NCBI GenBank assembly: GCA_048621635.1 | Contig: JBMCWH010000002.1 | Coordinates: 2,227-66,226, forward strand | DNA length: 64,000 nucleotides | DNA from: Patescibacteria group bacterium | GTDB taxonomy: Bacteria; Patescibacteriota; WWE3; JAUXAW01; JAYEID01 | Reading direction: 5' to 3' | Translations under genes and position numbers: made by a program | In this document: in pieces, positions 1-64,000 of the stretch | How positions within the stretch are numbered: position 1 is the stretch's first letter | Layout of the letters: each line of letters starts with the position of its first letter | The notes under the pieces: model-generated | The model's input: only the letters and a program-made list of their open reading frames with translations | What the model was told of the DNA's origin: nothing | Databases searched by the model: none

Positions 1-1
1 T

Positions 2-436
2 AACAAATATTTTGATCGCTATAGTAAGGTGCAAGATTGGTTGGAGAAAGTAGCTCGTGATGCAGTTAAAAATGGATATTCAACTACCCCCATTGGAAGG
101 AAACGGGTTCACTCTGCTCCTGATCCAGATGATCCTAATCGGGAGCGTGCTATTGCCTCTATTGAAAGAAAAGGCAAGAATACACCTATTCAAGGAGCAA
201 GTGCTGATATGATAAAATATGCGTTGGTGTATGTTTGGAAAAGTTTAAAGAAAGAGAATTTAGATGCTTTTCCTGTACATACTGTGCACGATGAAATTGT
301 ATTAGAAGCCAATGAAGAACAAGCAGAACGGGTGAAGACAGTTTTAGAAGAGGAGATGAAGAGGGCAGGGGAGTTGATTTTGACGAAGGTACCTGTAAAA
401 GTAGATGCTATTATTTCGGATATCTGGGAGCACTGA
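2..436 (+). CDS. polA: DNA polymerase I, C-terminal end (gene begins upstream of window)
   Basis: Frame is open from the window edge to TGA 434-436. Family-A polymerase signatures NTPIQGASADMIK and motif C VHTVHDEIVLEA. Confidence 0.9.
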   Translation, partial: NKYFDRYSKVQDWLEKVARDAVKNGYSTTPIGRKRVHSAPDPDDPNRERAIASIERKGKNTPIQGASADMIKYALVYVWKSLKKENLDAFPVHTVHDEIVLEANEEQAERVKTVLEEEMKRAGELILTKVPVKVDAIISDIWEH

Positions 437-437
437 C

Positions 438-456
438 CTCCCAACAGAGTTGGGAG
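438..456 (+). terminator. Hairpin directly after polA stop (CTCCCAAC-AGA-GTTGGGAG)
   Basis: Perfect 8-bp stem with a 3-nt loop, 2 nt after the stop codon. No clear T-run follows, so intrinsic termination is uncertain. Confidence 0.35.
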
Positions 457-520
457 AAATAACCAATAACAAATTTTAAATTTTTAATTATCCGTAATTA
501 TTTTCAACTAATGGCTTTAT

Positions 521-925
521 ATGGTTTATCAACCTTGCGTAGTTAATGATTTAGAATATGATCCAGAAGAACGTACTGCGATTTTTGGTGAGGAAGTTAT
601 TAACTTTGCAAAAGAATTGACTAATGTAACAATAAATCGACCATTAATAAGTTAATTTATTAGATCTGGTACTAGTCTAGGTGCTAATTACATGGAGGCT
701 AATGGTTCTGAATCCGGTCAAGATTTTAGACATAAAATTGCTATATGCAGAAAAGAAGCGCGAGAAACGAAACATTGGTTGAGGATGATTGAAAAAGCAA
801 ACGCAGGTTGTACAGATAAATGTCAAAAACTTTTTAACGAAGCAGACGAGTTGGTTAAAATTTTTTCGAAGATTATTATTTCTTATGATGCAAATCAGAA
901 GAAAAGCAAAACAAAGAGATTTTAA
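521..925 (+). pseudogene. Four-helix-bundle protein (23S rRNA intervening-sequence protein family) interrupted by an in-frame TAA
   Basis: ATG 521 and the track ORF 692-925 share one frame. The joined product reads ...INRPLIS*FIRSGTSLGANYMEANGSES...ICRKEARETKHWL. The TAA at 653-655 sits where this family normally has Gln (CAA). Confidence 0.7.
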
Positions 926-959
926 AATTTAAAATTGGAAATTTAAAATTCCATTTCAT

Positions 960-3008
960 ATGGTTACTTGTCAAATTTGCGGGGAACGTCCCGCCACAAT
1001 TCAAACACAAAAGATAATTGATGGACGTCCAGTAATTCTTAACGTTTGTGAACAATGTTTATCGAAGCTCCAGTCAGGGGCTCAGGAGACGTCTGCCTTA
1101 GATAAGTTTGGGCGAGATCTTACGCAACTTGCCAAAGAAGGAAAGCTAGATCCTGTGATTGGGCGGGAAGAGGAAATAGAGAGAGTTATCCATATACTTT
1201 CTCGGAGAACAAAAAATAACCCAGTTTTAATTGGTGATCCAGGAGTGGGGAAAACAGCAATTGTAGAAGGGTTGGCCCAGCGCTTGGTAGATGGGCAGGT
1301 TCCGGAGACTTTGGGCGGGAAGAGGATAGTTGCTTTAGATATTTCTATGATGTTAGCTGGGGCGGGCGTACGGGGTGAATTTGAGAAACGGTTGAAGCAG
1401 GCAATAAATGAGGTAAGGGAGTCAGAAGGACAGATTATTTTGTTTATTGATGAGTTGCATATAATTGTCGGAGCTGGTGCTGCTGAGGGTGCAATTGATG
1501 CTGCCAATATGTTAAAACCTGCCTTAGCTCGGGGGGAATTGCGGGCTATTGGGGCTACTACTTTGGATGAGTACCGTCGTTATATTGAAAAAGACGGAGC
1601 ATTGGAACGCCGCTTTCAGCCGATAATCATTGAGGAATCCACAGTAGAAGAAACGGAGGAAATTCTTTTGGGACTCAAAGATAGTTATGAGGAACATCAT
1701 CAAGTAGTTATCACTGACGAGGCAATTGAAGCCTGCGCCAATTTGTCTGATCGTTATGTTACTGATAGATTTCTTCCCGACAAAGCAGTAGATCTTTTGG
1801 ATGAAGCCTGTGCAAAGGTGCGACTTTCTGCAATTGAGGAACCGGAGAACCTTCGTAGAGTCACGGAGGAGATTTCGGATATCAAATCACAAATTTCAAA
1901 TACTACGGAAAAAGAAAAGAAAGACGTGCTAAAAAGTAAATTAGAGGAACTAGAAAATGTAAAAGAAGAGTTAACTGAGATTTGGCGGCAGACAAAAATG
2001 GAAGAAGAACCGGAGGTAACAGAAAAAGATGTTGCGGAGATTGTTTCTTCGATGACTGGTATTCCCTTGGAGGATTTATCAGAAGAGGAACAAGAAAAGC
2101 TAGCGCATCTGGAAGAAAGGCTGCACCAAAGAATTGTGGGACAGGATAGAGCTGTTAGAGAGGTAAGCGAAGCTATTCGCCGGTCCCGTGCTGGATTAAA
2201 GGAGAAAAACAAACCAATTGGTTCTTTCCTCTTTTTGGGGCCAACCGGTGTGGGAAAGACGGAATTAACCAAAACCTTGGCAGAGGCTCTTTATGGTAAC
2301 GAGGATTTGATGGTTCGTATTGATATGAGTGAGTATCAGGAGCGTCATACGGTGGCAAGATTGATTGGGTCTCCTCCTGGTTATGTTGGTCACGAAGAAG
2401 GTGGACAATTGACAGAAACAGTTCGTCGTCGCCCCTTTTCTGTTATTTTGCTGGATGAAATAGAAAAAGCACATTCTGATGTGTTTAACCTTCTTTTGCA
2501 AATATTAGATGATGGACGATTAACCGACGGGCAAGGGAGAACAGTAGATTTCAAGAGTACAATTATTATTATGACTTCCAATGTGGGGGGTGAGCTGTAT
2601 TATCATACTGAGGGTGATTCTTTGGAGACTGTGGATACTGAACAGATTGAAAACGAAGTTTGGGAACGTCTGCGCCAGCTATTCAGACCAGAGTTTTTAA
2701 ACCGTTTGGATAGTGTTATTTTCTTTGATGCTTTAACTCCTAAAGAGATTAGGAAAATTGTTGACTTGGAATTAGACAAGGTTAGGGAACGACTTGAAGA
2801 ACAGGATCTAAAGTTGGAGGTTTCTGAAGAGGCAAAAGATTATCTTGCCCGGAAAGGGTTTGACCCTGAGTTTGGTGCCCGCCCTTTGAAACGTATTATT
2901 CAAAAAGAAATTGAGAATGTTATTGCAGGGAAAATTATCTCGGGTCGGGAAGGGTTAGGAGATACTGTAGAAGTTGATTGGCAAGACGGTGAATTGGTTA
3001 TAAGCTAA
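960..3008 (+). CDS. Class-I Clp/Hsp100 AAA+ ATPase (ClpC/ClpB-like) with an N-terminal McsA-type zinc ribbon instead of a Clp_N domain
   Basis: Two AAA+ modules (Walker A GDPGVGKT and GPTGVGKT; Walker B FIDELH and LLDEIEKA; sensor-2 GARPLKR). The N-terminus is CQICGERPA...VCEQC, followed directly by the NBD1 lead-in [27 protein letters not shown]. Confidence 0.9.
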
Positions 3009-3178
3009 CACTAAATTGTTGTTCGTCAATCTTCTTTCTATTTTTTATGCGCAAAGACGCCTACAGCGGTGCTCACGCTCAGCGTACCGACCCTCCGTCT
3101 TAGGGTGATGTTATTCGAGTGTTATTTCGATCGAAAAACTTTAATTTGTATCAACTACATGTTATAATCCTCCTCGTT

Positions 3179-3499
3179 ATGGAAAAAGAAAACATTCCTT
3201 CTTTCAATTCTGGCGACACAGTACGTGTGGGTTGGGAGGTTCATGATAATGACGAGACACGTGTTCAGACTTTTGAAGGTGTAGTTATTGCTAAAAAAGG
3301 AAAAGAAGATTACAAAACTTTTACTGTTCGTCGTATTGCTTCGGGTAGAATTGGGGTGGAGCGTATTTTTCCCTTATTTTCTCCTCGCCTAAAATCCTTA
3401 GAAGTGCTTAAGGAAGGCAAAGCACGTCGCTCTAAGTTGTACTATCTTCGTGACCGCGAAGGTAAAAATGCACTTCGTGTTAAGGAAAGAAATAAATGA
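3179..3499 (+). CDS. rplS: 50S ribosomal protein L19
   Basis: GDTVRV...RVQTFEGVVIAKKG...FTVRRI..G.GVERIFPL.SP is typical of L19. ATG 3179 is preferred over the track GTG 3119 because TGtTATAAT lies at 3160-3168. Confidence 0.9.
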   Translation: MEKENIPSFNSGDTVRVGWEVHDNDETRVQTFEGVVIAKKGKEDYKTFTVRRIASGRIGVERIFPLFSPRLKSLEVLKEGKARRSKLYYLRDREGKNALRVKERNK

Positions 3500-3864
3500 A
3501 AACCTCAGCCCAACGAACTGGGCAGTACGGTGAAAATATTGCAGTAAATTATCTTCAAAAACGTAAATACCAAATAATAGAAACAAATTGGCAGTATAAA
3601 GGCAGAAACGAAATAGATATTGTTGCTGTTGACAAAGGTACGTTGGTGTTTGTCGAAGTGCGGGCAAGAAGAGGTAACAATATGCTTTCTCCGCAGGAAA
3701 CAATAACTCCGAAAAAATATAGAAATCTACGGATTGCTGCGCAGCTTTACAAAAAACTGAATCCGGAAACTCCGGATGCGCTAAGAATTGATTTAGTATC
3801 TATAAGTTTTTCGCGAACTTCAGTTTCTCCGAAGATAAAACTCCTAAGAAACATTTCTGTCTAA
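3496..3864 (+). CDS. yraN: YraN-family (UPF0102) endonuclease-like protein
   Basis: GENIAVNYLQKRKYQIIETNW....EIDIVAVDKGTLVFVEVRAR pattern. ATGA overlap with the rplS stop. Confidence 0.8.
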   Translation: MKTSAQRTGQYGENIAVNYLQKRKYQIIETNWQYKGRNEIDIVAVDKGTLVFVEVRARRGNNMLSPQETITPKKYRNLRIAAQLYKKLNPETPDALRIDLVSISFSRTSVSPKIKLLRNISV

Positions 3865-4039
3865 ACGTTAAACGCTACTTTTGACTGTGATCTAATCTTT
3901 GTAAATTTTTTTGATATAAAATAGGAATTTTTGAAGTTCACAATTGAAAATTGCTATTCTAACGAGGTTTCTTAGCTACGGTTAATGTGATACTAATTTT
4001 ATATTATACCTTGGATTGAGATTGGTAGAGGGGGTAGAG

Positions 4040-4606
4040 ATGTTAATTGAGGATGCGGAGACGTTTTTTCGTGAATCTTTTTCCGAAGGGGATCCTGAAT
4101 ACGTGCTCGGTCTTCAACACGTTGAAGAAGTTGTTGCGTGGGCTAAGTGGTTGTTGAACCACTATTCCCAAGCTGACCGAGCTGTGGTTCTTACTGCTGC
4201 TTGGCTGCATGATGTTGGAAGAACTACCAAAGATCATAGCACAGATCATGCTGTTCAGTCCGCACAAATTACTAGACGTTTTCTTAAACGTCGTCTGAAG
4301 CAAGATACCATTGCAAATATTGTTCATTGTGTTCGCGCGCATCGCGTGAAAGAGGTCGTTCCCAAAACACTGGAAGCAAAGATTGTTGCGGTTGCCGATT
4401 CTATTAGTCATATGACGGGTCCTGTTTATATCTTAGTTGGTAAGGAGTTAGGATGGGAATTTGCTTTCAGAAAATTGGATAGAGATTTTCGTGATCTTGA
4501 TCTTTTGCCAAAGATAAAAAAACTATTTGAAGATTTGTACTTCCCGTGGAAACAACTCCTGGGCGCTTCTGATATTGTTTGTGCTGTGCGGGACAAAGAA
4601 ACCTAG
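4040..4606 (+). CDS. HD-domain phosphohydrolase
   Basis: Has the AAWLHDVGR HD motif and downstream His residues. ATG 4040 is preceded by GAGGGGG (4028-4034), while the track start 4016 is TTG. Confidence 0.7.
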   Translation: MLIEDAETFFRESFSEGDPEYVLGLQHVEEVVAWAKWLLNHYSQADRAVVLTAAWLHDVGRTTKDHSTDHAVQSAQITRRFLKRRLKQDTIANIVHCVRAHRVKEVVPKTLEAKIVAVADSISHMTGPVYILVGKELGWEFAFRKLDRDFRDLDLLPKIKKLFEDLYFPWKQLLGASDIVCAVRDKET

Positions 4607-4638
4607 TAAAAGATTTTAATTTCGTCTACCTCTTATAT

Positions 4639-4684
4639 ACGGACGGGTTTCCATATACTTTTGGGCCCGTCCGTCCTTATTATT
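4639..4684 (+). terminator. Hairpin after the HD gene
   Basis: ACGGACGGG (4639-4647) pairs with CCCGTCCGT (4666-4674), followed by a T-rich CCTTATTATTT tail. The loop is large (18 nt). Confidence 0.45.
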
Positions 4685-4783
4685 TACAATAGTAGTTGTA
4701 ATGATAAAATGAATTCAAAAGAGTTTATCAATTACTGTCTACTTCTTTCGTAATTACGATCTGTTCCTTTTTTATTTAGTTCT

Positions 4784-6325
4784 ATGTTACAGAATAAGTC
4801 AAAATCCAAATCAAGATCTCCCGAGAAAAGCCACATTAGACCGCCTGCTGTGGCGGGGTCTTTTTATCCTGCGGATGAAGATATTCTTTCCCAAGAAATA
4901 GAAAATTACCTAGCAGATGTAGAATTAGAAAAGGAGATAGGAAGAGTAAAAGTGTTGATTGTCCCTCATGCCGGACTGCGGTTTTCCGGAAAAGTTGCAG
5001 CGCATGGCTTCAAGGCTCTCCAACGCAAGGGGTTGGAGAGGGTTGTTCTTATCGGGTCTAGTCACCAGTATCCGGTTCGGGGAGCAGTAGTTGATAATCA
5101 TGCTTATTGGCAAACCCCTTTGGGTAAAGTTTCCGTTGATCAAGAGTTTGCTCGGATTTTAGCCGAGTCTGTATCCGGAATTACTTTGGATTCCGAACCA
5201 CATAAACAAGAACATTCTTTGGAAATTGAGCTCCCTTTTCTGCAAACTGTTTTGGGTGATTTCAAAATTGTGCCAATTTTAATTAACAATAGATCTTCCC
5301 AGTTAATTGACCAGATGGCTCAGTATCTTAGTAAAAATGGAGGAAAAGCTACGGTTGTAGTAATTAGTTCTGATCTATCGCATTACCCTTCTCATTCTGA
5401 TGCTAATAGGATAGACAAGGAAACGATAGATGCTATTACATCCGGTTCTGTTGCTCATTTTTTAGATGTAGTTGAAAAAGATATTGGGTCGGTAACAAAT
5501 CTAGCCACCCGAGCTTGTGGAGAAGTTCCAATTGTAGTTGGAATGGAAACAGCTAAAAATTTAGGTGCGAAAGACATTAGATTACTGAAATATGCTAATT
5601 CTGGTGATGTAACTGGTGATAAAAGAAGGGTGGTAGGCTATGCAGCTATTGCTTTTCCAATGGAGAAGCCAACTTCTGAAAAAGATAATGCTAGTCTTTT
5701 TGAAAGAGGTACTAGGGACGGAGGGAGTAGCCAAGGGAATGAGAAAGAGCAATCTTCAGAAACTACACCAGCCAGCTTAGGAGAAAACCAGCAGCAACTT
5801 CTTCTCAATCTTGCTCGGGAAACACTGGAATGCTTTGTGAGAGAAGGCGAAATTCCGGAGTTATCGGTGGATGATCCATCCTTACAAGAACAGCTAGGTG
5901 CGTTTGTAACACTTAAAAAGCCAGAAGATGAGCAAAATTTGCGTGGTTGTATGGGTGTGATTGAGGCAAAGAGGCCTTTGTGGAAAGTTGTTCAAGATCG
6001 TACGGTAGCTGCTGCTTCTAAGGACCCCCGTTTTTTACCAGTTACTCCGGATGAATTAGATAATATCGAAATTGAGATTTCTGTGCTTTCTAAGCCAAGG
6101 CTAGTTGATGATCCCAGTGAAATAGAATTAGGAAAACACGGAGTTATATTGGAGAAAAATGGGCGCGGTGGGGTCTTTCTTCCTCAGGTAGCAGAAGAAA
6201 CTGGATGGGATCTGGAGAATTTTCTTGGGCACCTGTGTACGCACAAAGCAGGGTTAAGACCAGATTGTTGGAAATCTTCCGAGACTTGCCTCTTCATATT
6301 CACAGCGCAAGTTTTTCCAGAATAG
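4784..6325 (+). CDS. Fusion of MEMO1-family protein (AmmeMemoRadiSam system protein B) and AMMECR1 domain (system protein A)
   Basis: The N-terminal half has RPPAVAGSFYPAD...VLIVPHAGLRFSG...SSDLSHY (MEMO). The C-terminal half has LGAFVTLKK...LRGCMG...DPRF.PV...IEISVLS...GVFLPQV..E.GW (AMMECR1). They are joined by a Ser/Glu/Gly-rich linker. Confidence 0.85.
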   Translation: MLQNKSKSKSRSPEKSHIRPPAVAGSFYPADEDILSQEIENYLADVELEKEIGRVKVLIVPHAGLRFSGKVAAHGFKALQRKGLERVVLIGSSHQYPVRGAVVDNHAYWQTPLGKVSVDQEFARILAESVSGITLDSEPHKQEHSLEIELPFLQTVLGDFKIVPILINNRSSQLIDQMAQYLSKNGGKATVVVISSDLSHYPSHSDANRIDKETIDAITSGSVAHFLDVVEKDIGSVTNLATRACGEVPIVVGMETAKNLGAKDIRLLKYANSGDVTGDKRRVVGYAAIAFPMEKPTSEKDNASLFERGTRDGGSSQGNEKEQSSETTPASLGENQQQLLLNLARETLECFVREGEIPELSVDDPSLQEQLGAFVTLKKPEDEQNLRGCMGVIEAKRPLWKVVQDRTVAAASKDPRFLPVTPDELDNIEIEISVLSKPRLVDDPSEIELGKHGVILEKNGRGGVFLPQVAEETGWDLENFLGHLCTHKAGLRPDCWKSSETCLFIFTAQVFPE

Positions 6326-6336
6326 TTGATTAGAAC

Positions 6337-6369
6337 GCCAATTAATAATCTCGGACTTTATTAATTGGC
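6337..6369. repeat. REP-like palindrome copy A (GCCAATTAATAA-TCTCGGACT-TTATTAATTGGC)
   Basis: Perfect 12-bp arms with a 9-nt loop. Positions 6329-6370 are identical to 39370-39411. Confidence 0.9.
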
Positions 6370-6441
6370 TTTTTAATGCACTGTATTTTATCTAAGCAAA
6401 GTATGTTGTTTCCAATAAGTTAAGGTGCTAAACTCAAACAA

Positions 6442-9400
6442 ATGAAGATAAAAAATGTAATTAAAATTCAACTTATTGGCATCTTTTCTTTGCTTCTTTT
6501 CTTTTTCTCTAGGTCTGGGCACGTCTTTGCTTATAATTCTCCGCGGATGTATCTAACTGATCTAAATATAGAGAGAACTGATTATCAGGTCGGGGATAAG
6601 ATAAGAGGAGAATTCAAAACCTGGAATACGGAGAGCTATGGGCTTGTAGGTGTAAATTGTCTTGCTTCGGTAGCTATTCCTTCAGAAAATACAGCGCCCT
6701 TGCAATTAGATTTGAAGAAAGTTGCAACCTTAGATTTTGCAGAGGAATCTAAGCGAACACACCAATTTAGCTACACACTTCCCGAAGCGCTACCCACTGG
6801 GACATTTACTTTTAAAGTCTTTTTAGAACTAGATAACGGAATCCCTCTTGGTTGGGATACTGAGAATATTGAAGTTCAGGGGGGTGGCCCTTTTATTTTT
6901 CTTGCTGATACTGCAGTTTTAAAAGATTCGGAAAGCTATCCACCGGGAGTGGGTGTGAAGTATCCTTCTAATCAATATCCTATTTTTAAATTTACTGCGA
7001 AAAATCAGAGCGCAGAAGAGCTCACTGTTTATCCCAAAATAACTGTTCACAAAAGGACCCAGGCCGGTGAGATTTTCAGAACATTGAAAAGACCTTCCCG
7101 TACATTCAAAGGAAAGGAAAGTAAAGCTATAGAAATAGATGGCCCTCTTCTTGATCTTCCGGGTACTTATATAGCTAAGGTTGCGCTCTATACTCAGGAA
7201 GATGTCTCTGTATCTAATCCTGTGATTTTTCGCTGGAGTGTTAAGGGTGTGAGTAGTACTATTCTTAATGTTACCCCACCGGAAGAAAATTATGACCAGA
7301 ATGAGCAGCCAGAAATCCGCGTAGATTATGCTGGGCCTGCGGACGGTTCTGATCAAGGGGAAGCGACTTTAAGAATTGAACTTTATGATGCAAAAGGTGT
7401 TGCAGGAGAGAAAGTGACAACTGTTGACCTTGGTCCTGAAGGGGGGAGTGTTACTTTGTCTCCCCAGCTAGGAAGGGCCTGTAAAGATTGCCAAGTTAGA
7501 ACTGAGATTTCCAAAGCTGGCACATCCTTGGATTCCAAGGATGTTCGTAATCTAGGAGAGTTATTGGATGAAGATGAAGCATCGCGTAAAGGGGGACGCC
7601 TTTTGTTGCAGGTAGGTATCTGTGTGGTTCTTCTGTTACTGGTGTTAGCAGCTTTAATTTTTGTTTTTATTTCTTCCGAGAAGAGAAAGAAAATTATTCA
7701 CCGCGTTACTAGGCTGTTTAGTTCAAAAGCTATGTTGTTTTTGTTAGCGTTTGGTTTTTTGTTTTCCTTTCCTAAAAACTGTTTTGCTGCCGGGAGTATT
7801 ACTTGGAATAAACCTCTACAAGATAGTGTTTACCTTCCCGGTGACGATATAGAGTTTCAAGGGATAGTCTATATAGATTATTGTGTTGATAAATTGTTTA
7901 ATTGGACTGTGGAATATAGTATTGTCGATGATAAGGATGATTCCACTAAGGAAGTTTTTCTAGGGCGTACTGTTGTTGATGACTCTTTTTACGACGGAAG
8001 TCATCATTACGAGATAAAAGTTTTTGATAGTGAGGGGACTGTTTTAAAGGAGCAAGAAACAACAAAACATCCCAGCCAATGGCCTGGTGCCCCTGGTGCA
8101 GATTCAGCTACCTATCCTACTTTTGATCCTGATAATAATCCTGTCTTTTTTGAATTCCCTTCTGGATTTAACCAGGAGTATGTATGGGCTAAGGTTCATA
8201 TGGAAGGAGAAGGATATTCGGGGGAGGTGGAAGCTACTGCTTATGAGCGGTTGAGAATCCCTCAGCAGAGTCTTACTGGCTATGTTTGGGAAGACGCTAA
8301 TAGCGATGGAGTGAAAGATTCTGGAGAGGATATTTCCGGGGAGGCAAGTGTGTGGTTAGATGATGTTACTAGACAGGAACTTGATCCCGAAGGTTTTTCT
8401 GTCAATGTTTCACCTGGTAATTATCGTGTCTATATTGAACCTGAGGGATGTTTTTGCCTTACGTACTGGAACAGAAGTTCTCCGCCATCTGATAGTGGAG
8501 CAGTTTTCAGTTACCAGGAAGATCTTGCTGGTGTCTGGTATGCTGATGTGGGTGAGATACAAGAAGACGAAAGTAAGCATGCTTATTTAGGAATTAAAAA
8601 AGCTGGTTTTGCCCTTGATCCTGTTTCAGAAGACCTTACTGTAGGCACAACTGGTTCAACTTCTGCAACATTTTTGATTGAACACAATGGTTGTTGGGAA
8701 AATAATGAGGAAATAGATTTATCCTTAAAAGATGTTCCTGCTGTCTCTGGTATTTCTGCTTCATTATCTCATAACAGTTTGGTTCCCACTGATACAGGTG
8801 TTAATTTTCGCTTGGATGTGGAGACAGATAATGCTCCTGAAGGTACTTATAATTTTCAAATTCGCGCCGAGGACGGGTGTGGAAATACTGAGTCTGCAAA
8901 TATTAGTTTGAAGGTAGAGGTACCTTTGATGGATGCTTGGTTTCAATCGGAGGCGGGAGATATATACGCACGAAAAGGAATTTCTAACATAATTCCCTCT
9001 GTTGATGAGGCACTTCCTTTTCGCAATGAATCCCGCTTTGTTGATCTAGCTTCCCAATATAATTACTTGTCAATGAGCAATACAAGTCCGGGTGTTATTC
9101 TCTCTGGCAATTCAATGGATCTTGGAACTTCTGGCGAAATTTCAGAGCAATCTTGGCAGGCCGAGGATTATCTGATAGGGTTTTACGATCCTACACCAGT
9201 GGAAAGGTATACATATGATTATAATTTCTTTGATGCAAACTTAATTGCGGATTGTGTGCTTACAGGTGATGCTGAAATGGGTGGGAGTGAGCAGGAAGGG
9301 GAAATCCTGACGGCAGACGGCAGCTGTACTCCTGCAAACAACCAGGTAATCAAAGTTAACGGAGATTTGGATATTCTTGGCGGAGAGGGTTTTCAAAATG

Positions 9401-10428
9401 CGCGCTCTGCTATTCTTGTGAATGGCACTGCTACCTTTAAAGGGACGTGGGAGTTACTTGTGCAGCGCCCCAAGCCGGATGTAATGTTGGTAATGGATCG
9501 AAGTGGGAGTATGATGGGAGAAGGTAAAATTTCTGATGCTAAAAAGGCATTAAAAGCTTATGTTGATGCTTCTGATTCTGATCACGATCTTATTGGCTTG
9601 GCTACTTATTCAGCTTCGGCAAGTTTGGATTCGGAACTTACGGATGATTTTTTGGAGTTGAAGAATAAGATTGACAGCTTTGAAGCACAAGGTAGTACAT
9701 CTATTGGTGCTGGTTTACAAGTTGCCATTGATGAATTGCTTAGTGATCGGGCGAGGGAGCCGGAGAAAGACCACCCTAAGTTTATTATCTTGGCTACAGA
9801 CGGACAGCATAATACTGATCCTCCAGTTGAGCCGGAAGTAGACAGAGCAGTGGACAATAATATCTGGGTGATAACTGTGGGAATTGGTTCTAGTGCGGAC
9901 GAAAGTTTGCTGGAGGACATTGCACGAGAAACTACGGGAAGTGCAGAGAATTATTATTATGCTCCTTCCTCAGATGATTTGGAGAATCTTTACGAGGAAA
10001 TAGCAGGGACTATTACTAATGTTGAGGCATCTGGCGGCTTCCAACCGACCGGCGGATCGTTTGCCTTTATTGCAAACAAGGATATTGAAATTAGCGCAGG
10101 TGTGCGTGATGTACGCGCGATTCTTCTGGCTGACGGAACAGTGTATGATTATGATGTTGGGGAAAATTCTAAAGATGATTGGGAAAACCAAGATAACGGT
10201 TTGTGGATTCAAGGTAACACTATTGGATTGGGTTACTCTACTGGTGGCGGGAGTTTAACTGCGCGCTCTTTTGATTTGAGACGGACGAGACTTGGGCCTG
10301 ATTTATATACGGAAACCACTGATGACGATGGGGAAGCGGCGGGGTATTTTTCTTTTGATCCCCAACTCCTGTTTCAATTAACACCAATTTTGGGGAAGAG
10401 TAGATACACGTGGCATGAGACCAAGTAA
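6442..10428 (+). CDS. Large secreted/membrane-anchored surface protein with SdrD-B/Cna-B-like repeat and C-terminal von Willebrand factor A domain
   Basis: N-terminal signal peptide. Internal hydrophobic segment at nt 7600-7677 followed by EKRKK. Second signal-like segment from Met431 (nt 7732). GYVWEDANSDGVKDSGED motif. vWA MIDAS VMLVMDRSGSM (DRSGS at 9496-9510) and ILATDG. Confidence 0.8.
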   Translation: MKIKNVIKIQLIGIFSLLLFFFSRSGHVFAYNSPRMYLTDLNIERTDYQVGDKIRGEFKTWNTESYGLVGVNCLASVAIPSENTAPLQLDLKKVATLDFAEESKRTHQFSYTLPEALPTGTFTFKVFLELDNGIPLGWDTENIEVQGGGPFIFLADTAVLKDSESYPPGVGVKYPSNQYPIFKFTAKNQSAEELTVYPKITVHKRTQAGEIFRTLKRPSRTFKGKESKAIEIDGPLLDLPGTYIAKVALYTQEDVSVSNPVIFRWSVKGVSSTILNVTPPEENYDQNEQPEIRVDYAGPADGSDQGEATLRIELYDAKGVAGEKVTTVDLGPEGGSVTLSPQLGRACKDCQVRTEISKAGTSLDSKDVRNLGELLDEDEASRKGGRLLLQVGICVVLLLLVLAALIFVFISSEKRKKIIHRVTRLFSSKAMLFLLAFGFLFSFPKNCFAAGSITWNKPLQDSVYLPGDDIEFQGIVYIDYCVDKLFNWTVEYSIVDDKDDSTKEVFLGRTVVDDSFYDGSHHYEIKVFDSEGTVLKEQETTKHPSQWPGAPGADSATYPTFDPDNNPVFFEFPSGFNQEYVWAKVHMEGEGYSGEVEATAYERLRIPQQSLTGYVWEDANSDGVKDSGEDISGEASVWLDDVTRQELDPEGFSVNVSPGNYRVYIEPEGCFCLTYWNRSSPPSDSGAVFSYQEDLAGVWYADVGEIQEDESKHAYLGIKKAGFALDPVSEDLTVGTTGSTSATFLIEHNGCWENNEEIDLSLKDVPAVSGISASLSHNSLVPTDTGVNFRLDVETDNAPEGTYNFQIRAEDGCGNTESANISLKVEVPLMDAWFQSEAGDIYARKGISNIIPSVDEALPFRNESRFVDLASQYNYLSMSNTSPGVILSGNSMDLGTSGEISEQSWQAEDYLIGFYDPTPVERYTYDYNFFDANLIADCVLTGDAEMGGSEQEGEILTADGSCTPANNQVIKVNGDLDILGGEGFQNARSAILVNGTATFKGTWELLVQRPKPDVMLVMDRSGSMMGEGKISDAKKALKAYVDASDSDHDLIGLATYSASASLDSELTDDFLELKNKIDSFEAQGSTSIGAGLQVAIDELLSDRAREPEKDHPKFIILATDGQHNTDPPVEPEVDRAVDNNIWVITVGIGSSADESLLEDIARETTGSAENYYYAPSSDDLENLYEEIAGTITNVEASGGFQPTGGSFAFIANKDIEISAGVRDVRAILLADGTVYDYDVGENSKDDWENQDNGLWIQGNTIGLGYSTGGGSLTARSFDLRRTRLGPDLYTETTDDDGEAAGYFSFDPQLLFQLTPILGKSRYTWHETK

Positions 10429-10446
10429 AATTCTTCTCGACAAATG

Positions 10447-10476
10447 TTGACACCAAGTTGTTAATTAATATATACT
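10447..10476 (+). promoter_or_regulatory. Sigma70-like promoter candidate (TTGACA-18 nt-TATACT)
   Basis: -35 TTGACA at 10447-10452 and -10 TATACT at 10471-10476, upstream of the mini-ORF and the gene at 10602. Confidence 0.4.
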
Positions 10477-10519
10477 GTATGTCAGTATTATAAGATATTT
10501 TCTGAGAGGAGGGAGGGGT

Positions 10520-10558
10520 ATGGGCACCTTAAAATTACCAGGCTTGGCTGTTCTTTAG
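10520..10558 (+). CDS. Candidate 12-aa leader mini-ORF (MGTLKLPGLAVL)
   Basis: The ATG is preceded by a very strong purine tract GGAGGGAGGGG (10508-10518). No homology argument is possible. Confidence 0.25.
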   Translation: MGTLKLPGLAVL

Positions 10559-10601
10559 TTGGCGTTCAGCTAAGTTAATTAGACCATTTTGAAGGAGAGT
10601 T

Positions 10602-11213
10602 ATGAAGTGGTTTACTGCACAGGTTGCCCCGGAGAAGTCTTTTGAGCTAGTAACCGAATATGGTGATGGGGTGTGTTCCAGTTGTTGGCGTTTGGATGAC
10701 GATAGGTTGCTGCCCGTTTCTCCGGGAGGTGAGGAGATAGTTTTGAACACTGATGGTAATCGTTATGCGATTGTCCAAAGTGAAAATCTGTTCCACTATT
10801 TTGTTTTGGGGAACAAGTTGTGTACCATTCGTGTTCCTGGTGGGTTGAGTGTAGAACCCCAGTTCTGCTTTTCTCGGGATAGACAGTTGGGTACTCCTGT
10901 GCTCGTTGTTTTCGGGGTTCCTCCAATGCTTGATCTTAGGCTTGCCGGTGAACAGCTTGGTTTTAAGTTCTCAAAATCTGGCTGGATTCCCGTGTCACTT
11001 CCTGCTAGCCAGATGAAAGTTATGGTGAAGACAGATTATTTTGGGTTAAGGGTTGTAGTCTCCCCCAAGAAGAAAATTGTAACTTCTTTTTGGAAGGAAG
11101 AAGGTGTTCGGGTCACCAACACCCCAATTGTGAAGGGCAAGGTGGTTCCCGACCATTGTCGGTGTGACTATTACTCTCCACAGATACTTAATGAAGTCTT
11201 TAGTGGGGACTAG
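10602..11213 (+). CDS. Hypothetical protein, 203 aa, no recognisable family
   Basis: ATG preceded by GAAGGAG (10591-10597), followed by a hairpin terminator. GC-richer than the flanks by eye. Confidence 0.6.
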   Translation: MKWFTAQVAPEKSFELVTEYGDGVCSSCWRLDDDRLLPVSPGGEEIVLNTDGNRYAIVQSENLFHYFVLGNKLCTIRVPGGLSVEPQFCFSRDRQLGTPVLVVFGVPPMLDLRLAGEQLGFKFSKSGWIPVSLPASQMKVMVKTDYFGLRVVVSPKKKIVTSFWKEEGVRVTNTPIVKGKVVPDHCRCDYYSPQILNEVFSGD

Positions 11214-11224
11214 GACTCAAGAAT

Positions 11225-11263
11225 GCGAAGGGGTTTTTCCGGCCCCCTTCGCATCTTCTTTTC
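11225..11263 (+). terminator. Rho-independent terminator
   Basis: GCGAAGGGG (11225-11233) pairs with CCCCTTCGC (11244-11252), followed by ATCTTCTTTTCC. Confidence 0.6.
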
Positions 11264-11284
11264 CTTGTTTTTACTTGAAAGGAT

Positions 11285-11533
11285 GTGTATATGGGAAAGT
11301 CCTGCGATTTGTCTACTTGTTATGCTTACAATGTTGTAGCACCTTTTGCACGGGAAAGGGTTTGTGAGGAGTGTCCTTTGGCTACTGAATGTCAGCGACG
11401 GGGATTTCTTCCTTCGTCGTCGGAACTGACTTCTGAGCAAAAGATCCGAACAAACCACAATACCCGGTTTGTGCGTCTATTTGGTGCTGAAGAAATTCAT
11501 ATCACGATTCCCTCAGATATTCCGATCCGTTAA
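11285..11533 (+). CDS. Small Cys-rich hypothetical protein (82 aa; start may be ATG 11291)
   Basis: Open frame containing CDLSTC...CEECPLATEC, followed by a strong terminator. No family recognised. Confidence 0.45.
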   Translation: MYMGKSCDLSTCYAYNVVAPFARERVCEECPLATECQRRGFLPSSSELTSEQKIRTNHNTRFVRLFGAEEIHITIPSDIPIR

Positions 11534-11541
11534 CCGTCTAT

Positions 11542-11577
11542 AGGACGAAGTCTATTCGGGCTTCGTCCTCTTTTTTA
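11542..11577 (+). terminator. Rho-independent terminator
   Basis: AGGACGAAG (11542-11550) pairs with CTTCGTCCT (11561-11569), followed by CTTTTTT. Confidence 0.7.
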
Positions 11578-11588
11578 TGCAAAAAAAG

Positions 11589-11638
11589 GGACGGGTTTTT
11601 CTTCGAAACAAAATGTTTCGAAAAAAGAAAACCCGTCC
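11589..11638 (-). terminator. Long hairpin terminator for the minus-strand amidase gene
   Basis: GGACGGGTTTTTCTTCGAAAC...GTTTCGAAAAAAGAAAACCCGTCC forms a long stem. On the minus strand it is followed by CTTTTTTTGC. Confidence 0.65.
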
Positions 11639-11642
11639 GTAT

Positions 11643-12971
11643 TTACTGTAACTGTTGAATTTGGAGAACAAACGGTATGTACCCGTAAAATTCTATTTTG
11701 CACGTTCCTACGGTGCTTAGGTACATCACCTGTTCGCTTTCGGTTAATCTCCCTACAATGTACGGTGAGCGCGCAAAGTTTTCAGCGCTGGGTAAATTTA
11801 GTTTTTGTAGCGTTTTTTTAAGTGTATTGCTGGGTGGATTGTATTTACCGTACACTTTCCCGTTATATCCATAAACAGCGTTGATCACTTCTGAATCTAA
11901 CGGGTCTAGTTCGAATACTAGCCGCTGACCGCTTCCTTCCTCAGCCTTTTTCTGTAAAGCTTTTGCTGCCATTGAAGCCTGTGTTGTAAACTCCTTCTTT
12001 GTTAACTGCTCCCCTGTGTAGGGAAAGAGATTTACATTGTTGTTTTTCGCCATTACTGTGATGTCATGAAGTTGGAAAACCCCCTCACCGTTTCTAGGGT
12101 TTTTCAAAGAAAAATGAGTTGCTGTTTCTACGTAATGGAGAAAGGCTAAGCTGTAAGGAGGAATATCTTCCTCCTTACAGACTTCTACTATGGTTGGCCA
12201 AGCCCAATTTAGACGTGAAATCAGATCTTCTGAGAGGTAGGGATCAGAGTAACTAGAAGGTGTGATGAATTTACCTTTCTGTTGCTTGCTCGTATTATTA
12301 GCGGTTTTTGCAGGGTATTTGACATGTATAAGGGTGTAGGGTTTTCTGTAGTGGTAATCCTTTCCCCAGCAGCGTCCGCTGTGTCCAGCTACCTTTCCGT
12401 TTCCGATATATATTACAACATGTTGGAGATTTTCGTAAAAAATAATATCTCCGGGTACAAGCTCTTCGATGCTGTCGACCACTGTCCCGTGCTCTGGCAC
12501 AAGCCAATTGTACAACCTCGGAACGCTGATAAAGACTTCTTCATTTCCTTGCCATGCTCTTCCTGCTCCGAGATTATTGTAACCTCCAGAAGCAAGGCAA
12601 TGGGAAACAAAGTGGGCACAGTCTCCTCCGTATTTGTTGTAACTATATCCGCAATGGCAGACGGTGTTCCAGTATTTTTTTGCATAGGCTAGTGCTTTTC
12701 TTCTGTTTTCGTCTAGATTAGCAAAGCTCGAAGTCTCTTGGCTGGACACTCCATTGGCATCGACTGAAGTTATTAGTTTTGCGCTAAGCAACTGTTCTAC
12801 ATTCCCTAAAGAAACCTGGGGTGAGGTTTTGGCATTTGAACTAGTGGATAAGTGACCATTAACTGTTTCAGAGATATTTTGAGTTCTCTGGCTACCTACT
12901 ACTGAGATAGTGACAGATACAATAGCTGAAACAATGATTATGAAGGCTGGGGAGGAAGTTATTTTATTCAT
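11643..12971 (-). CDS. Membrane-anchored putative cell-wall amidase (Amidase_6-like Cys/His domain) with unknown C-terminal domain
   Basis: N-terminal TM segment and the GGDCAHFVSHCLASGG...GDIIFY...HVVIYIGNGKVAGHS motif set. ATG 12971 is preceded by GGAGG and overlaps the upstream stop (ATGAATAA). The track start is 13001. Confidence 0.6.
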   Translation of the reverse strand: MNKITSSPAFIIIVSAIVSVTISVVGSQRTQNISETVNGHLSTSSNAKTSPQVSLGNVEQLLSAKLITSVDANGVSSQETSSFANLDENRRKALAYAKKYWNTVCHCGYSYNKYGGDCAHFVSHCLASGGYNNLGAGRAWQGNEEVFISVPRLYNWLVPEHGTVVDSIEELVPGDIIFYENLQHVVIYIGNGKVAGHSGRCWGKDYHYRKPYTLIHVKYPAKTANNTSKQQKGKFITPSSYSDPYLSEDLISRLNWAWPTIVEVCKEEDIPPYSLAFLHYVETATHFSLKNPRNGEGVFQLHDITVMAKNNNVNLFPYTGEQLTKKEFTTQASMAAKALQKKAEEGSGQRLVFELDPLDSEVINAVYGYNGKVYGKYNPPSNTLKKTLQKLNLPSAENFARSPYIVGRLTESEQVMYLSTVGTCKIEFYGYIPFVLQIQQLQ

Positions 12972-13524
12972 CTTTTCCTCCACCTTCTTTTCTATAATCA
13001 TATTCTGGGTTCTGTTCCAGTGTTTTGGCCAAAGTTATCGACCAGCCATCCCACTGGTTTTTGTCAAGTGCTTTTTCGACAGATTCTGCCCACTCTTTGG
13101 CTTCTGAGCAAGTTTGTGGAACCTTCAATTGGCCAGAGAAATCGTCCGGATGCGTGCCTCTGGGAATTTGGGAGACTGCAGCCCAGAAACAGCCTTCCCG
13201 TTCCGCCTTTGGGTTGTTTGTAAAACAGTAATCCTCACCTGTTACGGTGTGTACTATTTGTTCCCAAGCAAGGTACCAGGATTCTCCTGCGTCTACTTTG
13301 ACAGTGTAGTATTCATCGCCTTTACCAAGAATTCCCTCATCGAGAAGCTTTTGAACCTCTTTTTCAGAGATCTTGTTAGCATTGTCCTTTTCAAGTGTGC
13401 TTGATTCGGCTTTAGTAGTTTCTAATTCATGGGGTTCACCTTCGCTGTTTTTACTACAGCCGCAAAAACTTGCACAAAGGGCAATCACCACCAGCAACAC
13501 AATTATTCCTTTTCCAAGCCTCAT
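12964..13524 (-). CDS. Lipoprotein, unknown function
   Basis: Signal peptide with a lipobox-like ALCASFCGC. AGAAAGGA lies upstream of the ATG. Confidence 0.6.
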   Translation of the reverse strand: MRLGKGIIVLLVVIALCASFCGCSKNSEGEPHELETTKAESSTLEKDNANKISEKEVQKLLDEGILGKGDEYYTVKVDAGESWYLAWEQIVHTVTGEDYCFTNNPKAEREGCFWAAVSQIPRGTHPDDFSGQLKVPQTCSEAKEWAESVEKALDKNQWDGWSITLAKTLEQNPEYDYRKEGGGKDE

Positions 13525-13567
13525 TGTCTCGATCCTTTCTACTATCTAGTGAGTTTTTAATGTGCAA

Positions 13568-13597
13568 GAAAAAAATAAATCTGCCAGAAGGCAGATT
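13568..13597 (-). terminator. Hairpin plus T-run inside the 5' leader of the lipoprotein operon (attenuator-like)
   Basis: AATCTGCC-AGAA-GGCAGATT (13578-13597). On the minus strand it is followed by TATTTTTTTC. It lies between the predicted promoter and the RBS. Confidence 0.45.
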
Positions 13598-13624
13598 AGA
13601 ATAAATTAAATATTATCCACTAGG

Positions 13625-13653
13625 ATTATAACATAAGGGAACACTGCTGTCTA
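13625..13653 (-). promoter_or_regulatory. Sigma70-like promoter (TAGACA-17 nt-TATAAT) on minus strand
   Basis: -35 at 13653..13648 and -10 at 13630..13625, with TGt immediately upstream of the -10. Confidence 0.5.
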
Positions 13654-13711
13654 TTTATTTTGTATCCTTATGTTCTAGGTTATGGGGCTATCAGGCTGTT
13701 CATTTTTCGGT

Positions 13712-13749
13712 AAAAAGAAGTCCGAACTTCTGTATAGAAGTTCGGACTT
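13712..13749 (-). terminator. Rho-independent terminator for gene 13762-14349
   Basis: 14-bp perfect stem AAGTCCGAACTTCT-GTAT-AGAAGTTCGGACTT (13718-13749). A T-run follows on the minus strand. Confidence 0.75.
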
Positions 13750-13761
13750 GTGTTTCTAATG

Positions 13762-14349
13762 TCATGCTGCAACAGCTTTTTTTTGGTCATTTTCCATTAA
13801 TTCAAGAGTTATCCTTACGGATATTGTGAGGAAACTTAAGAAAAAGGCGAAAAAGATGACTAAAAGATCTTCTGAGAAAGTGATAACTGCTGTGTCCACT
13901 GCAGTAGCTAGTAATCGTGCTTGTAAGCTTAATGATGGATTCGATTCCATCCAGCTACCTACTAAATTGGTTCCAATATCGTACCCAACCATAGTTAAGT
14001 TAAGTATGCGTAAAGCTTTAAACTTAAGTACATTCGTAAAGGGGAGTATTTCTTGTGGTGCTCTCTTCTTGACAAGAGAAAGCATCTCCCGATTCACGAA
14101 CCACAGCTGAAGTTCGCTTACTGTGGACAAAAGGCTTAGTGTCCATGCTACGACTGAAGACACGCCGATTGCAATCAGCGGGTTGACACTTAGGATTAGA
14201 TCCCGCCAAAAGCTTTCGGCTAAGTAGTAACAGACGAACGCGGTGATGACCGTCAAGAACCACAAAGTTATAATGCTTATGGTATCTAAGATTTTTTGGG
14301 CTAACGCTTGGCCTGAAACTCTGTTTCTTTCTCTTTCTGCAGTTGCCAT
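13762..14349 (-). CDS. Hypothetical integral membrane protein (about 4 TM segments)
   Basis: Hydrophobic segments. GGAAGGGAG lies upstream of the ATG and a strong terminator lies downstream. Confidence 0.55.
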   Translation of the reverse strand: MATAERERNRVSGQALAQKILDTISIITLWFLTVITAFVCYYLAESFWRDLILSVNPLIAIGVSSVVAWTLSLLSTVSELQLWFVNREMLSLVKKRAPQEILPFTNVLKFKALRILNLTMVGYDIGTNLVGSWMESNPSLSLQARLLATAVDTAVITFSEDLLVIFFAFFLSFLTISVRITLELMENDQKKAVAA

Positions 14350-14573
14350 TTTCTGCTCCCTTCCTAATTAATTTTAAATGTACAAGTTCACTTGTATATA
14401 ATATATGCTATAAGACTTAATTTGTCAACTCTAGTTGCTGGCAAAGAAAGTTAGTTCAATTGTATTGATCATTAATAAACTTTGCTTAAGTGTGTGTCTT
14501 TCGTAAAATCTAAAGCTGTGGTAAAATTATCTCCGTAGAGGTATAGGACATATATAGGAAAAATTGAGAATGC

Positions 14574-14625
14574 GGGTCCGTAGCTCAGCTAGGCAGAGCA
14601 TCCTGACAAGTAGGGAGTGTCCTGA
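14574..14625 (+). pseudogene. tRNA 5' fragment (acceptor 5' strand, D-arm, defective anticodon arm, variable loop; no T-arm or 3' acceptor strand)
   Basis: GGGTCCGTAGCTCAGCTAGGCAGAGCA...GTGTCCTG parallels tRNA-Lys at 14903. The similarity ends inside the T-stem and no CGGACCC 3' strand exists downstream. Confidence 0.6.
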
Positions 14626-14634
14626 TCTCTAATC

Positions 14635-14855
14635 ATGTTTTTCGTTTACATAATAAGAAGCAAGCATGATCGGTCCTTATATGTTGTGGGGATGTTAGGG
14701 AGAGAATTGAACGACATAATCGCGGTGCTAGCAGGTATACTAAATCCAAGCGGCCTTGGAAATTAGAACATACCGAAGAATACAAAACTAAGAAGGAGGC
14801 ATTGAAACGAGAGAAATATTTGAAGGGTTTGAAAAGTAGAGATTGGAGTATTTAA
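14635..14855 (+). pseudogene. Small GIY-YIG nuclease-family gene (YhbQ/UPF0213-like) with a 1-nt frameshift
   Basis: Frame A gives MFFVYIIRSKHDRSLYVVG. The -1 frame gives DVRERIERHNRGASRYTKSKRPWKLEHTEEYKTKKEALKREKYLKGLK. The switch is at the G-run 14688-14691. Confidence 0.65.
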
Positions 14856-14902
14856 TAGAGAACGGAAAATTGCCCTGGGAGTAATGTTCGAGAAAAAGTG
14901 TT

Positions 14903-14980
14903 GGGCCCGTAGCTCAGCTTGGCTAGAGCACTGGCCTTTTAAGCCAGGTGTCCTGGGTTCAAATCCCAGCGGGCTCACCA
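14903..14980 (+). tRNA. tRNA-Lys (anticodon UUU), CCA encoded
   Basis: Manual cloverleaf: GGGCCCG/CGGGCTC acceptor, anticodon loop CTTTTAA, T-arm CTGGG-TTCAAAT-CCCAG. Confidence 0.9.
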
Positions 14981-15012
14981 CTTTTTCTCGAAATTTCTAT
15001 ACTTCTATACGG

Positions 15013-15090
15013 GGCCCCATCGTCTAGCCCGGTCTAGGACGCCAGGTTTTCATCCTGGTAACACCGGTTCAAATCCGGTTGGGGTCACCA
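15013..15090 (+). tRNA. tRNA-Glu (anticodon UUC), CCA encoded
   Basis: GGCCCCA/TGGGGTC acceptor, D-arm GTCTAGCCCGGTCTAGGAC, anticodon loop TTTTCAT, T-arm ACCGG-TTCAAAT-CCGGT. Confidence 0.9.
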
Positions 15091-15206
15091 TACTTTTATC
15101 AACCATTTTACCTCCACCTCTGTGTTTTTGTGTTATAATTACCGTGGTTAGGCGGTTCTTTAATTTTCCATGATGGTAGTTCTTAGGAAATAAGGGAGGT
15201 GGATGG

Positions 15207-16274
15207 ATGTTTGGGTTAATATCGAAACTTTTTCAGGGCCGGCAGGAAAAAAAAGGGGGAAAAGGGAAGGAGGCATGGAAAGAAACGATTGATCGGCATT
15301 TAGAAGAGGAATGGAGAAAGGAAGAAGAAGCGAGGAAAAGAAGAGCCGCTGTGGCAAGAAGAAAAGCCAAACGGCAGAAGGAAAGGCTGCTAGCCGAACA
15401 TCAAGAAAAGTTCAGATGCCCTTGCTGCGGAAAACCTTCACCCTGGCCCCGCAAAAAGGTGAGGGAAGTTGAAGGAGAGCACAGTTCTTGGTATGAAAAG
15501 ACTAGTATGGACGATTGGGATAAACCGCACAAGGATTGGAAGAAATGTAGTATATGCGGACGTTGGATTTGTCCTGACTGTATTTATAAGAGTTACTGCC
15601 GAATCTGTGCTGACGCAATAGCGAAAGGTGAGTCCGCGAAACAAAGAAGAAAGCGGCTGAAAAAAGAAAGAGAGGAACGCCAGCGCAGAAGAGAAGAAGC
15701 GGCGAGAGAAGAAGAAATGCAGCAGCTTCGGGAGTTGTGGCAACGCTTGGAAATAGACAAATTGGTAGAAATGGTTGCTAATTCAATGTGGCCAAATGAA
15801 CCAGACCTGAAGATAAGAGGGCCGAAAGAAGAGTTTAGAACTTTTGTGCATGAATTTCCTTGCCGAATCTCCGAGATAGAAGGTTCTCTTGAGGGCTTGT
15901 TTAACCTTAGGGAGGGGTATTGTAAGCCGAGGCAGGCAAAAAAGAGAGTGATTTACCTGCGTTTTGAGCTTAAACCCGACGAGCTGGTTATTTTTGAACC
16001 AAATAAGAAAACTTTGTACTATCCAAGTGATTCTTTTTTCAATCAGGGATATGGTTGGGAAGGCTGCCTTTGCAGGTTGCAGATTCGGGAAGATATGAAG
16101 CCGGAGGACGTTCTGAGCCAAGCAGAAAGTATGTTGGTGGAACATTGGTCATGGGAATCAGGAGCAGATGATGGGAAAACTCTTGCAGAGAGAACGCAAA
16201 GTATAAAGGAATTTAGAAAGCATTTGGAGAGCTATTCTGAAGCACTCCACGAGTATATAGAGGCGACCAGTTAG
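15207..16274 (+). CDS. Hypothetical Lys/Glu/Arg-rich protein with two CxxC pairs (zinc-ribbon-like) and an unknown C-terminal domain
   Basis: AAGGGAGGTG lies upstream of the ATG. Contains CPCCG...CSICGRWICPDC...CRIC. No family recognised. Confidence 0.6.
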   Translation: MFGLISKLFQGRQEKKGGKGKEAWKETIDRHLEEEWRKEEEARKRRAAVARRKAKRQKERLLAEHQEKFRCPCCGKPSPWPRKKVREVEGEHSSWYEKTSMDDWDKPHKDWKKCSICGRWICPDCIYKSYCRICADAIAKGESAKQRRKRLKKEREERQRRREEAAREEEMQQLRELWQRLEIDKLVEMVANSMWPNEPDLKIRGPKEEFRTFVHEFPCRISEIEGSLEGLFNLREGYCKPRQAKKRVIYLRFELKPDELVIFEPNKKTLYYPSDSFFNQGYGWEGCLCRLQIREDMKPEDVLSQAESMLVEHWSWESGADDGKTLAERTQSIKEFRKHLESYSEALHEYIEATS

Positions 16275-16322
16275 ACACAGGATATAACAAAGGGATATAT
16301 AAAAACCAATAAATTCAAGTAA

Positions 16323-16378
16323 AGGGCACTGTTTCCCCTCTTTCCTTAGCGGGCTAATAGTGTCCTTTTTTTATTTTT
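16323..16378 (+). terminator. Terminator candidate
   Basis: AGGGCACT (16323-16330) pairs with AGTGTCCT (16359-16366) with one G-U pair, followed by TTTTTTTATTTTT. The loop is long. Confidence 0.4.
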
Positions 16379-16394
16379 CGGTTTGCTTTCAGAA

Positions 16395-16985
16395 GCTTAT
16401 ACTTGGTGTTGGATAAATTTTAGAATGCAGTAAGCTCCGAGGACTATTCCTAGAAAGTTAAGAGTTAATTTTTCTGAGACACCAGGCCAGAAAAGGTTTA
16501 GTGTTGCCGAGGCACCAGCAATAGCAGCAACGAAAAAATAAATAAGTGTGTTTTGTCCTAGTTCTGTTACCATTGCCACATTGTTTACTTCAACTCCTAA
16601 GATATACGCTAAACTAAAGCAGAAAAGAACTCCAATTGTAGCTTGAATCAGCAAATTCTTGAAATTGTTCAGGAAAACTTTCTTTTCTTTCCAGACAAGT
16701 GCTGCTGGTAAGACTAGGATAGGGTTGAGCAAGGGGGCAATAACCATTGCTCCAATAACAATCGGTTCAGAATTTATAGAAAGTCCTAAGACACAAGTGG
16801 CTAGACCAGCAAAGGAAAGAAAAGCAAAATCGAAATCAAGGTTTGCTTTTTGTATTAGTCTTTGGTGAGCTTTTTCCAGCTCATTTTTCTCGATTAGGTT
16901 TGAGTTTTTCCAAATTTGCATGTGCTCTCCTTTTTCCATTGTAGTAAACTAGCGCGGTTCATAAAATAGTAAAAAATTTTTCTAG
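16395..16985. repeat. Segmental duplication, copy 1 (carries a 105-bp internal deletion)
   Basis: Near-identical over long stretches to 18691-19385, including about 45 nt upstream of the start codon. Confidence 0.85.
16397..16921 (-). CDS. DUF389-like membrane protein, internally deleted paralog (possibly non-functional)
   Basis: IVIGAMVIAPLLNPI motif. Lacks the 35 codons (VTGVAVSVALVPPIAIMGIALS...) present in the paralog. ATG 16921 is preceded by AAAGGAGAG. Confidence 0.55.
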   Translation of the reverse strand: MQIWKNSNLIEKNELEKAHQRLIQKANLDFDFAFLSFAGLATCVLGLSINSEPIVIGAMVIAPLLNPILVLPAALVWKEKKVFLNNFKNLLIQATIGVLFCFSLAYILGVEVNNVAMVTELGQNTLIYFFVAAIAGASATLNLFWPGVSEKLTLNFLGIVLGAYCILKFIQHQV

Positions 16986-17081
16986 ATTTTTGAGATGTGC
17001 TTTTAACACTAACTCATGAGCAAATACCCATCACATACCCGACCCCCCCTATTTAGTAATTACTCTATCTATTTTAGTATA

Positions 17082-17110
17082 TTGACTTACCCGTAAAAAA
17101 ACTGATAGTG
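17082..17110 (+). promoter_or_regulatory. Promoter candidate (TTGACT-17 nt-ATAGTG)
   Basis: -35 at 17082-17087 and a weak -10 at 17105-17110, about 60 nt upstream of an orphan terminator. Confidence 0.3.
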
Positions 17111-17168
17111 TTAACCCATGGAGCAGACCTACCCACTGCCCATAAAATCAAAAGTTCTTTTATACTAC

Positions 17169-17195
17169 AACCCGCTTTCTAGCGGGTTTTTTATT
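17169..17195 (+). terminator. Orphan rho-independent terminator in an intergenic leader
   Basis: AACCCGCT-TTCT-AGCGGGTT followed by TTTTTATTT. No upstream plus-strand CDS. It lies 30 nt before the RBS of the next gene. Confidence 0.6.
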
Positions 17196-17263
17196 TGTTG
17201 AGACTTTGAAAGGGGGTGAACTAAATTGAAAAAGATATTGTATTCTATTGCGCATTTGCTGTA

Positions 17264-17635
17264 ATGTTTGGATTGGCATCAGTGGCAGGAGATGTCTATG
17301 CTTTTCCTGAAAGTGGAAAAGTAGGGCAGAATGTTGATGAGGATCATCCTGAGGGAACTGTTACCCGAGTTGAGTTTCAAGAAGAAGATGATGGTTGGTA
17401 TCTTATAATGCCTTATCGTGGTGATTTTGATGGTGATCCTTATTTAGATGATGGTTGGATAATAAATGTTTGGACGGATAGAGAAGGGAATGCTTGGGTT
17501 TATATGTTCGTACACGACACAGATCCAAGGTTTACTGGTGAAAACCCAATATGGGGTTCTTGGGATTGGTTTTTAGGAACAGGTGGAGGTAAAGATTGGC
17601 AAGAAGACAGTGGGGTGTTCACATCCAATCGGTAA
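17264..17635 (+). CDS. Small acidic Trp/Asp-rich secreted protein candidate (start probably upstream, non-AUG)
   Basis: The track ORF starts mid signal peptide. The same frame is open back to ATT 17225, giving (M)EKDIVFYCAFAVMFGLASVAGDVYA/FPE. AAAGGGGGTGA lies at 17209-17219. Confidence 0.55.
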   Translation: MFGLASVAGDVYAFPESGKVGQNVDEDHPEGTVTRVEFQEEDDGWYLIMPYRGDFDGDPYLDDGWIINVWTDREGNAWVYMFVHDTDPRFTGENPIWGSWDWFLGTGGGKDWQEDSGVFTSNR

Positions 17636-17737
17636 TGTAGATAATTGATAAGTATAGCAAAGAGAGTCTATTTGTATTGTAATACAACAGATAGGCTCTC
17701 TTTTGCTTTTTTTTATGGTTAATTAAAGCTCTTTGGT

Positions 17738-18547
17738 TTAATATAAAGAAGGAAAGAAGATGAATTTAACTGCCGAGCCGGCTACAATAATGTACAACAA
17801 TATTCTAATGTACTTATAGCCAAACTTCTTTGCCCAGTTGATTCCTACGAAGGAACCAATGGCGCCTCCCAGAATGGTAGGAAAAGCATATTGCCAATTA
17901 ATTAGATCGGGTTGGTTAAAGTAAATGTAGGAAGCAACTACAGACATGAAAATATCAATTACTTTGGTTGTAGCTGCTGTGGCTAAAATGCTCGCTCCGC
18001 CAATGAAGTAAAACCCCAAAAGCATTAGTGTACCTACTGATCCACCGTAAAAACCAGCATAGAAACCGATGAATACGGTGAAAAACATCAGGATAATAGT
18101 CTGTTTCCGGTTTTGGGTTATTATTGGTCTTTTATTCGTAAGTTTATTAAACAACACCCTAACTGTACGGGAGAAAGTAACTTTCTCTTTTTTTACATGG
18201 GGAATGGTTAATAGGATAAGTAGCATTAGACCTCCTACAAGGTAAGAAAATAATTGCTGATCCATTTTGATGGCAGTGTGTGCACCGAAATAGCTCCCAA
18301 TCATTGCTAAGGGGGCAAAAGTACAGGCTTGTTTCCAGTTTACTAATTTTTCATTATTGAAGATCAGAGAGGTTATAATATCTAGCACCACGGTAACGAT
18401 TTGCATTGTTGCGATTGCTACTAGTGTAGGTAAGCCGATCAGTCCAAAAACTGAAACTAAAAACAAATTACCGCCTCCCGCAACCACATCACTGACGCTG
18501 GCTATAAAACCAAGAATTGATAGACCGGAAATTACTAAGATATTCAT
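17738..18547 (-). CDS. TauE/SafE (TSUP) family membrane transporter
   Basis: Polytopic membrane protein with two-fold internal symmetry and Gly-rich helices (AGGGNLF, GGSVGTLM) typical of the family. Confidence 0.7.
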   Translation of the reverse strand: MNILVISGLSILGFIASVSDVVAGGGNLFLVSVFGLIGLPTLVAIATMQIVTVVLDIITSLIFNNEKLVNWKQACTFAPLAMIGSYFGAHTAIKMDQQLFSYLVGGLMLLILLTIPHVKKEKVTFSRTVRVLFNKLTNKRPIITQNRKQTIILMFFTVFIGFYAGFYGGSVGTLMLLGFYFIGGASILATAATTKVIDIFMSVVASYIYFNQPDLINWQYAFPTILGGAIGSFVGINWAKKFGYKYIRILLYIIVAGSAVKFIFFPSLY

Positions 18548-18690
18548 TTCTTATATAATAGATGAACATGAAAAAAAGGGCAATAATTGAGTTGAAATAT
18601 TTCCTAACCAAGAAATGAACCGGAGGTTATGCCGGTAAATTTTACCGTACCATTTCGGGTTCTCTTGTGATTACAAGGGTTTTGGGAAAG

Positions 18691-19385
18691 CCTATACCTG
18701 GTGTTGGATAACTTTTAGAATGCTATAAGCTCCGATTAGTATCCCTAGAAAGTTGAGAGTTAAGTTTTCAGTTGCGCTTATCAGAATTTCTGTATTTTGG
18801 TTACTTAGTGCAATGCCCATGATTGCTATTGGCGGAACTAAAGCTACTGATACAGCAACTCCAGTTACTTTTTCTGGGACACCAGGCCAAAAAAGGCTTA
18901 GGGTGGCGGAGGTGCCGGCGATGGCGGCAACGAAGAAATAAATAAGTGCGTTTTGTCCTAGTTCTGAGATTAATTCCACATTCTGTACTTGAATTCCTAA
19001 TATATAAGCTAGGCTTGAGCAAAAAACGACGCCAATAATAACTTGGATAAGCAAATTCTTGAAGTTATTTAGGAACACTCTCTTTTCCTCCCAGATCAGT
19101 GCTGCTGGCAAAACTAAGATAGAGTAAAGTAAGGGGGAAATAATCATTGCCCCAATTACTATTGGGTCAGAGTTTAGGGACATTCCTAAGACACACGTGG
19201 CCAAACCAGCAAAGGAAAGAAAAGCAAAATCGAAATCAAGTTTTGCTTTTTGTATTAGTCTTTGGTGAGCCTTTTCCAGCTCATTTTTCTCGATTAGGCC
19301 TGAGTTTTTCCAAATTTGCATCTGCCCTCCTTTTTCCATTGTAGCAAACTAGCTCGGTTTGCAAAATAGTAAAAGGCTTTTCTAG
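18691..19385. repeat. Segmental duplication, copy 2 (full length)
   Basis: See 16395-16985. Confidence 0.85.
18692..19321 (-). CDS. DUF389-like membrane protein (full-length paralog)
   Basis: IVIGAMIISPLLYSI and AVSVALVPPIAIMG motifs. ATG 19321 is preceded by AAAGGAGGG. Confidence 0.65.
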   Translation of the reverse strand: MQIWKNSGLIEKNELEKAHQRLIQKAKLDFDFAFLSFAGLATCVLGMSLNSDPIVIGAMIISPLLYSILVLPAALIWEEKRVFLNNFKNLLIQVIIGVVFCSSLAYILGIQVQNVELISELGQNALIYFFVAAIAGTSATLSLFWPGVPEKVTGVAVSVALVPPIAIMGIALSNQNTEILISATENLTLNFLGILIGAYSILKVIQHQV

Positions 19386-19537
19386 TACCGGCTATAAATT
19401 AGCTGTAGAACAAGCATTTTGAGCGGGTTGGGAGTGTATGGTAAAATTAGATCAGGTGTTCATTGAGCCCCGAACCACATGGGGTACGGGGCTAATTCAG
19501 CAGACCAAATTCGATAACGAATTTGGTGCTTCATTGA

Positions 19538-19612
19538 GGGGCTGTAGCTCAGCGGCAGAGCACTTGCATGGCATGCAAGGGGTCAGGGGTTCAAATCCCC
19601 TCAGCTCCACCA
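19538..19612 (+). tRNA. tRNA-Ala (anticodon GGC), CCA encoded
   Basis: GGGGCTG/CAGCTCC acceptor with G3:U70, anticodon loop ATGGCAT, T-arm AGGGG-TTCAAAT-CCCCT. Confidence 0.9.
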
Positions 19613-19779
19613 CATTTACTTAGTTCTTCAAGTCCTACTTAAAAAGGCCATCCGGGCCCACTTTCAATGACAAACGAAAGTTAGTAGCGAAAATTTAGTG
19701 GTTAGATTATTAATAATATTAAGGTCTGACTTTTTTATTCTTTTAAGTAAGCCATTGTTTGCAAAAATAGCAAAAAGAA

Positions 19780-19812
19780 AACCCTCCGAAAGTAAAGTTT
19801 CTTTGGAGGGTT
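19780..19812 (-). terminator. Terminator for the HAD-like gene
   Basis: AACCCTCC...GGAGGGTT stem abutting the stop codon. On the minus strand it is followed by TTCTTTTTGCTATTTTT. Confidence 0.55.
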
Positions 19813-20319
19813 TTATGGTCGTGGAGCTACTTGAGTTTTCTTCTTTTTGTGAGCTAGAAAATCTTCGGGAGAAATAGCATCTACATCGTTTTCTGCTAGT
19901 ACCCCTCTGATACTTGGATTGTCATCAATTACAGTTACTTTTGTGTTGGGAAAATTGGTACAAACTCGCTTTTTGAAAGAGATGGCGTCTTCCTCATCTT
20001 TGGGTAAGTGTAGTTCCCAACAGCTATTTATCCCTGCTTTGGAAAGCCAGCTGCGTACAAGCGTGCGATGACGATGTCGGATAAATGTAATCAGTATTAC
20101 CCGCGTCCCTTGGCGTGAGATATTGCGGAGAATTGATACAATCTCCAGGTCTGGTGTGCTCATCCGGTAAACTAATTTTCCCACCCCGAAGTTTAAGACA
20201 GGGTTTGTCCAATCTCTTACTAAGCGCGGAATGATGTCCAATGCTTTTATTCCTAGGAAATGTCTCAAAACCCCATCTAAATCAACCACCAGCACTTCTC
20301 TAGGTTTTTCTGTGTTCAT
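19813..20319 (-). CDS. HAD-superfamily hydrolase-like protein
   Basis: VVDLDGVL (DxDxV motif I) and VIDDNP (motif IV-like). ATG 20319 is preceded by GGAAGGGGAGG. Confidence 0.5.
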   Translation of the reverse strand: MNTEKPREVLVVDLDGVLRHFLGIKALDIIPRLVRDWTNPVLNFGVGKLVYRMSTPDLEIVSILRNISRQGTRVILITFIRHRHRTLVRSWLSKAGINSCWELHLPKDEEDAISFKKRVCTNFPNTKVTVIDDNPSIRGVLAENDVDAISPEDFLAHKKKKTQVAPRP

Positions 20320-20490
20320 GCCTCCCCTTCCTTTTGATTTCTGCAATTTTTTGACTTCTTACCTGTGCACTGGAATATAGTATAGAAAATCCAAACAGTC
20401 AAGTGTGATTACAATTCTCTAACTTGCCTTTAAAGGTTTTTTATTAGAGATACTGACAGCTTACGGGAAAAATGATAGAATTATTGATTG

Positions 20491-22638
20491 ATGACCAACA
20501 CAGATTTTAATTTAAAATCAGATTTCGCACCTACTGGGGATCAGCCACAAGCGATTGGACAACTTACTCAAGGTATAAATGCGGGACTAGAACACCAGGT
20601 TCTTTTAGGGGTGACGGGAAGTGGAAAAACCTTTTCTGTTGCCAATGTGGTGGAGAAAGTTCAGAAACCAACACTTGTTATTTCCCATAACAAGACCTTG
20701 ACCGCGCAGCTGTATCAGGAATTTAGAGATTTTTTTCCCGAAAACGAAATTCATTATTTTGTTTCTTATTACGATTATTACCAGCCCGAAGCTTACGTAC
20801 CACAGAGAGATTTATACATTGAGAAAGAGGTAGACATAAATAAAGAGATAGAAAAGCTGAGACACTCTGCCACAGCCGCTTTAATTACGCGTAAAGATGT
20901 AATTGTGGTTGCGTCTGTTTCCTGTATCTATGGTTTGGGGCGGCCATCTGATTATGCACAAGAGATTATGGTTTTAGAAGAAGATGAAAAGCTTTCACGG
21001 GGGGATATCTTGCGCGATTTAATTGATCTACTTTACGAGCGGAATGATTGGGATCTAAAGCGGGGTTGTTTCCGTGTCCGCGGAGAAAATGTTGAAGTTT
21101 TCCCTCCTTATGGTGGTGAGGCTCTTCGTATTTCTATTTTGGGTAGAAGAATAAATAAGTTGGAATGGATAGAACCAGAAACTGGGCGAGTAGTTGAGCC
21201 TGTGAAAGAAGTAAAGCTTCTTTCTGCTAAGCATTTCATAACACCAAGAAAACGGCTAAAGCAAAGTATTAGTCGTATTGAGCAAGAACTTCAGGAGCGA
21301 CTTGAAGAGCTAAAAAACCAAGGGAAAGATATAGAAGCTCATCGTCTAAAGGTTCGCACGGAACACGATTTAGAGTTACTGGAGGAATTAGGTTATTGTC
21401 CGGGAGTGGAAAATTATTCCCGGTACCTTTCTGGTCGTTCACCAGGGGAACCCCCCTATACCTTAATCGATTATTTCCGGCACAGTTACGGAGATGATTT
21501 TTTGTGTGTGATTGATGAGTCACATATGACGGTTCCGCAAATCCGGGGGATGTATAATGGGGACCGTGCCCGCAAAGAAAATTTGGTAAATTTTGGATTT
21601 CGTCTTCCGTCTGCGTTAGATAACCGCCCTTTAACTTTTGATGAGTTTCAAGATAAAGTTAGTCAAACAATTTACACTTCGGCAACTCCGAGTGACTGGG
21701 AAATAAAAAGAGCTCGTTCGAGCGCTGAATTACAAATTTCAAATGATAAAATTCAAATGTCCGGCAAGGAAAAAAGTCCTGAGGAATTGGCGGGCAAAAA
21801 ACTGCATAATGGGGTTGTGGAACAATTGATTCGTCCTACAGGGCTTTTAGATCCAAAGATTGAAGTACGACCAGCAGAAGGACAGATTGAAGATTTGATT
21901 AAAGAAATTGTTGCACGAAAGTTGAAAAAAGAGCGTGCTTTGGTAACTACCTTGACAAAACGAATGGCTGAAGATTTAGCTAGTTATTTAAACGATGAGG
22001 ACAAACTGACTGCTGTTATGGAGGAAAAGGGAGATAGTTTTTCAGAGTTGCAAGAGGAGACTGTCACAGACATTAAGGCAGAGTATCTACACAGCGAGAT
22101 AGAAACTTTGGAAAGGAGTGATATTCTTGCTGATCTACGTAGAGGTGAGTTTGATGTAGTAGTTGGTATTAATTTACTTAGGGAAGGGCTAGATCTTCCT
22201 GAAGTTTCTTTGGTAGCAATTCTTGATGCAGATAAAGAAGGTTTTTTGCGTTCAGAGACAGCTTTAATTCAAACTATGGGTAGAGCTGCTAGACACGAAA
22301 ATGGAGCAGCTATTCTCTATGCAGAGGAAGTTACTGAGTCTATGCAAGCAGCTATTGATGAGGTTGCAAGGAGACGTCAAGTCCAGAAAAAATATAACCA
22401 AACGCATAATATAACTCCGCAATCCATTAAAAAGCCAATTAGGCAAAGGTTGGTACGAAAAATTGAGCAGCCCGATGAGAAGGAAAAAGAAGAGAATTGG
22501 TCGGTTTTGCCGCCGGAAGAGCTAGAAAACAAGATTTGGGAATGGGAAAGGGAGATGAGACAAGCAGCAGACCAGTTAAACTTTGAAAAAGCTGCGGAAT
22601 TACGTGACAGGATAAGAGAAGTACAGAAGACAATGTAG
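20491..22638 (+). CDS. uvrB: Excinuclease ABC subunit B
   Basis: PTGDQPQAI, GVTGSGKT, DESH, the helicase C motifs and the C-terminal UVR motif FEKAAELRDRI. About 30 extra residues precede VVEQLIRPTGLLDP. Confidence 0.95.
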   Translation: MTNTDFNLKSDFAPTGDQPQAIGQLTQGINAGLEHQVLLGVTGSGKTFSVANVVEKVQKPTLVISHNKTLTAQLYQEFRDFFPENEIHYFVSYYDYYQPEAYVPQRDLYIEKEVDINKEIEKLRHSATAALITRKDVIVVASVSCIYGLGRPSDYAQEIMVLEEDEKLSRGDILRDLIDLLYERNDWDLKRGCFRVRGENVEVFPPYGGEALRISILGRRINKLEWIEPETGRVVEPVKEVKLLSAKHFITPRKRLKQSISRIEQELQERLEELKNQGKDIEAHRLKVRTEHDLELLEELGYCPGVENYSRYLSGRSPGEPPYTLIDYFRHSYGDDFLCVIDESHMTVPQIRGMYNGDRARKENLVNFGFRLPSALDNRPLTFDEFQDKVSQTIYTSATPSDWEIKRARSSAELQISNDKIQMSGKEKSPEELAGKKLHNGVVEQLIRPTGLLDPKIEVRPAEGQIEDLIKEIVARKLKKERALVTTLTKRMAEDLASYLNDEDKLTAVMEEKGDSFSELQEETVTDIKAEYLHSEIETLERSDILADLRRGEFDVVVGINLLREGLDLPEVSLVAILDADKEGFLRSETALIQTMGRAARHENGAAILYAEEVTESMQAAIDEVARRRQVQKKYNQTHNITPQSIKKPIRQRLVRKIEQPDEKEKEENWSVLPPEELENKIWEWEREMRQAADQLNFEKAAELRDRIREVQKTM

Positions 22639-22670
22639 GCAAAATCCAAAGATCAAAATTTAAATTTCAA

Positions 22671-25607
22671 ATGAATAACAAAATCAAAGTGCGCGGCGCG
22701 CGCGAACACAACCTAAAGAACATTGATGTGGAAATACCAAAAGGGAAGTTTGTAACTTTTACCGGTGTTTCTGGTAGTGGTAAATCTAGTTTAGCTTTGG
22801 ACACTATCTTTGCTGAAGGTCAACGTCGGTATATCCAGTCTTTGTCTTCTTATGCACGCCAGTTTTTAGGTAGTCAGGCAAAACCGGATGTGGATCAGAT
22901 CGAAGGCCTTTCTCCTGCTATTGCAATCAGTCAAAAGAAACCTTTTCACAATCCGCGCTCTACTGTGGGAACTATAACCGAGGTCTATGATTTTTTTCGG
23001 TTATTGTTTGCTCGTATTGGGCACCCTCATTGTCCGCAATGTGGTCGAGAGGTGAAGAGGCAAAGTTTGGACGAGATAACTGCGTCGGTCTTACAGGTAT
23101 TAGAAGAAGAAGCTGATTCTTCTAAGGGGGCAAGAATACTAGTATTGGCTCCGGTGGTTAAGGACAAGAAAGGGGAGTATAGTGCTTTGTTTGAGAATAT
23201 GAAGAAACAGGGATTTTTACGTGCACGGATTGATGGAGAAGTGCGCCAAATTGATGAGGATTTTGTTTTGATTAAGACTAACAGACATACTATTGAGGTA
23301 ATTACTGATCGCCTGGTTATCTCTAAAAAGGATCTAGAGAGCACTACGGAAACGATAGCAAGATTAAAGGAAGCAATTGCGCAGGCTCTAGAGTTAGCAG
23401 AGGGAGAAGTGATTGTTAGCCAAGTGCAGGATGATTCCTTTGACTTTCCCGAGAAACCAAAAAAACTGGAGGACTATCTTTTTTCAGAGCGGTTTGCTTG
23501 TCCAGTGTGTAACTTGAGCTTAGAGGAGCCTGAACCACGGACATTTTCCTTTAACTCTCCGCACGGTGCTTGTCCTAAATGTGATGGCTTGGGAACTATC
23601 TTGCGTGCTGACCCAGAACAAGCCATTAATCCACGTCTTACTGTTAATGAAGGAGGAATTCTTGCTCTTTCTTCCTTAACCACTAATGATACTTGGTACA
23701 GACGAAAGATTGAGGCTGTGGCTGAGGAAAAAGATATTGACTTGGATAAAAACATTGGTGACTTAAGCAAAGAAAAGCAGGACATTTTACTACACGGTTG
23801 CGGAGATGAGGAATTTTTAGTTAAGGGCAGAAATAGACAGGGGAAAAAAACAAGCTTTGAGGAATCCTTCGCTGGTATTTTGGTAAAGATAGAAAGTCGG
23901 TATCAGACTACTGATTCCAACCGGATTAGAAAGCAGCTGGAACGGTATATGTATGAGGAAACTTGTCCTGCTTGCCAAGGTACTCGCCTCAAACCCTCCT
24001 CTATTTCTGTAACCGTACGGGGCAAGAACATAGCTGAAATTGCTGAGCAAAGTATTGAAGATCTAAAAGAATGGACTGAGGATCTTGCACAATCTGATAT
24101 TGATATTTCTGATCGTGAACATTCTATAGCTGAGCCAATACTTAGAGAAATAAATGCCCGGTTAAAATTTCTCAATTCTGTTGGTCTTTCTTATCTTAAT
24201 TTAAATCGATCAGCGGCTACTTTGTCTGGTGGAGAAGCACAGCGCATTCGGCTAGCCTCCCAAATTGGCTCCGGACTTTCTGGTGTTCTGTATGTTTTGG
24301 ACGAGCCGTCTGTAGGATTACACCAAAGAGATATGGCCAAGCTAATAAATACCTTAAAAGATTTACGCGACTTGGATAATACTGTGGTAGTGGTTGAGCA
24401 CGATGCCCAGACTATTCGGGGGAGTGATTGGGTAATTGATTTTGGTCCCGGTGGGGGTAAGTTAGGAGGAGAAGTTATTGCAGGAGGGACGCCGAAGGAT
24501 ATTTCCGTAAATAAAGAATCTTTAACTGGGGATTATTTAGCTGGGAGGAAGAAGGTAAAAATTGTGGATATAGAGGATAGTTTTGAATTATCTAACCCGG
24601 AAGAAAAAATTAAAGAGGGAGAGCTAACCCTTGTTGGTGGGCGTGAACACAACCTAAAAAACATTGATGTTAATTTTCCTTTTAACAAATTCATTTGTGT
24701 GACAGGTGTTTCGGGTTCTGGCAAATCAACTTTAGTAATGGACACTCTTTACCCAAGCTTGCGAGGTGAACTGAATCGTCGTGTTTACTCTGCACCCGGT
24801 GATCATGACGGGCTTCTTGGGGCGGAAAAAATCGACAAAGTGTATGAGATTGATCAGTCTCCTATTGGGCAAAGCCCTCGCTCTAATCCGGCAACCTATA
24901 CAGGAGCGTTTGACTATATTAGGGAAGCTTTTGCCCGTACTAGGGAAGCCCGCTTACGTGGCTTTGATGTAGGACAGTTTTCCTTTAATACTAAGGGAGG
25001 GCGTTGCGAAGCGTGTGAAGGGCAAGGAGTGGAGAAAATCGAAATGCAATTTCTTCCTGATGTTTATGTTACTTGTGAAGTATGTGAAGGGCAACGCTAC
25101 AACGAAAGTACGCTAGAGATAAAGTACCGGGGAAAAAATATTAAGGAAATTTTAGATATGACTGTTTCCGAAGCTCTAAACTTTTTTAGTAGAATTAAGC
25201 TTTTGACCCGTAGATTAGAAACACTATCTAATGTAGGGCTGGGCTATTTAGAATTAGGGCAGCCCGCTCCAACCTTGTCTGGTGGAGAAGCGCAAAGAGT
25301 TAGGTTAGCTAAGGAGCTTTCCAAGAGGCCAAAAGGGCACACGTTTTATATTCTTGACGAACCTACCATTGGTTTGCATCCTGATGATTTAACAAAACTA
25401 CTTAGTGTACTTCATCACTTGGTAGATAGGGGTAATACAGTACTAGTAATAGAGCATAATTTAGATGTAATTAAAAGTGCGGATTGGATAATTGATCTAG
25501 GACCAGAGGGAGGGGAAGACGGTGGAGAAGTTATTTTTTCTGGAACTCCAAAGGAAATAATTGAATGCGAAAAATCCTACACTGGTCAAGCACTTAAGAA
25601 TTATTAG
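22671..25607 (+). CDS. uvrA: Excinuclease ABC subunit A
   Basis: Two ABC modules (GVSGSGKSS and GVSGSGKST; LSGGEAQR twice) and zinc-finger Cys pairs. Confidence 0.95.
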
Positions 25608-25887
25608 TCTCGTGATTATAATAACGACGTATTGCTAACACAACCAGACCATGTTCCTCTAACTCCTCTTTGCTATGAAATTTTTCCATATCTTTAGTAT
25701 TAAATTTGTACAAAATTTCACATTCTAATTCGTTTCCAGTTAATTCATCCGAATCTTGTTTTTGTTCTTGCAAGACAAGAATGTCACCCTCCTTACTTTC
25801 AAAATCGGCTAGGCGAACTTCAAAGCGTTTACGTCCATCAGAAACAGCTTCAAAATACTCATGTTGTACCTTTTTCCTTATTTTCAT
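25594..25887 (-). CDS. ASCH/DUF3850-like small protein
   Basis: HEYFEAVSDGRKRFEVRLADFESKEGDILVLQE pattern. Its 3' end overlaps uvrA by 14 nt in convergent orientation. Confidence 0.55.
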   Translation of the reverse strand: MKIRKKVQHEYFEAVSDGRKRFEVRLADFESKEGDILVLQEQKQDSDELTGNELECEILYKFNTKDMEKFHSKEELEEHGLVVLAIRRYYNHETNNS

Positions 25888-26052
25888 GTTATGACAATTG
25901 TATCACATTACTATAGTAAAGCGGAACAGACCTCAATTCTAGAAGAGCCCGTCCTTTTTACATAAATGGAAAGTTTATGTTGTTCCAGCCTTGCCCTGCC
26001 CTGTGGTGGACTTGATCCGAAATCCTTTTGTCTGTCGTCTAGATTTAAAAAA

Positions 26053-26111
26053 GATTCGGACATTAATTAAGGATAACAAATAATTAATAATCTCGGACTT
26101 TATTAATTGGC
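26053..26111. repeat. REP-like pair: degenerate copy (26053-26072) plus copy B (26082-26111)
   Basis: Copy B is AATTAATAA-TCTCGGACT-TTATTAATTGGC, continuing into GTT. The upstream relic is GATTCGGACATTAATTAAGG. Confidence 0.75.
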
Positions 26112-26150
26112 GTTGGTATGGGTTTTTCTGAAAAATGTTAAAATAGGGCT

Positions 26151-27554
26151 ATGAAAGAAAAATTACAAGAACAATTGGAAACTATCCCAAAAACACCCGG
26201 TGTGTATCTTTACCGTGATGAAGACGGTAATCTCCTGTACGTGGGTAAAGCTGTGGAACTTAGAAACCGTGTTAGATCCTACTTTCAGGACAGCGCTGAT
26301 TTAGGGCCGAAAACTAGTTTGATGGTAAAGCAAATTGGTAACATTGATTATATTGAGACAGAATCTGAATTTACTGCCTTACTTTTGGAAGCGGATTTAA
26401 TTAAAAAATTCAAACCAAAATATAACCAACGGTTTAAAGATGACAAAACCTATCCACTGATTGAGGTAACAAACGAAAAGTTTCCGCGCGTGCATATCAC
26501 TCGCCGCCATTCTTATCCTATTTCAGAGGATTGTAATGGTGAAGATAGTACCTTTTTTGGTCCCTATCCACACGGAAATATCCGTAAGGTTCTGAAACTG
26601 CTAAGAAAAACATTTCCTTTTCGCGATTGTAGTAAAAATAAGTTTTCACGCTACCAAAAGTTAGGTAGAGGATGCCTTTTTGCAGAAATGAACCTTTGTT
26701 CTGCTCCTTGTGTGGGAAATGTTTCTGAGCAGGAATACAAGAAGATGATAAGTAAACTAAAGAAATTCCTGAAAGGACAGGAAACTAAGGTTATTGAAGA
26801 TATTGAACAAGAAATGGCTGTCTATTCCGAACAGGAAAATTTTGAAAAAGCTGCTAAAGTAAGAGATCAGTTGGAGAACATAAAGTATGTTAGAAATGGT
26901 TACCAGGCAGCTAGTACTGAGGAACTAGATATAAATTTGCCAGAAGATCGCAGGTATGAAGAGTTGCGTGAGCTGCGAGATACACTAAGTTTGCCTAACC
27001 TACCTGAGAGAATTGAAGCTTACGATATTTCTAATTTGCAGGGAAAGCAGGCAACTGGGTCGATGGTTGTGTTTGAAGAGGGTAGCGCAAAGAAGTCTCA
27101 CTACCGTAGATTTAAAATAAAACAAGCGGGTGAGCCGGACGATGTAGGGATGATGCAAGAAGTATTGCAGCGTCGCTTTGCGCGGATTGAGGAAAATCCT
27201 GGCGGCGAAGGAAATTCGACAGAAAATGAAACCCCTGATGAATCATTTCAATCTATTCCCGATCTTATTCTTGTCGATGGCGGTAAAGGTCAATTAAATG
27301 GGGCATTGGAGATTCTGAAGAAAAAAAGGCTAACTATTCCGGTACTTGGATTAGCAAAACGTGAGGAAGAAATTTTTAGTGCTGTCGGACTTGGGTTTGA
27401 AGACCGGTGTAAATCTTCTCTGATTGAAGGCCCCATTAAATTAGAGAGGGGAAGTAAGGCTCTTCAACTGCTACAAAGAGTTAGGGATGAATCACACCGC
27501 TTTGCAATTGCCTACCATAAAAAGCTGCGCTCCCAGGAATTGATTGGCGAATAG
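26151..27554 (+). CDS. uvrC: Excinuclease ABC subunit C, short form lacking the C-terminal (HhH)2 domain
   Basis: GIY-YIG module PGVYLYRDEDGNLLYVGKA, UVR motif FEKAAKVRDQL and endonuclease domain YDISNLQG...DGGKGQL...ESHRFAI. The ORF ends right after this. Confidence 0.9.
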   Translation: MKEKLQEQLETIPKTPGVYLYRDEDGNLLYVGKAVELRNRVRSYFQDSADLGPKTSLMVKQIGNIDYIETESEFTALLLEADLIKKFKPKYNQRFKDDKTYPLIEVTNEKFPRVHITRRHSYPISEDCNGEDSTFFGPYPHGNIRKVLKLLRKTFPFRDCSKNKFSRYQKLGRGCLFAEMNLCSAPCVGNVSEQEYKKMISKLKKFLKGQETKVIEDIEQEMAVYSEQENFEKAAKVRDQLENIKYVRNGYQAASTEELDINLPEDRRYEELRELRDTLSLPNLPERIEAYDISNLQGKQATGSMVVFEEGSAKKSHYRRFKIKQAGEPDDVGMMQEVLQRRFARIEENPGGEGNSTENETPDESFQSIPDLILVDGGKGQLNGALEILKKKRLTIPVLGLAKREEEIFSAVGLGFEDRCKSSLIEGPIKLERGSKALQLLQRVRDESHRFAIAYHKKLRSQELIGE

Positions 27555-27588
27555 TTGCTAATGCTTTCGTGTGTTACAATTTACAACC

Positions 27589-29088
27589 ATGTCTCTAGAG
27601 AATTTCGGCGATACTTTGCTTAAAAAGTTGAATAGTCTTGCCCGCGAGAAGAATATATATCTAATTTCCCGTTTGCAAGAAAGTAAGGTTAAGTCTTTAG
27701 AAGTAGTTAACGGAGAAATAAATGAAGTTAATTCTGGACAACATTCCGGATTAGGCTTGCATCTTTTTGATCAGCAGGGACATTCGATTCTTACAAGCAC
27801 AGACAAACTTAATGATAATTATGTTTCAAAGTTATTTGAACGATCCGCTGCGCAATTAAAAAAAATTAACTGTAAAGCAACGAAGACACCTGCGATTTTC
27901 GACTTAGAAAAAAATAAGGATTCAGTGGATTTGGCTAGCGAGTTTGCTTTTAACTTTTTTACTACCCAAGAACTAAAAGAAAAGCTTTTGCAGCATAATC
28001 GGCAAGTGGGAGAACTGGCAGCTAAAGCGGAAATAGACAACAAGATAAGTGTTAGAACGTTGCTACAGGTGAAAAAGCAGGCACGGAGACTTACAAGAAT
28101 AGACGGAACTGATATCTTTTGGAGTATTCCTTCTTGCCGCTTAAGTACAGTTATAAATTTAAATACTAAGGAAAATAAAATAGCCGATTACGTAACAAGA
28201 ATTACACCTGATTGGGAGATTCTTACAGATAAACGCCAACTGGAGGACTTTTACTTGGAAGTTAGGAATGTATTAGACCTTTTGAAATCTTCTGCTGACA
28301 AACCGCAATATCCAGCCGGGAACTATCCTTTACTTATTGATTCAAAATTAGGTGGCTTACTTGCTCACGAAGCTTTCGGTCACGCTGCGGAGTCGGATAG
28401 CATTCTTTCCGGGGAATCTATACTTTCCAAAGATAAAAAATTGGCTAAGGGGAGGGCTGTAGCTAGTGAAAAAGTTTCAATCATTGATCAGGCTAGAAAA
28501 TATAGTTGGGGGTATACTCCGTACAGCAGTTTTGGAGTAGCAAGAGAAAAAGTAGAAATTGTGAAAGATGGTAAATTGAATGCATCTCTGAGTGATATTT
28601 CCAGTGGTAGAAGGATTGGAGATAAAGTATACGGCTGTGCAAGGACAGAAAGCTATGAAGATATACCAATCCCTAGGATGAGTAACACATTTATTTCTGT
28701 CAAGCAGCCTTTTCCGGGTTTTAACTCTTACCCAAAGCCCGCTCAAATAAGAGATAAATTACTTCAGGAAGATTTGTTGAATGATAAAGTTTTGCTTTTG
28801 CACAGATGCTTTGGCGGTGGGCAAGTAGACCCTCACAGTGGAACATTTATGTTTAATTTTAATTATTTATACGAATTGACCCCTTCTTCTGTAAAATTGT
28901 ATCGGGGGAGTTCTTTTAGCGGCAATATTTTGGAAGCTTTGAAGTCGGTAAAAGCGGGCTTTGGAGGAGTAAAAATTCATCAGACAGGTGTTTGTGGCAA
29001 AAGAGGGCAAACAGTACCTACTGCATCTGGATCTAACCAATTTTTGCTTATTGACCAAACGCCAGCAGTTATGTTGGGAGGAAGCTGA
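27589..29088 (+). CDS. tldD: TldD/PmbA-family metalloprotease (TldD-like, HExxxH present)
   Basis: LLAHEAFGHAAESD motif. ATG 27589 lies 8 nt after TGtTACAAT, and the track start is GTG 27571. Confidence 0.75.
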   Translation: MSLENFGDTLLKKLNSLAREKNIYLISRLQESKVKSLEVVNGEINEVNSGQHSGLGLHLFDQQGHSILTSTDKLNDNYVSKLFERSAAQLKKINCKATKTPAIFDLEKNKDSVDLASEFAFNFFTTQELKEKLLQHNRQVGELAAKAEIDNKISVRTLLQVKKQARRLTRIDGTDIFWSIPSCRLSTVINLNTKENKIADYVTRITPDWEILTDKRQLEDFYLEVRNVLDLLKSSADKPQYPAGNYPLLIDSKLGGLLAHEAFGHAAESDSILSGESILSKDKKLAKGRAVASEKVSIIDQARKYSWGYTPYSSFGVAREKVEIVKDGKLNASLSDISSGRRIGDKVYGCARTESYEDIPIPRMSNTFISVKQPFPGFNSYPKPAQIRDKLLQEDLLNDKVLLLHRCFGGGQVDPHSGTFMFNFNYLYELTPSSVKLYRGSSFSGNILEALKSVKAGFGGVKIHQTGVCGKRGQTVPTASGSNQFLLIDQTPAVMLGGS

Positions 29089-29280
29089 CATTGTCTGTAC
29101 CAAAGCAACCCTCCTGCCTCGCGGCAAGGCGGGTTGGGTCCGACAAGGCAGGGCTACGGAACGACAAGTGCTACGTATCTACGATAAAACCGGACTTTAA
29201 GATTGGACTCGCCTCGGCGAAGCGCTCTGGTGAAGCAAGGCTCCAAAGGCCGGCTTTGGGGAATTGTTGAACCGACTACG

Positions 29281-30600
29281 ATGAGAAATTTTTTAGAAAA
29301 ACTAACAAAACAACTTAAAAACGCAGAAAAATCAAGTAAGATAAAACGTTACCGGGTAACAGTTGGGCACGCAAAAAGCATTTCCAGCGGAGCGAGCAAT
29401 ATTGATTTTCGCGGTGGCTACTTTCCTACCAATATTCAAGACAGTGTTGATGGACGTTATTTATTCCAATGGCCAGATAATACTTTAAGTAAAGGGTACC
29501 TTGGCAGAGCAAGTGTTAACAATTTTAGTGATTTTCTAAAAGAAGCTAGAGATGCATCTTTTGAAGATAGCTTTGGTGATAATTTTCCCGGTTCTACAGA
29601 GGATCCAAATGTAAAAACACATTATCAGAGTGTCCTGGATCTTTACCAAGATCCGGAAGAATACTTACAAACTTGGCTAGAGAGGTTATCTTCTTGGCAG
29701 GACCTTCTTAATCCCGAGGGATCTAGGCACATTGGTTTTGAAGTCACTATTTCTGAGGGAGTGGCTTTGTGTTCGGAAGGACTAAATCTTGAATCCGCAA
29801 GTACTTTGACCAACTTTCTTTCTTCTTACGATGATACGCTTTTTTTAAGTGGGAAATCTAGAAAAGCTTTACAACTTCCAGATGTTAAGGAAAAAAAAGC
29901 GAGGGAAGAGAAATTTTTTAAACTGCTGAAACGAAACTTAGACGCAAAGCCTCGGAGCGGTGAGTGGCGAGTTATCTTTCATCCACATGTTTTTCAGAGC
30001 TTGTTTTTTTCTTTGTTTCTTCCGAACTTTAGCGGGTCGCGAGTTTTGAAAGGTGAGTCCTGTTTTTCCATTGATGATTATAAAGATAAGGTACGAGTTT
30101 TTCGGGAAGATATTGAAATAACTACTGATCCAACTAAAGATGGTCGGGTAGATTCTTATAATTTTACTGGGGAGGCACTACCCAGTAAAAAAACAACTTT
30201 TGTTAAAAATGGGAGGTTGATGACCCCAGTCTTAACATCAAAGTATGCTCGTAAAGCAGAGATGGAAACAACAGCAAAGATTAAAGGATATATGGATGGG
30301 ACAAGGATAAAAACTAAAGGTGGGCAGGACTACGATTCTTTTACGCGTAAACAAGACAGTGCCTTGCTTATTTATCTTGCTCTAGGAATGCATGCCCAAG
30401 AGCCGATTACTGGAAATTATTCTCTTCCCTGTCCTTATGCAATTCTGATTGAAGACGGAGAGATGGTGGGAAATGCTCCCTGTGTAGTTAACGGGAACAT
30501 TTTTTCTGATTTTAACGCCGAGCAAATGCAAATTTTGGATTACGCTACCGAAGCACCTCCCGCGTTCGCCACGAAAGCAAAAGTAACTTTTTCCACTTAA
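29281..30600 (+). CDS. pmbA: TldD/PmbA-family protein (PmbA/TldE-like partner)
   Basis: Family-typical C-terminal barrel region. It lacks the HExxxH motif, and pairing with the upstream paralog is typical. ATG 29281 is preferred over TTG 29203. Confidence 0.65.
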   Translation: MRNFLEKLTKQLKNAEKSSKIKRYRVTVGHAKSISSGASNIDFRGGYFPTNIQDSVDGRYLFQWPDNTLSKGYLGRASVNNFSDFLKEARDASFEDSFGDNFPGSTEDPNVKTHYQSVLDLYQDPEEYLQTWLERLSSWQDLLNPEGSRHIGFEVTISEGVALCSEGLNLESASTLTNFLSSYDDTLFLSGKSRKALQLPDVKEKKAREEKFFKLLKRNLDAKPRSGEWRVIFHPHVFQSLFFSLFLPNFSGSRVLKGESCFSIDDYKDKVRVFREDIEITTDPTKDGRVDSYNFTGEALPSKKTTFVKNGRLMTPVLTSKYARKAEMETTAKIKGYMDGTRIKTKGGQDYDSFTRKQDSALLIYLALGMHAQEPITGNYSLPCPYAILIEDGEMVGNAPCVVNGNIFSDFNAEQMQILDYATEAPPAFATKAKVTFST

Positions 30601-30694
30601 GATCCGCCCAGAAAGGGGTACTTTTTTAGGCACTGCGGAGAACCTTGACAAGCGAAAAGGTGCGTGGCATAGTGGAAACGAATAAAACCCGAAA

Positions 30695-32017
30695 ATGAAA
30701 AGCAAAACTCCTTTAGCAGACAAAATACGCCCGCAAAATTTAGGAGAGTTTGTTGGTCAAGAACACCTGGTTGGTGAAGGAAAAGTTATTAGAAAAGCTA
30801 TTGAACAAGACCATATCTTTTCCATGATTTTTTGGGGACCTCCTGGGTGTGGGAAAACTACGCTTGCACGGATTATTGCTAACGAGACAGATTCTCACTT
30901 TATCCCTATCTCTGCTGTGACTTCTAAAGTTTCGGAAATACGCGAAATAGTGGAAGAAGCCAAAGAGAGAAAAATTGCGTATAGTCAACAAACAATCTTG
31001 TTTGTCGATGAGATTCATCGCTTTAACAAGGCACAACAAGACGCTTTTCTTCCTCATGTAGAGGATGGGACAATAACTTTTATTGGCGCCACTACAGAAA
31101 ATCCTTCTTTTGAAGTAATTGGACCACTTCTTTCTCGATCACAAGTGTTTGCACTGAACAGACTTGAACCAAAAGAGCTCAAACAAATTGCTCGGCGTGC
31201 GTTAGAAGATGAAGAAAGAGGCCTGGGAAAATATAATGTTAAATTAGAAAATGGTGCTTTAGACTTTCTAATTGGTTCCGCTAACGGAGACAGCCGTACA
31301 GTTCTTAACACTCTTGAAATTGCCACCAATATTCGTGAGGATTTTTCTCCAGATGACGACGATTTTAGTGAACTACCAAATCAACAAGTAACTATATCAG
31401 AAGATTTACTTGAGAATATTTTGCAAAGAAGCTCTCTTAAATACGACAAGGGTGGGGAAGAACATTACAATACAATTTCTGCTTTTATAAAGTCTTTACG
31501 TGGTTCGGATCCGGATGCTGCACTTTATTATATGGCTAGGATGCTTGAGGGTGGGGAGGACCCATTGTTTATTGCCCGGCGAATGGTTATCTTTGCTTCA
31601 GAAGATGTTGGAAATGCTGAACCTTATGCGCTTCCTCTTGCAGTTGCTTGTTTTGAAGCTTGCGAAAAAGTGGGATTACCTGAATGTAAACTGAATATGG
31701 CGCAAACAGTTACTTATTTAGCTTCTGTTCCAAAATCAAATGCTTCTTACGTAGCTCTTACGCGCGCTGAGAAAGATGTAAAGGATACATTAAATGAGCC
31801 TGTCCCTTTACATTTACGCAACCCGGTAACAGATTTAATGGAAGATCAAGGTTACGGAGACGGGTACAAATATCCCCATAATTTTGAAAATCATCATGTT
31901 GAAGGAGAAGAATATTTGCCTGAGAAATTGCGAGGGAAAAAATATTACCACCCCTCAGAACAGGGAGAGGAGAAAAAGATAAAGGAAAGATTGGAAGATT
32001 TGGACAAAACTTCTTGA
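30695..32017 (+). CDS. rarA: Replication-associated recombination protein A (MgsA/RarA AAA+ ATPase)
   Basis: PLADKIRPQNLGEFVGQEHL, GPPGCGKTT, FVDEIHRFNK and the C-terminal MgsA domain ALYYMARML.GGEDP. Confidence 0.9.
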   Translation: MKSKTPLADKIRPQNLGEFVGQEHLVGEGKVIRKAIEQDHIFSMIFWGPPGCGKTTLARIIANETDSHFIPISAVTSKVSEIREIVEEAKERKIAYSQQTILFVDEIHRFNKAQQDAFLPHVEDGTITFIGATTENPSFEVIGPLLSRSQVFALNRLEPKELKQIARRALEDEERGLGKYNVKLENGALDFLIGSANGDSRTVLNTLEIATNIREDFSPDDDDFSELPNQQVTISEDLLENILQRSSLKYDKGGEEHYNTISAFIKSLRGSDPDAALYYMARMLEGGEDPLFIARRMVIFASEDVGNAEPYALPLAVACFEACEKVGLPECKLNMAQTVTYLASVPKSNASYVALTRAEKDVKDTLNEPVPLHLRNPVTDLMEDQGYGDGYKYPHNFENHHVEGEEYLPEKLRGKKYYHPSEQGEEKKIKERLEDLDKTS

Positions 32018-32049
32018 GTAACGTAGTTTTGTTTTTTTAAGCACTAAAT

Positions 32050-33120
32050 ATGAAAACAGGCATTGCGAATATGCCTCTGCATGGGGGCAAAGCTCCGCGC
32101 TGGCTATTTGAAAAAATGGTCGAGCTGGGGAGGGAAATCACCCTTGCAGTGGTTGATGAATACAGCCCAGAGGAATACATCCAGAGACTTGCTGACCCAT
32201 TTTGGTTTCAAGCTTTAGGTTGCGTTTTGGGTTACGATTGGCACTCTTCCGGGTTGACCACTGTAACAGGCGGGGCACTAAAAGTAGCATTAAAAGGGAT
32301 AGAGAAAGAGACAGGCATATTTGTTTGTGGAGGGAAAGGAGGAACCTCACGAAAAACCCCGGATGAGATTCTTTCGTTTTCTGCGAAATCCCAAATTTCA
32401 AAATCCCAGTCCCAAAATCTTGTTTATGCATCAAAGATGGCGGCAAAAGTGGACAATACTGCACTTCAAGATGGTTACCAGCTTTATCACCACAATTTTT
32501 TCTTCACTGTTGACGGGAAATGGTCTGTGGTTCAGCAAGGGATGAATAAAAATAATAAAATGGCGCGGCGCTATCATTGGTTTAGTGAAAACTTAACCGA
32601 TTTTACCGAAGAACCACAAGCTGCTGTTTGTTGTGATGATAAGAAGCCGTCCCTTAATCTGGTAGCTAAAGAAAGTAGGGAAGCGCGAAATTTTTCAGTT
32701 CAACTTTCTTCAGATACTAAAACTGCTTGGAAAGATCTAGAGTATATCGATAGTCTAGATATGCCAAGACATCACCAAATTTACAGAAAAGAAAAATACG
32801 CAACCACGTACTTAGACAAAATTTTAGGCAAAATTAAAGAGCACAATCCGGAAAATTACGAACAGCTGTTATCTATAAAAGGTGTTGGTCCAAAAACAGT
32901 GAGAGCCTTTAGTCTGGTAGGTGAATTGATTTACGGAAAGAAGCCTTCTTATAAAGACCCCGCGCGCTTTTCTTTTGTCCACGGAGGTAAAGATGGAGTT
33001 CCCTATCCAGTAGATGAAAATCTGTACAACAAATCTATCGAGGTTTTAAGAAAGGGTATTAACAAGGCAAACATTGATAGAAGCGACAAGAAGAAAGCAT
33101 TCCAACGGTTGGAAGAATAA
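32050..33120 (+). CDS. DUF763-family protein
   Basis: The N-terminal MPLHGGKAPRWLFEKMVELG signature and the GVGPKTVRA helix-hairpin-helix-like segment are typical of DUF763. Confidence 0.65.
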   Translation: MKTGIANMPLHGGKAPRWLFEKMVELGREITLAVVDEYSPEEYIQRLADPFWFQALGCVLGYDWHSSGLTTVTGGALKVALKGIEKETGIFVCGGKGGTSRKTPDEILSFSAKSQISKSQSQNLVYASKMAAKVDNTALQDGYQLYHHNFFFTVDGKWSVVQQGMNKNNKMARRYHWFSENLTDFTEEPQAAVCCDDKKPSLNLVAKESREARNFSVQLSSDTKTAWKDLEYIDSLDMPRHHQIYRKEKYATTYLDKILGKIKEHNPENYEQLLSIKGVGPKTVRAFSLVGELIYGKKPSYKDPARFSFVHGGKDGVPYPVDENLYNKSIEVLRKGINKANIDRSDKKKAFQRLEE

Positions 33121-33176
33121 AAAAACCTTCGAAACCTAGCGGCTCCGAAGGCTGTTAATTAACAAATGTATTGGGT

Positions 33177-33458
33177 TCAATCCTCCCAAAAAGCCAATTT
33201 TTTCCAGAAAGCTTCAATAGCCTTAGCCACCCTAACTGCGTTTTCTGCATTAATTGCAACCACTTGCCTTCCCGTGGTTCTGGGGTAAGCATCATCCGAC
33301 AGGGGACAGTCAGGAAAATGTTTAACCATCACCCATTTATCATTCTCCTTATCTTTCTCAACCCAGCCATCCTTGACGAAAAGTTCTAAAGGTACGCCGT
33401 GATCCCGATTAAGATTGTTGCAACCGGCACACGGTAAGGACTTTAACTTGTCTGACAT
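33177..33458 (-). CDS. Hypothetical protein, 93 aa
   Basis: ATG 33458 is preceded by AAGGGAG, and the track start is TTG 33500. Contains a CAGC pair. No family recognised. Confidence 0.45.
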   Translation of the reverse strand: MSDKLKSLPCAGCNNLNRDHGVPLELFVKDGWVEKDKENDKWVMVKHFPDCPLSDDAYPRTTGRQVVAINAENAVRVAKAIEAFWKKLAFWED

Positions 33459-33815
33459 TTTTGATCTCCCTTTTCGTTTTAGAAGATTCCAAACAGCCAA
33501 TGTTGCCGCTTACTGAACTCGTCGATCGTTCTTCTCTTGTCAAGCGCTCTTCGGGTGCTCGTCGCACTTCTTGCAGATGTACTCTAAAAATGCTGCTCTT
33601 CCATTCCTCATACCTCTCTCCTAACGTTAACAATATGATGGCTACTGTAATATACTGAAATTATAGCATATTATCCTATAATATCAAAAGTTAAAGTAAA
33701 GACTTAGGCAAGTCCTATTGTTAAAGGCAGAGACAATATTTAATTACTACTCAACACTACCTGACATGTCAGTTGATATAGTGAGGAAACTCTTATCTGC
33801 TATACTAAATGCACT

Positions 33816-35084
33816 ATGAAAAAAGGATATCTAGTTCATTATGGAGAGATAGCTTTAAAGGGTGAAAATCGCAGCTTCTTCGAAAACAAGTTAATCAGCA
33901 ATATTGAAAATGCTGTGAGTGATTTGAACTTGGAAAAGAACCCTGTCAAAAATCTTTACGGCAGGTTGTTTTTGCAACTACCTTCTAGTGAAATAGCGAG
34001 CTCGGAGCCGTGTACCCAACGTGGTACCGCGGTTATCACGCGACAGAAGGAGGATCGCGGACTAAAGTCCGCTACTTCAATATCGAACAGGCTTGAATTC
34101 CGACTAAAAAAAATTCCTGGAATTGCCAATTTTTCTCCAGCTTATCTTGCCGAACGCGATCTGGATAAACTTAAAGAATTAATTTGGCAGGAAACAAAAC
34201 AAAGAATGCCTTTTGAAACATTTCGTATTCGCGCTTCTCGAGCAGACAAATCTTTCCCACTTACATCTAGAGACATTGAATTTAAAATTGGCGGCTACGT
34301 AAAAGAGAAATCACAAGCAGAAGTGGATTTGGAAAATGCGAAACTCAGCTGTTATATAGAAATACTCAGCGATAAAGCTTTATTTTACTTTGAAAAAATA
34401 CCCGGACCAGGTGGTCTTCCCGTAACTACCGCTGGTAAAGTAGGTGCTTTACTTTCTGGAGGAATAGATTCTCCAGTAGCTGCCTGGAAAATAGCGAAGA
34501 GAGGCGCGAAAAATGTCTTTATCCATTTCCACAGTTATCCACAAACGGATAAAGCTTCCCAAGAAAAGGTAAAGGACTTTGTCCGTACGTTGGTTAAATG
34601 GCAAGGTACTAGTACTCTTTTCCTTGTACCTTTACTGAAAATTCAAGAAGAAATTGTTGCCCAATGTCCTAAAAAGCTACGTGTAATCTTGTACAGAAGA
34701 ATGATGCTTAGAATTGCGGAAAAAATAGCGAAAAAAGAAAATTGTTTAGCTCTAGTCACAGGAGAAAGTCTGGGACAGGTAGCTTCACAAACAATAGAAA
34801 ATATGAGAGTGACTGAGGCAGTGACAACACTACCGGTGTTTAGACCATTAATTGGGATGGATAAACAGCAAATAGTGGGCACTGCAAAAAAAATAGGTAC
34901 GTATGAAACGGCTATTAAACCACACCAAGATTGTTGTTCCTTATTCGTTCCTCAACATCCAGAAACAAGAGCAAAATTAGAAATGGTGGAGAAAACAGAA
35001 AAACTGCTGCAATTGGAAAATCTAATTGACTATGCGTTAGAAAATTCTACCAGAGACAAGTTCTTCTTCCCCTCCTTCGCATAA
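33816..35084 (+). CDS. thiI: tRNA 4-thiouridine synthase ThiI, with a ~29-aa insertion in the N-terminal domain
   Basis: YGEIALKGENR, THUMP region, PP-loop LLSGGIDSPVAAW, TGESLGQVASQT and CCSLF. Confidence 0.9.
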   Translation: MKKGYLVHYGEIALKGENRSFFENKLISNIENAVSDLNLEKNPVKNLYGRLFLQLPSSEIASSEPCTQRGTAVITRQKEDRGLKSATSISNRLEFRLKKIPGIANFSPAYLAERDLDKLKELIWQETKQRMPFETFRIRASRADKSFPLTSRDIEFKIGGYVKEKSQAEVDLENAKLSCYIEILSDKALFYFEKIPGPGGLPVTTAGKVGALLSGGIDSPVAAWKIAKRGAKNVFIHFHSYPQTDKASQEKVKDFVRTLVKWQGTSTLFLVPLLKIQEEIVAQCPKKLRVILYRRMMLRIAEKIAKKENCLALVTGESLGQVASQTIENMRVTEAVTTLPVFRPLIGMDKQQIVGTAKKIGTYETAIKPHQDCCSLFVPQHPETRAKLEMVEKTEKLLQLENLIDYALENSTRDKFFFPSFA

Positions 35085-35105
35085 AATCAACGATATATAG
35101 TTCTC

Positions 35106-35371
35106 AAAAAAAAAAAAGGAATCAGCACCCAAGGTTACCTAGACAGTTAAGTCCAAGTTCCTGGGTACTGACCCCTGAAAGGAGACGACCATGAAAGATG
35201 ATCCTTCAAAAGCCAGCTCCTGTGATTGTTAGCCTCGCTGGCTAGCTTCGTTAAAAGCGATTGTGCTAAGTTTCACCAGCGAGGTTGAGGAGAGACTTGA
35301 TCTAGCAATGTCTTGTTGCCCCGTTGTCTCGGTGTCGAGATTTTTCGGGAGGTAAGAGTTGCTAGACCAAA
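35106..35371 (-). ncRNA. Candidate structured RNA (tRNA-like-gene trailer) ending in a strong intrinsic terminator
   Basis: Stems TCTAGCAA/TTGCTAGA, TCTCG-ACAC-CGAGA and CCTCGCTGG/CCAGCGAGG (9 bp). The terminal hairpin 35123-35170 is followed by T12 (A12 on plus strand at 35106-35117). No convincing ORF. Confidence 0.35.
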
Positions 35372-35484
35372 TACGCGGGGGAGGAGTTGAACCTCCGTTT
35401 ATTCATCTTTCCGCTTCCCCTGGGCAGACGCTTGCCCTAAAGAGTAGAAGATGAATTGTCCTCGGCCTCTAGACTACCCGCGTA
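35372..35484 (-). tRNA. tRNA-like gene with about 39 extra nt in the anticodon loop; no encoded CCA; anticodon not assignable (UCU is one reading)
   Basis: Acceptor ACGCGGG/CCCGCGT, D-arm GTCT-AGAGGCCGA-GGAC, T-arm GGAGG-TTCAACT-CCTCC and a 4-5 nt variable loop. The anticodon stem ATTCA/TGAAT is extended by TCTT/AAGA and encloses hairpin GGGCA-AGCGTC-TGCCC. Confidence 0.5.
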
Positions 35485-35642
35485 AAGTTGGTTCCTGTAT
35501 TTTCAGCACATAAATTTTATATAAATAAAAAGGTGCTGTCCTCTTCTACAGGAACCGGTGGCTTCCCCGAGGAAAGGCTGGATTGGTAGCGAGCCCAATC
35601 CTAGGACCCAAGTTGAATACAGTAAAAGTGGGCCCTCGAAAA

Positions 35643-35662
35643 ACAGGAAAACCTGTTTTTTA
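35643..35662 (+). terminator. Rho-independent terminator 105 nt upstream of iscS
   Basis: ACAGG-AAAA-CCTGT followed by TTTTTT. Confidence 0.55.
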
Positions 35663-35766
35663 CGTTAAAGTACAACTGAACTGTGGAGAAACTATAACAT
35701 GTGCTTACGGTAATGTCAAATCCCCTACGCTTTATTACTACCAGATTAAATGGTATCATTTAAACT

Positions 35767-36984
35767 ATGGAAGTATATTTGGACAACGCAGCAACAACAA
35801 AAGTAGATCCAGATGTAGAAAAAGCGATGCAACCATATTTTTGCGAGAAGTACGGAAATGCAAGTTCTCTGCATGATTGGGGAAGAGAAGCAAAAGAAGC
35901 TGTGGATGAAGCAAGAGAAACAATAGCCAATTTCCTCAATGCAGGAAAACCAACTGAAATTATTTTTACTGGTTGCGCAACAGAAAGTAATAATCTTGCG
36001 CTTAAGGGTACGGTTGAAAACGTTGCCAAGGACTGTTCCCAGTTTAAAGGTGGAAATAAACCGCACTTGATTATTTCTTCTATTGAACATCATTCTGTCT
36101 TAGACACTGCTAAATATTTAAAGGAAGCGGGAAAAGCAGAAATCTCTTGGTTAGACGTTGACCAAGTGGGGAAGGTTGATCCAAAAGAAATTGACAACCT
36201 TATTAAAGAGGAAACAGTTCTGGTCTCTGTTATGTATGTTAACAACGAGATTGGCACTATTGAACCTTTAGAAGAAATTGGTAATGTTATTAGAAAACAC
36301 AAAAAGGAACGAGAAGGGAAAACAAATTCGCCTCCTTTATACTTTCACACTGATGCAGTACAGGGTATTGAGTATTTGGAAACAGACGTGCAGAAGCTTA
36401 ACCTTGATTTGCTTTCTCTTGCCGGACATAAGATTCACGCTCCTAAAGGTGTGGGTGCATTATATGTCAGAGAAGGAACAAAGGTGGCAACACAAATACA
36501 TGGCGGTGGCCAGGAAAACGGATTACGGGCGGGAACAGAAAACATTCCTTACATTGTTGGTTTGGGGAAGGCAATTAAGTTACTAGAAGATTACCAAAAC
36601 TCAGATATAGGAGAAAAAGTTACAAGGTTAAGGGATATGTTAATAGAAAACATCTTAGCTGATGTGCCACAAGCACAATTAACTGGTCCTGAGAAAGACA
36701 GGGTTTCGCACATAGCTAGCTTTGTTTTCCCCAATGCGGAAGGAGAAGCATTGCTGTTGCATTTGAACCGGGCGGGAATTGCCGCTTCCTCTGGTTCTGC
36801 TTGTACCTCTGGGACTTTAGAAACATCTCATGTATTGGAAGCAATTGGTATAGCGCAAGACTTAGCACATACTTCCCTGCGTTTATCACTTAGCCGTAGT
36901 ACTTCCGGTAAAGAAATTGATTATGTAATTGAAAAATTACCGGAGATAACAAAAGAAATTAGGAATATGGCTCCATCTGTTTGA
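35767..36984 (+). CDS. iscS: Cysteine desulfurase (NifS/IscS type)
   Basis: YLDNAATT, the PLP-Lys region SLAGHKIHAPKGVGALY and the active-site loop SSGSACTSG. Confidence 0.9.
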   Translation: MEVYLDNAATTKVDPDVEKAMQPYFCEKYGNASSLHDWGREAKEAVDEARETIANFLNAGKPTEIIFTGCATESNNLALKGTVENVAKDCSQFKGGNKPHLIISSIEHHSVLDTAKYLKEAGKAEISWLDVDQVGKVDPKEIDNLIKEETVLVSVMYVNNEIGTIEPLEEIGNVIRKHKKEREGKTNSPPLYFHTDAVQGIEYLETDVQKLNLDLLSLAGHKIHAPKGVGALYVREGTKVATQIHGGGQENGLRAGTENIPYIVGLGKAIKLLEDYQNSDIGEKVTRLRDMLIENILADVPQAQLTGPEKDRVSHIASFVFPNAEGEALLLHLNRAGIAASSGSACTSGTLETSHVLEAIGIAQDLAHTSLRLSLSRSTSGKEIDYVIEKLPEITKEIRNMAPSV

Positions 36985-37008
36985 ATTTTGACAGAGGGGC
37001 GCTATAAT
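36981..37008 (+). promoter_or_regulatory. Promoter candidate for iscU (TTGAAT-16 nt-TATAAT)
   Basis: -35 at 36981-36986 and -10 at 37003-37008, 10 nt before ATG 37019. Confidence 0.4.
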
Positions 37009-37018
37009 TTAATCCACT

Positions 37019-37417
37019 ATGGTAGAAGAACTGTACTCAGAAAAAGTCCTCGATCATTTTTATAACCCCAAAAACATGGGAGAAATGGAAAATCCGGATG
37101 TAACTGTTCGAGTAGGCAACCCAGTCTGTGGAGATGTGATGGAAATGTACTTAGATATTGATACCCGTGAAGATGGAGAAGAATATATTGAGGATATAAA
37201 GTTTAAGACTTTAGGTTGCGGTGCTGCAATTGCAACGTCTTCAATGGCGACAGAACTGGTAAAGGGGAAGACTCTAGATGAAGCGGTTGAGTTGAGCAAT
37301 GAGGCTTTGTCCGAAGCGTTGGGTGGTTTGCCGCCGACAAAAGAGCATTGTTCAGTTCTGGCAGCGGATGCTGTTAAAAAAGCAATAAAGAAGTATCGTG
37401 AGGAGAAGAGATCTTGA
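37019..37417 (+). CDS. iscU: Fe-S cluster assembly scaffold IscU/NifU-like
   Basis: GNPVCGDVM, LGCGAAIATSS and EHCSVLAADAVKKAI, which are the three conserved Cys contexts. Confidence 0.9.
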   Translation: MVEELYSEKVLDHFYNPKNMGEMENPDVTVRVGNPVCGDVMEMYLDIDTREDGEEYIEDIKFKTLGCGAAIATSSMATELVKGKTLDEAVELSNEALSEALGGLPPTKEHCSVLAADAVKKAIKKYREEKRS

Positions 37418-37923
37418 GAATTTTGGGTGTTGACCCCGGTTTAGCAAAGGTAGGCTGGGGTGTAATTGAACAACCTACTGATAAATCACCTGAACAACGA
37501 AAAAAAGAAGAATGGTTGGTTGTTGAGTATGGCTGTATCAGCACTTCTGCGAAGAAATCAATTGCCGAGCGATTGAGTAAAATTAACCAAGCGATTACGA
37601 AACTTATAAGTCAGTTTGAACCCACAGAAGCTGCGATTGAAAACTTGTTCTTTGGAGTGAATGCGAAAACAGCAATGAAAGTAGGGGAAGGGAAAGGAGT
37701 AGTAATATTAGCCTGTGGACAGTGCAATATACCAGTTAAAGAATTTACCCCTTTAGAAATAAAGACAGCGCTTACTGGCTATGGAAGGGCTGATAAAAAA
37801 CAGGTTCAAGAGATGGTTAAAAGATTTCTAAATTTAGAGCAACTTCCTCAACCAGATCATGCTGCTGATGCACTTGCTTGTGCATATTGCGCAGGAATAA
37901 CAAGAGGACAACCAGAACTATGA
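37414..37923 (+). CDS. ruvC: Holliday junction resolvase RuvC
   Basis: MRILGVDPGLAKVGWGVIE, ENLFFG and HAADALACAYC. Confidence 0.9.
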   Translation: MRILGVDPGLAKVGWGVIEQPTDKSPEQRKKEEWLVVEYGCISTSAKKSIAERLSKINQAITKLISQFEPTEAAIENLFFGVNAKTAMKVGEGKGVVILACGQCNIPVKEFTPLEIKTALTGYGRADKKQVQEMVKRFLNLEQLPQPDHAADALACAYCAGITRGQPEL

Positions 37924-38486
37924 TTGGATATCTATCCGGTAAAGTAATTCATAAGGATACAGAAAAAATAATAGTGTCTAACAACGGTATTGGTTATGAG
38001 GTTAGAGTATCAGCAAGATACTCAAATCAGATTACCTCGGATGAAGATGTTTCCTTGTTTGTTCATACTTATGTTCGCGAAGATGCAATTGCTCTTTATG
38101 GATTTGAAAATATCCCTTCGCGTGATATCTTCCGTTCTTTAATTTCTGTATCCGGAGTGGGACCTAAAACAGCTCTTGGCGTTCTTTCCAAAACTAGCCC
38201 AGAAAAAATAAGGACAGCGGTTTCTAACGCGGAAACTGGTATCTTTACCGCTATCTCAGGTATCGGTAAAAAAACAGCAGGGAGAATTATTTTGGATCTG
38301 CAAACTGTATTGGGAGAAGAAAAAGAGTTAGATTTTTCTGGCCAGCCGGAAAAAGAAGATGCTTTGGAGGCGTTGGAAAATCTGGGTTACAGCAAAAAAG
38401 AAGCAGCAGCAGCATTAGAACCGGTAGATGCGGATCTATCCTCTGAAGAACAAATAAAGAAGGCGCTCCAGAATCTCGCCAGCTAG
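37920..38486 (+). CDS. ruvA: Holliday junction branch migration protein RuvA
   Basis: MIGYLSGKV...GIGYEV...LYGF...LISVSGVGPKTAL...ISGIGKKTA. ATGA overlap with the ruvC stop. Confidence 0.9.
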   Translation: MIGYLSGKVIHKDTEKIIVSNNGIGYEVRVSARYSNQITSDEDVSLFVHTYVREDAIALYGFENIPSRDIFRSLISVSGVGPKTALGVLSKTSPEKIRTAVSNAETGIFTAISGIGKKTAGRIILDLQTVLGEEKELDFSGQPEKEDALEALENLGYSKKEAAAALEPVDADLSSEEQIKKALQNLAS

Positions 38487-38521
38487 CTTTTTTTCATAAC
38501 CTTTCATAATCTCTTTCATAA

Positions 38522-38542
38522 TCTCGGACTTTATTAATCGCC
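38522..38542. repeat. REP-like copy D (degenerate left arm)
   Basis: TCTCGGACT loop plus right arm TTATTAATCGCC, ending 1 nt before the transposase stop codon (38544-38546). Preceded by the 12-nt tandem TTTCATAATCTC x2 (38502-38525). Confidence 0.7.
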
Positions 38543-38543
38543 T

Positions 38544-39311
38544 TCAATATGCCATTTCTTTGTATTGTTCGACCAACTCAGCTTTCTGATTCTTGTCTAG
38601 TTCCTCAAACTTACGAAACCAACCGAAATCATCATCAATTGCTACATCTTTCAAGCGCATAACCCCAAATTGATCGATCTCTGCTTCAGTAAATTTCTTA
38701 TATTCCTCTCTACTTCCAAATTCCCCGAGAACTAAATCAGTATTAAGAAAAGAATAGAAATCTCTTCTTGCTAGATACGTATTGAGACTAGACCAAGGGT
38801 ACTCAATTAACTGATTAACTGAATCTAAACCAAGTTTCTGTGGATTGATGTGCTGGTACCTAGTGACGTGAATTAATTGTTCATCACTTTCAACCTTAAC
38901 CGATTTGAACCGCCCTTGAAACAACCCACCTACCCTATCCTGCCGTTTATTGAAATACTTGGTATAAGAAGTACAAATACGGCGCATAAAATTCGTAATT
39001 CCGTCTTCGTTTAGTTGTTTAAAGACAAAGTGGAAATGATTAGGCATTAGACAGAAAGAAATTATATCTACAGCTGGTTTAATTATTTTCGTTTCTAAAT
39101 CCTCGATTATTGCCTCACGTGCTGCAGGTGATGTTGCTCTTTCTATCCTAGTACTAATTACGCTATAAGGAACTGAATATTTAAGAGAATGAGCTATAAC
39201 TTCTAGAAAATGAGAATAAAAACTATTGTTGGGGAAAATAATCCGCTTTTCTATACCTCTATTGTAAATGTGATAGGTACTGTCAGTTATTAACGGGTTG
39301 TCTCTTCTCAT
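38544..39311 (-). CDS. IS200-like HUH/Y1 transposase, REP-associated tyrosine transposase (RAYT)-like
   Basis: YHIYNRG, HUH motif MPNHFHFV, GGLFQGRFKS and the catalytic Tyr context VTRYQHINP. ATG 39311 lies 6 nt after TATATT. The longer ORF reaches 39371. Confidence 0.8.
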   Translation of the reverse strand: MRRDNPLITDSTYHIYNRGIEKRIIFPNNSFYSHFLEVIAHSLKYSVPYSVISTRIERATSPAAREAIIEDLETKIIKPAVDIISFCLMPNHFHFVFKQLNEDGITNFMRRICTSYTKYFNKRQDRVGGLFQGRFKSVKVESDEQLIHVTRYQHINPQKLGLDSVNQLIEYPWSSLNTYLARRDFYSFLNTDLVLGEFGSREEYKKFTEAEIDQFGVMRLKDVAIDDDFGWFRKFEELDKNQKAELVEQYKEMAY

Positions 39312-39377
39312 AAGTGGAATATAGCTGTGTTGATTGTTAATGTCAATAGGTAGTAAACAATAAAAGCGCATTAGAAC

Positions 39378-39410
39378 GCCAATTAATAATCTCGGACTTT
39401 ATTAATTGGC
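39378..39410. repeat. REP-like palindrome copy C (perfect)
   Basis: GCCAATTAATAA-TCTCGGACT-TTATTAATTGGC. Confidence 0.9.
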
Positions 39411-39501
39411 TGTAACATAGGGAATCACATCGAGCCACATGGGGCATAGCAGATATTGAGGGGGCTGAAATTTTTACGCTTTTTTGTTAGAATTATTGGT
39501 G

Positions 39502-40536
39502 ATGAACGAAAAGCCCGCCCAAGAAAAACAAAATAAAAAGGAAGAAGAAATTCTGGATAAAACATTAAGACCACAAAGGTTTGCAGATTTTCCAGGTCAA
39601 CCGGAGTTAAAGAAAAAGCTTAAGATATTCTTGCAGGCGGCACAGAAGCGTGGTGAGGCAATGGAACATATTCTTTTTTACGGTCCCCCCGGATTAGGAA
39701 AAACCACCCTGGCACAAATCTTGGCCAATGAGATAGAGGTAAACGTAAGAATAACCTCAGGTCCTGCTATTGAAAAAGCTGGAGAACTGGCAGCCGTAAT
39801 TACAAACCTATCTCCTAACGATATTCTTTTTATTGATGAAATTCACCGCTTAAACAAAGCTATTGAAGAAGTCTTGTACCCTGCTATGGAAGATTTTGCT
39901 CTAGATATCGTAGTAGGGAAGGGGCCCTCAGCACGGAGTGTTCGTCTGGAACTTCCTCAGTTTACTTTAATAGGGGCTACAACCAGAATAGGTTTAATGT
40001 CTTCGCCGCTTAGGGATCGTTTCGGGGCATTACATCGCCTTCGCTTTTACAAAGAAAGAGAACTTGCTAAAATTGTCAAAAGGTCTAGTAATATCTTAGA
40101 TGTTAATATTGAAAAAGAGGCTGCGTTGGAGATAGCTCAGAGGTCCCGGGGTACGCCGCGTATTGCGAACAGGCTACTTAAACGAGTTCGCGACTTTGCT
40201 CAAGTGAATAAAAAAGATATAATTGATTTAGAATTAGTAAGAGCAGCTTTGGACCTGCAAGGTATTGATAAAAGTGGTCTTACGCAGGAAGATTGCGCTT
40301 TTTTGGAAATAATCTGTTCTAAATTTTCTGGTGGGCCGGTAGGGATAAAGACTCTTTCTGCTGCTCTTTCCGAAGACGAAGGAACTATAGAAGATGTTGT
40401 TGAGCCTTATCTAATTCAAAGCGGTCTTATTAAGAAAACAGCACGTGGACGTGTTGCTACTGAGAAGGCATTCAGGCATCTGGACATAGCCAATCCGAAA
40501 GAAGATCCAGACCAGCAGGGAAAGTTAAATGTCTGA
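39502..40536 (+). CDS. ruvB: Holliday junction DNA helicase RuvB
   Basis: [31 protein letters not shown] and [11 protein letters not shown]. Confidence 0.95.
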
Positions 40537-40652
40537 TAACAACATCAGGCTGTTGTGGTAACATGTTAACAAACTAATAAACCATTGGAGTAGAAGATTA
40601 AAAGAGTTATTTTTGGAGCAGTACGGTTACTATTGATACATTATAAAATACA

Positions 40653-42050
40653 ATGATTAAACCTACTATTTTTCGTGATTATGATATCAGAGGCATTGTG
40701 GGTAAAGAATTTGATTCTTCGGATGCTAAAAAATTTGGCCAAGCATTTGGTACTCTCATTCAAGAATTTTCCGGTCCCAATATTATTGTTGGGCGTGACA
40801 ACAGATTTACCTCCGATTCTATCGCTTCTTATTTTATAAGCGGGGTACTTTCAACCGGCTGTAATGTGGTGGATGTAGGACTTGCATTGCGTCCTATGAT
40901 CCAAGCAGGAATCTACCACGAAAGTTTTGATGGGGGTGCCATGATTACCGGAAGCCACAGTGAGCCAGAGTATAACGGTATTAAATTCTTTACTAGGAAA
41001 GGCAAACCTTTTTTTGGAGAAAGAATTAAAAACATTAAAAAATTGTGTTACTCAGGAGAATTCAAGCAGGGAAATGGAGAAGTAGGTTATTCTAACCTTG
41101 CTGGTTTATATTACCGGGACATAACTCAGAAAATTGAACTTAAAAGCTATAAGAAAGTTGTAATTGATTGTGGCAATGGTACAGCGGGAAAGTACCTACC
41201 TCACCTTTTCCACCGATTAGGATGCGATGTAGTGCCTCTTTACACTAATTTAGATGGTAGTTTTCCCAATCACACCCCTAATCCTGAAAACAGGGTAAAT
41301 ATGCTAGATCTTTCCCAAAAAGTTCTGGAAGAGGAAGCAGATTTAGGTATTGCTTTTGACACTGATGGCGATAGATTTGGGATCATTGATGAAAAGGGGA
41401 ATCACCACGCCAGCGATCGAACACTTGTTCTTTTGGCTCGCAAAGTCCTAGAAAATCACCCCCAAGGGAAAATAATTTTTGACGTTAAATGCTCTTATGT
41501 TTTAGAGAGAGAAATTAAGAAGGCGGGAGGAACCCCCATCATGATTAGGACTGGACATCCTTATTTTTATCAGCGCATGGAAGAAGATAAGGAAATAGTA
41601 CTAGGTGGTGAGTTGTCGGGGCATTTTCTCTACCAAGAAAACAATTTGTTTGACGATGCTGCTTTTGCTGCGGCAAAAATTTTGAAAATTGCCTCTGAGC
41701 AAGAACAACCTCTTTCTGAAAGCTATGACTCTATTCCTAAAACAGCGCACACGCCAGAGATTAAAGCTTCTTGTCCCGATGAAGATAAGTTCGAAATAGT
41801 GGAAGAAGTTCGCCAGGAATATGAAAAAGAGTTAGGAGTGTTGGAATATGATGGTGCAAGGGTGATCTTTTCCAAAACTGCTTGGGCACTTATCCGTGCT
41901 TCCAATACTACTCCTTGCTTGTCTCTTCGCTTTGAAGCAAAAAATAAGAAAACACTAAGAAAAATCATGCTTGATATAAAAGAGAAACTAAAAAAATATC
42001 CTCAAGTAGATCTCAAGCAACTAAACCTCTTTCTGGAAGCAGGTAAGTAA
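40653..42050 (+). CDS. Phosphoglucomutase/phosphomannomutase family protein
   Basis: FRDYDIRG, active-site loop ITGSHSEPEYNGIKF (variant of SHNP) and metal site AFDTDGDR. Confidence 0.85.
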   Translation: MIKPTIFRDYDIRGIVGKEFDSSDAKKFGQAFGTLIQEFSGPNIIVGRDNRFTSDSIASYFISGVLSTGCNVVDVGLALRPMIQAGIYHESFDGGAMITGSHSEPEYNGIKFFTRKGKPFFGERIKNIKKLCYSGEFKQGNGEVGYSNLAGLYYRDITQKIELKSYKKVVIDCGNGTAGKYLPHLFHRLGCDVVPLYTNLDGSFPNHTPNPENRVNMLDLSQKVLEEEADLGIAFDTDGDRFGIIDEKGNHHASDRTLVLLARKVLENHPQGKIIFDVKCSYVLEREIKKAGGTPIMIRTGHPYFYQRMEEDKEIVLGGELSGHFLYQENNLFDDAAFAAAKILKIASEQEQPLSESYDSIPKTAHTPEIKASCPDEDKFEIVEEVRQEYEKELGVLEYDGARVIFSKTAWALIRASNTTPCLSLRFEAKNKKTLRKIMLDIKEKLKKYPQVDLKQLNLFLEAGK

Positions 42051-42616
42051 TGAACTTTTCAACTCGTAAATTAAGAGAAATTAGCGATGTTCTTCTAGAT
42101 TCGGAAGCTACCGGTCCCAAACATATTTATTACATGTTTCGCAATCTTCCTTTTTTCTCTTCTAGGGAGACGCGTTTTGACCTGACAATATTACCTTCTT
42201 TTTTCCTTGGTAAAGAGTTCAACAAAACTTATGGGCATGTTCACAAGAACAAGGCGAAAGAAATTTACAAGCTGTACGTCGGTACGGCTCTTTTTCTTTT
42301 GCAAAAGAGTAATAAAAAAATGGAGGTTTCCGAGATTAAACTAATTAAAGCAAAAAGAGGAGATAAAGTTGAAATACCAGGAGATTATCATCATTGCACA
42401 ATTAATATTGGAAGGTTTCCCCTTGTTCTAGGAAATTGGCTGCCGAAAGATACAGAAAACGATTATAAGCATATTGCAGAAGCGGCTGGCTTCGGCTACT
42501 ATGTTATTCGAAGTAATGAAGGAAAACTTTTCAAGCTAATAGAGAATAAAAATTACGAGAAAGTACCTGAACCAAGGGTTATTAATATGGAAAAGACTGC
42601 CTATGAACAGAACTGA
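42050..42616 (+). CDS. Cupin-type glucose-6-phosphate isomerase (archaeal cPGI type)
   Basis: GKEFNKTYGHVH and IPGDYHHCTINIG...DYKHIAEAAGF parallel the Pyrococcus-type cupin PGI motifs (TKGHFH, YWAHRTVN, HDYGTIAEKGF). Confidence 0.7.
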   Translation: MNFSTRKLREISDVLLDSEATGPKHIYYMFRNLPFFSSRETRFDLTILPSFFLGKEFNKTYGHVHKNKAKEIYKLYVGTALFLLQKSNKKMEVSEIKLIKAKRGDKVEIPGDYHHCTINIGRFPLVLGNWLPKDTENDYKHIAEAAGFGYYVIRSNEGKLFKLIENKNYEKVPEPRVINMEKTAYEQN

Positions 42617-44906
42617 AAAAGGACAACTTATTCTTTGGATTTCGGAAGGTGATAAAAATGATAGCAATCTAGTGGGTAAAAAAGCTGCAAATTTAGGTGA
42701 ACTTGCCAATATTGATGCACCTGTACCCAATGGATTCACCATTACCACCCAAGCGTACTTAAACCTCCTTGCCCATGGTAGCTTAAGAAAAAAGATTCAA
42801 GATAAATTGGCTGAGTTGGATGTTGAAGATAGTGATAGTTTGATTTCCACCGCGGAAAAGATTCGTACACATATTTTAGCCTCGCCTTTTCCTAAAAAAG
42901 TTAAATTAGCAATAACGAGTGCCTACCGAAAACTCTCAGGTGCTTTAGATTTACAAGTGGCTGTGCGTCCGTCAATAACTTCCTTAGATAGTAAGCAACT
43001 ACCTGAAAATGCATCTTTTGCAGGCCAACAGGAAACTTTTCTAAATATAAAGGGGGAGGAAGACCTTTTGGACGCAGTTAAGCATTGTTGGGCGTCTTTG
43101 TTTTCCGCCCGTTCTCTTTTTTATTTCAAAAGCCACGGGTTAAACTATCAAGATGTTGTTTTAGCAATTACTATACAGAAAATGATTGCTGCTGAAAATT
43201 CCGGAGTTATGTTTACGGCGCTTCCTTTTAGTGGAGAGGAGGGAAAAATTCTCATTGAAGCTGTTTACGGCTTAGGAAAAGGTATTGTGCATGGTCACTT
43301 TACGCCAGACAGTTATACTGTAGAAAAAGAAAATCTAGAAATTTTGGAAAAATCAATCTCAGAACAACATGAGCAAATTACGGAGGAAGGTAGGATTCCT
43401 ATATCTAAAGAGTATGTAAGAAAACAGAAAATAAGTGACAAGACAATTAAAGAACTTGCTAAATGGGGAAAGCGAATCGAAAATCATTATAAACGTTCTC
43501 AGGATATTGAATGGGCATACGCAAACAGTTCTATCTACATAGTTGAATCTCGTCCACTCACAACTGTAAAAAAAGTGCTAGATCAAGAAAAAAGCCCGCC
43601 AAAAAAATCATCGGAAAGGCCAATTCTCTTAACCGGGGTTGGAGCCTCTCCGGGAATTGCAACGGGAAAGGTATCAATTGTAAACTCTGCTAAGGAATTA
43701 GAAAAAGTTCAGGAGGGGGATATCTTGGTAGCACCAATGACCGATCCTGACTATGTTCCAGCAATGAAAAAAGCAGGCGCAATTGTTACTGATCACGGAG
43801 GTATTACTTCTCATACTGCTGTTATTTCCCGGGAATTAGGGTTACCTTCGGTAATGGGAACGAAAAAAGCAACTGCTATGCTTTCAGACCAGGAAACTGT
43901 TACTGTGGATGGGGAAACAGGAAATATTTATGAGGGTGAATTTATCTTGAAAGAAGGGCCACAAGAAAAACCGACTGAAAAAGAAAAAAAGAAGTTGAAA
44001 ACAACACAGACAAGAAAATCTACTGCCACCAAGCTTTATGTGAATTTGTCTGAGCCGGATCTAGCTGAGGAAATAGCTGCTCAGGATGTAGACGGAGTTG
44101 GCTTACTCCGTGCCGAGTTTGTGTTTGCTTCTATTGGCGCACATCCTCGCTACATGCTTGAGAAAGGCAAAAGAACAAAGATGGTAAATAAAATTTACCA
44201 AGGTTTATACCAAATAGCCAAAGCCTTTGATCCCCATCCTGTAATCTACCGGGCTAGTGATTTAAAAACTAATGAATATCGAAATTTAGAAGGCGGCGAA
44301 AAATATGAAAAAGAAGAACCTAATCCCACACTGGGGTTTCGAGGCGCAGCTCGCTATATTAAGGATCCGGAAATATTTAAACTTGAGCTGGAAGCAATAA
44401 AAAAAGTTAGGCGAGATTATCAAAATGTTTCCCTAATGGTTCCATTCGTTCGAACCCCCGAAGAGTTAGTGGAAGTAAAAAAAATAATGGGTCAAGAAGG
44501 GTTATACCGTAGTTCAACATTTAAACTGTGGATGATGGTAGAAGTACCTGCTAACATAATAATGATGGAGAAATTCCTTGGCGTAGGTATTGATGGTATT
44601 TCTATTGGAACCAATGACCTTACTCAACTAACACTTGGTGTTGATCGAGATAATGCCAAGATGAGTGAGAAATACGATCAGCTCAACGAAGCAGTTTTAT
44701 GGTTAGTAAAGGAAGCAATTGAGGAAGCGCATGAACACGGTATCACTTCCTCTATTTGCGGTCAGGCCCCCAGCTTGTATCCTCCCTTAATCGAAAAACT
44801 TATTCAGTGGGGAATCACAAGTGTTAGTGTTAGTCCGGATAAGATAGAGCAAATAAGGGAGCGTATTTCTCAGGCTGAAAGATCGCGAATCTTAGGAACA
44901 GTATAA
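42603..44906 (+). CDS. ppsA: Phosphoenolpyruvate synthase (pyruvate, water dikinase)
   Basis: VGKKAANLGEL, phospho-His loop TDHGGITSHTAVISRELGLP and the C-terminal PEP-utilising domain GISIGTNDLTQL. Confidence 0.85.
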   Translation: MNRTEKGQLILWISEGDKNDSNLVGKKAANLGELANIDAPVPNGFTITTQAYLNLLAHGSLRKKIQDKLAELDVEDSDSLISTAEKIRTHILASPFPKKVKLAITSAYRKLSGALDLQVAVRPSITSLDSKQLPENASFAGQQETFLNIKGEEDLLDAVKHCWASLFSARSLFYFKSHGLNYQDVVLAITIQKMIAAENSGVMFTALPFSGEEGKILIEAVYGLGKGIVHGHFTPDSYTVEKENLEILEKSISEQHEQITEEGRIPISKEYVRKQKISDKTIKELAKWGKRIENHYKRSQDIEWAYANSSIYIVESRPLTTVKKVLDQEKSPPKKSSERPILLTGVGASPGIATGKVSIVNSAKELEKVQEGDILVAPMTDPDYVPAMKKAGAIVTDHGGITSHTAVISRELGLPSVMGTKKATAMLSDQETVTVDGETGNIYEGEFILKEGPQEKPTEKEKKKLKTTQTRKSTATKLYVNLSEPDLAEEIAAQDVDGVGLLRAEFVFASIGAHPRYMLEKGKRTKMVNKIYQGLYQIAKAFDPHPVIYRASDLKTNEYRNLEGGEKYEKEEPNPTLGFRGAARYIKDPEIFKLELEAIKKVRRDYQNVSLMVPFVRTPEELVEVKKIMGQEGLYRSSTFKLWMMVEVPANIIMMEKFLGVGIDGISIGTNDLTQLTLGVDRDNAKMSEKYDQLNEAVLWLVKEAIEEAHEHGITSSICGQAPSLYPPLIEKLIQWGITSVSVSPDKIEQIRERISQAERSRILGTV

Positions 44907-44982
44907 GTTCCTTTTCCCATCGTACTTTCAAGTAGCCTATAAACAGTTGAACATAGTTTTCAAAGAGATTAATATATAAAAC

Positions 44983-46194
44983 ATGTCAAAAATAAAAGAA
45001 ATTAAGGCAGAAAAAATAATAAACTCTCTCGGTGATTGGACAATCCGCACTACAGCAATATTGTCTTCTGGAGCTACGGGCTCGGGGGAGGTTCCGGCAG
45101 GTATATCTACAGGCAAATTTGAGGCTACTTTGGTTCCTCCTGGACAAGCAATAGAAAATATAACCAGCAAAATAAGTCCCGAGTTACACGGGGAAAATGC
45201 TCTAAATCAAAAAAATATTGATCAGCTCCTCTTAGAATTAGATGGAACAGAGCGAAAAGGCAATCTTGGCGGAAACGCAATATTGGCAACTTCCCTAGCT
45301 GTTTGCAATGCAGCTGCAAGAGAACAGGACATACCTCTCTACCAACACATTCGCAACTATTTTGGATTTGAGGAGACGGCTTCTTTACCTAATCCAATGC
45401 TGTTGATAATTGAAGGAGGTAAGCATGGTGCAGAAAATTTAGATATTCAAGAGTTTATGGTTATTCCACCTAAAAAGCCTTCTTTCGAAAAAACTATAGA
45501 GGCAGGAATAAATATTTATAAAGAAACAAAAAAATTGTTAGGAGAAGAAGGCTACGCAACAACAGTCGGGACAGAAGGAGGTTTTTCACCGCAAAAGATG
45601 AATCTAAACCAAGCTTTAGATATAATTGAGCAGGCTTGTAAAAATGCACACTATGAAAAGGTAAAAATAACCTTGGATGTAGCAGCTAATTCTTTTGCTA
45701 GCAAAACCAAGTACAAATTAAAGGGGCTTAGCAAGACTTTGTCAGGAACCCAATTGCTTGACTTTTATAATGATCTAAAGGCAAAACATCCACGCTTATA
45801 TTCAATTGAAGATCCTTTTGACGAGAACCATCTAAATTTATGGAAAAAAGCTCAAAAAGAATGGGGGGATGATCTTATTGTTGTTGGTGACGACCTATTA
45901 GTTACGAATCCGAAGAAAATAAAGCACGCAGTTGAAAATAAATTAGTGGGCGGTGCTATTATTAAACCAAACCAAATTGGAACTATTTCCGAAGCTGTGG
46001 AATTTTCCAAAATTGCCCAAAAAGGGAACCTGAAAACTGTTGTTTCCCATCGTTCTGGGGAGACTAACTCCAGTTTTATCGCTGATCTTGCCTTTGCTAT
46101 TAACGCTGATTTCATAAAAACAGGTGCACCTACGAGAGGGGAACGGGTAGCAAAATATAACCGCTTGCTTGAAATTGAACGATCTTTGGGATGA
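44983..46194 (+). CDS. eno: Enolase (divergent, short)
   Basis: PAGISTGKFEA, IEDPF, DDLLVTNP, IKPNQIGT and SHRSGETNSSFIADLA. Confidence 0.85.
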   Translation: MSKIKEIKAEKIINSLGDWTIRTTAILSSGATGSGEVPAGISTGKFEATLVPPGQAIENITSKISPELHGENALNQKNIDQLLLELDGTERKGNLGGNAILATSLAVCNAAAREQDIPLYQHIRNYFGFEETASLPNPMLLIIEGGKHGAENLDIQEFMVIPPKKPSFEKTIEAGINIYKETKKLLGEEGYATTVGTEGGFSPQKMNLNQALDIIEQACKNAHYEKVKITLDVAANSFASKTKYKLKGLSKTLSGTQLLDFYNDLKAKHPRLYSIEDPFDENHLNLWKKAQKEWGDDLIVVGDDLLVTNPKKIKHAVENKLVGGAIIKPNQIGTISEAVEFSKIAQKGNLKTVVSHRSGETNSSFIADLAFAINADFIKTGAPTRGERVAKYNRLLEIERSLG

Positions 46195-46285
46195 ATTTTC
46201 TGTAAATGAAAAAATCGCGTGGAATTAGGTTTAAAGTTTGAGATAGATCTTAATAATAAATAAAGTTTTTAAGGACAAAAAAGCA

Positions 46286-47848
46286 ATGGCTAAAAATTAC
46301 AAACCAGTCACACTTATAGTTTTAGATGGTTGGGGGATTGCCCCACCTGGTCCAGGCAACGCAATTCGTTTAGCAAAAACACCTTTTTTTGACCAATTAA
46401 GAGTTAGATTCCCTCGAACACGTTTGAAAGCGTCAGGAAAAGAAGTTGGCTTACCCAAAGGAGAGAGAGGAACTTCCGAAGTCGGGCATTTAAACATTGG
46501 CGCCGGAAGAATTGTCTGGCAAGATGTTTCCAAAATAAACGACGCAATTGTTGACGGTTCTTTTTTTAAGAATTCCGCCCTAGTAAATGCCTGCGAACAT
46601 GTAAAAGAAAACCAAGCGCAATTGCATTTGATGGGGTTAGTGGGTGGAGGATCTGTTCACTCTTCGCTAGATCACCTTTATGCCTTACTGGAGCTTGCCA
46701 AAAAACAAAATGTGCCCGGGGATAAAGTAAAAATACATGTATTTACAGATGGAAGAGACAGTCCTCCCCAATCTGCAAAGAAGTATATTCAAGAATTACA
46801 ACAGAAAATGGAAGAATTGAAGATCGGCAAAATTGTTTCGGTGACGGGACGTTACTATGCTATGGACCGTGATAGAAATTGGCAACGCACCAAAGCGACT
46901 TATTCTACTTTGGTTGCTGGAAATCATCGAAGCTCCGAAACTCCTGAACAAGCGATTGAAAATGCTTATTCTCAAGGTGACACTGATGAATTTATTAAGC
47001 CTACCATAATTGAAAATAAATCCGATAAAGAAAGCTATAACGGAAAAATAAATGAGGACGATGCTGTTATATTCTTTAATTTTCGCGCAGATAGGGCTCG
47101 CCAAATAACCAAAGCTTTTGTTTTACCTGAATTTAAGTATTTTGATCGGGATATTTATTTAGAAAATTTACACTTTGTAAGCCTTGTAGAGTACGAGAAA
47201 GAAATTCCTGTGAAAGATTCCGCATTTATTCCTCACCTTATCAGGCCAAATCTATCTCAGGTAATTTCTCAACAAGGAGGAAATCAATTTCATATTGCTG
47301 AAAGTGAAAAATATGCTTATGTTACCTATTATTTTAACGGAGGAATTGAAAAAGCGTTTCCAGGGGAGGAAAGAAAGATAGTTCCTTCGCCGGATGTTCC
47401 TACTTATGAGCAAGCTCCGGAAATGTCGATTAAAGAAGTTTCTCAAATAGCGGAGAAAAAAATCAGATCTCAGCAGTATGACTTTGTCTTAATTAATTTT
47501 GCCAATCCCGATATGCTGGGACACACAGGTATTATTCCCGCTGCCATTGAGGGAATAGAAGCTACCGATAAGGCCCTTAAACGAGTGGTTGAGGCAACTT
47601 TTTCCGCAGGTGGCGCTTGCGTGGTAACTTCTGACCACGGGAATGTAGAGGAGATGATTAATCCCGCTACCGGGGAAGTGTCCACTTCGCATTCCAACAA
47701 TCGAGTTCCGCTAATAATAGCTGCGAAACAGAACCATTTACAGTCACGGGAATTGCAAAGTGGAATACTGGCAGACATAGCCCCCACAGTTCTGAAGTTA
47801 ATGGGTGTTCCCAAACCTAACGCAATGGCAGGACACAGCTTAATATAA
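46286..47848 (+). CDS. gpmI: 2,3-bisphosphoglycerate-independent phosphoglycerate mutase
   Basis: LIVLDGWG, SEVGHLNIGAGR, FTDGRDSPP, NFANPDMLGHTG and SDHGN. Confidence 0.9.
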   Translation: MAKNYKPVTLIVLDGWGIAPPGPGNAIRLAKTPFFDQLRVRFPRTRLKASGKEVGLPKGERGTSEVGHLNIGAGRIVWQDVSKINDAIVDGSFFKNSALVNACEHVKENQAQLHLMGLVGGGSVHSSLDHLYALLELAKKQNVPGDKVKIHVFTDGRDSPPQSAKKYIQELQQKMEELKIGKIVSVTGRYYAMDRDRNWQRTKATYSTLVAGNHRSSETPEQAIENAYSQGDTDEFIKPTIIENKSDKESYNGKINEDDAVIFFNFRADRARQITKAFVLPEFKYFDRDIYLENLHFVSLVEYEKEIPVKDSAFIPHLIRPNLSQVISQQGGNQFHIAESEKYAYVTYYFNGGIEKAFPGEERKIVPSPDVPTYEQAPEMSIKEVSQIAEKKIRSQQYDFVLINFANPDMLGHTGIIPAAIEGIEATDKALKRVVEATFSAGGACVVTSDHGNVEEMINPATGEVSTSHSNNRVPLIIAAKQNHLQSRELQSGILADIAPTVLKLMGVPKPNAMAGHSLI

Positions 47849-47918
47849 ATTTATGTGGCGGGTGGTAGACCTATTAAGGTAGGAAAATTTCTTTTGTAAA
47901 GAAGATTAAAATGCTATT

Positions 47919-48515
47919 ATGGAAAGTAATAAAATGACAGTACCTATTGAAATTTCTGCTCGTCATATTCATTTAACTGAGGAAGATTTCCATCAGTTGT
48001 TTGGTGAAAAAGCTGAATTGGCTAGATTGAAAAAGCTTTCCCAGCCAAAAAATTTTGCTGCAAAACAAACTGTGGCTATTAAGACCTCAGCGGGTAAGTT
48101 TGCTGCGGTACGAATTGTAGGTTCGTTTAGGAAATATACCCAGATAGAAATTTCCAAAACAGATGCTTATAACCTAGATATTGATCCCCCTGTGAGGGAT
48201 AGTCATGAATTGGAGCATGCGGGAACGCCGGGTGTAACTGTAGTCGGTCCGGAAGGGAAAGTGGAACTAGAGAAGGGCGTAATTATTCCTTGGCGACACA
48301 TTCATATGCATCCTAGTGATGCAGCAGAGGCAGGAGTGGAGGACGGAGATTTGGTAATGGTGGACATAGACAACGACCCCCGTAGTGTTATTTTTGAAAA
48401 TGTTTTAATTAGAATTTCCCCTGCCTATAGATTAGCAATGCAAATAGATACGGATGAAGCAAATGCTGCAGGGATCAGCGGTGGTGAAGTAGGAACCTTA
48501 CTTAAGCAGGAGTAA
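47919..48515 (+). CDS. pduL: PduL-type phosphate acyltransferase
   Basis: IEISARHIHLTEEDFHQLFG and RHIHMHPSDA repeats are typical of PduL. TAAAAT lies 6 nt upstream of ATG 47919. Confidence 0.8.
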   Translation: MESNKMTVPIEISARHIHLTEEDFHQLFGEKAELARLKKLSQPKNFAAKQTVAIKTSAGKFAAVRIVGSFRKYTQIEISKTDAYNLDIDPPVRDSHELEHAGTPGVTVVGPEGKVELEKGVIIPWRHIHMHPSDAAEAGVEDGDLVMVDIDNDPRSVIFENVLIRISPAYRLAMQIDTDEANAAGISGGEVGTLLKQE

Positions 48516-48551
48516 AGAAGCCTTTTTCTATTTATCCGCTGTCTAGTAACT

Positions 48552-49589
48552 ATGTTTTTAATCTTTAATGTAGGCAGTGCTTCTATAAAGTGGGCATTGT
48601 TTAACAACAACTTGGAAAAGCAACAAGAAGAGTCAATCGAATTTCCAAATTTTGACGAACTGTCAAAAATAATTAATAAGATCCTGGAAAAAAATAAAAC
48701 CAAAGATATTGCCAAAATTGGTCACCGTGTTGTTCATGGAGGCCATGTTTTCAAACAGCCGACAAGGATAACTGAGAACACCTTTGAGAAGCTAGAGGAA
48801 ATTAATAAACTTGCTCCTTTACACAACCCATTGGCTCTACAAGTCATAAGAAATTGCCAACGGAAATTACCTAAAATTGACAATTTTGCTTGCTTTGACA
48901 CCAGCTTTTATAAGGATCTTCCTCAGTACGCAGCTAACTATGCTTTGCCCACAGAACTTGCGGAAGAACACAAAATCTTTCGCTACGGTTTTCACGGCAT
49001 TTCTCACCAGTACGTAGCTAACCAGGTAGCGCAGCAACTAAAACAACCATTAGAAAATCTCAAACTAATTACAGCTCATCTTGGTTCTGGCGCATCCCTC
49101 ACTGCAATTGAAGATGCCCAGCCCATTGATACTACTATGGGGTTTACACCTTTAGAAGGCATAATCATGAGTACTCGGTCAGGAAACATTGATCCTTCAA
49201 TACCTATTTTCCTTGCCCAAAACTCAGAATATTCACTAGAAAAGATCCACTCAATACTAAATAAAGAGTCCGGACTGTTAGGAATTTCCGGAATTAGTGA
49301 AGATGTGCGTGACATAATTACAGCTGCTGAAGATCCGGACCATCCGCGGAAAAAACAAGCAGGCTTAGCTCTCCAAATGTTTGCGTACCAGATTAAAAAG
49401 CAGATTGGTGCCTATACAGTAGCCCTAGGAGGACTAGACGTACTTGTTTTGACTGGAGCTGTTTCTCAATCCGACTTTATTTGTGACATGATTACTCATA
49501 GTCTACACAAAGTTTTGGGGAAGTTTGCAGTACTAAAAATTGATACTGACGAAGAACTTGCAATAGCAAAGAAAATAAAAAATCTTTAG
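48552..49589 (+). CDS. ackA: Acetate kinase (short form)
   Basis: NVGSASIKWALF, HRVVHGG, PLHNP, FDTSF and GFHGISHQY. Confidence 0.85.
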   Translation: MFLIFNVGSASIKWALFNNNLEKQQEESIEFPNFDELSKIINKILEKNKTKDIAKIGHRVVHGGHVFKQPTRITENTFEKLEEINKLAPLHNPLALQVIRNCQRKLPKIDNFACFDTSFYKDLPQYAANYALPTELAEEHKIFRYGFHGISHQYVANQVAQQLKQPLENLKLITAHLGSGASLTAIEDAQPIDTTMGFTPLEGIIMSTRSGNIDPSIPIFLAQNSEYSLEKIHSILNKESGLLGISGISEDVRDIITAAEDPDHPRKKQAGLALQMFAYQIKKQIGAYTVALGGLDVLVLTGAVSQSDFICDMITHSLHKVLGKFAVLKIDTDEELAIAKKIKNL

Positions 49590-49664
49590 CCTGTCGTTTA
49601 TTTAATTTATACTTAGCAAAGACACTATATAGTTCTAAAGATTACATATTGGTAGGAGAAACGC

Positions 49665-50399
49665 TCAACCAAGAGGACGGATAACCAAGGTAACTTCCCC
49701 TTTAGGTTGATTATTTAAAAAATGTTCCTGCGCTTCTGTAACCCGTCCGCGATAAATTTCCTCGTGCATCTTGGTCATTTCTCTGCAGACAGTTACCCAA
49801 CAATTGCCAAACACTTTTTCTACATCCCCCAATGAATCGCTTAGTCTGTAAGGAGACTCATAAGCTATAATACTAAATTTGAGCTTCTCGAAAAAACTTT
49901 TTACCATTTCCAGAAGTTCAAGGCGCCCTTTTTCCTTTTTGGGGAGAAACCCTAAAAAGAAAAATTTGTCTGGAGGTAAACCGGAAAGTTGTAAAGCAGG
50001 TAATAAAGAATTTGCCCCAGGGATAGAAGTTACTTTAACATCAAAATTTTCCGATATTTCAATTACTTCTTGTACTAATTTAAATCCGGGATCAGAGAGT
50101 AGGGGAGTACCAGCATTGGAAACTAAGGCAACTTCTTGGCCCTTAGCGAGACGGGCGAGAATCTCATCCATATGCTGATTCCTACTTTGATCTGTGTAGG
50201 AAAGCAGATCCGGACGCGTTTGTTCCGACAGGTTGGGAAAATTTCTTGAGCTTTGGATCCACTCTAAAAGTCTTCCTGTACGACGCGTATCTTCACAAAG
50301 AATAAGCTTTACAGAAAATAGTGTTTTGGCTGCTCTGAGACTGATGTCCTCTAAATTCCCAATAGGGGTAGAAATAAGGTATAAAATTCCCATGCTCAT
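49665..50399 (-). CDS. rsmI: 16S rRNA (cytidine1402-2'-O)-methyltransferase
   Basis: LYLISTPIGNLEDISLRA, CEDTR and SDPG motifs. Confidence 0.85.
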   Translation of the reverse strand: MSMGILYLISTPIGNLEDISLRAAKTLFSVKLILCEDTRRTGRLLEWIQSSRNFPNLSEQTRPDLLSYTDQSRNQHMDEILARLAKGQEVALVSNAGTPLLSDPGFKLVQEVIEISENFDVKVTSIPGANSLLPALQLSGLPPDKFFFLGFLPKKEKGRLELLEMVKSFFEKLKFSIIAYESPYRLSDSLGDVEKVFGNCWVTVCREMTKMHEEIYRGRVTEAQEHFLNNQPKGEVTLVIRPLG

Positions 50400-50416
50400 A
50401 TGTTATCATAGATGTA

Positions 50417-50974
50417 ATGCCTAGCAACAAACTCCTGGAGGTAAAATTTTCTGCTCGGGCTGGGCAAGGTGCAAAAACTGCTGCCCAAATTGTGGCCGAG
50501 GCGGGCCTTAAAAACAACTTTTTCGTCCAGGCTTTTCCTCAATACGGGCCAGAAAGGCGAGGAGCTCCAGTGTCCACCTTCGTAAGATTGTCTACGTCAC
50601 CTATTCTCACTCATGCGCAAATAAAAAAACCAGATATTGTTGCTGTAATTGAACCTGGTTTGGAAGAGTACCCTGAAGCAAGTGTTAAAGTTATTAATAC
50701 CAAAGAGGCTTCTGTAGACAGTTCTAAAACCTGGTTACTGGATGCTACCCAGATTGCCGAATTTTTTCTAGGAAGGAATCTACCTAACATTGTCATGGTT
50801 GGGGCGCTTTTAAAGGTTATTGAAAGTATTTACCCCGTTTATGAAATTCCAATTGAATCTGCTTCGGAGACCATTCGTGAAAGCCTGGGAGAAAAATGGG
50901 GTGAGGAATTAGTTAGTAAAAATATTAGTGCTTTAGAAGCTGGTTACAAGGAGGTAAAACAAGATGAAAATTAA
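50417..50974 (+). CDS. porC: Pyruvate/2-oxoacid:ferredoxin oxidoreductase, gamma subunit
   Basis: GRGGQG-like ARAGQGAKTAAQI and PQYGPERRGAP. Confidence 0.85.
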   Translation: MPSNKLLEVKFSARAGQGAKTAAQIVAEAGLKNNFFVQAFPQYGPERRGAPVSTFVRLSTSPILTHAQIKKPDIVAVIEPGLEEYPEASVKVINTKEASVDSSKTWLLDATQIAEFFLGRNLPNIVMVGALLKVIESIYPVYEIPIESASETIRESLGEKWGEELVSKNISALEAGYKEVKQDEN

Positions 50975-51224
50975 TCCGGGAGGTAAAATTACTGAGCCGG
51001 GGAACAGTAAACAGAAAAATACTGGAAAATGGCGGGAAGGTAAGCGTCCTGAATTTGACAGCGATAAATGTGCCCAATGTTTGCGTTGCGCAGCCTTCTG
51101 CCCCGAAGAAGCCATTGTGGTAAAAAACGGGAAAGTTGATCATATCGATTACACAAAGTGCAAAGGGTGTGGAATTTGTGTCGAAGAGTGCCCGGTAAAA
51201 GCAATTACCATGGTAGAGGAATAA
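50964..51224 (+). CDS. porD: Pyruvate:ferredoxin oxidoreductase delta subunit (2x[4Fe-4S] ferredoxin)
   Basis: CAQCLRCAAFCP and CKGCGICVEECP. Confidence 0.85.
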   Translation: MKINPGGKITEPGNSKQKNTGKWREGKRPEFDSDKCAQCLRCAAFCPEEAIVVKNGKVDHIDYTKCKGCGICVEECPVKAITMVEE

Positions 51225-51237
51225 TACAAACTAAACA

Positions 51238-52380
51238 ATGATTAATTCATCCCAAAGTCAACAAAAGACCAAAGCCTTAACCGGAGCGCAAGCTGCTGTG
51301 GAAGCAATGCGCCAGATAGACCCTGGCGTAGTAGCTGCTTATCCAATTACTCCTCAGACCCCAATTATGGAAGATTTTTCCAAACTGGTCGCTAACGGAA
51401 AAGTAAATACAGAATTGATACGTGTTGAATCAGAACATTCTGCTATGTCGTCTGTCATTGGTGCCCAAGCAGCGGGAGTTCGCGCCATGACAGCTAGTTC
51501 TTCTGCGGGGCTAGCTTTGATGTTTGAAATGCTGGGTGTAGCTTCCGGCTTGCGTCTTCCTATTGTGATGCACGTAGCTAACAGAGCTTTATCTAGCCCA
51601 ATAAACATCCACTGTGATCATTCTGATACCATGGGGGTAAGGGAACAAGGGTGGATTCAGCTCTATGCAGAAAATCCGCAAGAAGTATACGATCTAACAT
51701 TTCTTGCCTTAAATTTGGCTGAAGATCTCAAAGTCCAACTTCCAGCTCTTATTGCCCAAGATGGTTTTATTATTAGCCATGCAGTAGAGAAGGTTAATAT
51801 ACTAAATAATAATGTTGCAGAAAAATTAATTGGTAAGTACCATGCTGAAACAAACCTCCTAAATCACAAGAAATCAGAAACTGTAGGCTCACTAGCCTTG
51901 CCCAACTTTCAAATGGAGATAAAGCAGTTGCAAATGGAAGCAACAGAAAATGTTTTAGATATTTATCCTCAAATGGAAGCAAAAGTAGAAAAAGCAACGG
52001 GGAAAAGTTACCCAATGGTGGAAAAATACTCATTAAAGAACGCGAATATTGCATTGGTAGCATTGGGATCTTCTACCGGAACAATTAGGCACACCCTTAA
52101 AGAAAACCCGGAAACTGCCCAATCAGTGGGTTTATTAAAAATTAGACTTTTTCGTCCTTTTCCTTATCAAAAAGTAGGAGAGCTTTTAGAACAAGTGGAA
52201 AAGGTAATTGTTTTAGACCGTACACCCACCTACGGTAGCGGGGCACCCCTATATTTGGATGTTAAAAATTCTTTGTACACTTTTGAAAATAAACCTGAAG
52301 TCGAAAGCGTAATTTACGGAATCGGGGGCAGAGATTTTAGTAGCGAAGATGTGTTAAATATAATAAACGAGATAAAATGA
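51238..52380 (+). CDS. porA: Pyruvate:ferredoxin oxidoreductase alpha subunit
   Basis: YPITPQT, ESEHSAMS and operon context. Confidence 0.85.
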   Translation: MINSSQSQQKTKALTGAQAAVEAMRQIDPGVVAAYPITPQTPIMEDFSKLVANGKVNTELIRVESEHSAMSSVIGAQAAGVRAMTASSSAGLALMFEMLGVASGLRLPIVMHVANRALSSPINIHCDHSDTMGVREQGWIQLYAENPQEVYDLTFLALNLAEDLKVQLPALIAQDGFIISHAVEKVNILNNNVAEKLIGKYHAETNLLNHKKSETVGSLALPNFQMEIKQLQMEATENVLDIYPQMEAKVEKATGKSYPMVEKYSLKNANIALVALGSSTGTIRHTLKENPETAQSVGLLKIRLFRPFPYQKVGELLEQVEKVIVLDRTPTYGSGAPLYLDVKNSLYTFENKPEVESVIYGIGGRDFSSEDVLNIINEIK

Positions 52381-53309
52381 AAATAAAGGAACTAGCTCAA
52401 AAAGAAAGTAAATTAGCTTCGGGGCACTTAACTTGTACCGGTTGCGGAATCCCGCTAATTGTTCGCACCGTGCTGAAAAGTATAGATACACCTGTAATTA
52501 CTGTAGTAGCTACTGGTTGTTTAGAAGTAACCACAACTATTTTCCCGCAAACCGCATGGAAAGTTCCGTTTATCCACTCTGCTTTTGAAAACGCAGCTGC
52601 AACAGCCGCCGGTATTGATGCAGCAATTAATAATCTAGAAAAAACTGATCAATTAGAAGGTGAAAAACCAACAATTGTTGCTTTTGCCGGAGACGGGGGC
52701 ACCTACGATATTGGCTTGCAAAGTCTTTCCGGAGCTTTAGAAAGAGGGCATAATTTTCTCTACATCTGTTATGATAACGAAGCTTATATGAACACCGGTG
52801 TTCAACGTTCGTCAGCCACACCTTTGGGTGCTTGGACTACCACTTCGGAAACTGGTACTAAACAATTAGGTAAGAATATACACAAAAAAAACATTACCCG
52901 TATTGTTGCTGCTCACCAAATCCCCTATGTCGCTCAAGCAACTATTTCTCATTTAGAAGATTTATCGGCTAAAGTTGAAAAAGCACTTAACTACAAAGGT
53001 CCTAAGTTCATAAATGTTTTACAACCCTGTGTACCTGGCTGGAAGATCCAGCCTTCACAAACAATTAATGTTGCTCGCCTAGCTGTGGAAACACGTTTTT
53101 GGCCGCTTTATGAGATTGAGAAAGGTAAGCTAAACCTTAACGTAGAAGTAGATGACCCGAAACCAATTGAAGAATTTTTACAAGTGCAAGGAAGGTTTAA
53201 GCATCTGTTTAAACCCGAAAAACAAGAAAAAGTTATAAGCAAGCTTCAGGAAAACGTTGATAAAGAATGGGAAAGACTGAAGAAAAAGGAAAAGATCGAC
53301 AGTGATTAA
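52377..53309 (+). CDS. porB: Pyruvate:ferredoxin oxidoreductase beta subunit (TPP-binding)
   Basis: CTGCG and GDGG.YDIG...NEAYMNTG, the TPP motif. Confidence 0.85.
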   Translation: MKIKELAQKESKLASGHLTCTGCGIPLIVRTVLKSIDTPVITVVATGCLEVTTTIFPQTAWKVPFIHSAFENAAATAAGIDAAINNLEKTDQLEGEKPTIVAFAGDGGTYDIGLQSLSGALERGHNFLYICYDNEAYMNTGVQRSSATPLGAWTTTSETGTKQLGKNIHKKNITRIVAAHQIPYVAQATISHLEDLSAKVEKALNYKGPKFINVLQPCVPGWKIQPSQTINVARLAVETRFWPLYEIEKGKLNLNVEVDDPKPIEEFLQVQGRFKHLFKPEKQEKVISKLQENVDKEWERLKKKEKIDSD

Positions 53310-53333
53310 GGATTTTTAAAACACAGTTTCTTC

Positions 53334-54998
53334 TTAATCTGATAACAACCGTCTGAGCTGATTGTCAGAAAACTGCTCAACATTTCTGAAAATAATGACT
53401 TTGGGATGATCATAAACTTGAAAAGTTTCCTCAACTGTGGAGGTTTTGATTGTTACACCAAAAATCTGTGGGTAAGAAGCGAATTCAGCCACTTTTTCAT
53501 ATCCTAACTCACCAGAAAACAGTAAATAATAATATCTAGAAGTAAGTGGGTATTTTTCTGGTAATTGCGTTAATGTACCGTAAAGTCTTCGACTACTTAA
53601 AACAAGATAATCGGCTGTGGACAATTTTTCAGCAAGGTAAGATAATTTATCTACGCTATCTTGGGCATACATCTCTAAATCTTCCACCCTATAAACTCTC
53701 GCATTCCGGCCTTTTAAATTTACAGGTAAGCTATCATCCCAATGTTCAGTAAGTATTTTTGCCTGGGGAAATATGTTCTCGTACATCCACCTAGAAGCTA
53801 TTATTCTTGTATTTTCTTGACTGTAAATTGAGACAAACGCGGAAGCATAAAGAAAAGTCGTTGCGACGATAATACATATTAGCGTTCTCCCCCAAAATTT
53901 AAATCTTTTTACCACCCACCAAGACACCCAAGCAGCAAAGATGCAAAAGAAGGGCAGCAGCGGAACTGTGTACCGGACAAATTTGGCAAACCAAGATCCA
54001 ATAATTAAGAAATAAGCAACTGGCCAAGATATTAAAAGTAGACGCTTTCTCTTAATAGTTTTGCAGGAAAATATGCTAACAGCTGATTGGAGACTCAACA
54101 CAAAAAATCCCAGTAAAGAAGAAAAAGCTAAAAATGGACCCATGGTCCAGAAAAGATTCTTAATTTGGTATATATATGGATACGTGTTGTAAAACTGGTA
54201 TACATAACAAACTTTTCTCTGACCAGAAACAACGCTTCCTTCGTACCCTATTGATTTTCTAAAAGAACTAAAATCAAGAAAAGTGTAAGGCGAAGAAAGA
54301 AAGAAGAAAAACACAAGCACGCCAAAAAAAGAGAACAAATACTTAGCTTGTTTCCATAAATTTTCTTCACTTGCAAAAAGATGGGCTACGACTGGAAAAA
54401 TCAAAAAACTCAAAGCAGAAAACTTGGTACCTGCTGCTAAACCTAGTACTGCTCCGGCAGCTAAATAATTAGCTAAAGTGGGCTTCTGCAGAATTTTCAA
54501 ACTGAACAAAGCTATTATTAGTCCCCAAAAGCATAACATGCTTTCAGTTACTCCAAAGTGACCAGTCTGAATTAGTAAGGGGACAAAAGCTGTAAAGCAG
54601 GCAGCAAGTACACCAACTTTATTATTGAAAACCCATTTAGCGACCATAAAGACGAGGAGAATTGCTAGTGAAGAGAAGGTGGCGGAAAAGGTTCTCCCAA
54701 TTAGATTAATTTTTCCCCAAGAGGATACCCAAGACGAGTTAGCTGTTATTGTTTTAACAACTTCTCCAGCAATACGGTATAAATAAATAGGAAAGCCCCC
54801 ATAGGCAAAAAAATGAGGATTAAGTTGTCCAAAGAAGTTAATTTCGGAAACAGCTTTGGAAATATTTCGCTCGTCAGGATGAAAAAAATTTCCTTGATCC
54901 CAATTCAGGTTATAGAAACGGAAAAATAGACCAATGACAAAAACAAACAAAAGAAGAACTTTGCGAATAACTTTTCCCTGCTCCGGATTTAACTTCAT
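53334..54998 (-). CDS. GT-C fold membrane glycosyltransferase (ArnT/PMT-like)
   Basis: Polytopic protein with FHPDERN in its first loop. ATG 54998 forms an ATGA overlap with the upstream stop. The track start is 55064. Confidence 0.6.
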   Translation of the reverse strand: MKLNPEQGKVIRKVLLLFVFVIGLFFRFYNLNWDQGNFFHPDERNISKAVSEINFFGQLNPHFFAYGGFPIYLYRIAGEVVKTITANSSWVSSWGKINLIGRTFSATFSSLAILLVFMVAKWVFNNKVGVLAACFTAFVPLLIQTGHFGVTESMLCFWGLIIALFSLKILQKPTLANYLAAGAVLGLAAGTKFSALSFLIFPVVAHLFASEENLWKQAKYLFSFFGVLVFFFFLSSPYTFLDFSSFRKSIGYEGSVVSGQRKVCYVYQFYNTYPYIYQIKNLFWTMGPFLAFSSLLGFFVLSLQSAVSIFSCKTIKRKRLLLISWPVAYFLIIGSWFAKFVRYTVPLLPFFCIFAAWVSWWVVKRFKFWGRTLICIIVATTFLYASAFVSIYSQENTRIIASRWMYENIFPQAKILTEHWDDSLPVNLKGRNARVYRVEDLEMYAQDSVDKLSYLAEKLSTADYLVLSSRRLYGTLTQLPEKYPLTSRYYYLLFSGELGYEKVAEFASYPQIFGVTIKTSTVEETFQVYDHPKVIIFRNVEQFSDNQLRRLLSD

Positions 54999-56338
54999 TT
55001 CTGCAAAATTTGTTCTGCAAGAGTTGATCCCCATTGAACGGCGTAGTTCATCCCCCGATCCCAAGGATAGACGGTCTGCATATTAACTAAATACACATTT
55101 GGCAATGGTGTTTTTACTTGTGGGATTTTATTCAGAAATTTGGTAGTTACGATGGGTTGAGCTCGCAAAGAAGTTGTAAGGTGATAATCTTCCGTTGATT
55201 GAGGAGACTTAAAGTTAGGATTAATTTTTCTTAAATACGGGCTGAAATGCGCAAGTACTTGTTTTTTCTCCATTCTAAAGTATTTGTGTTCCGGAGGATA
55301 GTACCCACCAACATAAAGTAGATTTTTTTGGCCATACTTTTCCGAACTAACAAAATTTGTGTGTTCCACTAAAGCGACAAAAGGAAAGTCACTTTCATTA
55401 ATATTCAACCAGTAGGTCCCGTCAGTAAGAAAGGATTTATTCAATTCAAGAATTAAACACAAAGCACCCATCATCTTGGGTTTTTTCAATTTATTTTTGT
55501 ATTTTCTTGGCAAATTATGCGCAATCTCAGCCAATTGATCCGCTGAACCAGTAAAAACAACGGCATCAAAACGATCACGCAAATATTCCCAATCTTTTAT
55601 TTTCTTACCTAATTTAACAGTGCCACCTTGTTTCTCTATCTTGCTAGCAAGTGCATCAATTAACACCTGAAACCCGCCTTTTAAATAACCTAAGGAGGAA
55701 CTTCTCTTCTTAATCCGTGCCCAAATCCAGCTAGCAGAGACTTGTTTGTAATATTGTCCAAACTTTCCCCTAAGCAAAGGCTTCCATAAAAGTTCATAGA
55801 CTTTTCTACCGTACAAAGCGCGCAAAAAATTCTCAGCAGTCTTGTTTGTAAGCTTAGCAATTCTTTCTCTGTCTGTTTGCAAAGGCAAAGTTTTTTTATT
55901 GAATTGTCTCAAAAGATAATAGTCATCTTTTTTTTGATTAAATAACGGCGATTTTAAGTAAGCTGTTGCTAAGCCCACTCTAATTCGTTCTAAAATCGAA
56001 AGTGGTGTAAACTGTAAAACAGAAGAAGGAGAATCAAAGCGAAAAATTTTTTTCTTACTTTCATCTGTTTCCAAGTACAAAGCTGTTTTGGGCTGGGTAA
56101 AAAAAAGTTTGTCACCAAGACCTAACTCAGTAATAAGATCAATGATCGCTTTATCGGAGGTGAAGATATGGTGAAAAAATACTTCTAATCCCCACTCCCA
56201 ATTTTGTTTCTTTAATCCTCGAGCTAAACCTCCCAGATAATTTTCTTTTTCAAAGATAACAACCTTACACCCTTCTTTACTAAGTCGGTAAGCAGTTGTA
56301 AGTCCAGTCATTCCTGCTCCAACAATAGCAATTTTCAT
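54995..56338 (-). CDS. FAD/NAD(P)-binding oxidoreductase (amine oxidase/phytoene desaturase-like fold)
   Basis: N-terminal MKIAIVGAGMTGLTTAY...VVIFEK...GG dinucleotide-binding motif. Confidence 0.7.
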   Translation of the reverse strand: MKIAIVGAGMTGLTTAYRLSKEGCKVVIFEKENYLGGLARGLKKQNWEWGLEVFFHHIFTSDKAIIDLITELGLGDKLFFTQPKTALYLETDESKKKIFRFDSPSSVLQFTPLSILERIRVGLATAYLKSPLFNQKKDDYYLLRQFNKKTLPLQTDRERIAKLTNKTAENFLRALYGRKVYELLWKPLLRGKFGQYYKQVSASWIWARIKKRSSSLGYLKGGFQVLIDALASKIEKQGGTVKLGKKIKDWEYLRDRFDAVVFTGSADQLAEIAHNLPRKYKNKLKKPKMMGALCLILELNKSFLTDGTYWLNINESDFPFVALVEHTNFVSSEKYGQKNLLYVGGYYPPEHKYFRMEKKQVLAHFSPYLRKINPNFKSPQSTEDYHLTTSLRAQPIVTTKFLNKIPQVKTPLPNVYLVNMQTVYPWDRGMNYAVQWGSTLAEQILQK

Positions 56339-56434
56339 AAGTAAATTTTAACATGCCACGAAATTATAAGCTTAGCGGACTATTTAAATTCCTAAACACT
56401 AGATTATTCAGTGTTATAATGAACTAACTACTGT

Positions 56435-58465
56435 ATGACCTTTCTAATTCAAACATTAACATGGTGGGGGAGCTTATTTTTATTGGGATTAATCTTCCTC
56501 CCGACTACGTTTTATTTTTTTAGAGACAACTTCGACTCCGGTTATGCTTTTTCCAAGATAATTGGAATAGCCTCTTTATCCTTTCTTACCTGGTTAGCGG
56601 GCAGTTTGTATCTTCTCCCTTTCGGAAGAGGCACAATTTTCTTATTACTTAGCTTTTTTGCGGCGCTAAACATAGTCCTTCTCCAAAAGATAAACATTTC
56701 CCAGGTAAGAAAAAAGATCCATTTGCTTATCATTGAAGAAATAATTTTCCTCCTTGCATTTATCAGTTGGGCATTAATTAGAAGCTACCAACCCAAAATT
56801 TATGGCCTAGAAAAATTTATGGATTTTGGCTTTCTAAATGCTATTTTGCGCACTAAGTTCTTCCCCTCTAAAGATATGTGGCTTGCTGGAGAAACAATAA
56901 ATTACTACTATTTCGGACATTTAATTTGTGCAGTACTTAGTAAGTTAACAAATTTTAAATCTGCAATAAGCTATAATTTAATGATTGCCACTATCTTTGC
57001 TCTCTCTTTTTTGGAATCTTTTTCCTTTACCGGTAATTTAATCCACTTCTTTTGTTCCGCACAAAACAGGAAAAAACTAAGCATTTACTTTGCCGGATTA
57101 TTAAGTGCGTTATGCTTGACTTTGGGAGGAAATTTACAAATTTTTTGGTACGGGCTTAAAAATAAAACACTAAAAAACTATTGGTACCCAACTGCTACCA
57201 GGTTTATAGTGCAGAAATTCGGAGCAGCGGATAATACTATTCATGAATTTCCTAACTACTCCTTTGTGGTTGCGGATTTACACGGGCATCTATCTAACAT
57301 CCCTCTTGTTTTACTTTTTCTAATGATTAGCCTTAAGAGTTTTCAAACTTTCTCTCAAAGCGGAACCGAAAAAGTAACTCAAAAAATATTTGCCTCCTTA
57401 ATTTTAGGAATCATGTTGATAACTAACCCTTGGGATTTTCCAATCTATGGTTTGTTTTTAGGCTTAATGCTACTGATGAAAAAAAGCGAAAGAATAAAGT
57501 TACACAATCTAGCAAAAACAGTTCTCGAGGGCTTACCTTATCTTTTTGGAGCATTTCTATTTACCCTTCCTTTTTATTTACATTTTGATCAAATTGCAAA
57601 AGGAATAAAGCTTGTGGACAAACGCTCTCCTTTATGGCAGTTACTTTTTCTTTGGGGTTTTCCATTATTAAATTTTACTATCTTCTGTGTGTCAATAGTA
57701 GTAACAAAAATTAGAAAACGCTTAAAATTAAATAGAGGAGATCTGTTTGTTCTTCTAATGAATTCCTTAGCAATTTTTCTCATAATTATTCCGGAAGTGG
57801 TTTATATAAAAGATATTTACGTCGAATCTCACCAGCGAGCTAACACCATGTTTAAATTTACCTACCAAGCATTTATTCTTTTTTCCCTTACAACTGGCTA
57901 CATCGTCACTACAAAAATTTTTAATAAATTAAACAAAATAGCGGTAAAAGCTGTTCTCCCATTCTGGCTCTTTTTCTTTTTTTTCATTGCAATTTACCCA
58001 TACAAGGCGGTAAATTCCTACTACAATTTTCAGGATGATATTTCCTTAGACGGCACCGAATGGATGAGAACAAAGCATTTCGGGGACTATCAAGTAATTC
58101 AGTGGTTAAACACAAATCAAAAACAGAAGGCAACAATTTTAGAAGCTGTTGGCGATTCTTATTCCTATTACGGGAGAATATCTGCCTATACAGGATTACC
58201 TACTGTTTTAGGGTGGCCCGTACACGAGTGGCTTTGGCGTGGCAGTTACGAAGCACCGGGAGAAAGATCTGCCGAAGTCGCAACCATCTACCAAACACAA
58301 AGCCCAGCCACAGCTAAACGTCTATTGGGAAATTATGGTGTTGACTATGTAATTGTTGGACAACTGGAAAGAGAAAAATACAAAAATGTACAGGAAGGAA
58401 AATTTGCTATTTTAGGGAGGAAAATATTTAGTGCAGACGGAACAACTATTTACAAGCTCGAATAA
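56435..58465 (+). CDS. DUF2298 (YYY-domain) membrane protein, putative glycosyltransferase
   Basis: Has more than 12 TM segments and the hallmark INYYYFGH motif. Confidence 0.7.
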   Translation: MTFLIQTLTWWGSLFLLGLIFLPTTFYFFRDNFDSGYAFSKIIGIASLSFLTWLAGSLYLLPFGRGTIFLLLSFFAALNIVLLQKINISQVRKKIHLLIIEEIIFLLAFISWALIRSYQPKIYGLEKFMDFGFLNAILRTKFFPSKDMWLAGETINYYYFGHLICAVLSKLTNFKSAISYNLMIATIFALSFLESFSFTGNLIHFFCSAQNRKKLSIYFAGLLSALCLTLGGNLQIFWYGLKNKTLKNYWYPTATRFIVQKFGAADNTIHEFPNYSFVVADLHGHLSNIPLVLLFLMISLKSFQTFSQSGTEKVTQKIFASLILGIMLITNPWDFPIYGLFLGLMLLMKKSERIKLHNLAKTVLEGLPYLFGAFLFTLPFYLHFDQIAKGIKLVDKRSPLWQLLFLWGFPLLNFTIFCVSIVVTKIRKRLKLNRGDLFVLLMNSLAIFLIIIPEVVYIKDIYVESHQRANTMFKFTYQAFILFSLTTGYIVTTKIFNKLNKIAVKAVLPFWLFFFFFIAIYPYKAVNSYYNFQDDISLDGTEWMRTKHFGDYQVIQWLNTNQKQKATILEAVGDSYSYYGRISAYTGLPTVLGWPVHEWLWRGSYEAPGERSAEVATIYQTQSPATAKRLLGNYGVDYVIVGQLEREKYKNVQEGKFAILGRKIFSADGTTIYKLE

Positions 58466-58473
58466 GTTGCAAA

Positions 58474-59088
58474 TTAAAAACGGCGAATTACTCCCACTAC
58501 CTTACCTTGTATCTGCACATTCGTTGCGTAGATGGGATCCATGGAAGAGTTTGCGGGTTCCAAACGAATACGGTCTTCTTCTTTAAAAAATTGCTTCAAA
58601 GTTGCAAAACCATTTTCCAGTAAAGCAACCACAATGTCTCCGTTTTCTGCCGTATCCTGCTGCTCAACTACCACGTAATCGCGGTCTAAAATACCTTCTT
58701 CAATCATTGAATCTCCTTTTACTTGTAGAACAAAAGATCGCTTCTTACCTGTGACCAGGCTAGGGGATATGGTTATAGTTTCTGTAGGATCTTCAATTGC
58801 CTCAATAGGTTCACCAGCAGCAATCATTCCTACAAGAGGAACTTCAATTCCTTCTAATGATTCTTCTATCCCACCTCCAATAACCTCAATTCCCCGCACT
58901 GCTCCTTTATACCGTTTTATTACGCTTTTATCTTCTAAAGTTTCAAGGTGTTCATGCACAGTGGCTAGTGAGGATAGATCCATAGCATCCGCAATTTCCT
59001 GCAAAGTAGGTGAGGTTCCGTGTTTTTGGATATATTGGGAAATGAAGTCCAAGATTTCCTTTTGTCTTTTGTAAAGGGTAACGGGCAT
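58474..59088 (-). CDS. lexA: LexA repressor
   Basis: N-terminal wHTH LTKRQKEILDFI-like segment (LYKRQKEILDFISQYIQKHGTSPTLQEIA), a hinge GMIAAGEPI matching the usual LexA cleavage-site context, and S24 peptidase KGDSM with a downstream Lys. Confidence 0.9.
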   Translation of the reverse strand: MPVTLYKRQKEILDFISQYIQKHGTSPTLQEIADAMDLSSLATVHEHLETLEDKSVIKRYKGAVRGIEVIGGGIEESLEGIEVPLVGMIAAGEPIEAIEDPTETITISPSLVTGKKRSFVLQVKGDSMIEEGILDRDYVVVEQQDTAENGDIVVALLENGFATLKQFFKEEDRIRLEPANSSMDPIYATNVQIQGKVVGVIRRF

Positions 59089-59094
59089 AATTCA

Positions 59095-59123
59095 ACCCTA
59101 CCCAAACTTTACCCGAATGTCAA
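59095..59123 (-). promoter_or_regulatory. lexA promoter candidate (TTGACA-17 nt-TAGGGT), -10 box 6 nt from the ATG
   Basis: -35 at 59123..59118 and -10 at 59100..59095. Confidence 0.4.
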
Positions 59124-59180
59124 GGATCGGTTTACGGTTAACGCACAGAAGTTTATTTTTTCTAATTAAGACACTAAAAA

Positions 59181-61088
59181 TTATGAAGAGCGCAAATCTT
59201 TGACACCAAGGAAAAACCAGCGCACTCCCGCAAGTAGCAAACCTAAACCAAGCGGGAAGAGAAAATAAGGAGTTGTCAAAAAGTACCAAAAGGGTTGCAA
59301 CGTAATATCCTTCTTTAGTACTTTACCTGTTACTTCTTTCGAGTAATTTTCGAAACCAATTCCTACCTCAACTTGACCTGCCGATTCTTTATACCAAGGA
59401 GCAACAATCTTAAAATCTATTTTTTTCTCCGACCAGGGCGGTATAGTGCCTAATGTAAATTCCCTATTATCTGTTACCTTAATATCCTTTCCAACTAAAC
59501 GTACTGTAGTCGAAAAACTACTCTGCGGACCAGGGTTTCTAATAATTACCTCTCCAGATAAAGGCCAACCTGCCAAATGTTTACTCGGTAAGTCAATAGA
59601 AACATCCAGATTAGGAAATTCTTCTACCTGGGTGTTTTCCTCTGAAAGGAAATTCACGTTGATAGTGTCATTTTGATCGGGAGAAAATTTGTACGTTCCT
59701 GCAGGATTAGGTGTTTCCGAGCTAAGACCTTTGTAGGCAAAAACTATATGAGAAAAATCAAAGGCAGAGAAGTACTCCGCACCTCCTGTGGTTGAGCCCC
59801 AAGTAGGGTCGACTGCCCACCAGCCAACATCGGGGATATAAACCTCAACCCATGAATGTAAAACATCACTTTGCTCTGTTCCTAGACGTCTATCCTCGAA
59901 ATAAGCATACCCCTCTACTAACCTTGCCGGAATTCCAGCTGCTCTACAAAGTGTCACTAACAAATCTGCGTATTCAGAACACAAAGCAGTATTTTCTTGT
60001 TCCAAAGCAGCCGTAGCTCCCAAGCGTTCGTAGGGTTGGCCAACTTTTTCCTCAGCATAACTTAAATGAGAAACAACAAAGTTGTATAAGGCGTAGGCAT
60101 TCTCTGTAACTGAGTTTTGTCTACTAGTCACTCGGCGAACAATTTCTTGAATTCTACTATTTTCCGTTTCCCAAAACTCCTTTGCTTGTGTATATTGTCT
60201 TGTAATTTCTTGGGGTATAGAATTGAGATCAGCCCCATTAAAAATTTCTTTTTTCTTATAAGTAACAAATGCTTTGCCCTTAAAATTAACCTTTAACTGT
60301 TCTTCTTCAGCTAGAAAATATTTAGCTAAATAGTTACCATCTTGATCAACGCGTACCTCTTCAGGATGAGGATCAATCGATTCGTAAAAAATTTTTTGTC
60401 TTTCCGGAACATCGGGAACCAAAGCAATTTCTGTATATGCCCGTTGAGTAGTGTCATTCTTTAAATAATAAGTTAAATCTAAAGAATACTCTTGATGATC
60501 ACCAAAACCTGCTCTAACACCTTGATCTTGGATATCTTTATAAAGGAAAATCAAAGTTTGGTAATCGGATCCTTTTTCTTTCTTGGAAGGAGAAGGGGAA
60601 ACATAAGCAACTTTTCCATAGCTTTCTGAGACGCGTAAATTTATTTGGTAATCTTTTATACCTGTTTGTTGACGGACACCAGGCAGCAACACTTCTAAAA
60701 CACTTCCGTGGAGAGTCGCTACATCAGTCTCAAAACCAAGCTCCCAGTTTAAGGTATTACCTTTACCAGCAACAGGTCGGTCAAAAGATGTCTCAATCAC
60801 CTTGGATTCTTTCTTTTCCACCAAATTTACACTTAAAGAGCCACGGGAATCCCTTGCCCACAAATTTTCTACTGCAATATTACCAACATTTAAGGAATGT
60901 TCCGAAGCATAGTACTCATCTGTTAAGTTGGTTAAAGAAATCTTCTGAACAACTTCGCAAGAACCGTCTTTCTTTATTGTATAAGTAACATTGTAAGAAG
61001 TTTCAAAATCACCTTTAGCATTAGAAAGGCGGGGAAAAAGAATCCAGGGCAAGAAAGACACCAGCAGTGCAATTTTTAATTTACCCAT
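59181..61088 (-). CDS. Secreted transglutaminase-like (Cys-His-Asp) protein with C-terminal TM anchor
   Basis: Signal peptide, CSEYADLLVTLCRAAGIPARLVEGY, HSWVEVY..VGWWAVDPT and a C-terminal hydrophobic segment. Confidence 0.8.
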   Translation of the reverse strand: MGKLKIALLVSFLPWILFPRLSNAKGDFETSYNVTYTIKKDGSCEVVQKISLTNLTDEYYASEHSLNVGNIAVENLWARDSRGSLSVNLVEKKESKVIETSFDRPVAGKGNTLNWELGFETDVATLHGSVLEVLLPGVRQQTGIKDYQINLRVSESYGKVAYVSPSPSKKEKGSDYQTLIFLYKDIQDQGVRAGFGDHQEYSLDLTYYLKNDTTQRAYTEIALVPDVPERQKIFYESIDPHPEEVRVDQDGNYLAKYFLAEEEQLKVNFKGKAFVTYKKKEIFNGADLNSIPQEITRQYTQAKEFWETENSRIQEIVRRVTSRQNSVTENAYALYNFVVSHLSYAEEKVGQPYERLGATAALEQENTALCSEYADLLVTLCRAAGIPARLVEGYAYFEDRRLGTEQSDVLHSWVEVYIPDVGWWAVDPTWGSTTGGAEYFSAFDFSHIVFAYKGLSSETPNPAGTYKFSPDQNDTINVNFLSEENTQVEEFPNLDVSIDLPSKHLAGWPLSGEVIIRNPGPQSSFSTTVRLVGKDIKVTDNREFTLGTIPPWSEKKIDFKIVAPWYKESAGQVEVGIGFENYSKEVTGKVLKKDITLQPFWYFLTTPYFLFPLGLGLLLAGVRWFFLGVKDLRSS

Positions 61089-61177
61089 CGTAGATTAATA
61101 TTAGCAAGTTTCCGTAAATTGAAAAACAGCTAAAAAGAAATTTACTTTCTGCTTAATTTGCACCAATACCCCTTTTC

Positions 61178-61594
61178 ATGGTAAATTTTAGAAGGATGAA
61201 AATACTATTTCGACACCTTCTGATCACAGGAGCGGTATTTTGGGCACTTAGTACCTATACGCCCTTAGTCACCGCTGAAGATACACAAAGTCTACTTATT
61301 TTCGTGGTCGTCCTAACTTTATTGAACGTAATTGTTAAGCCGGTATTGAAACTGGTTACTTTACCATTAACAATTGTAACCCTAGGTTTGTTCAGAGGTC
61401 TATTAAATTTGGCAATATTATACTTTACAATCTGGGCTATTCCTGGTGTTTATCTTAACGAGTTTTATTTCCCGGGTTGGCAGCAAGGAGGTTTTTCACT
61501 CCCTGCTTGTCACGTTCCGCGCATAGGAACTTTTTTGCTTGTTTCCTTTTCTCTATCTCTTGCTTTTGATTTATTAGGAAAATTACTTGACTAA
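61178..61594 (+). CDS. Phage_holin_4_2/DUF360-like small membrane protein
   Basis: VKPVLKLVTLPLTIVTLGLFRGLLNLAIL pattern. The start may be ATG 61196. Confidence 0.5.
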   Translation: MVNFRRMKILFRHLLITGAVFWALSTYTPLVTAEDTQSLLIFVVVLTLLNVIVKPVLKLVTLPLTIVTLGLFRGLLNLAILYFTIWAIPGVYLNEFYFPGWQQGGFSLPACHVPRIGTFLLVSFSLSLAFDLLGKLLD

Positions 61595-61806
61595 TGAACA
61601 CTGTATTACAGACCTTACACATAATTACTACTTTACTATTAATTGGTTTAATCTTAATCCAATCAAAAAGTCTTGGGCTCTCTCCTGCTTTTGGTGGAGA
61701 TAGGGAATACCACACCAAAAGAGGGGTTGAAAAATCTGTTTTTATTATGACCATAGTGTTTAGTGTTATTTTTCTTCTTCTCTCACTCGTAGCAATAATA
61801 ATCTAA
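61594..61806 (+). CDS. secG: Preprotein translocase subunit SecG
   Basis: 70 aa with two TM segments and LILIQSKSLGLSPAFGG. Confidence 0.7.
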   Translation: MNTVLQTLHIITTLLLIGLILIQSKSLGLSPAFGGDREYHTKRGVEKSVFIMTIVFSVIFLLLSLVAIII

Positions 61807-61815
61807 CTAGTAACA

Positions 61816-63216
61816 ATGAATATAGGTAGAATTATCTTGACCGCAATAACAACCCTGTTAGCGTCTTTTTCTAACCAAACTTCTCATGTAGAAGGTGTTG
61901 TTGGCCAACCACAAAACCTGCATCCATTAACCATCCAGAAAAACACCTTCGACAGAGATTTGGGAACCTTAGTCTTTTCCGGTCTTACCAAAATTGCCCC
62001 CGACGGCACAGTTAATCCAGATTTGGCACATACTTGGGAAATTTCCGAAGACGAGAAAGAATACACATTTTATCTAGATCCAGAAAGAAAATGGCATGAC
62101 GGAAAGCCCGTAACTGCAGATGATGTTATCTTTACTGTAGAAAACCATACTACTTTCCGAGAGCTGGAAGTGGAGAAAATCGACAATCGGACAGTGAAAT
62201 TCAAGCTAGAAGAACCATTTTCTCCCTTTCTTCACCTTCTTAACATTGGAGTTGCTCCAAAACATATCGACTATGAGCAGGAAGGATACAAATTTATAGG
62301 GAGCGGACCTTATAAAATAATCAATGTCAAAAAAGGAATTCGCAAAATAGATGAACTAAAACTTAAGAAATTTAACGCTTCCAGTAAGGGACCGGCAAAG
62401 ATTATTTTCAGATTTTACGAAACGAAGGACGAACTTTTAGAAGCAGCAAAGTTAGGGGAACTGGATGGCTTTGCGCATGGTCAGATTGATTGTAAAACTT
62501 ACCATTCTGTGGAAACGCCACTCTTGGGAAGATATTTCGCTCTATTCTTTAATCTTAGAGATAAAGACTTACTGAAAGAAAAAGAAACGCGACGCATTTT
62601 AGCAGAAGCAACACCAAAGGAAATGATAATTGATAAATTAGAGCAGGTAGCAGAGATAAAACAAGGTTCTTACCCTCTTCCAGAGGAAATTGAACTACCA
62701 CAGACAAGCAGTACAGAAACAACCTTAACAGGTAACATAAGTCTGACTTATCCAAAAAAAGAAAAATATGAACAAATTGTGGAACTGCTTAAAAGATCTT
62801 GGGAGGAGCTGGGAATTGAGGTAACACTAGAAGCTAAAGACGCAAGTATCTTAAAAGAGACAGTTGTTCCAGAGCGAGATTTCGATGTTTTGCTAATGGG
62901 ACAGGAAGTTTCTAAAGACCCGGACCGTTATACCCTTTGGCATTCAACTCAAGCATCTTACCCTGGTTTGAATCTGACGGGTTTGGAAAATGTACGAGCA
63001 GATAGAGCCTTGGAAGAAGCAAGAAGAACAAGCGACGGTGAGGAAAGAAAAGAGCATTATCAAAACTTAAAAAATGTTACAGAAGAAGAAATTCCCGCAA
63101 TATTTCTTTACCGTCCTACCTATATCTATCATATTAGAAAACGCCTTGGGAAACCAGACTTGGAAGGTATATATACACCAGAAGATCGCTGGGAACGTAT
63201 TTTCGAACTGTATTAA
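61816..63216 (+). CDS. ABC transporter substrate-binding protein, family 5 (peptide/nickel type), orphan
   Basis: GLTKIAPDGTVNPDLAHTWEISEDEKEYTFYL....KWHDGKPVTADDVIFT. No permease or ATPase genes are adjacent. Confidence 0.7.
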   Translation: MNIGRIILTAITTLLASFSNQTSHVEGVVGQPQNLHPLTIQKNTFDRDLGTLVFSGLTKIAPDGTVNPDLAHTWEISEDEKEYTFYLDPERKWHDGKPVTADDVIFTVENHTTFRELEVEKIDNRTVKFKLEEPFSPFLHLLNIGVAPKHIDYEQEGYKFIGSGPYKIINVKKGIRKIDELKLKKFNASSKGPAKIIFRFYETKDELLEAAKLGELDGFAHGQIDCKTYHSVETPLLGRYFALFFNLRDKDLLKEKETRRILAEATPKEMIIDKLEQVAEIKQGSYPLPEEIELPQTSSTETTLTGNISLTYPKKEKYEQIVELLKRSWEELGIEVTLEAKDASILKETVVPERDFDVLLMGQEVSKDPDRYTLWHSTQASYPGLNLTGLENVRADRALEEARRTSDGEERKEHYQNLKNVTEEEIPAIFLYRPTYIYHIRKRLGKPDLEGIYTPEDRWERIFELY

Positions 63217-63857
63217 AATCCTTTTAGGAGCTCTTCTAGAGCCTCACCCGGCTCGTTTGAGGTAACTATTGCTGAAGACACTAACACTCCACCTGCATCT
63301 AGCTCTAGGGCGGTGGATACATCTTCCTCTGAACAAACCCCCGCTCCTGCTAGCAAAGGAACGTTTCCTGCCGCGGAGGCCACTTCTTTAATGATTTCCG
63401 GTTCCGAAGAGGTTACAGAAACATCGCCGCCGATTAGTTCTGGTGGTTCATAGGCAATAACGTCTGCAAAAGTTACTAGTTGCATAACCATTAATGGAGA
63501 GTCGGTACAGACAACTGTCTTGAGATCTTGATCTTTACAACGCTCTGCAGCAGCTTCGACCATATCTGCACTTAATGGGTGTTCAGAATGGTTAATTAAC
63601 GATCCCTCTGCACCGGCAGCTTTAACAGCCTCACAAGTAACAAAGCCAGTTGTTTGCTCAGCTTCAAAAGGATCAACGTGCTGAGAGTAGACAGGAAGAT
63701 CAACTGCAGAAGAGATTCGGAAAATTTCAACAGGAGAGACGGTAAGCACAACTTCAACATCGGAAAAATCAGCAGCAGTTTCCTCTAATTCCTTAGCCAA
63801 CTCAACACCCGCTTCTCCAAGAGACTGTTTATAATTTTTGAAATTAACAATTATCAT
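63213..63857 (-). CDS. tpiA: Triosephosphate isomerase, short archaeal type
   Basis: IIVNFKNYK, LINHSEH, AYEPPELIG, AGAGV and GVLVSSAIV align with the ~220-aa archaeal TIM pattern. ATG 63857 lies 6 nt after GATAAT, and the track start is GTG 63875. Confidence 0.8.
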   Translation of the reverse strand: MIIVNFKNYKQSLGEAGVELAKELEETAADFSDVEVVLTVSPVEIFRISSAVDLPVYSQHVDPFEAEQTTGFVTCEAVKAAGAEGSLINHSEHPLSADMVEAAAERCKDQDLKTVVCTDSPLMVMQLVTFADVIAYEPPELIGGDVSVTSSEPEIIKEVASAAGNVPLLAGAGVCSEEDVSTALELDAGGVLVSSAIVTSNEPGEALEELLKGF

Positions 63858-63936
63858 AAATTTATTATCTGTCACCCTTCGCTAAACTCACTACTAGGTC
63901 CCGACCAGTCGGGACCTAAGCTCGGAGAGCGTAAGG

Positions 63937-64000
63937 TGGTGCCTCCGAGAGGATTCGAACCTCTAACCTTGGGCTTAGAACACCCTTGCTCTAATCCATT
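63937..64000 (-). tRNA. tRNA-Arg (anticodon UCU), 3' part; 5' end lies beyond the window
   Basis: The reverse complement reads ...GAGCAAGGGTGTTCTAAGCCCAAGGTTAGAGGTTCGAATCCTCTCGGAGGCACCA. T-arm, acceptor 3' strand and CCA are clear. The anticodon stem has an A-A mismatch. Confidence 0.7.

What the first reader, a model, noticed from the sequence alone, without database searches (positions are those of the whole stretch)
35372..35484. tRNA-like gene with a ~39-nt hairpin inserted in the anticodon loop
The minus strand carries a near-perfect cloverleaf frame:
- a 7-bp acceptor (ACGCGGG/CCCGCGT)
- a canonical D-arm with GG (GTCT-AGAGGCCGA-GGAC, Glu/Arg-like)
- a short variable loop
- a canonical T-arm (GGAGG-TTCAACT-CCTCC)

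Between the anticodon-stem strands ATTCA and TGAAT lie 46 nt instead of 7. The stem is prolonged by TCTT/AAGA and encloses a GC-rich hairpin GGGCA-AGCGTC-TGCCC. One register gives a canonical-looking CU-UCU-AC loop (Arg UCU), but it needs two nucleotides at position 26, so the anticodon is not assignable.

The four other tRNAs whose 3' ends lie in this window (the three complete genes and the edge tRNA-Arg) all encode CCA, and this gene does not. Bacterial tRNA introns known to me are group I introns of more than 200 nt. A 39-nt insert is archaeal/eukaryal in size, yet I could not draw a clean bulge-helix-bulge.

The gene could be an intron-containing tRNA, a tRNA disabled by a small palindromic insertion, or a tRNA-mimic RNA.
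Basis: partly seen in the sequence, partly recalled or inferred. Interest (0 to 1): 0.7.

Follow-up and report, generated by a model that had tools for sequence, protein, structure and literature searches.

The report
Non-decoding tRNA-shaped RNA in CPR bacterium
A small-genome (Patescibacteria) bacterium carries an intact tRNA-shaped gene whose anticodon loop is replaced by a long hairpin, so it cannot read codons; related genomes keep similarly altered tRNA look-alikes at the same spot, which points to a tRNA-derived RNA with a non-translational job, although a freshly broken tRNA gene is not excluded.

Summary
Confirmed. At 35372-35483 (-) the Rfam tRNA model scores 47 bits over all 71 positions. 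46 nt, not 7, lie between the anticodon-stem strands. All 21 stem pairs are intact and no CCA is encoded. The host is a Patescibacteria (CPR) bacterium. The gene lies in the 680-nt thiI-iscS gap, the most structured intergenic region of the window.

The body is tRNA-Glu type, but no splice register gives a loop that fits it. Canonical tRNA-Glu(UUC) and tRNA-Arg(UCU) with CCA exist in the same window. There is no bulge-helix-bulge beyond chance. The insert is too short for a group I intron, is not a copy of the window's REP family, and has no phage relatives.

In six related lineages the same gap holds minus-strand cloverleaf genes with intact acceptor/T arms but remodelled anticodon or D arms, including a second 44-nt rod. 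87 unrelated thiI loci hold none. One of these genes is 67/70 identical between genomes saturated at neutral sites, while its loop differs, so it is a selected non-decoding RNA.

Best reading: a non-decoding tRNA-shaped RNA, possibly a handle for tRNA-processing enzymes within a structured non-coding transcript. A recently disabled pseudogene remains a serious rival, because constraint on this copy cannot be measured.

The parts
35372..35483 (-). tRNA-shaped gene (112 nt from A1 to discriminator A73; U at 35484 is position -1). No CCA is encoded; the 3' flank is UUUGG.
   Evidence: Rfam RF00005 47.2 bits, model 1-71. The MFE fold is a cloverleaf, z -3.4. Identical in sister assembly L001.
35477..35483 (-). 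Acceptor 5' strand ACGCGGG. It pairs with 35373-35379 (CCCGCGU). The discriminator A is at 35372.
   Evidence: 7/7 pairs.
35458..35474 (-). D-arm GUCU-AGAGGCCGA-GGAC, of tRNA-Glu type.
   Evidence: 16 of 17 positions identical to E. coli tRNA-Glu, whose sequence was verified against annotated genomes. G18 and G19 are present.
35401..35456 (-). Remodelled anticodon arm (56 nt). It consists of the 5-bp anticodon stem (35452-35456 / 35401-35405) and the 46-nt segment, and forms an irregular hairpin of about 22 bp.
   Evidence: Arm alone -20.8 kcal/mol, z -3.2. Helix layout.
35406..35451 (-). 46-nt segment that replaces the 7-nt anticodon loop. UCUU (35448-35451) pairs with AAGA (35406-35409). The middle is weak and G-U rich. 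The tip is hairpin GGGCA-AGCGUC-UGCCC (35422-35437).
   Evidence: The insert alone is not more stable than shuffles (z -0.65). It is unique in the window and in all fetched loci apart from L001, the same species' own copy.
35380..35396 (-). T-arm GGAGG-UUCAACU-CCUCC. The 4-nt variable loop AAAC is at 35397-35400.
   Evidence: 5/5 pairs; U54, U55, C56 and A58 are present.
35490..35556 (-). Long hairpin that ends 6 nt upstream of the gene's 5' end.
   Evidence: Fold of 35485-35690 (-), z -4.6. Equivalent hairpins end 3-6 nt before the gene in L002, L009 and L011.
35117..35371 (-). Highly structured 3' flank. Hairpins lie at 35371-35296 (starting directly after the discriminator), 35284-35233, 35221-35180 and 35176-35117. 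The last is followed by U12 (35117-35106), which reads as a minus-strand intrinsic terminator.
   Evidence: MFE -111.8 kcal/mol, z -9.8; coordinates; sequence; no Rfam family.
35691..35719 (-). Promoter-like site TTGACA-17-TATAGT with a TG extension (11 of 12 matches) at the iscS-proximal end of the gap. It is followed by a 9-bp hairpin and U-run at 35639-35660.
   Evidence: This is a prediction only. A weaker site at 35542-35514 lies inside a hairpin and is mutated in L001.

Best explanation
The element is a non-decoding, tRNA-shaped RNA gene of a Patescibacteria bacterium. It descends from a redundant tRNA gene copy with a Glu-type body.

What the sequence shows directly:
- The parts that make the top half and elbow of the tRNA L-shape are fully intact: the acceptor stem, T-arm, D-arm, U8, G18, G19 and the T-loop.
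- The 7-nt anticodon loop is replaced by 46 nt that prolong the anticodon stem into an irregular hairpin of about 22 bp.
- It therefore has no anticodon loop and no encoded CCA.

What is inferred from known identity rules: ribosomes cannot use it for decoding, and GluRS or ArgRS cannot recognise it through the anticodon.

What is inferred from context:
- It is transcribed on the minus strand inside a very structured non-coding unit. A long hairpin ends 6 nt before it, another starts right after its discriminator, and a hairpin plus U12 terminator closes the unit.
- The favoured mechanism is that the cloverleaf serves as a handle for tRNA end-processing enzymes: RNase P at the 5' end, and RNase Z at the CCA-less, U-rich 3' end. 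These enzymes read only the acceptor/T-arm half. Cleavage would cut the precursor and define the ends of the flanking hairpin RNAs and of a stable 112-nt tRNA-like species.
- This would explain why, across relatives, the acceptor and T arms stay perfect while the anticodon arm and D-loop are free to be remodelled.

The biological role of the products is unknown. A role as a mimic for a tRNA-binding protein such as the neighbouring ThiI is an alternative within the same explanation.
For: (1) The cloverleaf is intact, with 21 of 21 stem pairs and all elbow nucleotides, despite the loss of the loop.

(2) It is part of a recurring pattern. The same thiI-iscS gap in six related lineages holds minus-strand cloverleaf genes without encoded CCA:
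- L002/L003: three genes, with a 6-nt loop, a 22-nt D-loop insert, and a 7-bp stem with an 8-nt loop.
- L103: a 7-bp stem with a 7-nt loop.
- L009/L010: D-arm hairpins plus a 9-bp stem with a tetraloop.
- L011: a 44-nt rod and a 9-nt loop.
- L020/L021: a 6-nt loop.
- L022: an effective 5-nt loop.
Only 3 of 189 stem pairs are broken across the nine genes.

(3) 87 unrelated thiI loci (400 kb) contain 11 tRNAs, all canonical.

(4) One family member is demonstrably selected. L002 and L103 are saturated at neutral sites (39% identity at thiI four-fold sites). The tl-3 body, including its extended anticodon stem, is 67/70 identical (P about 1e-23). Its loop differs in sequence and length, and the ArgRS determinant A20 is changed.

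(5) A second, unrelated tRNA body in L011 carries a rod of nearly the same size at the same syntenic position.

(6) The gap is the most structured of the window's 12 intergenic gaps and is biased to the minus strand (z -8.6 against -5.1). The 3' flank has z -9.8 and ends in a minus-strand terminator.

(7) Promoter-like sites lie at the iscS end of the gap in the window, L002 and L009. L011 has a similar site read by eye that the scan did not list.

(8) The gene is redundant for decoding: canonical tRNA-Glu(UUC) and tRNA-Arg(UCU) with CCA are in the same window.
Against: - No direct constraint can be shown for this copy. The only close relative is 99.7% identical (0 differences in the gene, about 1 expected), and the next relatives have 63% ThiI identity or less.
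- The bodies in different lineages look like different tRNA types (Glu, Arg, Asp-like), so orthology is unproven.
- The locus is dispensable in some relatives: the gap is only 37-72 nt in L004-L007 and L019.
- Some cluster members do decay. tl-2 is truncated in L103, and an anticodon-stem pair is broken in L021.
- The 46-nt insert by itself is not significantly structured.
- In L103 the conserved upstream element has its own terminator, so the processing-handle role cannot be universal.
- Transcription, RNase P/Z cleavage and the presence of rnz and cca genes are all untested.
Confidence: 0.45

Rival explanations
1. Recently disabled tRNA pseudogene. A redundant Glu-type tRNA gene in a decaying tRNA cluster suffered an insertion or local duplication of about 39-46 nt in its anticodon loop. 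It has not yet had time to accumulate further damage and has no function.
For: - A canonical tRNA-Glu exists elsewhere in the window.
- L011 has an uninterrupted tRNA-Glu(UUC) in the same gap.
- Other cluster members are visibly decaying or lost: L103 tl-2, the L021 stem mismatch, and the deletion of the gap in L004-L007 and L019.
- tRNA-fragment duplications typical of recombination lie nearby (L011 positions 80-220, the L103 insert).
- The insert alone shows no significant structure.
- No constraint is measurable for this copy.
Against: - All 21 stem pairs and the tertiary nucleotides are intact.
- Nine aberrant cloverleaves in seven lineages (the window and six relatives) have only 3 of 189 broken pairs, which is not what a graveyard of pseudogenes should look like in streamlined genomes.
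- tl-3 shows that such remodelled genes can be under strong selection.
- Two different tRNA bodies carry rods of nearly equal size at the same position.
- The gene is embedded in a highly structured unit bounded by a terminator.
Confidence: 0.3
2. Functional tRNA with a new kind of short bacterial intron or intervening sequence. The hairpin would be excised by host enzymes, for example cleavage of the rod followed by ligation, to give a decoding tRNA such as Arg UCU at 36/37-38/39 in the shifted register.
For: - In the +1 register the 5' part reads as a canonical CU-UCU-A loop. In L011 the 5' part reads CU-GUC-G (Asp) in the normal register.
- Patescibacteria are unusually rich in tRNA introns, at 35/36 in Asn and Asp; 36/37 in tRNA-Arg is a common bacterial site (PMC13011429).
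- The insert size matches archaeal introns.
Against: - There is no BHB compatible with restoring a 7-nt loop, and the one strict hit is at chance level.
- The insert is too short for a self-splicing intron, there is no RF00028 hit, and no U|...G| boundary pair fits.
- The Arg register needs two nucleotides at position 26, and the body is Glu-type with C20, not the A20 that ArgRS uses (identity rule from memory).
- tRNA-Arg(UCU) and tRNA-Glu(UUC) are already present with CCA.
- Relatives have 4-, 6-, 8-, 9- and 12-nt loops that cannot be introns.
- No EndA, RtcB or RNase III gene is in the window, although this covers only 64 kb.
Confidence: 0.06
3. tRNA gene interrupted by a small mobile palindromic element, of the REP/MITE type mobilised by the nearby Y1 (IS200-like) transposase.
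For: A Y1_Tnp gene (38544-39371) flanked by REP-like palindromes lies 3 kb away, and four copies of that palindrome are in the window.
Against: - The insert shares no sequence with that family, which is AT-rich (CCAATTAATAATCTCGGACTTTATTAATTGG).
- The insert occurs once in the window, and elsewhere only in L001, the same species' copy of the gene; none of the other 103 fetched loci has it.
- It has no viral or phage matches.
Confidence: 0.04

Closest known systems
Canonical bacterial tRNA, specifically tRNA-Glu (Rfam RF00005)
   Same: It has the full cloverleaf: a 7-bp acceptor, a 4-bp D stem with G18 and G19, a 5-bp anticodon stem, and a 5-bp T stem with a UUCNANU loop. The D-arm is 16/17 identical to E. 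coli tRNA-Glu, with A26 and a 4-nt xAAC variable loop.
   Different: 46 nt replace the 7-nt anticodon loop, with no U33, anticodon or R37 in the proper register. A1-U72 and A73 differ from E. coli G1-C72 and G73. No CCA is encoded, whereas the four canonical tRNAs of the same window have it.
tRNA-like processing modules such as mascRNA at the 3' end of MALAT1 / MEN-beta (Rfam RF01684), and bacterial sRNAs released from tRNA precursors (3'ETS-leuZ type). This comparison is from general knowledge.
   Same: It is a cloverleaf with a degenerate anticodon arm inside or next to a longer structured non-coding transcript, and it would be recognised by RNase P/Z through the acceptor/T half.
   Different: mascRNA is eukaryotic and has a shortened anticodon arm, not a lengthened one. 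No bacterial dedicated (non-decoding) punctuation tRNA has been described. Cleavage is untested here.
Bacterial tRNA mimics: YrlA Y RNA (PMC4201824), the tmRNA tRNA-like domain, and Bacillus cereus tRNA-Other (the last from memory)
   Same: These are bacterial non-coding RNAs that imitate the tRNA top half without decoding.
   Different: In YrlA the 5' and 3' ends form the Ro-binding stem that takes the place of the anticodon stem, and the acceptor is closed. Here the ends are at the acceptor and the anticodon arm is closed. tmRNA lacks D and anticodon arms. No rsr gene is in the window.
Archaeal/eukaryal pre-tRNAs with bulge-helix-bulge introns
   Same: The insert is about 37-45 nt and lies in the anticodon loop of a good cloverleaf.
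   Different: The host is bacterial. There is no BHB that restores a 7-nt loop. No EndA or RtcB was seen. The stem simply continues as a rod.
Group I intron-containing tRNA genes of Patescibacteria and other bacteria (PMC13011429)
   Same: The same phylum, and an interruption in the anticodon loop.
   Different: Those introns are full ribozymes of group I size. Here there are only 46 nt, with no P3-P8 core, no Rfam hit and no ribozyme-compatible boundaries.

Membership tests
tRNA (decoding transfer RNA, RF00005) | Cloverleaf with a 7-bp acceptor, D, anticodon and T stems, and the conserved elbow nucleotides | tested here: met
   47.2 bits over model positions 1-71; 21/21 stem pairs.
tRNA (decoding transfer RNA, RF00005) | 7-nt anticodon loop with U33, an anticodon and a purine at 37 | tested here: not met
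   46 nt lie between the stem strands. In the proper register the first 7 nt are UCUUCUA, with C33 and U37.
tRNA (decoding transfer RNA, RF00005) | 3' CCA end, encoded or added, and aminoacylation | not testable with these tools
   CCA is not encoded; the flank is UUUGG. No CCA-adding enzyme gene is in the 64-kb window. Charging is untestable.
BHB (archaeal-type) tRNA intron | Helix, 3-nt bulge, 4-bp helix, 3-nt bulge, helix, positioned so that excision restores a 7-nt loop | tested here: not met
   One strict motif was found, but excision would leave about 24 nt. Motifs of that kind occur in 24% of shuffled arms. L011 has none.
BHB (archaeal-type) tRNA intron | Splicing endonuclease (EndA) and ligase (RtcB) in the genome | tested here: inconclusive
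   None among the 50 ORFs of the window, but the rest of the genome was not available.
Group I intron in a tRNA gene | Ribozyme core (P3-P8) of full group I size, recognisable by covariance models | tested here: not met
   Only 46 nt, and no RF00028 match even at E up to 10.
Group I intron in a tRNA gene | 5' exon ending in U and intron ending in G at boundaries that restore a canonical loop | tested here: not met
   No register satisfies both conditions.
REP / RAYT-mobilised palindrome | Multiple dispersed copies of the same palindrome in the genome, related to those flanking the Y1 transposase | tested here: not met
   The insert is unique in the 64-kb window; among the 104 fetched loci it occurs only in L001, the same species' copy of the gene. 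The window's REP family has a different sequence.
YrlA-type bacterial Y RNA | 5'/3' ends form a Ro60-binding stem in place of the anticodon stem, with an rsr gene nearby | tested here: not met
   The ends are at the acceptor stem and the anticodon arm is closed. No Ro60/TROVE ORF is in the window.
tRNA-like processing module (mascRNA-like) | Cloverleaf with intact acceptor/T half and a non-functional anticodon arm, embedded in a longer structured transcript | tested here: met
   The transcript itself is predicted, not observed.
tRNA-like processing module (mascRNA-like) | Cleavage by RNase P and RNase Z that releases the tRNA-like RNA and matures the flanking RNA | not testable with these tools
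   This needs RNA-seq, RACE or in vitro cleavage.
tRNA pseudogene | Neutral accumulation of substitutions, including ones that break stems | tested here: inconclusive
   There are no broken pairs in this copy, but the only close relative is 99.7% identical. A paralogous family member (tl-3) is clearly under selection, while others decay.

The most novel reading that the evidence does not exclude
Patescibacteria may possess a previously unknown class of short (about 40 nt), protein-dependent intervening sequences in tRNA anticodon loops. The rod would be cut out and the halves rejoined, so that the window gene and the L011 rod gene (5' loop halves CU-UCU-A and CU-GUC-G) mature into decoding tRNAs. 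This would be a third kind of bacterial tRNA intron besides group I and group II.
Probability: 0.06. Interest if true: 0.9.

Novelty: new variant of a known kind. Interest (0 to 1): 0.55.

Why it matters
tRNA look-alikes with non-translational jobs are well documented in eukaryotes and viruses, but only a few types are known in bacteria: tmRNA, YrlA and a Bacillus pseudo-tRNA. If the reading is right, a clade of ultra-small CPR bacteria keeps a syntenic, fast-evolving set of tRNA-derived RNAs. In these RNAs only the half read by processing and modification enzymes is conserved, and the anticodon arm is remodelled at will, up to a 22-bp rod.

That would have three consequences:
- It would add a new bacterial tRNA-mimic type.
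- It would offer a natural counterpart of the engineered "tRNA scaffold".
- It would serve as a warning for genome annotation and completeness estimates in CPR genomes, because ARAGORN in intron mode calls this gene tRNA-Phe with an intron.

It also marks the thiI-iscS gap as a hotspot of uncharacterised structured RNAs. If it is only a fresh pseudogene, the interest is small.

Tried and rejected
- ARAGORN with intron detection calls tRNA-Phe(GAA) with a 37-nt intron at a non-canonical position and an 8-bp acceptor. I rejected this as an arbitrary fit, because the two complementary strands allow many registers.
- Bulge-helix-bulge scan: chance-level and non-restoring.
- Group I remnant: there is no P1-like pairing at the insert's 5' end, no terminal G, and no Rfam hit.
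- REP/MITE insertion: a real REP family exists in the window but is unrelated, and the insert is unique.
- Phage or mobile-element origin: no match in IMG/VR for a D-arm...T-arm pattern with a long spacer, and no blastn hit in phage genomes.
- Other Rfam families for the rod or the flanks: none at E up to 10.
- A small protein-coding gene in the gap: none is credible.
- The genome-collection scan with ThiI returned only 7 distant loci. The metagenome scan with a clade ThiI alignment was flooded by generic ThiI of 48% identity or less. Neither gave intermediate relatives, so both sets were used only as negative controls.
- The conserved 117-nt element of L002/L103 was searched for in the window and not found.
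- Sequence homology between the window rod and the L011 rod: none beyond chance, by inspection of the two arm sequences.
- Window against L001 for constraint: there is no power, with 0 differences in the gene against about 1 expected.
Full report
**1. The observation**

The minus strand of 35372-35484 reads ACGCGGG-UA-GUCU-AGAGGCCGA-GGAC-A-AUUCA-[46 nt]-UGAAU-AAAC-GGAGG-UUCAACU-CCUCC-CCCGCGU-A.

- The Rfam tRNA model matches it from model position 1 to 71 at 47.2 bits (gathering score 29), with a 45-nt insertion in the anticodon loop.
- The minimum-free-energy fold of the 113 nt is the cloverleaf with a long anticodon arm (-45 kcal/mol, z -3.4, no shuffle as stable).
- All 21 stem pairs are standard pairs.
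- The other four tRNAs of the window (Lys, Glu, Ala and the truncated Arg at the edge) are followed by CCA. This gene is followed by UUUGG.
- An independent assembly of the same species (L001, GCA_048622755.1, 99.7% identical over 8.7 kb) has the identical gene, so it is not an assembly artefact.

**2. Host and setting**

- The neighbouring genes are bacterial: thiI, a class-V aminotransferase (IscS/NifS-like), iscU, ruvC, ruvA, ruvB, mgsA and uvrABC.
- The closest ThiI homologues are annotated as Patescibacteria group bacteria.
- The gene lies on the minus strand in a 682-nt gap between thiI (33816-35084, +) and the IscS-like gene (35767-36984, +). The gap has no credible ORF.
- It is the most structured of the window's 12 intergenic gaps, more so on the minus strand (z -8.6) than on the plus strand (-5.1).
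- On the minus strand, a 67-nt hairpin (35556-35490) ends 6 nt before the gene.
- A hairpin with a 13-bp closing stem (35371-35296) starts directly after the discriminator. Two more hairpins follow, and a hairpin with a 17-bp closing stem (35176-35117) is followed by U12, the signature of a minus-strand intrinsic terminator. This 277-nt flank has z -9.8.
- A promoter-like site matching 11 of 12 positions lies at 35719-35691 (-).

None of this region matches any Rfam family apart from the tRNA model.

**3. Is it an intron-containing tRNA?**

- I enumerated every way of removing one block so as to leave a 7-nt loop.
  - In the register required by tRNA geometry (one nucleotide at position 26), no product has U33.
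  - In the +1 register, which needs two nucleotides at position 26, loops for Phe, Leu, UCA or Arg(UCU) can be made. This ambiguity arises only because the two strands are complementary.
- The body is of tRNA-Glu type. The D-arm is 16/17 identical to E. coli tRNA-Glu, whose sequence I verified against annotated genomes, and it shares A26 and the 4-nt variable loop. It has C, not A, at position 20, so it does not fit Arg (identity rule from general knowledge).
- Canonical tRNA-Glu(UUC) and tRNA-Arg(UCU) genes with CCA are present in the same window.
- A formal bulge-helix-bulge scan finds one strict motif. It would remove only about 22 nt and leave about 24 nt, and motifs of that kind arise in 24% of shuffled arms. 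The L011 analogue has none.
- At 46 nt the insert is far below the size of a self-splicing intron, and no group I model matches.
- The only documented bacterial tRNA introns, including those of Patescibacteria, are group I and group II (PMC13011429).
- ARAGORN's call of tRNA-Phe with an intron needs an 8-bp acceptor and a non-canonical site.
- No EndA, RtcB, RNase III, RNase Z or CCA-adding enzyme gene is in the window, but this is only 64 kb.

**4. Is the insert a mobile palindrome?**

- The window has a true REP-like family (CCAATTAATAA-TCTCGGACT-TTATTAATTGG) at 6329-6370, 26071-26112, 38502-38543 and 39370-39411. The last two copies flank a Y1 (IS200-like) transposase ORF.
- The tRNA insert is unrelated in sequence. 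It occurs once in the window, and elsewhere only in L001, the same species' copy of the gene; the other 103 fetched loci lack it.
- It has no viral or phage relatives.

**5. Related genomes**

ThiI homologues of 54-80% identity come from contigs with the same synteny: uvrC-mgsA-DUF763-thiI-[gap]-iscS-iscU-ruvC-ruvA-ruvB-pgm.

Where a gap of 580-960 nt (about 2.9 kb in L022) is present, it carries minus-strand cloverleaf genes that are abnormal, each in a different way:

- L002/L003 has three:
  - tl-1 is Glu-type with a 6-nt loop, UUUCAG.
  - tl-2 has a 22-nt D-loop insertion.
  - tl-3 is Arg-type with a 7-bp anticodon stem and an 8-nt loop.
- L103 has tl-3 with a 7-nt loop, together with a true tRNA-Cys(GCA) that has CCA.
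- L009/L010 has two hairpins inserted in the D-arm and a 9-bp anticodon stem closed by a CAAC tetraloop.
- L011 has a 109-nt gene with 44 nt between the anticodon-stem strands, folding into a rod of about 20 bp. It also has a gene with a 9-nt loop and a normal tRNA-Glu(UUC).
- L020/L021 has an Asp-like gene with the 6-nt loop UGUCAA.
- L022 has an effective 5-nt loop.

- None of the abnormal genes is followed by CCA.
- Across the nine abnormal genes only 3 of 189 stem pairs are broken.
- In 87 unrelated thiI loci (400 kb) ARAGORN finds 11 tRNAs, all canonical. The six distant Patescibacteria and archaeal loci that were scanned have only normal tRNAs.
- Three lineages (L004-L007, L019) have no gap at all.

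**6. Evidence for selection**

- L002 and L103 have 80% identical ThiI proteins and only 39% identity at thiI four-fold degenerate sites, which means saturation.
  - tl-3 is identical at 67 of 70 body positions, including all 7 pairs of the extended anticodon stem (P about 1e-23 under the neutral rate).
  - Its three substitutions fall at unpaired positions 20, 26 and 59.
  - The loop is GGUGAUAU in one genome and GAUUGAA in the other.

A remodelled, non-decoding cloverleaf in this locus is therefore a selected RNA. The changed A20 also argues against charging by ArgRS.

- There is contrary evidence of decay as well. tl-2 has lost its 5' half in L103. One of the only two differences between L020 and L021 breaks an anticodon-stem pair.
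- For the window gene itself no test is possible. The next relative after the 99.7%-identical L001 has 63% ThiI identity.

**7. Anatomy of the arm**

- The arm consists of 9 continuous pairs (AUUCAUCUU/AAGAUGAAU), a weak G-U-rich middle with one-nucleotide bulges, a 5-bp GC clamp, and a hexaloop AGCGUC. That is about 22 bp.
- The whole arm is more stable than shuffles (z -3.2), but the 46-nt insert alone is not (z -0.65).
- The L011 rod has a similar size and layout (about 20 bp with a GC-rich tip, z -2.5). It has no sequence similarity and sits on a different tRNA body.

**8. Interpretation**

Shown:
- It is an intact tRNA top half and elbow with no anticodon loop and no encoded CCA.
- It is redundant for decoding.
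- It is embedded in a highly structured, terminator-bounded minus-strand region.
- It belongs to a clade-specific set of remodelled cloverleaves, at least one of which is under purifying selection.

Inferred:
- It is a non-decoding tRNA-shaped RNA.
- The pattern of what is conserved (acceptor and T arm) and what is free (anticodon arm and D-loop) matches the recognition requirements of RNase P, RNase Z, the CCA-adding enzyme and ThiI (general knowledge).
- Together with the hairpins that abut both ends, this makes a processing-handle or punctuation role the most economical mechanism. In L002 a conserved 117-nt element is bracketed by tl-2 and tl-3.
- This does not hold everywhere, because in L103 that element has its own terminator.
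- A role as a protein-binding mimic is equally compatible with the data.

I give the functional tRNA-like reading 0.45, a fresh pseudogene 0.30, a novel short intron 0.06 and a mobile-palindrome insertion 0.04. The remainder is unassigned.

**9. Novelty and score**

- No paper in the searchable library describes tRNA-like RNAs or short tRNA insertions in Patescibacteria.
- The closest known kinds are tRNA mimics (mascRNA, YrlA, the tmRNA tRNA-like domain), from which it differs in topology and host.
- I rate it a new variant of a known kind, with interest 0.55. The object and its family are real and unusual, but function and selection are not demonstrated for this copy.

Noticed in passing
window 38502-39411 (also 6329-6370, 26071-26112): A REP-like palindrome family, CCAATTAATAA-TCTCGGACT-TTATTAATTGG, has four copies. 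Two of them immediately flank a 275-aa Y1 (IS200-like) transposase ORF at 38544-39371 (-), inserted between ruvA and ruvB. The arrangement looks like a RAYT/REPtron in a CPR genome. Y1_Tnp genes also sit near thiI in L022 and L104.
   Followed up: partly
window 35095-35371 (-): The 277-nt stretch 3' of the tRNA-like gene folds with z -9.8 into four long hairpins and ends in a hairpin with a 17-bp closing stem followed by U12. It matches no Rfam family and has no sequence counterpart in related loci. It may be an uncharacterised structured RNA.
   Followed up: partly
window 35604-35635 (-) and 35639-35660: The hairpin GGGCCCA...GUAUUCAACU...UGGGUCC contains a T-loop-like sequence and may be the relic of a second tRNA gene. 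Next to it, AAAAACAGG-UUUU-CCUGUUUUU looks like a bidirectional terminator between the strong minus-strand promoter-like site and the rest of the gap.
   Followed up: no
L002 7425-7541 (-), L103 4014-4128 (-): A conserved 117-nt element lies between tl-2 and tl-3. It is about 90% identical between genomes that are saturated at neutral sites, and it folds with z -4.1. It starts with GGUCACCUCCUG, which resembles the anti-Shine-Dalgarno end of 16S rRNA. It matches no Rfam family and is absent from the window.
   Followed up: partly
L002 7344-7421 (-), L103 3826-3902 (-): tl-3 is a tRNA-Arg-like cloverleaf with a 7-bp anticodon stem, a variable 7-8-nt loop, U73 and no CCA. It is under strong purifying selection and is a candidate new tRNA-like RNA in its own right.
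   Followed up: yes
window 11214-11642 and 13525-13761: These are two other intergenic regions with strong folding signals (z about -5 to -5.6) and no Rfam match.
   Followed up: no
window 16393-16939 and 18688-19339: A segment of about 300-650 nt containing a DUF389 gene and its upstream region is duplicated. The copies are 80-87% identical and 2.3-2.4 kb apart, on either side of a TauE-like exporter gene.
   Followed up: no
window 34982-35077: Seven of the 29 differences between the window and the sister assembly L001 cluster in the last 100 nt of thiI. This codes a C-terminal extension that is absent from most homologues (422 aa against about 393).
   Followed up: no
L011 80-220 (-) and L103 3905-3960 (-): Partial tRNA 3' halves (duplicated GGGTTCGAATCCCGCC, GGTTCGGGGCGAATCCTGCC) lie next to the cloverleaf genes. 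They resemble att-site remnants of integrative elements. L022 has 2.9 kb of small unknown ORFs inserted in the gap.
   Followed up: no
L104 1943-2017 (+): An otherwise high-scoring tRNA-Glu (57 bits) appears to have the anticodon loop CCUUCAA, which puts C at the nearly universal U33 position.
   Followed up: no
L008 2893-3906: A LAGLIDADG homing-endonuclease ORF is inserted between mgsA and DUF763 in one relative.
   Followed up: no

Follow-up and report, generated by a model that had tools for sequence, protein, structure and literature searches.

A gene for a RAYT-like Y1 HUH protein separates ruvA from ruvB in a Patescibacteria genome and is accompanied by hairpins of matching sequence. 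This raises the question of whether the locus is a mobile element lodged in an operon, a host gene with regulatory stem-loops, or a resident enzyme with repeats of its own. The textbook example of a domesticated transposase co-evolving with a population of non-autonomous hairpin repeats is the RAYT/REP system, and to our knowledge the study of such systems has been almost confined to Proteobacteria and Cyanobacteria. The initial annotation of this DNA described RAYTs and REPtrons as known mainly from Proteobacteria, which is too narrow, as REPtron-like arrangements have also been described in Cyanobacteria, Bacteroidetes, and other phyla (PMC6006769). It is quite probable that the locus is a REPtron-like module of a large Patescibacteria lineage. 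On this reading it consists of a single-copy resident gene that is inherited vertically and encodes a RAYT-type (class 2 TnpAY1) HUH/tyrosine nuclease-ligase for single-strand DNA, together with its cognate stem-loop. Positions are those of the window, the whole 64-kb stretch of DNA analysed, and are collected in Table 1.

Table 1. Features of the RAYT-like locus and hairpin copies in the window
Feature	Position	Strand	Description
Solo copy c1	6329-6370	+	Perfect hairpin 6337-6369; 42-nt unit as in c4
Solo copy c2	26078-26113	+	9-bp stem 26082-26090/26100-26108; palindrome copy 26078-26110; left arm truncated
ruvC	37414-37923		Pfam context
ruvA	37920-38486	+	Convergent with RAYT-like gene; Pfam
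12-nt tandem repeat TTTCATAATCTC	38492-38525	+	TRF: period 12, 3.0 copies
Copy c3	38516-38542	+	Degenerate half-copy; identical loop 38522-38530; right arm TTATTAATCGCC 38531-38542
RAYT-like Y1 HUH gene	38544-39311	-	255 aa from M21; Pfam, NCBIfam, AF2, fold search
Full ORF of RAYT-like gene	38544-39371	-	275 aa from first ATG
Stop codon of RAYT-like ORF	38544-38546	-	
Promoter-like TTGACA-17 nt-TATATT	39318-39346	-	11/12 match; ends 6 nt before ATG 39311
Copy c4	39370-39411	+	Intact hairpin 39378-39410, loop TCTCGGACT; 8-nt 5' extension ATTAGAAC and one 3' base
ruvB	39502-40536	+	Divergent from RAYT-like gene

Genomic context

Pfam identifies the neighbours of the gene as RuvC, RuvA, and RuvB, which bears out the initial description of a Y1 ORF splitting a ruvC-ruvA-ruvB cluster. 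Neighbour annotation likewise agrees with it that no tnpB is present at the locus. The same slot between ruvA and ruvB is occupied in one relative, L004, with identities of 79% for RuvB, 61% for RuvA, 59% for RuvC, and 57% for the RAYT-like protein. The divergence of the latter between the window and L004 is similar to that of RuvA and RuvC. In a more distant relative, L090, the ruv operon is contiguous with a ruvA-ruvB gap of 26 nt. A further homologue with 53% identity is located within an ABC-transporter operon rather than beside ruv genes.

A ruv gene lies within the fetched locus of only four of ~140 relatives (L004, L059, L079, and L090). This is about the chance level for 20-kb windows in genomes of ~1000 genes, and a functional tie to the ruv genes was therefore rejected. 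The RAYT-like gene has one copy in the window, where a six-frame HMM search found no pseudogenes or fragments of it.

The RAYT-like protein

The start of the gene is placed at M21, the column at which the homologues begin in the alignment. The position of the promoter-like sequence 6 nt before this ATG implies a predicted leaderless mRNA, and the upstream 20 codons (39312-39371) are therefore marked as not coding. The ORF contains CLMPNHFHFVFKQ with the HUH motif and VTRYQHINPQK with the tyrosine motif, in agreement with the PNHFHF and RYQHINP contexts reported initially for the minus strand. The corresponding residues are H92-F-H94, the predicted catalytic Tyr152, and YPWSS at 171-175. HUH, Tyr, Y-x-x-x-NP, and WSS are invariant in alignments of 34 and 39 homologues. 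In addition, the protein has an extra helical insert at residues 48-75, and its C-terminal DDDFGWF and long helix are specific to its subfamily.

Pfam Y1_Tnp matches the protein with 32.8 bits against a cutoff of 23, and no other Pfam domain is found at E ≤ 1, including DnaA_C-like or HTH domains. NCBIfam REP_Tyr_transpos (NF047646) scores 52.7-52.9 bits, below the equivalog cutoff of 80, a comparison that applies to the window protein. The profile check proposed for the 255-aa protein is therefore positive for Y1_Tnp, whereas REP_Tyr_transpos is matched below its cutoff. All 34 family members tested match REP_Tyr_transpos (best E-value 1.9e-17), and the only other NCBIfam match among them is TIGR00042, which is unrelated and found in one member. 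IS200-type NCBIfam models match none of the 34. The tyrosine motif is also Y-x-x-x-NP, which defines class 2 TnpAY1 proteins (RAYT/TnpA_REP), and not the Y-x-x-x-Q of IS200 subclass 1.1 (PMC6006769, Table 1). Both observations uphold the view that this is not an ordinary IS200/IS605 TnpA.

The AF2 model of the protein has a mean pLDDT of 92.4. Its top PDB fold is 4er8_A, E. coli TnpA_REP bound to a REP hairpin, with E = 2.6e-7 versus about 5e-4 for IS608 and ISDra2 TnpA. Sequence profiles against the PDB gave E of about 0.01 for both RAYT and IS200 TnpA, and the fold search alone separated them. Profile, modelled fold, and motifs all place the window protein closer to REP-associated tyrosine transposases than to IS200 TnpA. 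The gene, judged from its sequence, encodes an intact enzyme and is preceded by a predicted promoter of its own.

Hairpin copies in the window

The upstream palindrome GCCAATTAATAA-TCTCGGACT-TTATTAATTGGC in c4 is perfect, with a 12-bp stem and a 9-nt loop, as first reported. It precedes the -35 box of the RAYT-like gene by 31 nt. Folded as ssDNA it reaches -9.9 kcal/mol (z = -4.2), and none of 200 shuffles folds equally well. The downstream copy c3, which is separated from the stop codon by 1 nt, was initially taken for a degenerate hairpin. Its loop, location, and 1-nt spacing stand, as does the shared + strand orientation of both loops; its hairpin status does not, the folding energy of 38487-38548 being 0 kcal/mol on both strands. 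What flanks the gene is therefore a hairpin on one side and a half-copy on the other. The 12-nt tandem duplication noted at this junction was recovered by TRF. Each TTTCATAATCTC unit duplicates the junction between the left arm and the first four bases of the loop, and in c3 the array stands in place of the left arm, which has been lost.

Two solo copies occupy unrelated intergenic spacers elsewhere in the window. Copy c1 begins 4 nt past the stop codon of a gene for a Memo-AMMECR1 protein and precedes a VWA-domain gene; it folds at -11.2 kcal/mol (z = -5.0), with an imperfect longer stem spanning 6324-6382. Its 42-nt unit is 100% identical to that of c4, at an unrelated locus 33 kb away. Copy c2 lies between a minus-strand DUF3850/ASCH gene and uvrC, 41 nt ahead of the uvrC start. 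It has the same loop as the other copies and a complete right arm with a GTT foot, and folds at -4.2 kcal/mol (z = -2.1). A decayed second gene in the 543-nt uvrA-uvrC spacer around c2 was considered and rejected: the six-frame HMM search gave no such gene, and the DUF3850/ASCH gene is located in the spacer. Tandem duplications of an arm, with one end in the loop, were seen in c3 here and in c2 in another assembly.

The 21-nt core has four copies in the window at ≤3 mismatches versus 0.00 expected from 100 dinucleotide-preserving shuffles. Over-representation of the palindrome, whose absence from the rest of the genome was initially named as a refuting outcome, was assessed within these 64 kb; exact scans of genome and metagenome contig collections gave no match to the core. 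Three of the four fold, the best two beyond all 200 shuffles. All are singletons on the + strand with no inverted pairs, a same-strand polarity that is statistically weak given four copies of which two are linked to the gene. The hairpin foot is GAAC|GCC on the + strand in c1 and c4 and the complement GGC|GTT in c2, and GT[AG]G (GTAG/GTGG) is absent from the foot of the window copies. Half-site matches at 17893-17910 and 59045-59056 were judged to be chance because they lie within coding sequence and lack the second arm. No further hairpin copy is present in the 2.2 kb left of the window. Rfam at gathering thresholds found only tRNAs and nothing at the hairpins, and a terminator scan did not call them, with no T-run following. 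In independent assemblies of this species from short reads, contigs break within c1 and c4.

Distribution of the hairpins among relatives

A shared flank repeat, defined by a score ≥15, accompanies the gene in 102 of 129 relatives (79%) versus 1 of 172 control ORFs (0.6%). The flanking hairpins are genome-specific, with 107 distinct hairpins among the relatives; copies are alike within a genome and diverged between genomes. Their placement is regular. Upstream, the hairpin invariably precedes the start by 30-100 nt, often overlapping or abutting the -35 box, and the downstream copy is 0-40 nt past the stop. Paralogues in one genome are 38-67% identical and each has its own hairpin.

About 21% of relatives also carry an in-frame cognate hairpin within the ORF, which the window gene does not. 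These insertions have hot spots at about aa 52-70, before the HUH strand, and about aa 150-165, just after Y-x-x-x-NP, and match the flanking hairpins genome by genome. One of them is polymorphic, being present in L077 and absent from L073 and L083.

Among 11 close-subfamily hairpins, double compensatory changes occur at 8 of 10 stem pairs. Paired cells amount to 93.6% versus 32-48% with partner columns slid, a percentage biased by the choice of these hairpins as best palindromes. The loop AGTCCGRGA is kept in the window and L004 on different stems. Solo copies are few, with only 12 in 1.17 Mb around 94 relatives and two in the window. Dispersal of repeats is what defines RAYT activity, and this Patescibacteria lineage shows little of it.

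Alternative explanations

An autonomous IS200-like element would account for the hairpins as left and right subterminal ends of a ~0.9-kb unit that moves as ssDNA and landed between ruvA and ruvB. The flanking copies are direct-oriented, as are LE and RE of IS608, and the ruv operon is interrupted here but contiguous with a 26-nt gap in L090. The homologue in the ABC-transporter operon implies movement of the unit over evolutionary time, and the missing tnpB is no argument against such an element as IS200 proper consists of tnpA only. This origin is nonetheless unlikely. In 64 kb the gene is found once, without fragments, and its position is orthologous in L004, where it has diverged about as much as the housekeeping genes beside it. 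Intragenomic paralogues show the 38-67% identity given above rather than the about 99% of IS200 (PMC6006769, Table 1). The protein has 255 aa and not about 150, its tyrosine motif and the lack of any IS200-type NCBIfam match among 34 members point elsewhere, and the 3' end in the window is unable to fold. The solo and in-ORF hairpins further show movement or replacement of the hairpin independent of the gene.

The stem-loops could instead be non-mobile cis-regulatory elements of a Y1 protein with a host function, acting as an operator and as a terminator or stabiliser, with the solo copies as further binding or terminator sites. The regular spacing before the start, often at the -35 box, and after the stop fits such roles, as do the terminator-like position of c1 4 nt past a stop codon and the rarity of dispersed copies in the family. 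RAYTs have also been argued to be housekeeping-like by Bertels et al. (PMC5581495). This explanation, with the host function in single-strand DNA processing that it would assign to the protein, is distinctly improbable. Fixed regulatory sites do not readily explain 42 nt of complete identity at unrelated loci 33 kb apart, or copies that are homogenised per genome while orthologues diverge. The in-ORF polymorphism between L077 and L073/L083 speaks against them as well, and hairpins in coding sequence are hard to fit to operators or terminators. The absence of a T-run and the silent terminator scan weaken the terminator role in particular. That the repeats are chance, low-complexity products of an AT-rich genome unlinked to the gene is suggested by a stem of nearly all A/T in a window of about 40% GC. 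This can be practically dismissed, being refuted by the shuffles, none of 100 of which yields even one match, and by the control set, with flank repeats at 0.6% of controls versus 79% of the family. The loop is in addition conserved in L004.

Proposed mechanism

For the preferred reading, a resident RAYT-type gene with a cognate stem-loop, we infer the mechanism of cleavage and transposition by analogy with TnpA_REP and IS608 TnpA. The protein would bind the hairpin once this has folded in DNA that is transiently single-stranded, probably in the lagging-strand template. GC skew suggests that this template is the + strand here, on which the four copies share one polarity. The polarity is consistent with lagging-strand-template action, four copies being too few to count as evidence. 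Tyr152 and an HUH-bound metal would nick the DNA beside or in the hairpin, after which the strand would be rejoined. This nicking and rejoining may occasionally copy or replace hairpins elsewhere and keep the copies homogenised. The gene itself is presumably no longer mobile, given that its 3' site has been destroyed and that a diverged relative has it in the same position. A hairpin beside the promoter probably also permits autoregulation by the protein.

A more far-reaching possibility, which we hold only tentatively and consider doubtful, is that the Patescibacteria lineage does not build large REP populations at all. It would instead maintain a tiny, mostly local hairpin set, in which ongoing replacement by the enzyme keeps all copies of a genome identical, with occasional seeding of solo copies as in this window. 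Under this self-homogenising view, the hairpin sites would be the promoter, the region after the stop, and the in-ORF hot spots in about one fifth of genes, and the loop-ended tandem arm duplications may be footprints of loop nicking. If true, the module would be a self-regulating DNA-editing unit and not a repeat disperser.

Significance

The same RAYT/REP logic is found here in Patescibacteria, with their small, streamlined, and repeat-poor genomes, at this locus and in about 130 relatives. No report of the gene-plus-hairpin layout in Patescibacteria was found in the literature searched. The hairpin-associated lineage has the motif signature of a subclass reported to be REP-less. Its few copies and short genome-specific hairpins make it tractable for studying the actual role of RAYTs, the homogenisation of copies, and the tolerance of hairpins in the coding sequence of an enzyme. 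On the practical side, hairpin repeats break short-read CPR assemblies.

Comparison with known systems

The E. coli REPtron (TnpA_REP/YafM, PDB 4ER8, REP/BIME; subclass 2.2, Bertels group 2) has the HUH and single-Tyr core in common with the window protein. Y-x-x-x-NP, a WSS-type tail motif, and 4er8_A as the best structural match add to the likeness. In both, a cognate palindrome flanks a single-copy gene and is also found by itself between other genes, with a genome-specific hairpin sequence co-evolving with the gene. In contrast to E. coli, the window hairpins lack a GT[AG]G foot, stand singly and all in one orientation instead of forming inverted doublets, and number a handful per 64 kb rather than hundreds per genome. 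The window protein differs through its 255 aa, the insert at 48-75, the DDDFGWF helix, and a score of 52.7 bits versus 80. Compared by eye, the GTAG-contacting residues of the E. coli protein, in WQPRFWEH, lack a counterpart in the window protein, which has FQGRFKSV there.

TIRYT/TIRtron (Di Nocera 2013, PMC3733652) corresponds to TnpAY1 subclass 2.1 (Quentin 2018, PMC6006769) and RAYT group 1 (Bertels 2017, PMC5581495). The signature of subclass 2.1 is NH[YF]H, FQ, Y[IV]HLNP, and an SS tail in about 238 aa (PMC6006769, Table 1). By eye and on motifs only, the window protein is closest to this subclass of all those in the table, with NHFH, LFQGRF, YQHINP, and YPWSS in about 240 aa; 224-aa relatives carry YIHLNP in place of YQHINP. 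TIRYT flanking repeats are also scarce, and self-complementary ones occur among the TIRs. However, REP-like structures were absent beside the subclass 2.1 genes of Quentin et al. (PMC6006769), whereas 79% of the Patescibacteria-family genes have a flanking hairpin. The window repeats are AT-rich hairpins without the TIR motif GGGGWSAS, the protein has no C-terminal HTH (Bac_DnaA_C-like) by Pfam, and the taxon is Patescibacteria and not Proteobacteria.

IS200/IS605 TnpA (IS608, ISDra2, and IS200; subclass 1.1) resembles the window system in the HUH/Y1 fold, direct-oriented flanking hairpins, subterminal hairpin recognition on one strand, and presumed lagging-strand-template action. The window system is set apart by its Y-x-x-x-NP motif, 255 aa, absence of tnpB, single-copy state, diverged paralogues, and hairpins without the gene. 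The RAYTs of subclass 2.4 from Cyanobacteria and Bacteroidetes have REPs in their own gene, comparable to the in-ORF hairpins of about 21% of relatives here; the latter differ in their hot spots at aa 52-70 and 150-165 and in hairpins without the GTAG double foot.

The REPtron architecture initially proposed for the locus therefore survives in its RAYT-type enzyme with cognate and solo hairpins but not in its canonical form, given the absence of GT[AG]G, the singletons, the dead 3' half-site, and a profile score of 52.7 below 80. The canonical REP/REPIN features absent here are the GT[AG]G foot and inverted doublets, and those absent of IS200/IS605 are Y-x-x-x-Q, a ~150-aa core-only protein, and near-identical copies with intact ends. 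The class 2 RAYT features present are HUH/Y-x-x-x-NP, low copy number with vertical inheritance, and a cognate flanking palindrome. The window module probably works like a REPtron, though not a canonical one.

RAYT-like gene and its product

The minus-strand ORF between ruvA and ruvB is open throughout 38544–39371, and its translation contains both CLMPNHFHFVFKQ and VTRYQHINPQK, which bears out the HUH and catalytic Tyr motifs recorded in the initial annotation. The N-termini of homologues align at the M21 column and a promoter-like TTGACA-17-TATATT (11/12 matches) has its 3′ edge 6 nt before the M21 ATG, hence the real product is the 255-aa protein. Its mRNA is probably leaderless. Pfam identifies RuvC, RuvA, and RuvB as neighbours with no tnpB beside the gene, as originally described.

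The protein scores 32.8 bits against Pfam Y1_Tnp (cutoff 23) and 52.7 bits against NCBIfam REP_Tyr_transpos, under the cutoff of 80. REP_Tyr_transpos is matched by all 34 aligned relatives; the sole other NCBIfam match is the unrelated TIGR00042, in one member. Invariant residues of the alignment include H14, R18, G19, H92, H94, Y152, H154, N156, Y171, W173, and S174. The AlphaFold model is confident (mean pLDDT 92.4) and its top PDB fold match is 4er8_A, E. coli TnpA_REP with a REP hairpin (E = 2.6e-7), with the IS608, ISDra2, and IS200 TnpA next in the ranking at E = 4e-4 or weaker. Motifs were compared against Table 1 of Quentin et al. 2018 (PMC6006769), in which class 2 TnpAY1 holds the RAYTs and class 1 includes IS200 with Y-x-x-x-Q. 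The Y-x-x-x-NP motif places the protein in class 2, not class 1. Judged by NHFH, FQ, Y[QI]H[IL]NP, WSS, and a length of ~240 aa, its putative closest group is subclass 2.1, which is equivalent to Bertels group 1 and to the majority of the TIRYTs in Di Nocera 2013 (PMC3733652; PMC6006769).

Hairpin copies in the window

Features of the RAYT-like gene and hairpin copies c1–c4 (window coordinates)
Feature	Position	Strand or copies	Description
c1	6337-6369	+ loop	perfect hairpin
c2	26078-26110	+ loop	9-bp stem
12-nt array TTTCATAATCTC	38492-38525	x 3.0	TRF
c3	38522-38542	+ loop	half-site, no fold
RAYT-like gene	38544-39311	-	255 aa, M21 start, promoter-like site 6 nt upstream
c4	39378-39410	+ loop	perfect hairpin, -9.9 kcal/mol

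The gene had been read as bracketed by its own hairpins, which holds on one side only. Upstream, the palindrome GCCAATTAATAA-TCTCGGACT-TTATTAATTGGC (c4) is indeed perfect and, folded as single-stranded DNA, has z = -4.2, with 0/200 shuffles folding equally well. Downstream, c3 retains the identical loop followed by TTATTAATCGCC, 1 nt from the stop codon, but its left arm is replaced by the 12-nt tandem array directly 5′ of the loop, and the region 38487–38548 gives a 0 kcal/mol fold on both strands. With its left arm gone and no fold, c3 is a half-site rather than a hairpin. The 12-nt duplication reported at this junction was recovered by TRF.

The 21-nt core occurs at four window sites versus none in 100 shuffles, adding c1 and c2 to the two copies already noted. 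A 42-nt unit at c1 (6329–6370) is 100% identical to 39370–39411 and the copy starts 4 nt past the stop of a Memo-AMMECR1 gene; c2 is flanked by a DUF3850/ASCH gene on one side and uvrC on the other. Outer parts of the longer palindrome (AAC-GCC...GGC-GTT and, further out, ATTAG/CTAAT) are kept unevenly among copies. All four loops share a strand that is G-rich from 1 to ~52 kb by GC skew, so the parental + strand would be the lagging-strand template.

Same-species short-read contigs from other samples stop inside c1 and c4, as is expected of a repeat exceeding the assembler k-mer. These ends fall in independent contigs (L145:1-30, L147, and L149:4545-4575), and the repeat fragments CPR short-read assemblies at both loci. 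Two tandem duplications begin or finish within a loop, namely the c3 array and a duplication of c2 in MAG GCA_048622755.1 of the same species (L150:2925-2960 vs. window 26085–26110). The latter repeats 11 nt in tandem (CTTTATTAATT x2), covering the two final loop bases and most of the c2 right arm, and is missing from the window and SRR21542050. Together they suggest recurrent arm duplications at hairpins, or assembly error. Hairpin-induced slippage, abortive nick-rejoin, or misassembly of the MAG could each produce such loop-based duplications.

Hairpin association across the lineage

Homologues were sampled from 80 loci of species-representative genomes and 59 of metagenomes, with titles nearly all naming Patescibacteria groups, although some TPA MAG titles say otherwise. 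Flanks were complete for 129 distinct genes. In 102 of these (79%), the upstream and downstream 300-nt flanks share a repeat scoring at least 15, against 1/172 control ORFs of similar size from the same loci. Hairpin association is characteristic of the lineage as a whole. In most cases the repeat is a short hairpin, located 30–100 nt before the start and again 0–40 nt past the stop, with the two flanking copies in direct or inverted arrangement. Solo copies are infrequent: the surroundings of 94 genes, 1.17 Mb in total, hold 12.

The family contains 107 distinct hairpin sequences. The loop AGTCCGRGA (gene-sense strand) is common to the window and L004, the locus of the closest full-length homologue, while their AT-rich stems differ. 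An alignment of 11 hairpins from the close subfamily shows double compensatory changes at 8/10 stem pairs, with 93.6% of cells paired vs. 32–48% with slid partners. Because these hairpins were selected as the best palindromes, the fraction of paired cells is overestimated, whereas the compensation seen at homologous positions is not affected.

In relatives only, the flanking hairpin of 20/94 genes (~21%) recurs in near-identical form and in frame within the ORF, at two hot spots (~nt 150–185 and ~nt 450–490). Carriers include L007, L026, L036 (two genes), L042, L046 (two genes), L047, L049, L059, L063, L064, L069, L071, L077, L081, L106, and L118. At hot spot 1 the hairpin occupies an orthologous position across genes 50–70% identical, yet its sequence is that of the genome's own flanking copies (L064, L069, L071, L036; L118, L114, L117, L115), such that orthologous in-ORF hairpins change together with flanking copies. 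L077 carries an in-ORF hairpin at a place where L073 and L083 have none. This concerted evolution and insertion polymorphism argue that copies are actively exchanged.

The 255-aa subfamily has an additional two-helix insert (window 39090–39170, minus strand, codons ~48–75) exactly at hot spot 1. By eye, an imperfect CACCTGCAGCACGTG palindrome is visible in the DNA here; it is similar to hairpins of the CACC...GGTG class and may be what is left of a former in-gene hairpin.

Residence and movement

A six-frame HMM search of the 64-kb window found one gene copy and no fragments. The L004 homologue (57% identity) sits in the same ruvA-ruvB slot in the same opposite orientation, and its neighbours RuvB, RuvA, and RuvC are 79%, 61%, and 59% identical to those of the window; the divergence of the gene is therefore comparable to that of the genes around it. 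At L090 (50% identity) the ruvA-ruvB gap is 26 nt with the RAYT-like gene 2.2 kb off, and at L001 (53% identity) the gene lies within an ABC-transporter operon, indicating that the unit has moved, only over long time scales. The gene is resident rather than hopping and is now probably immobile. Family members co-occurring in one genome or locus are 38–67% identical, each with its own hairpin, a pattern that agrees with class 2 TnpAY1 but not with IS200, where copies within a genome are ~99% identical (PMC6006769).

Loci L005, L007, L015, L036, L046, L099/L100, and L135 hold two diverged members (38–62% identical) 2–10 kb apart with a hairpin each. At L004:4604-5506 a 300-aa nucleotidyltransferase gene (NTP_transf_2/Polbeta) adjoins the RAYT-like gene as a second accessory gene in the ruvA-ruvB gap, and this spacer seems to gather accessory genes.

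Other features of the window

Rfam reports a minus-strand tRNA spanning 112 nt at 35372–35483 (47.2 bits), which is not called by ARAGORN and may be intron-containing or otherwise unusual. Two direct repeats in 16393–16762 and 18688–19162, one 82 nt long (87% identity) and the other 300 nt (80% identity), are spaced ~2.3–2.4 kb and overlap minus-strand ORFs 16397–16939 and 18692–19339, probably a diverged tandem gene pair. Across ~52000–56000 the GC skew flips from + to - and gene orientation is mixed, with a cumulative skew peak near 52 kb that may mark a replication terminus or rearrangement boundary.

Mechanism and comparison with known systems

The enzyme is intact with its own promoter-like site. 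Its cognate hairpin is structured, shows compensatory change, and is homogenised, with copies also occurring without the gene. By analogy with TnpA_REP and IS608, the enzyme would bind the hairpin at the fork in its folded, single-stranded form, and Tyr152 and an HUH-bound metal would nick and then rejoin the strand, occasionally copying or replacing a hairpin. The promoter-proximal hairpin may also permit autoregulation.

Full-text searches, of incomplete coverage, found no paper linking RAYT/REP elements with Patescibacteria, which is absence of evidence only; the sole match was a preprint citing a KEGG K07491 annotation in an archaeal neighbour locus. The REPtron architecture first proposed stands in that the module works like one. 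However, it departs from the canonical form in lacking the GT[AG]G foot and inverted doublets, in its protein falling under the NCBIfam cutoff, and in its low copy number. In-gene REPs are described in the literature only for subclass 2.4, from which both the lineage and the in-gene positions here differ. The module also differs from TIRYTs and subclass 2.1 as described, in which REPs are absent, the terminal inverted repeats carry GGGGWSAS, and the protein has an HTH tail (PMC6006769; PMC3733652).
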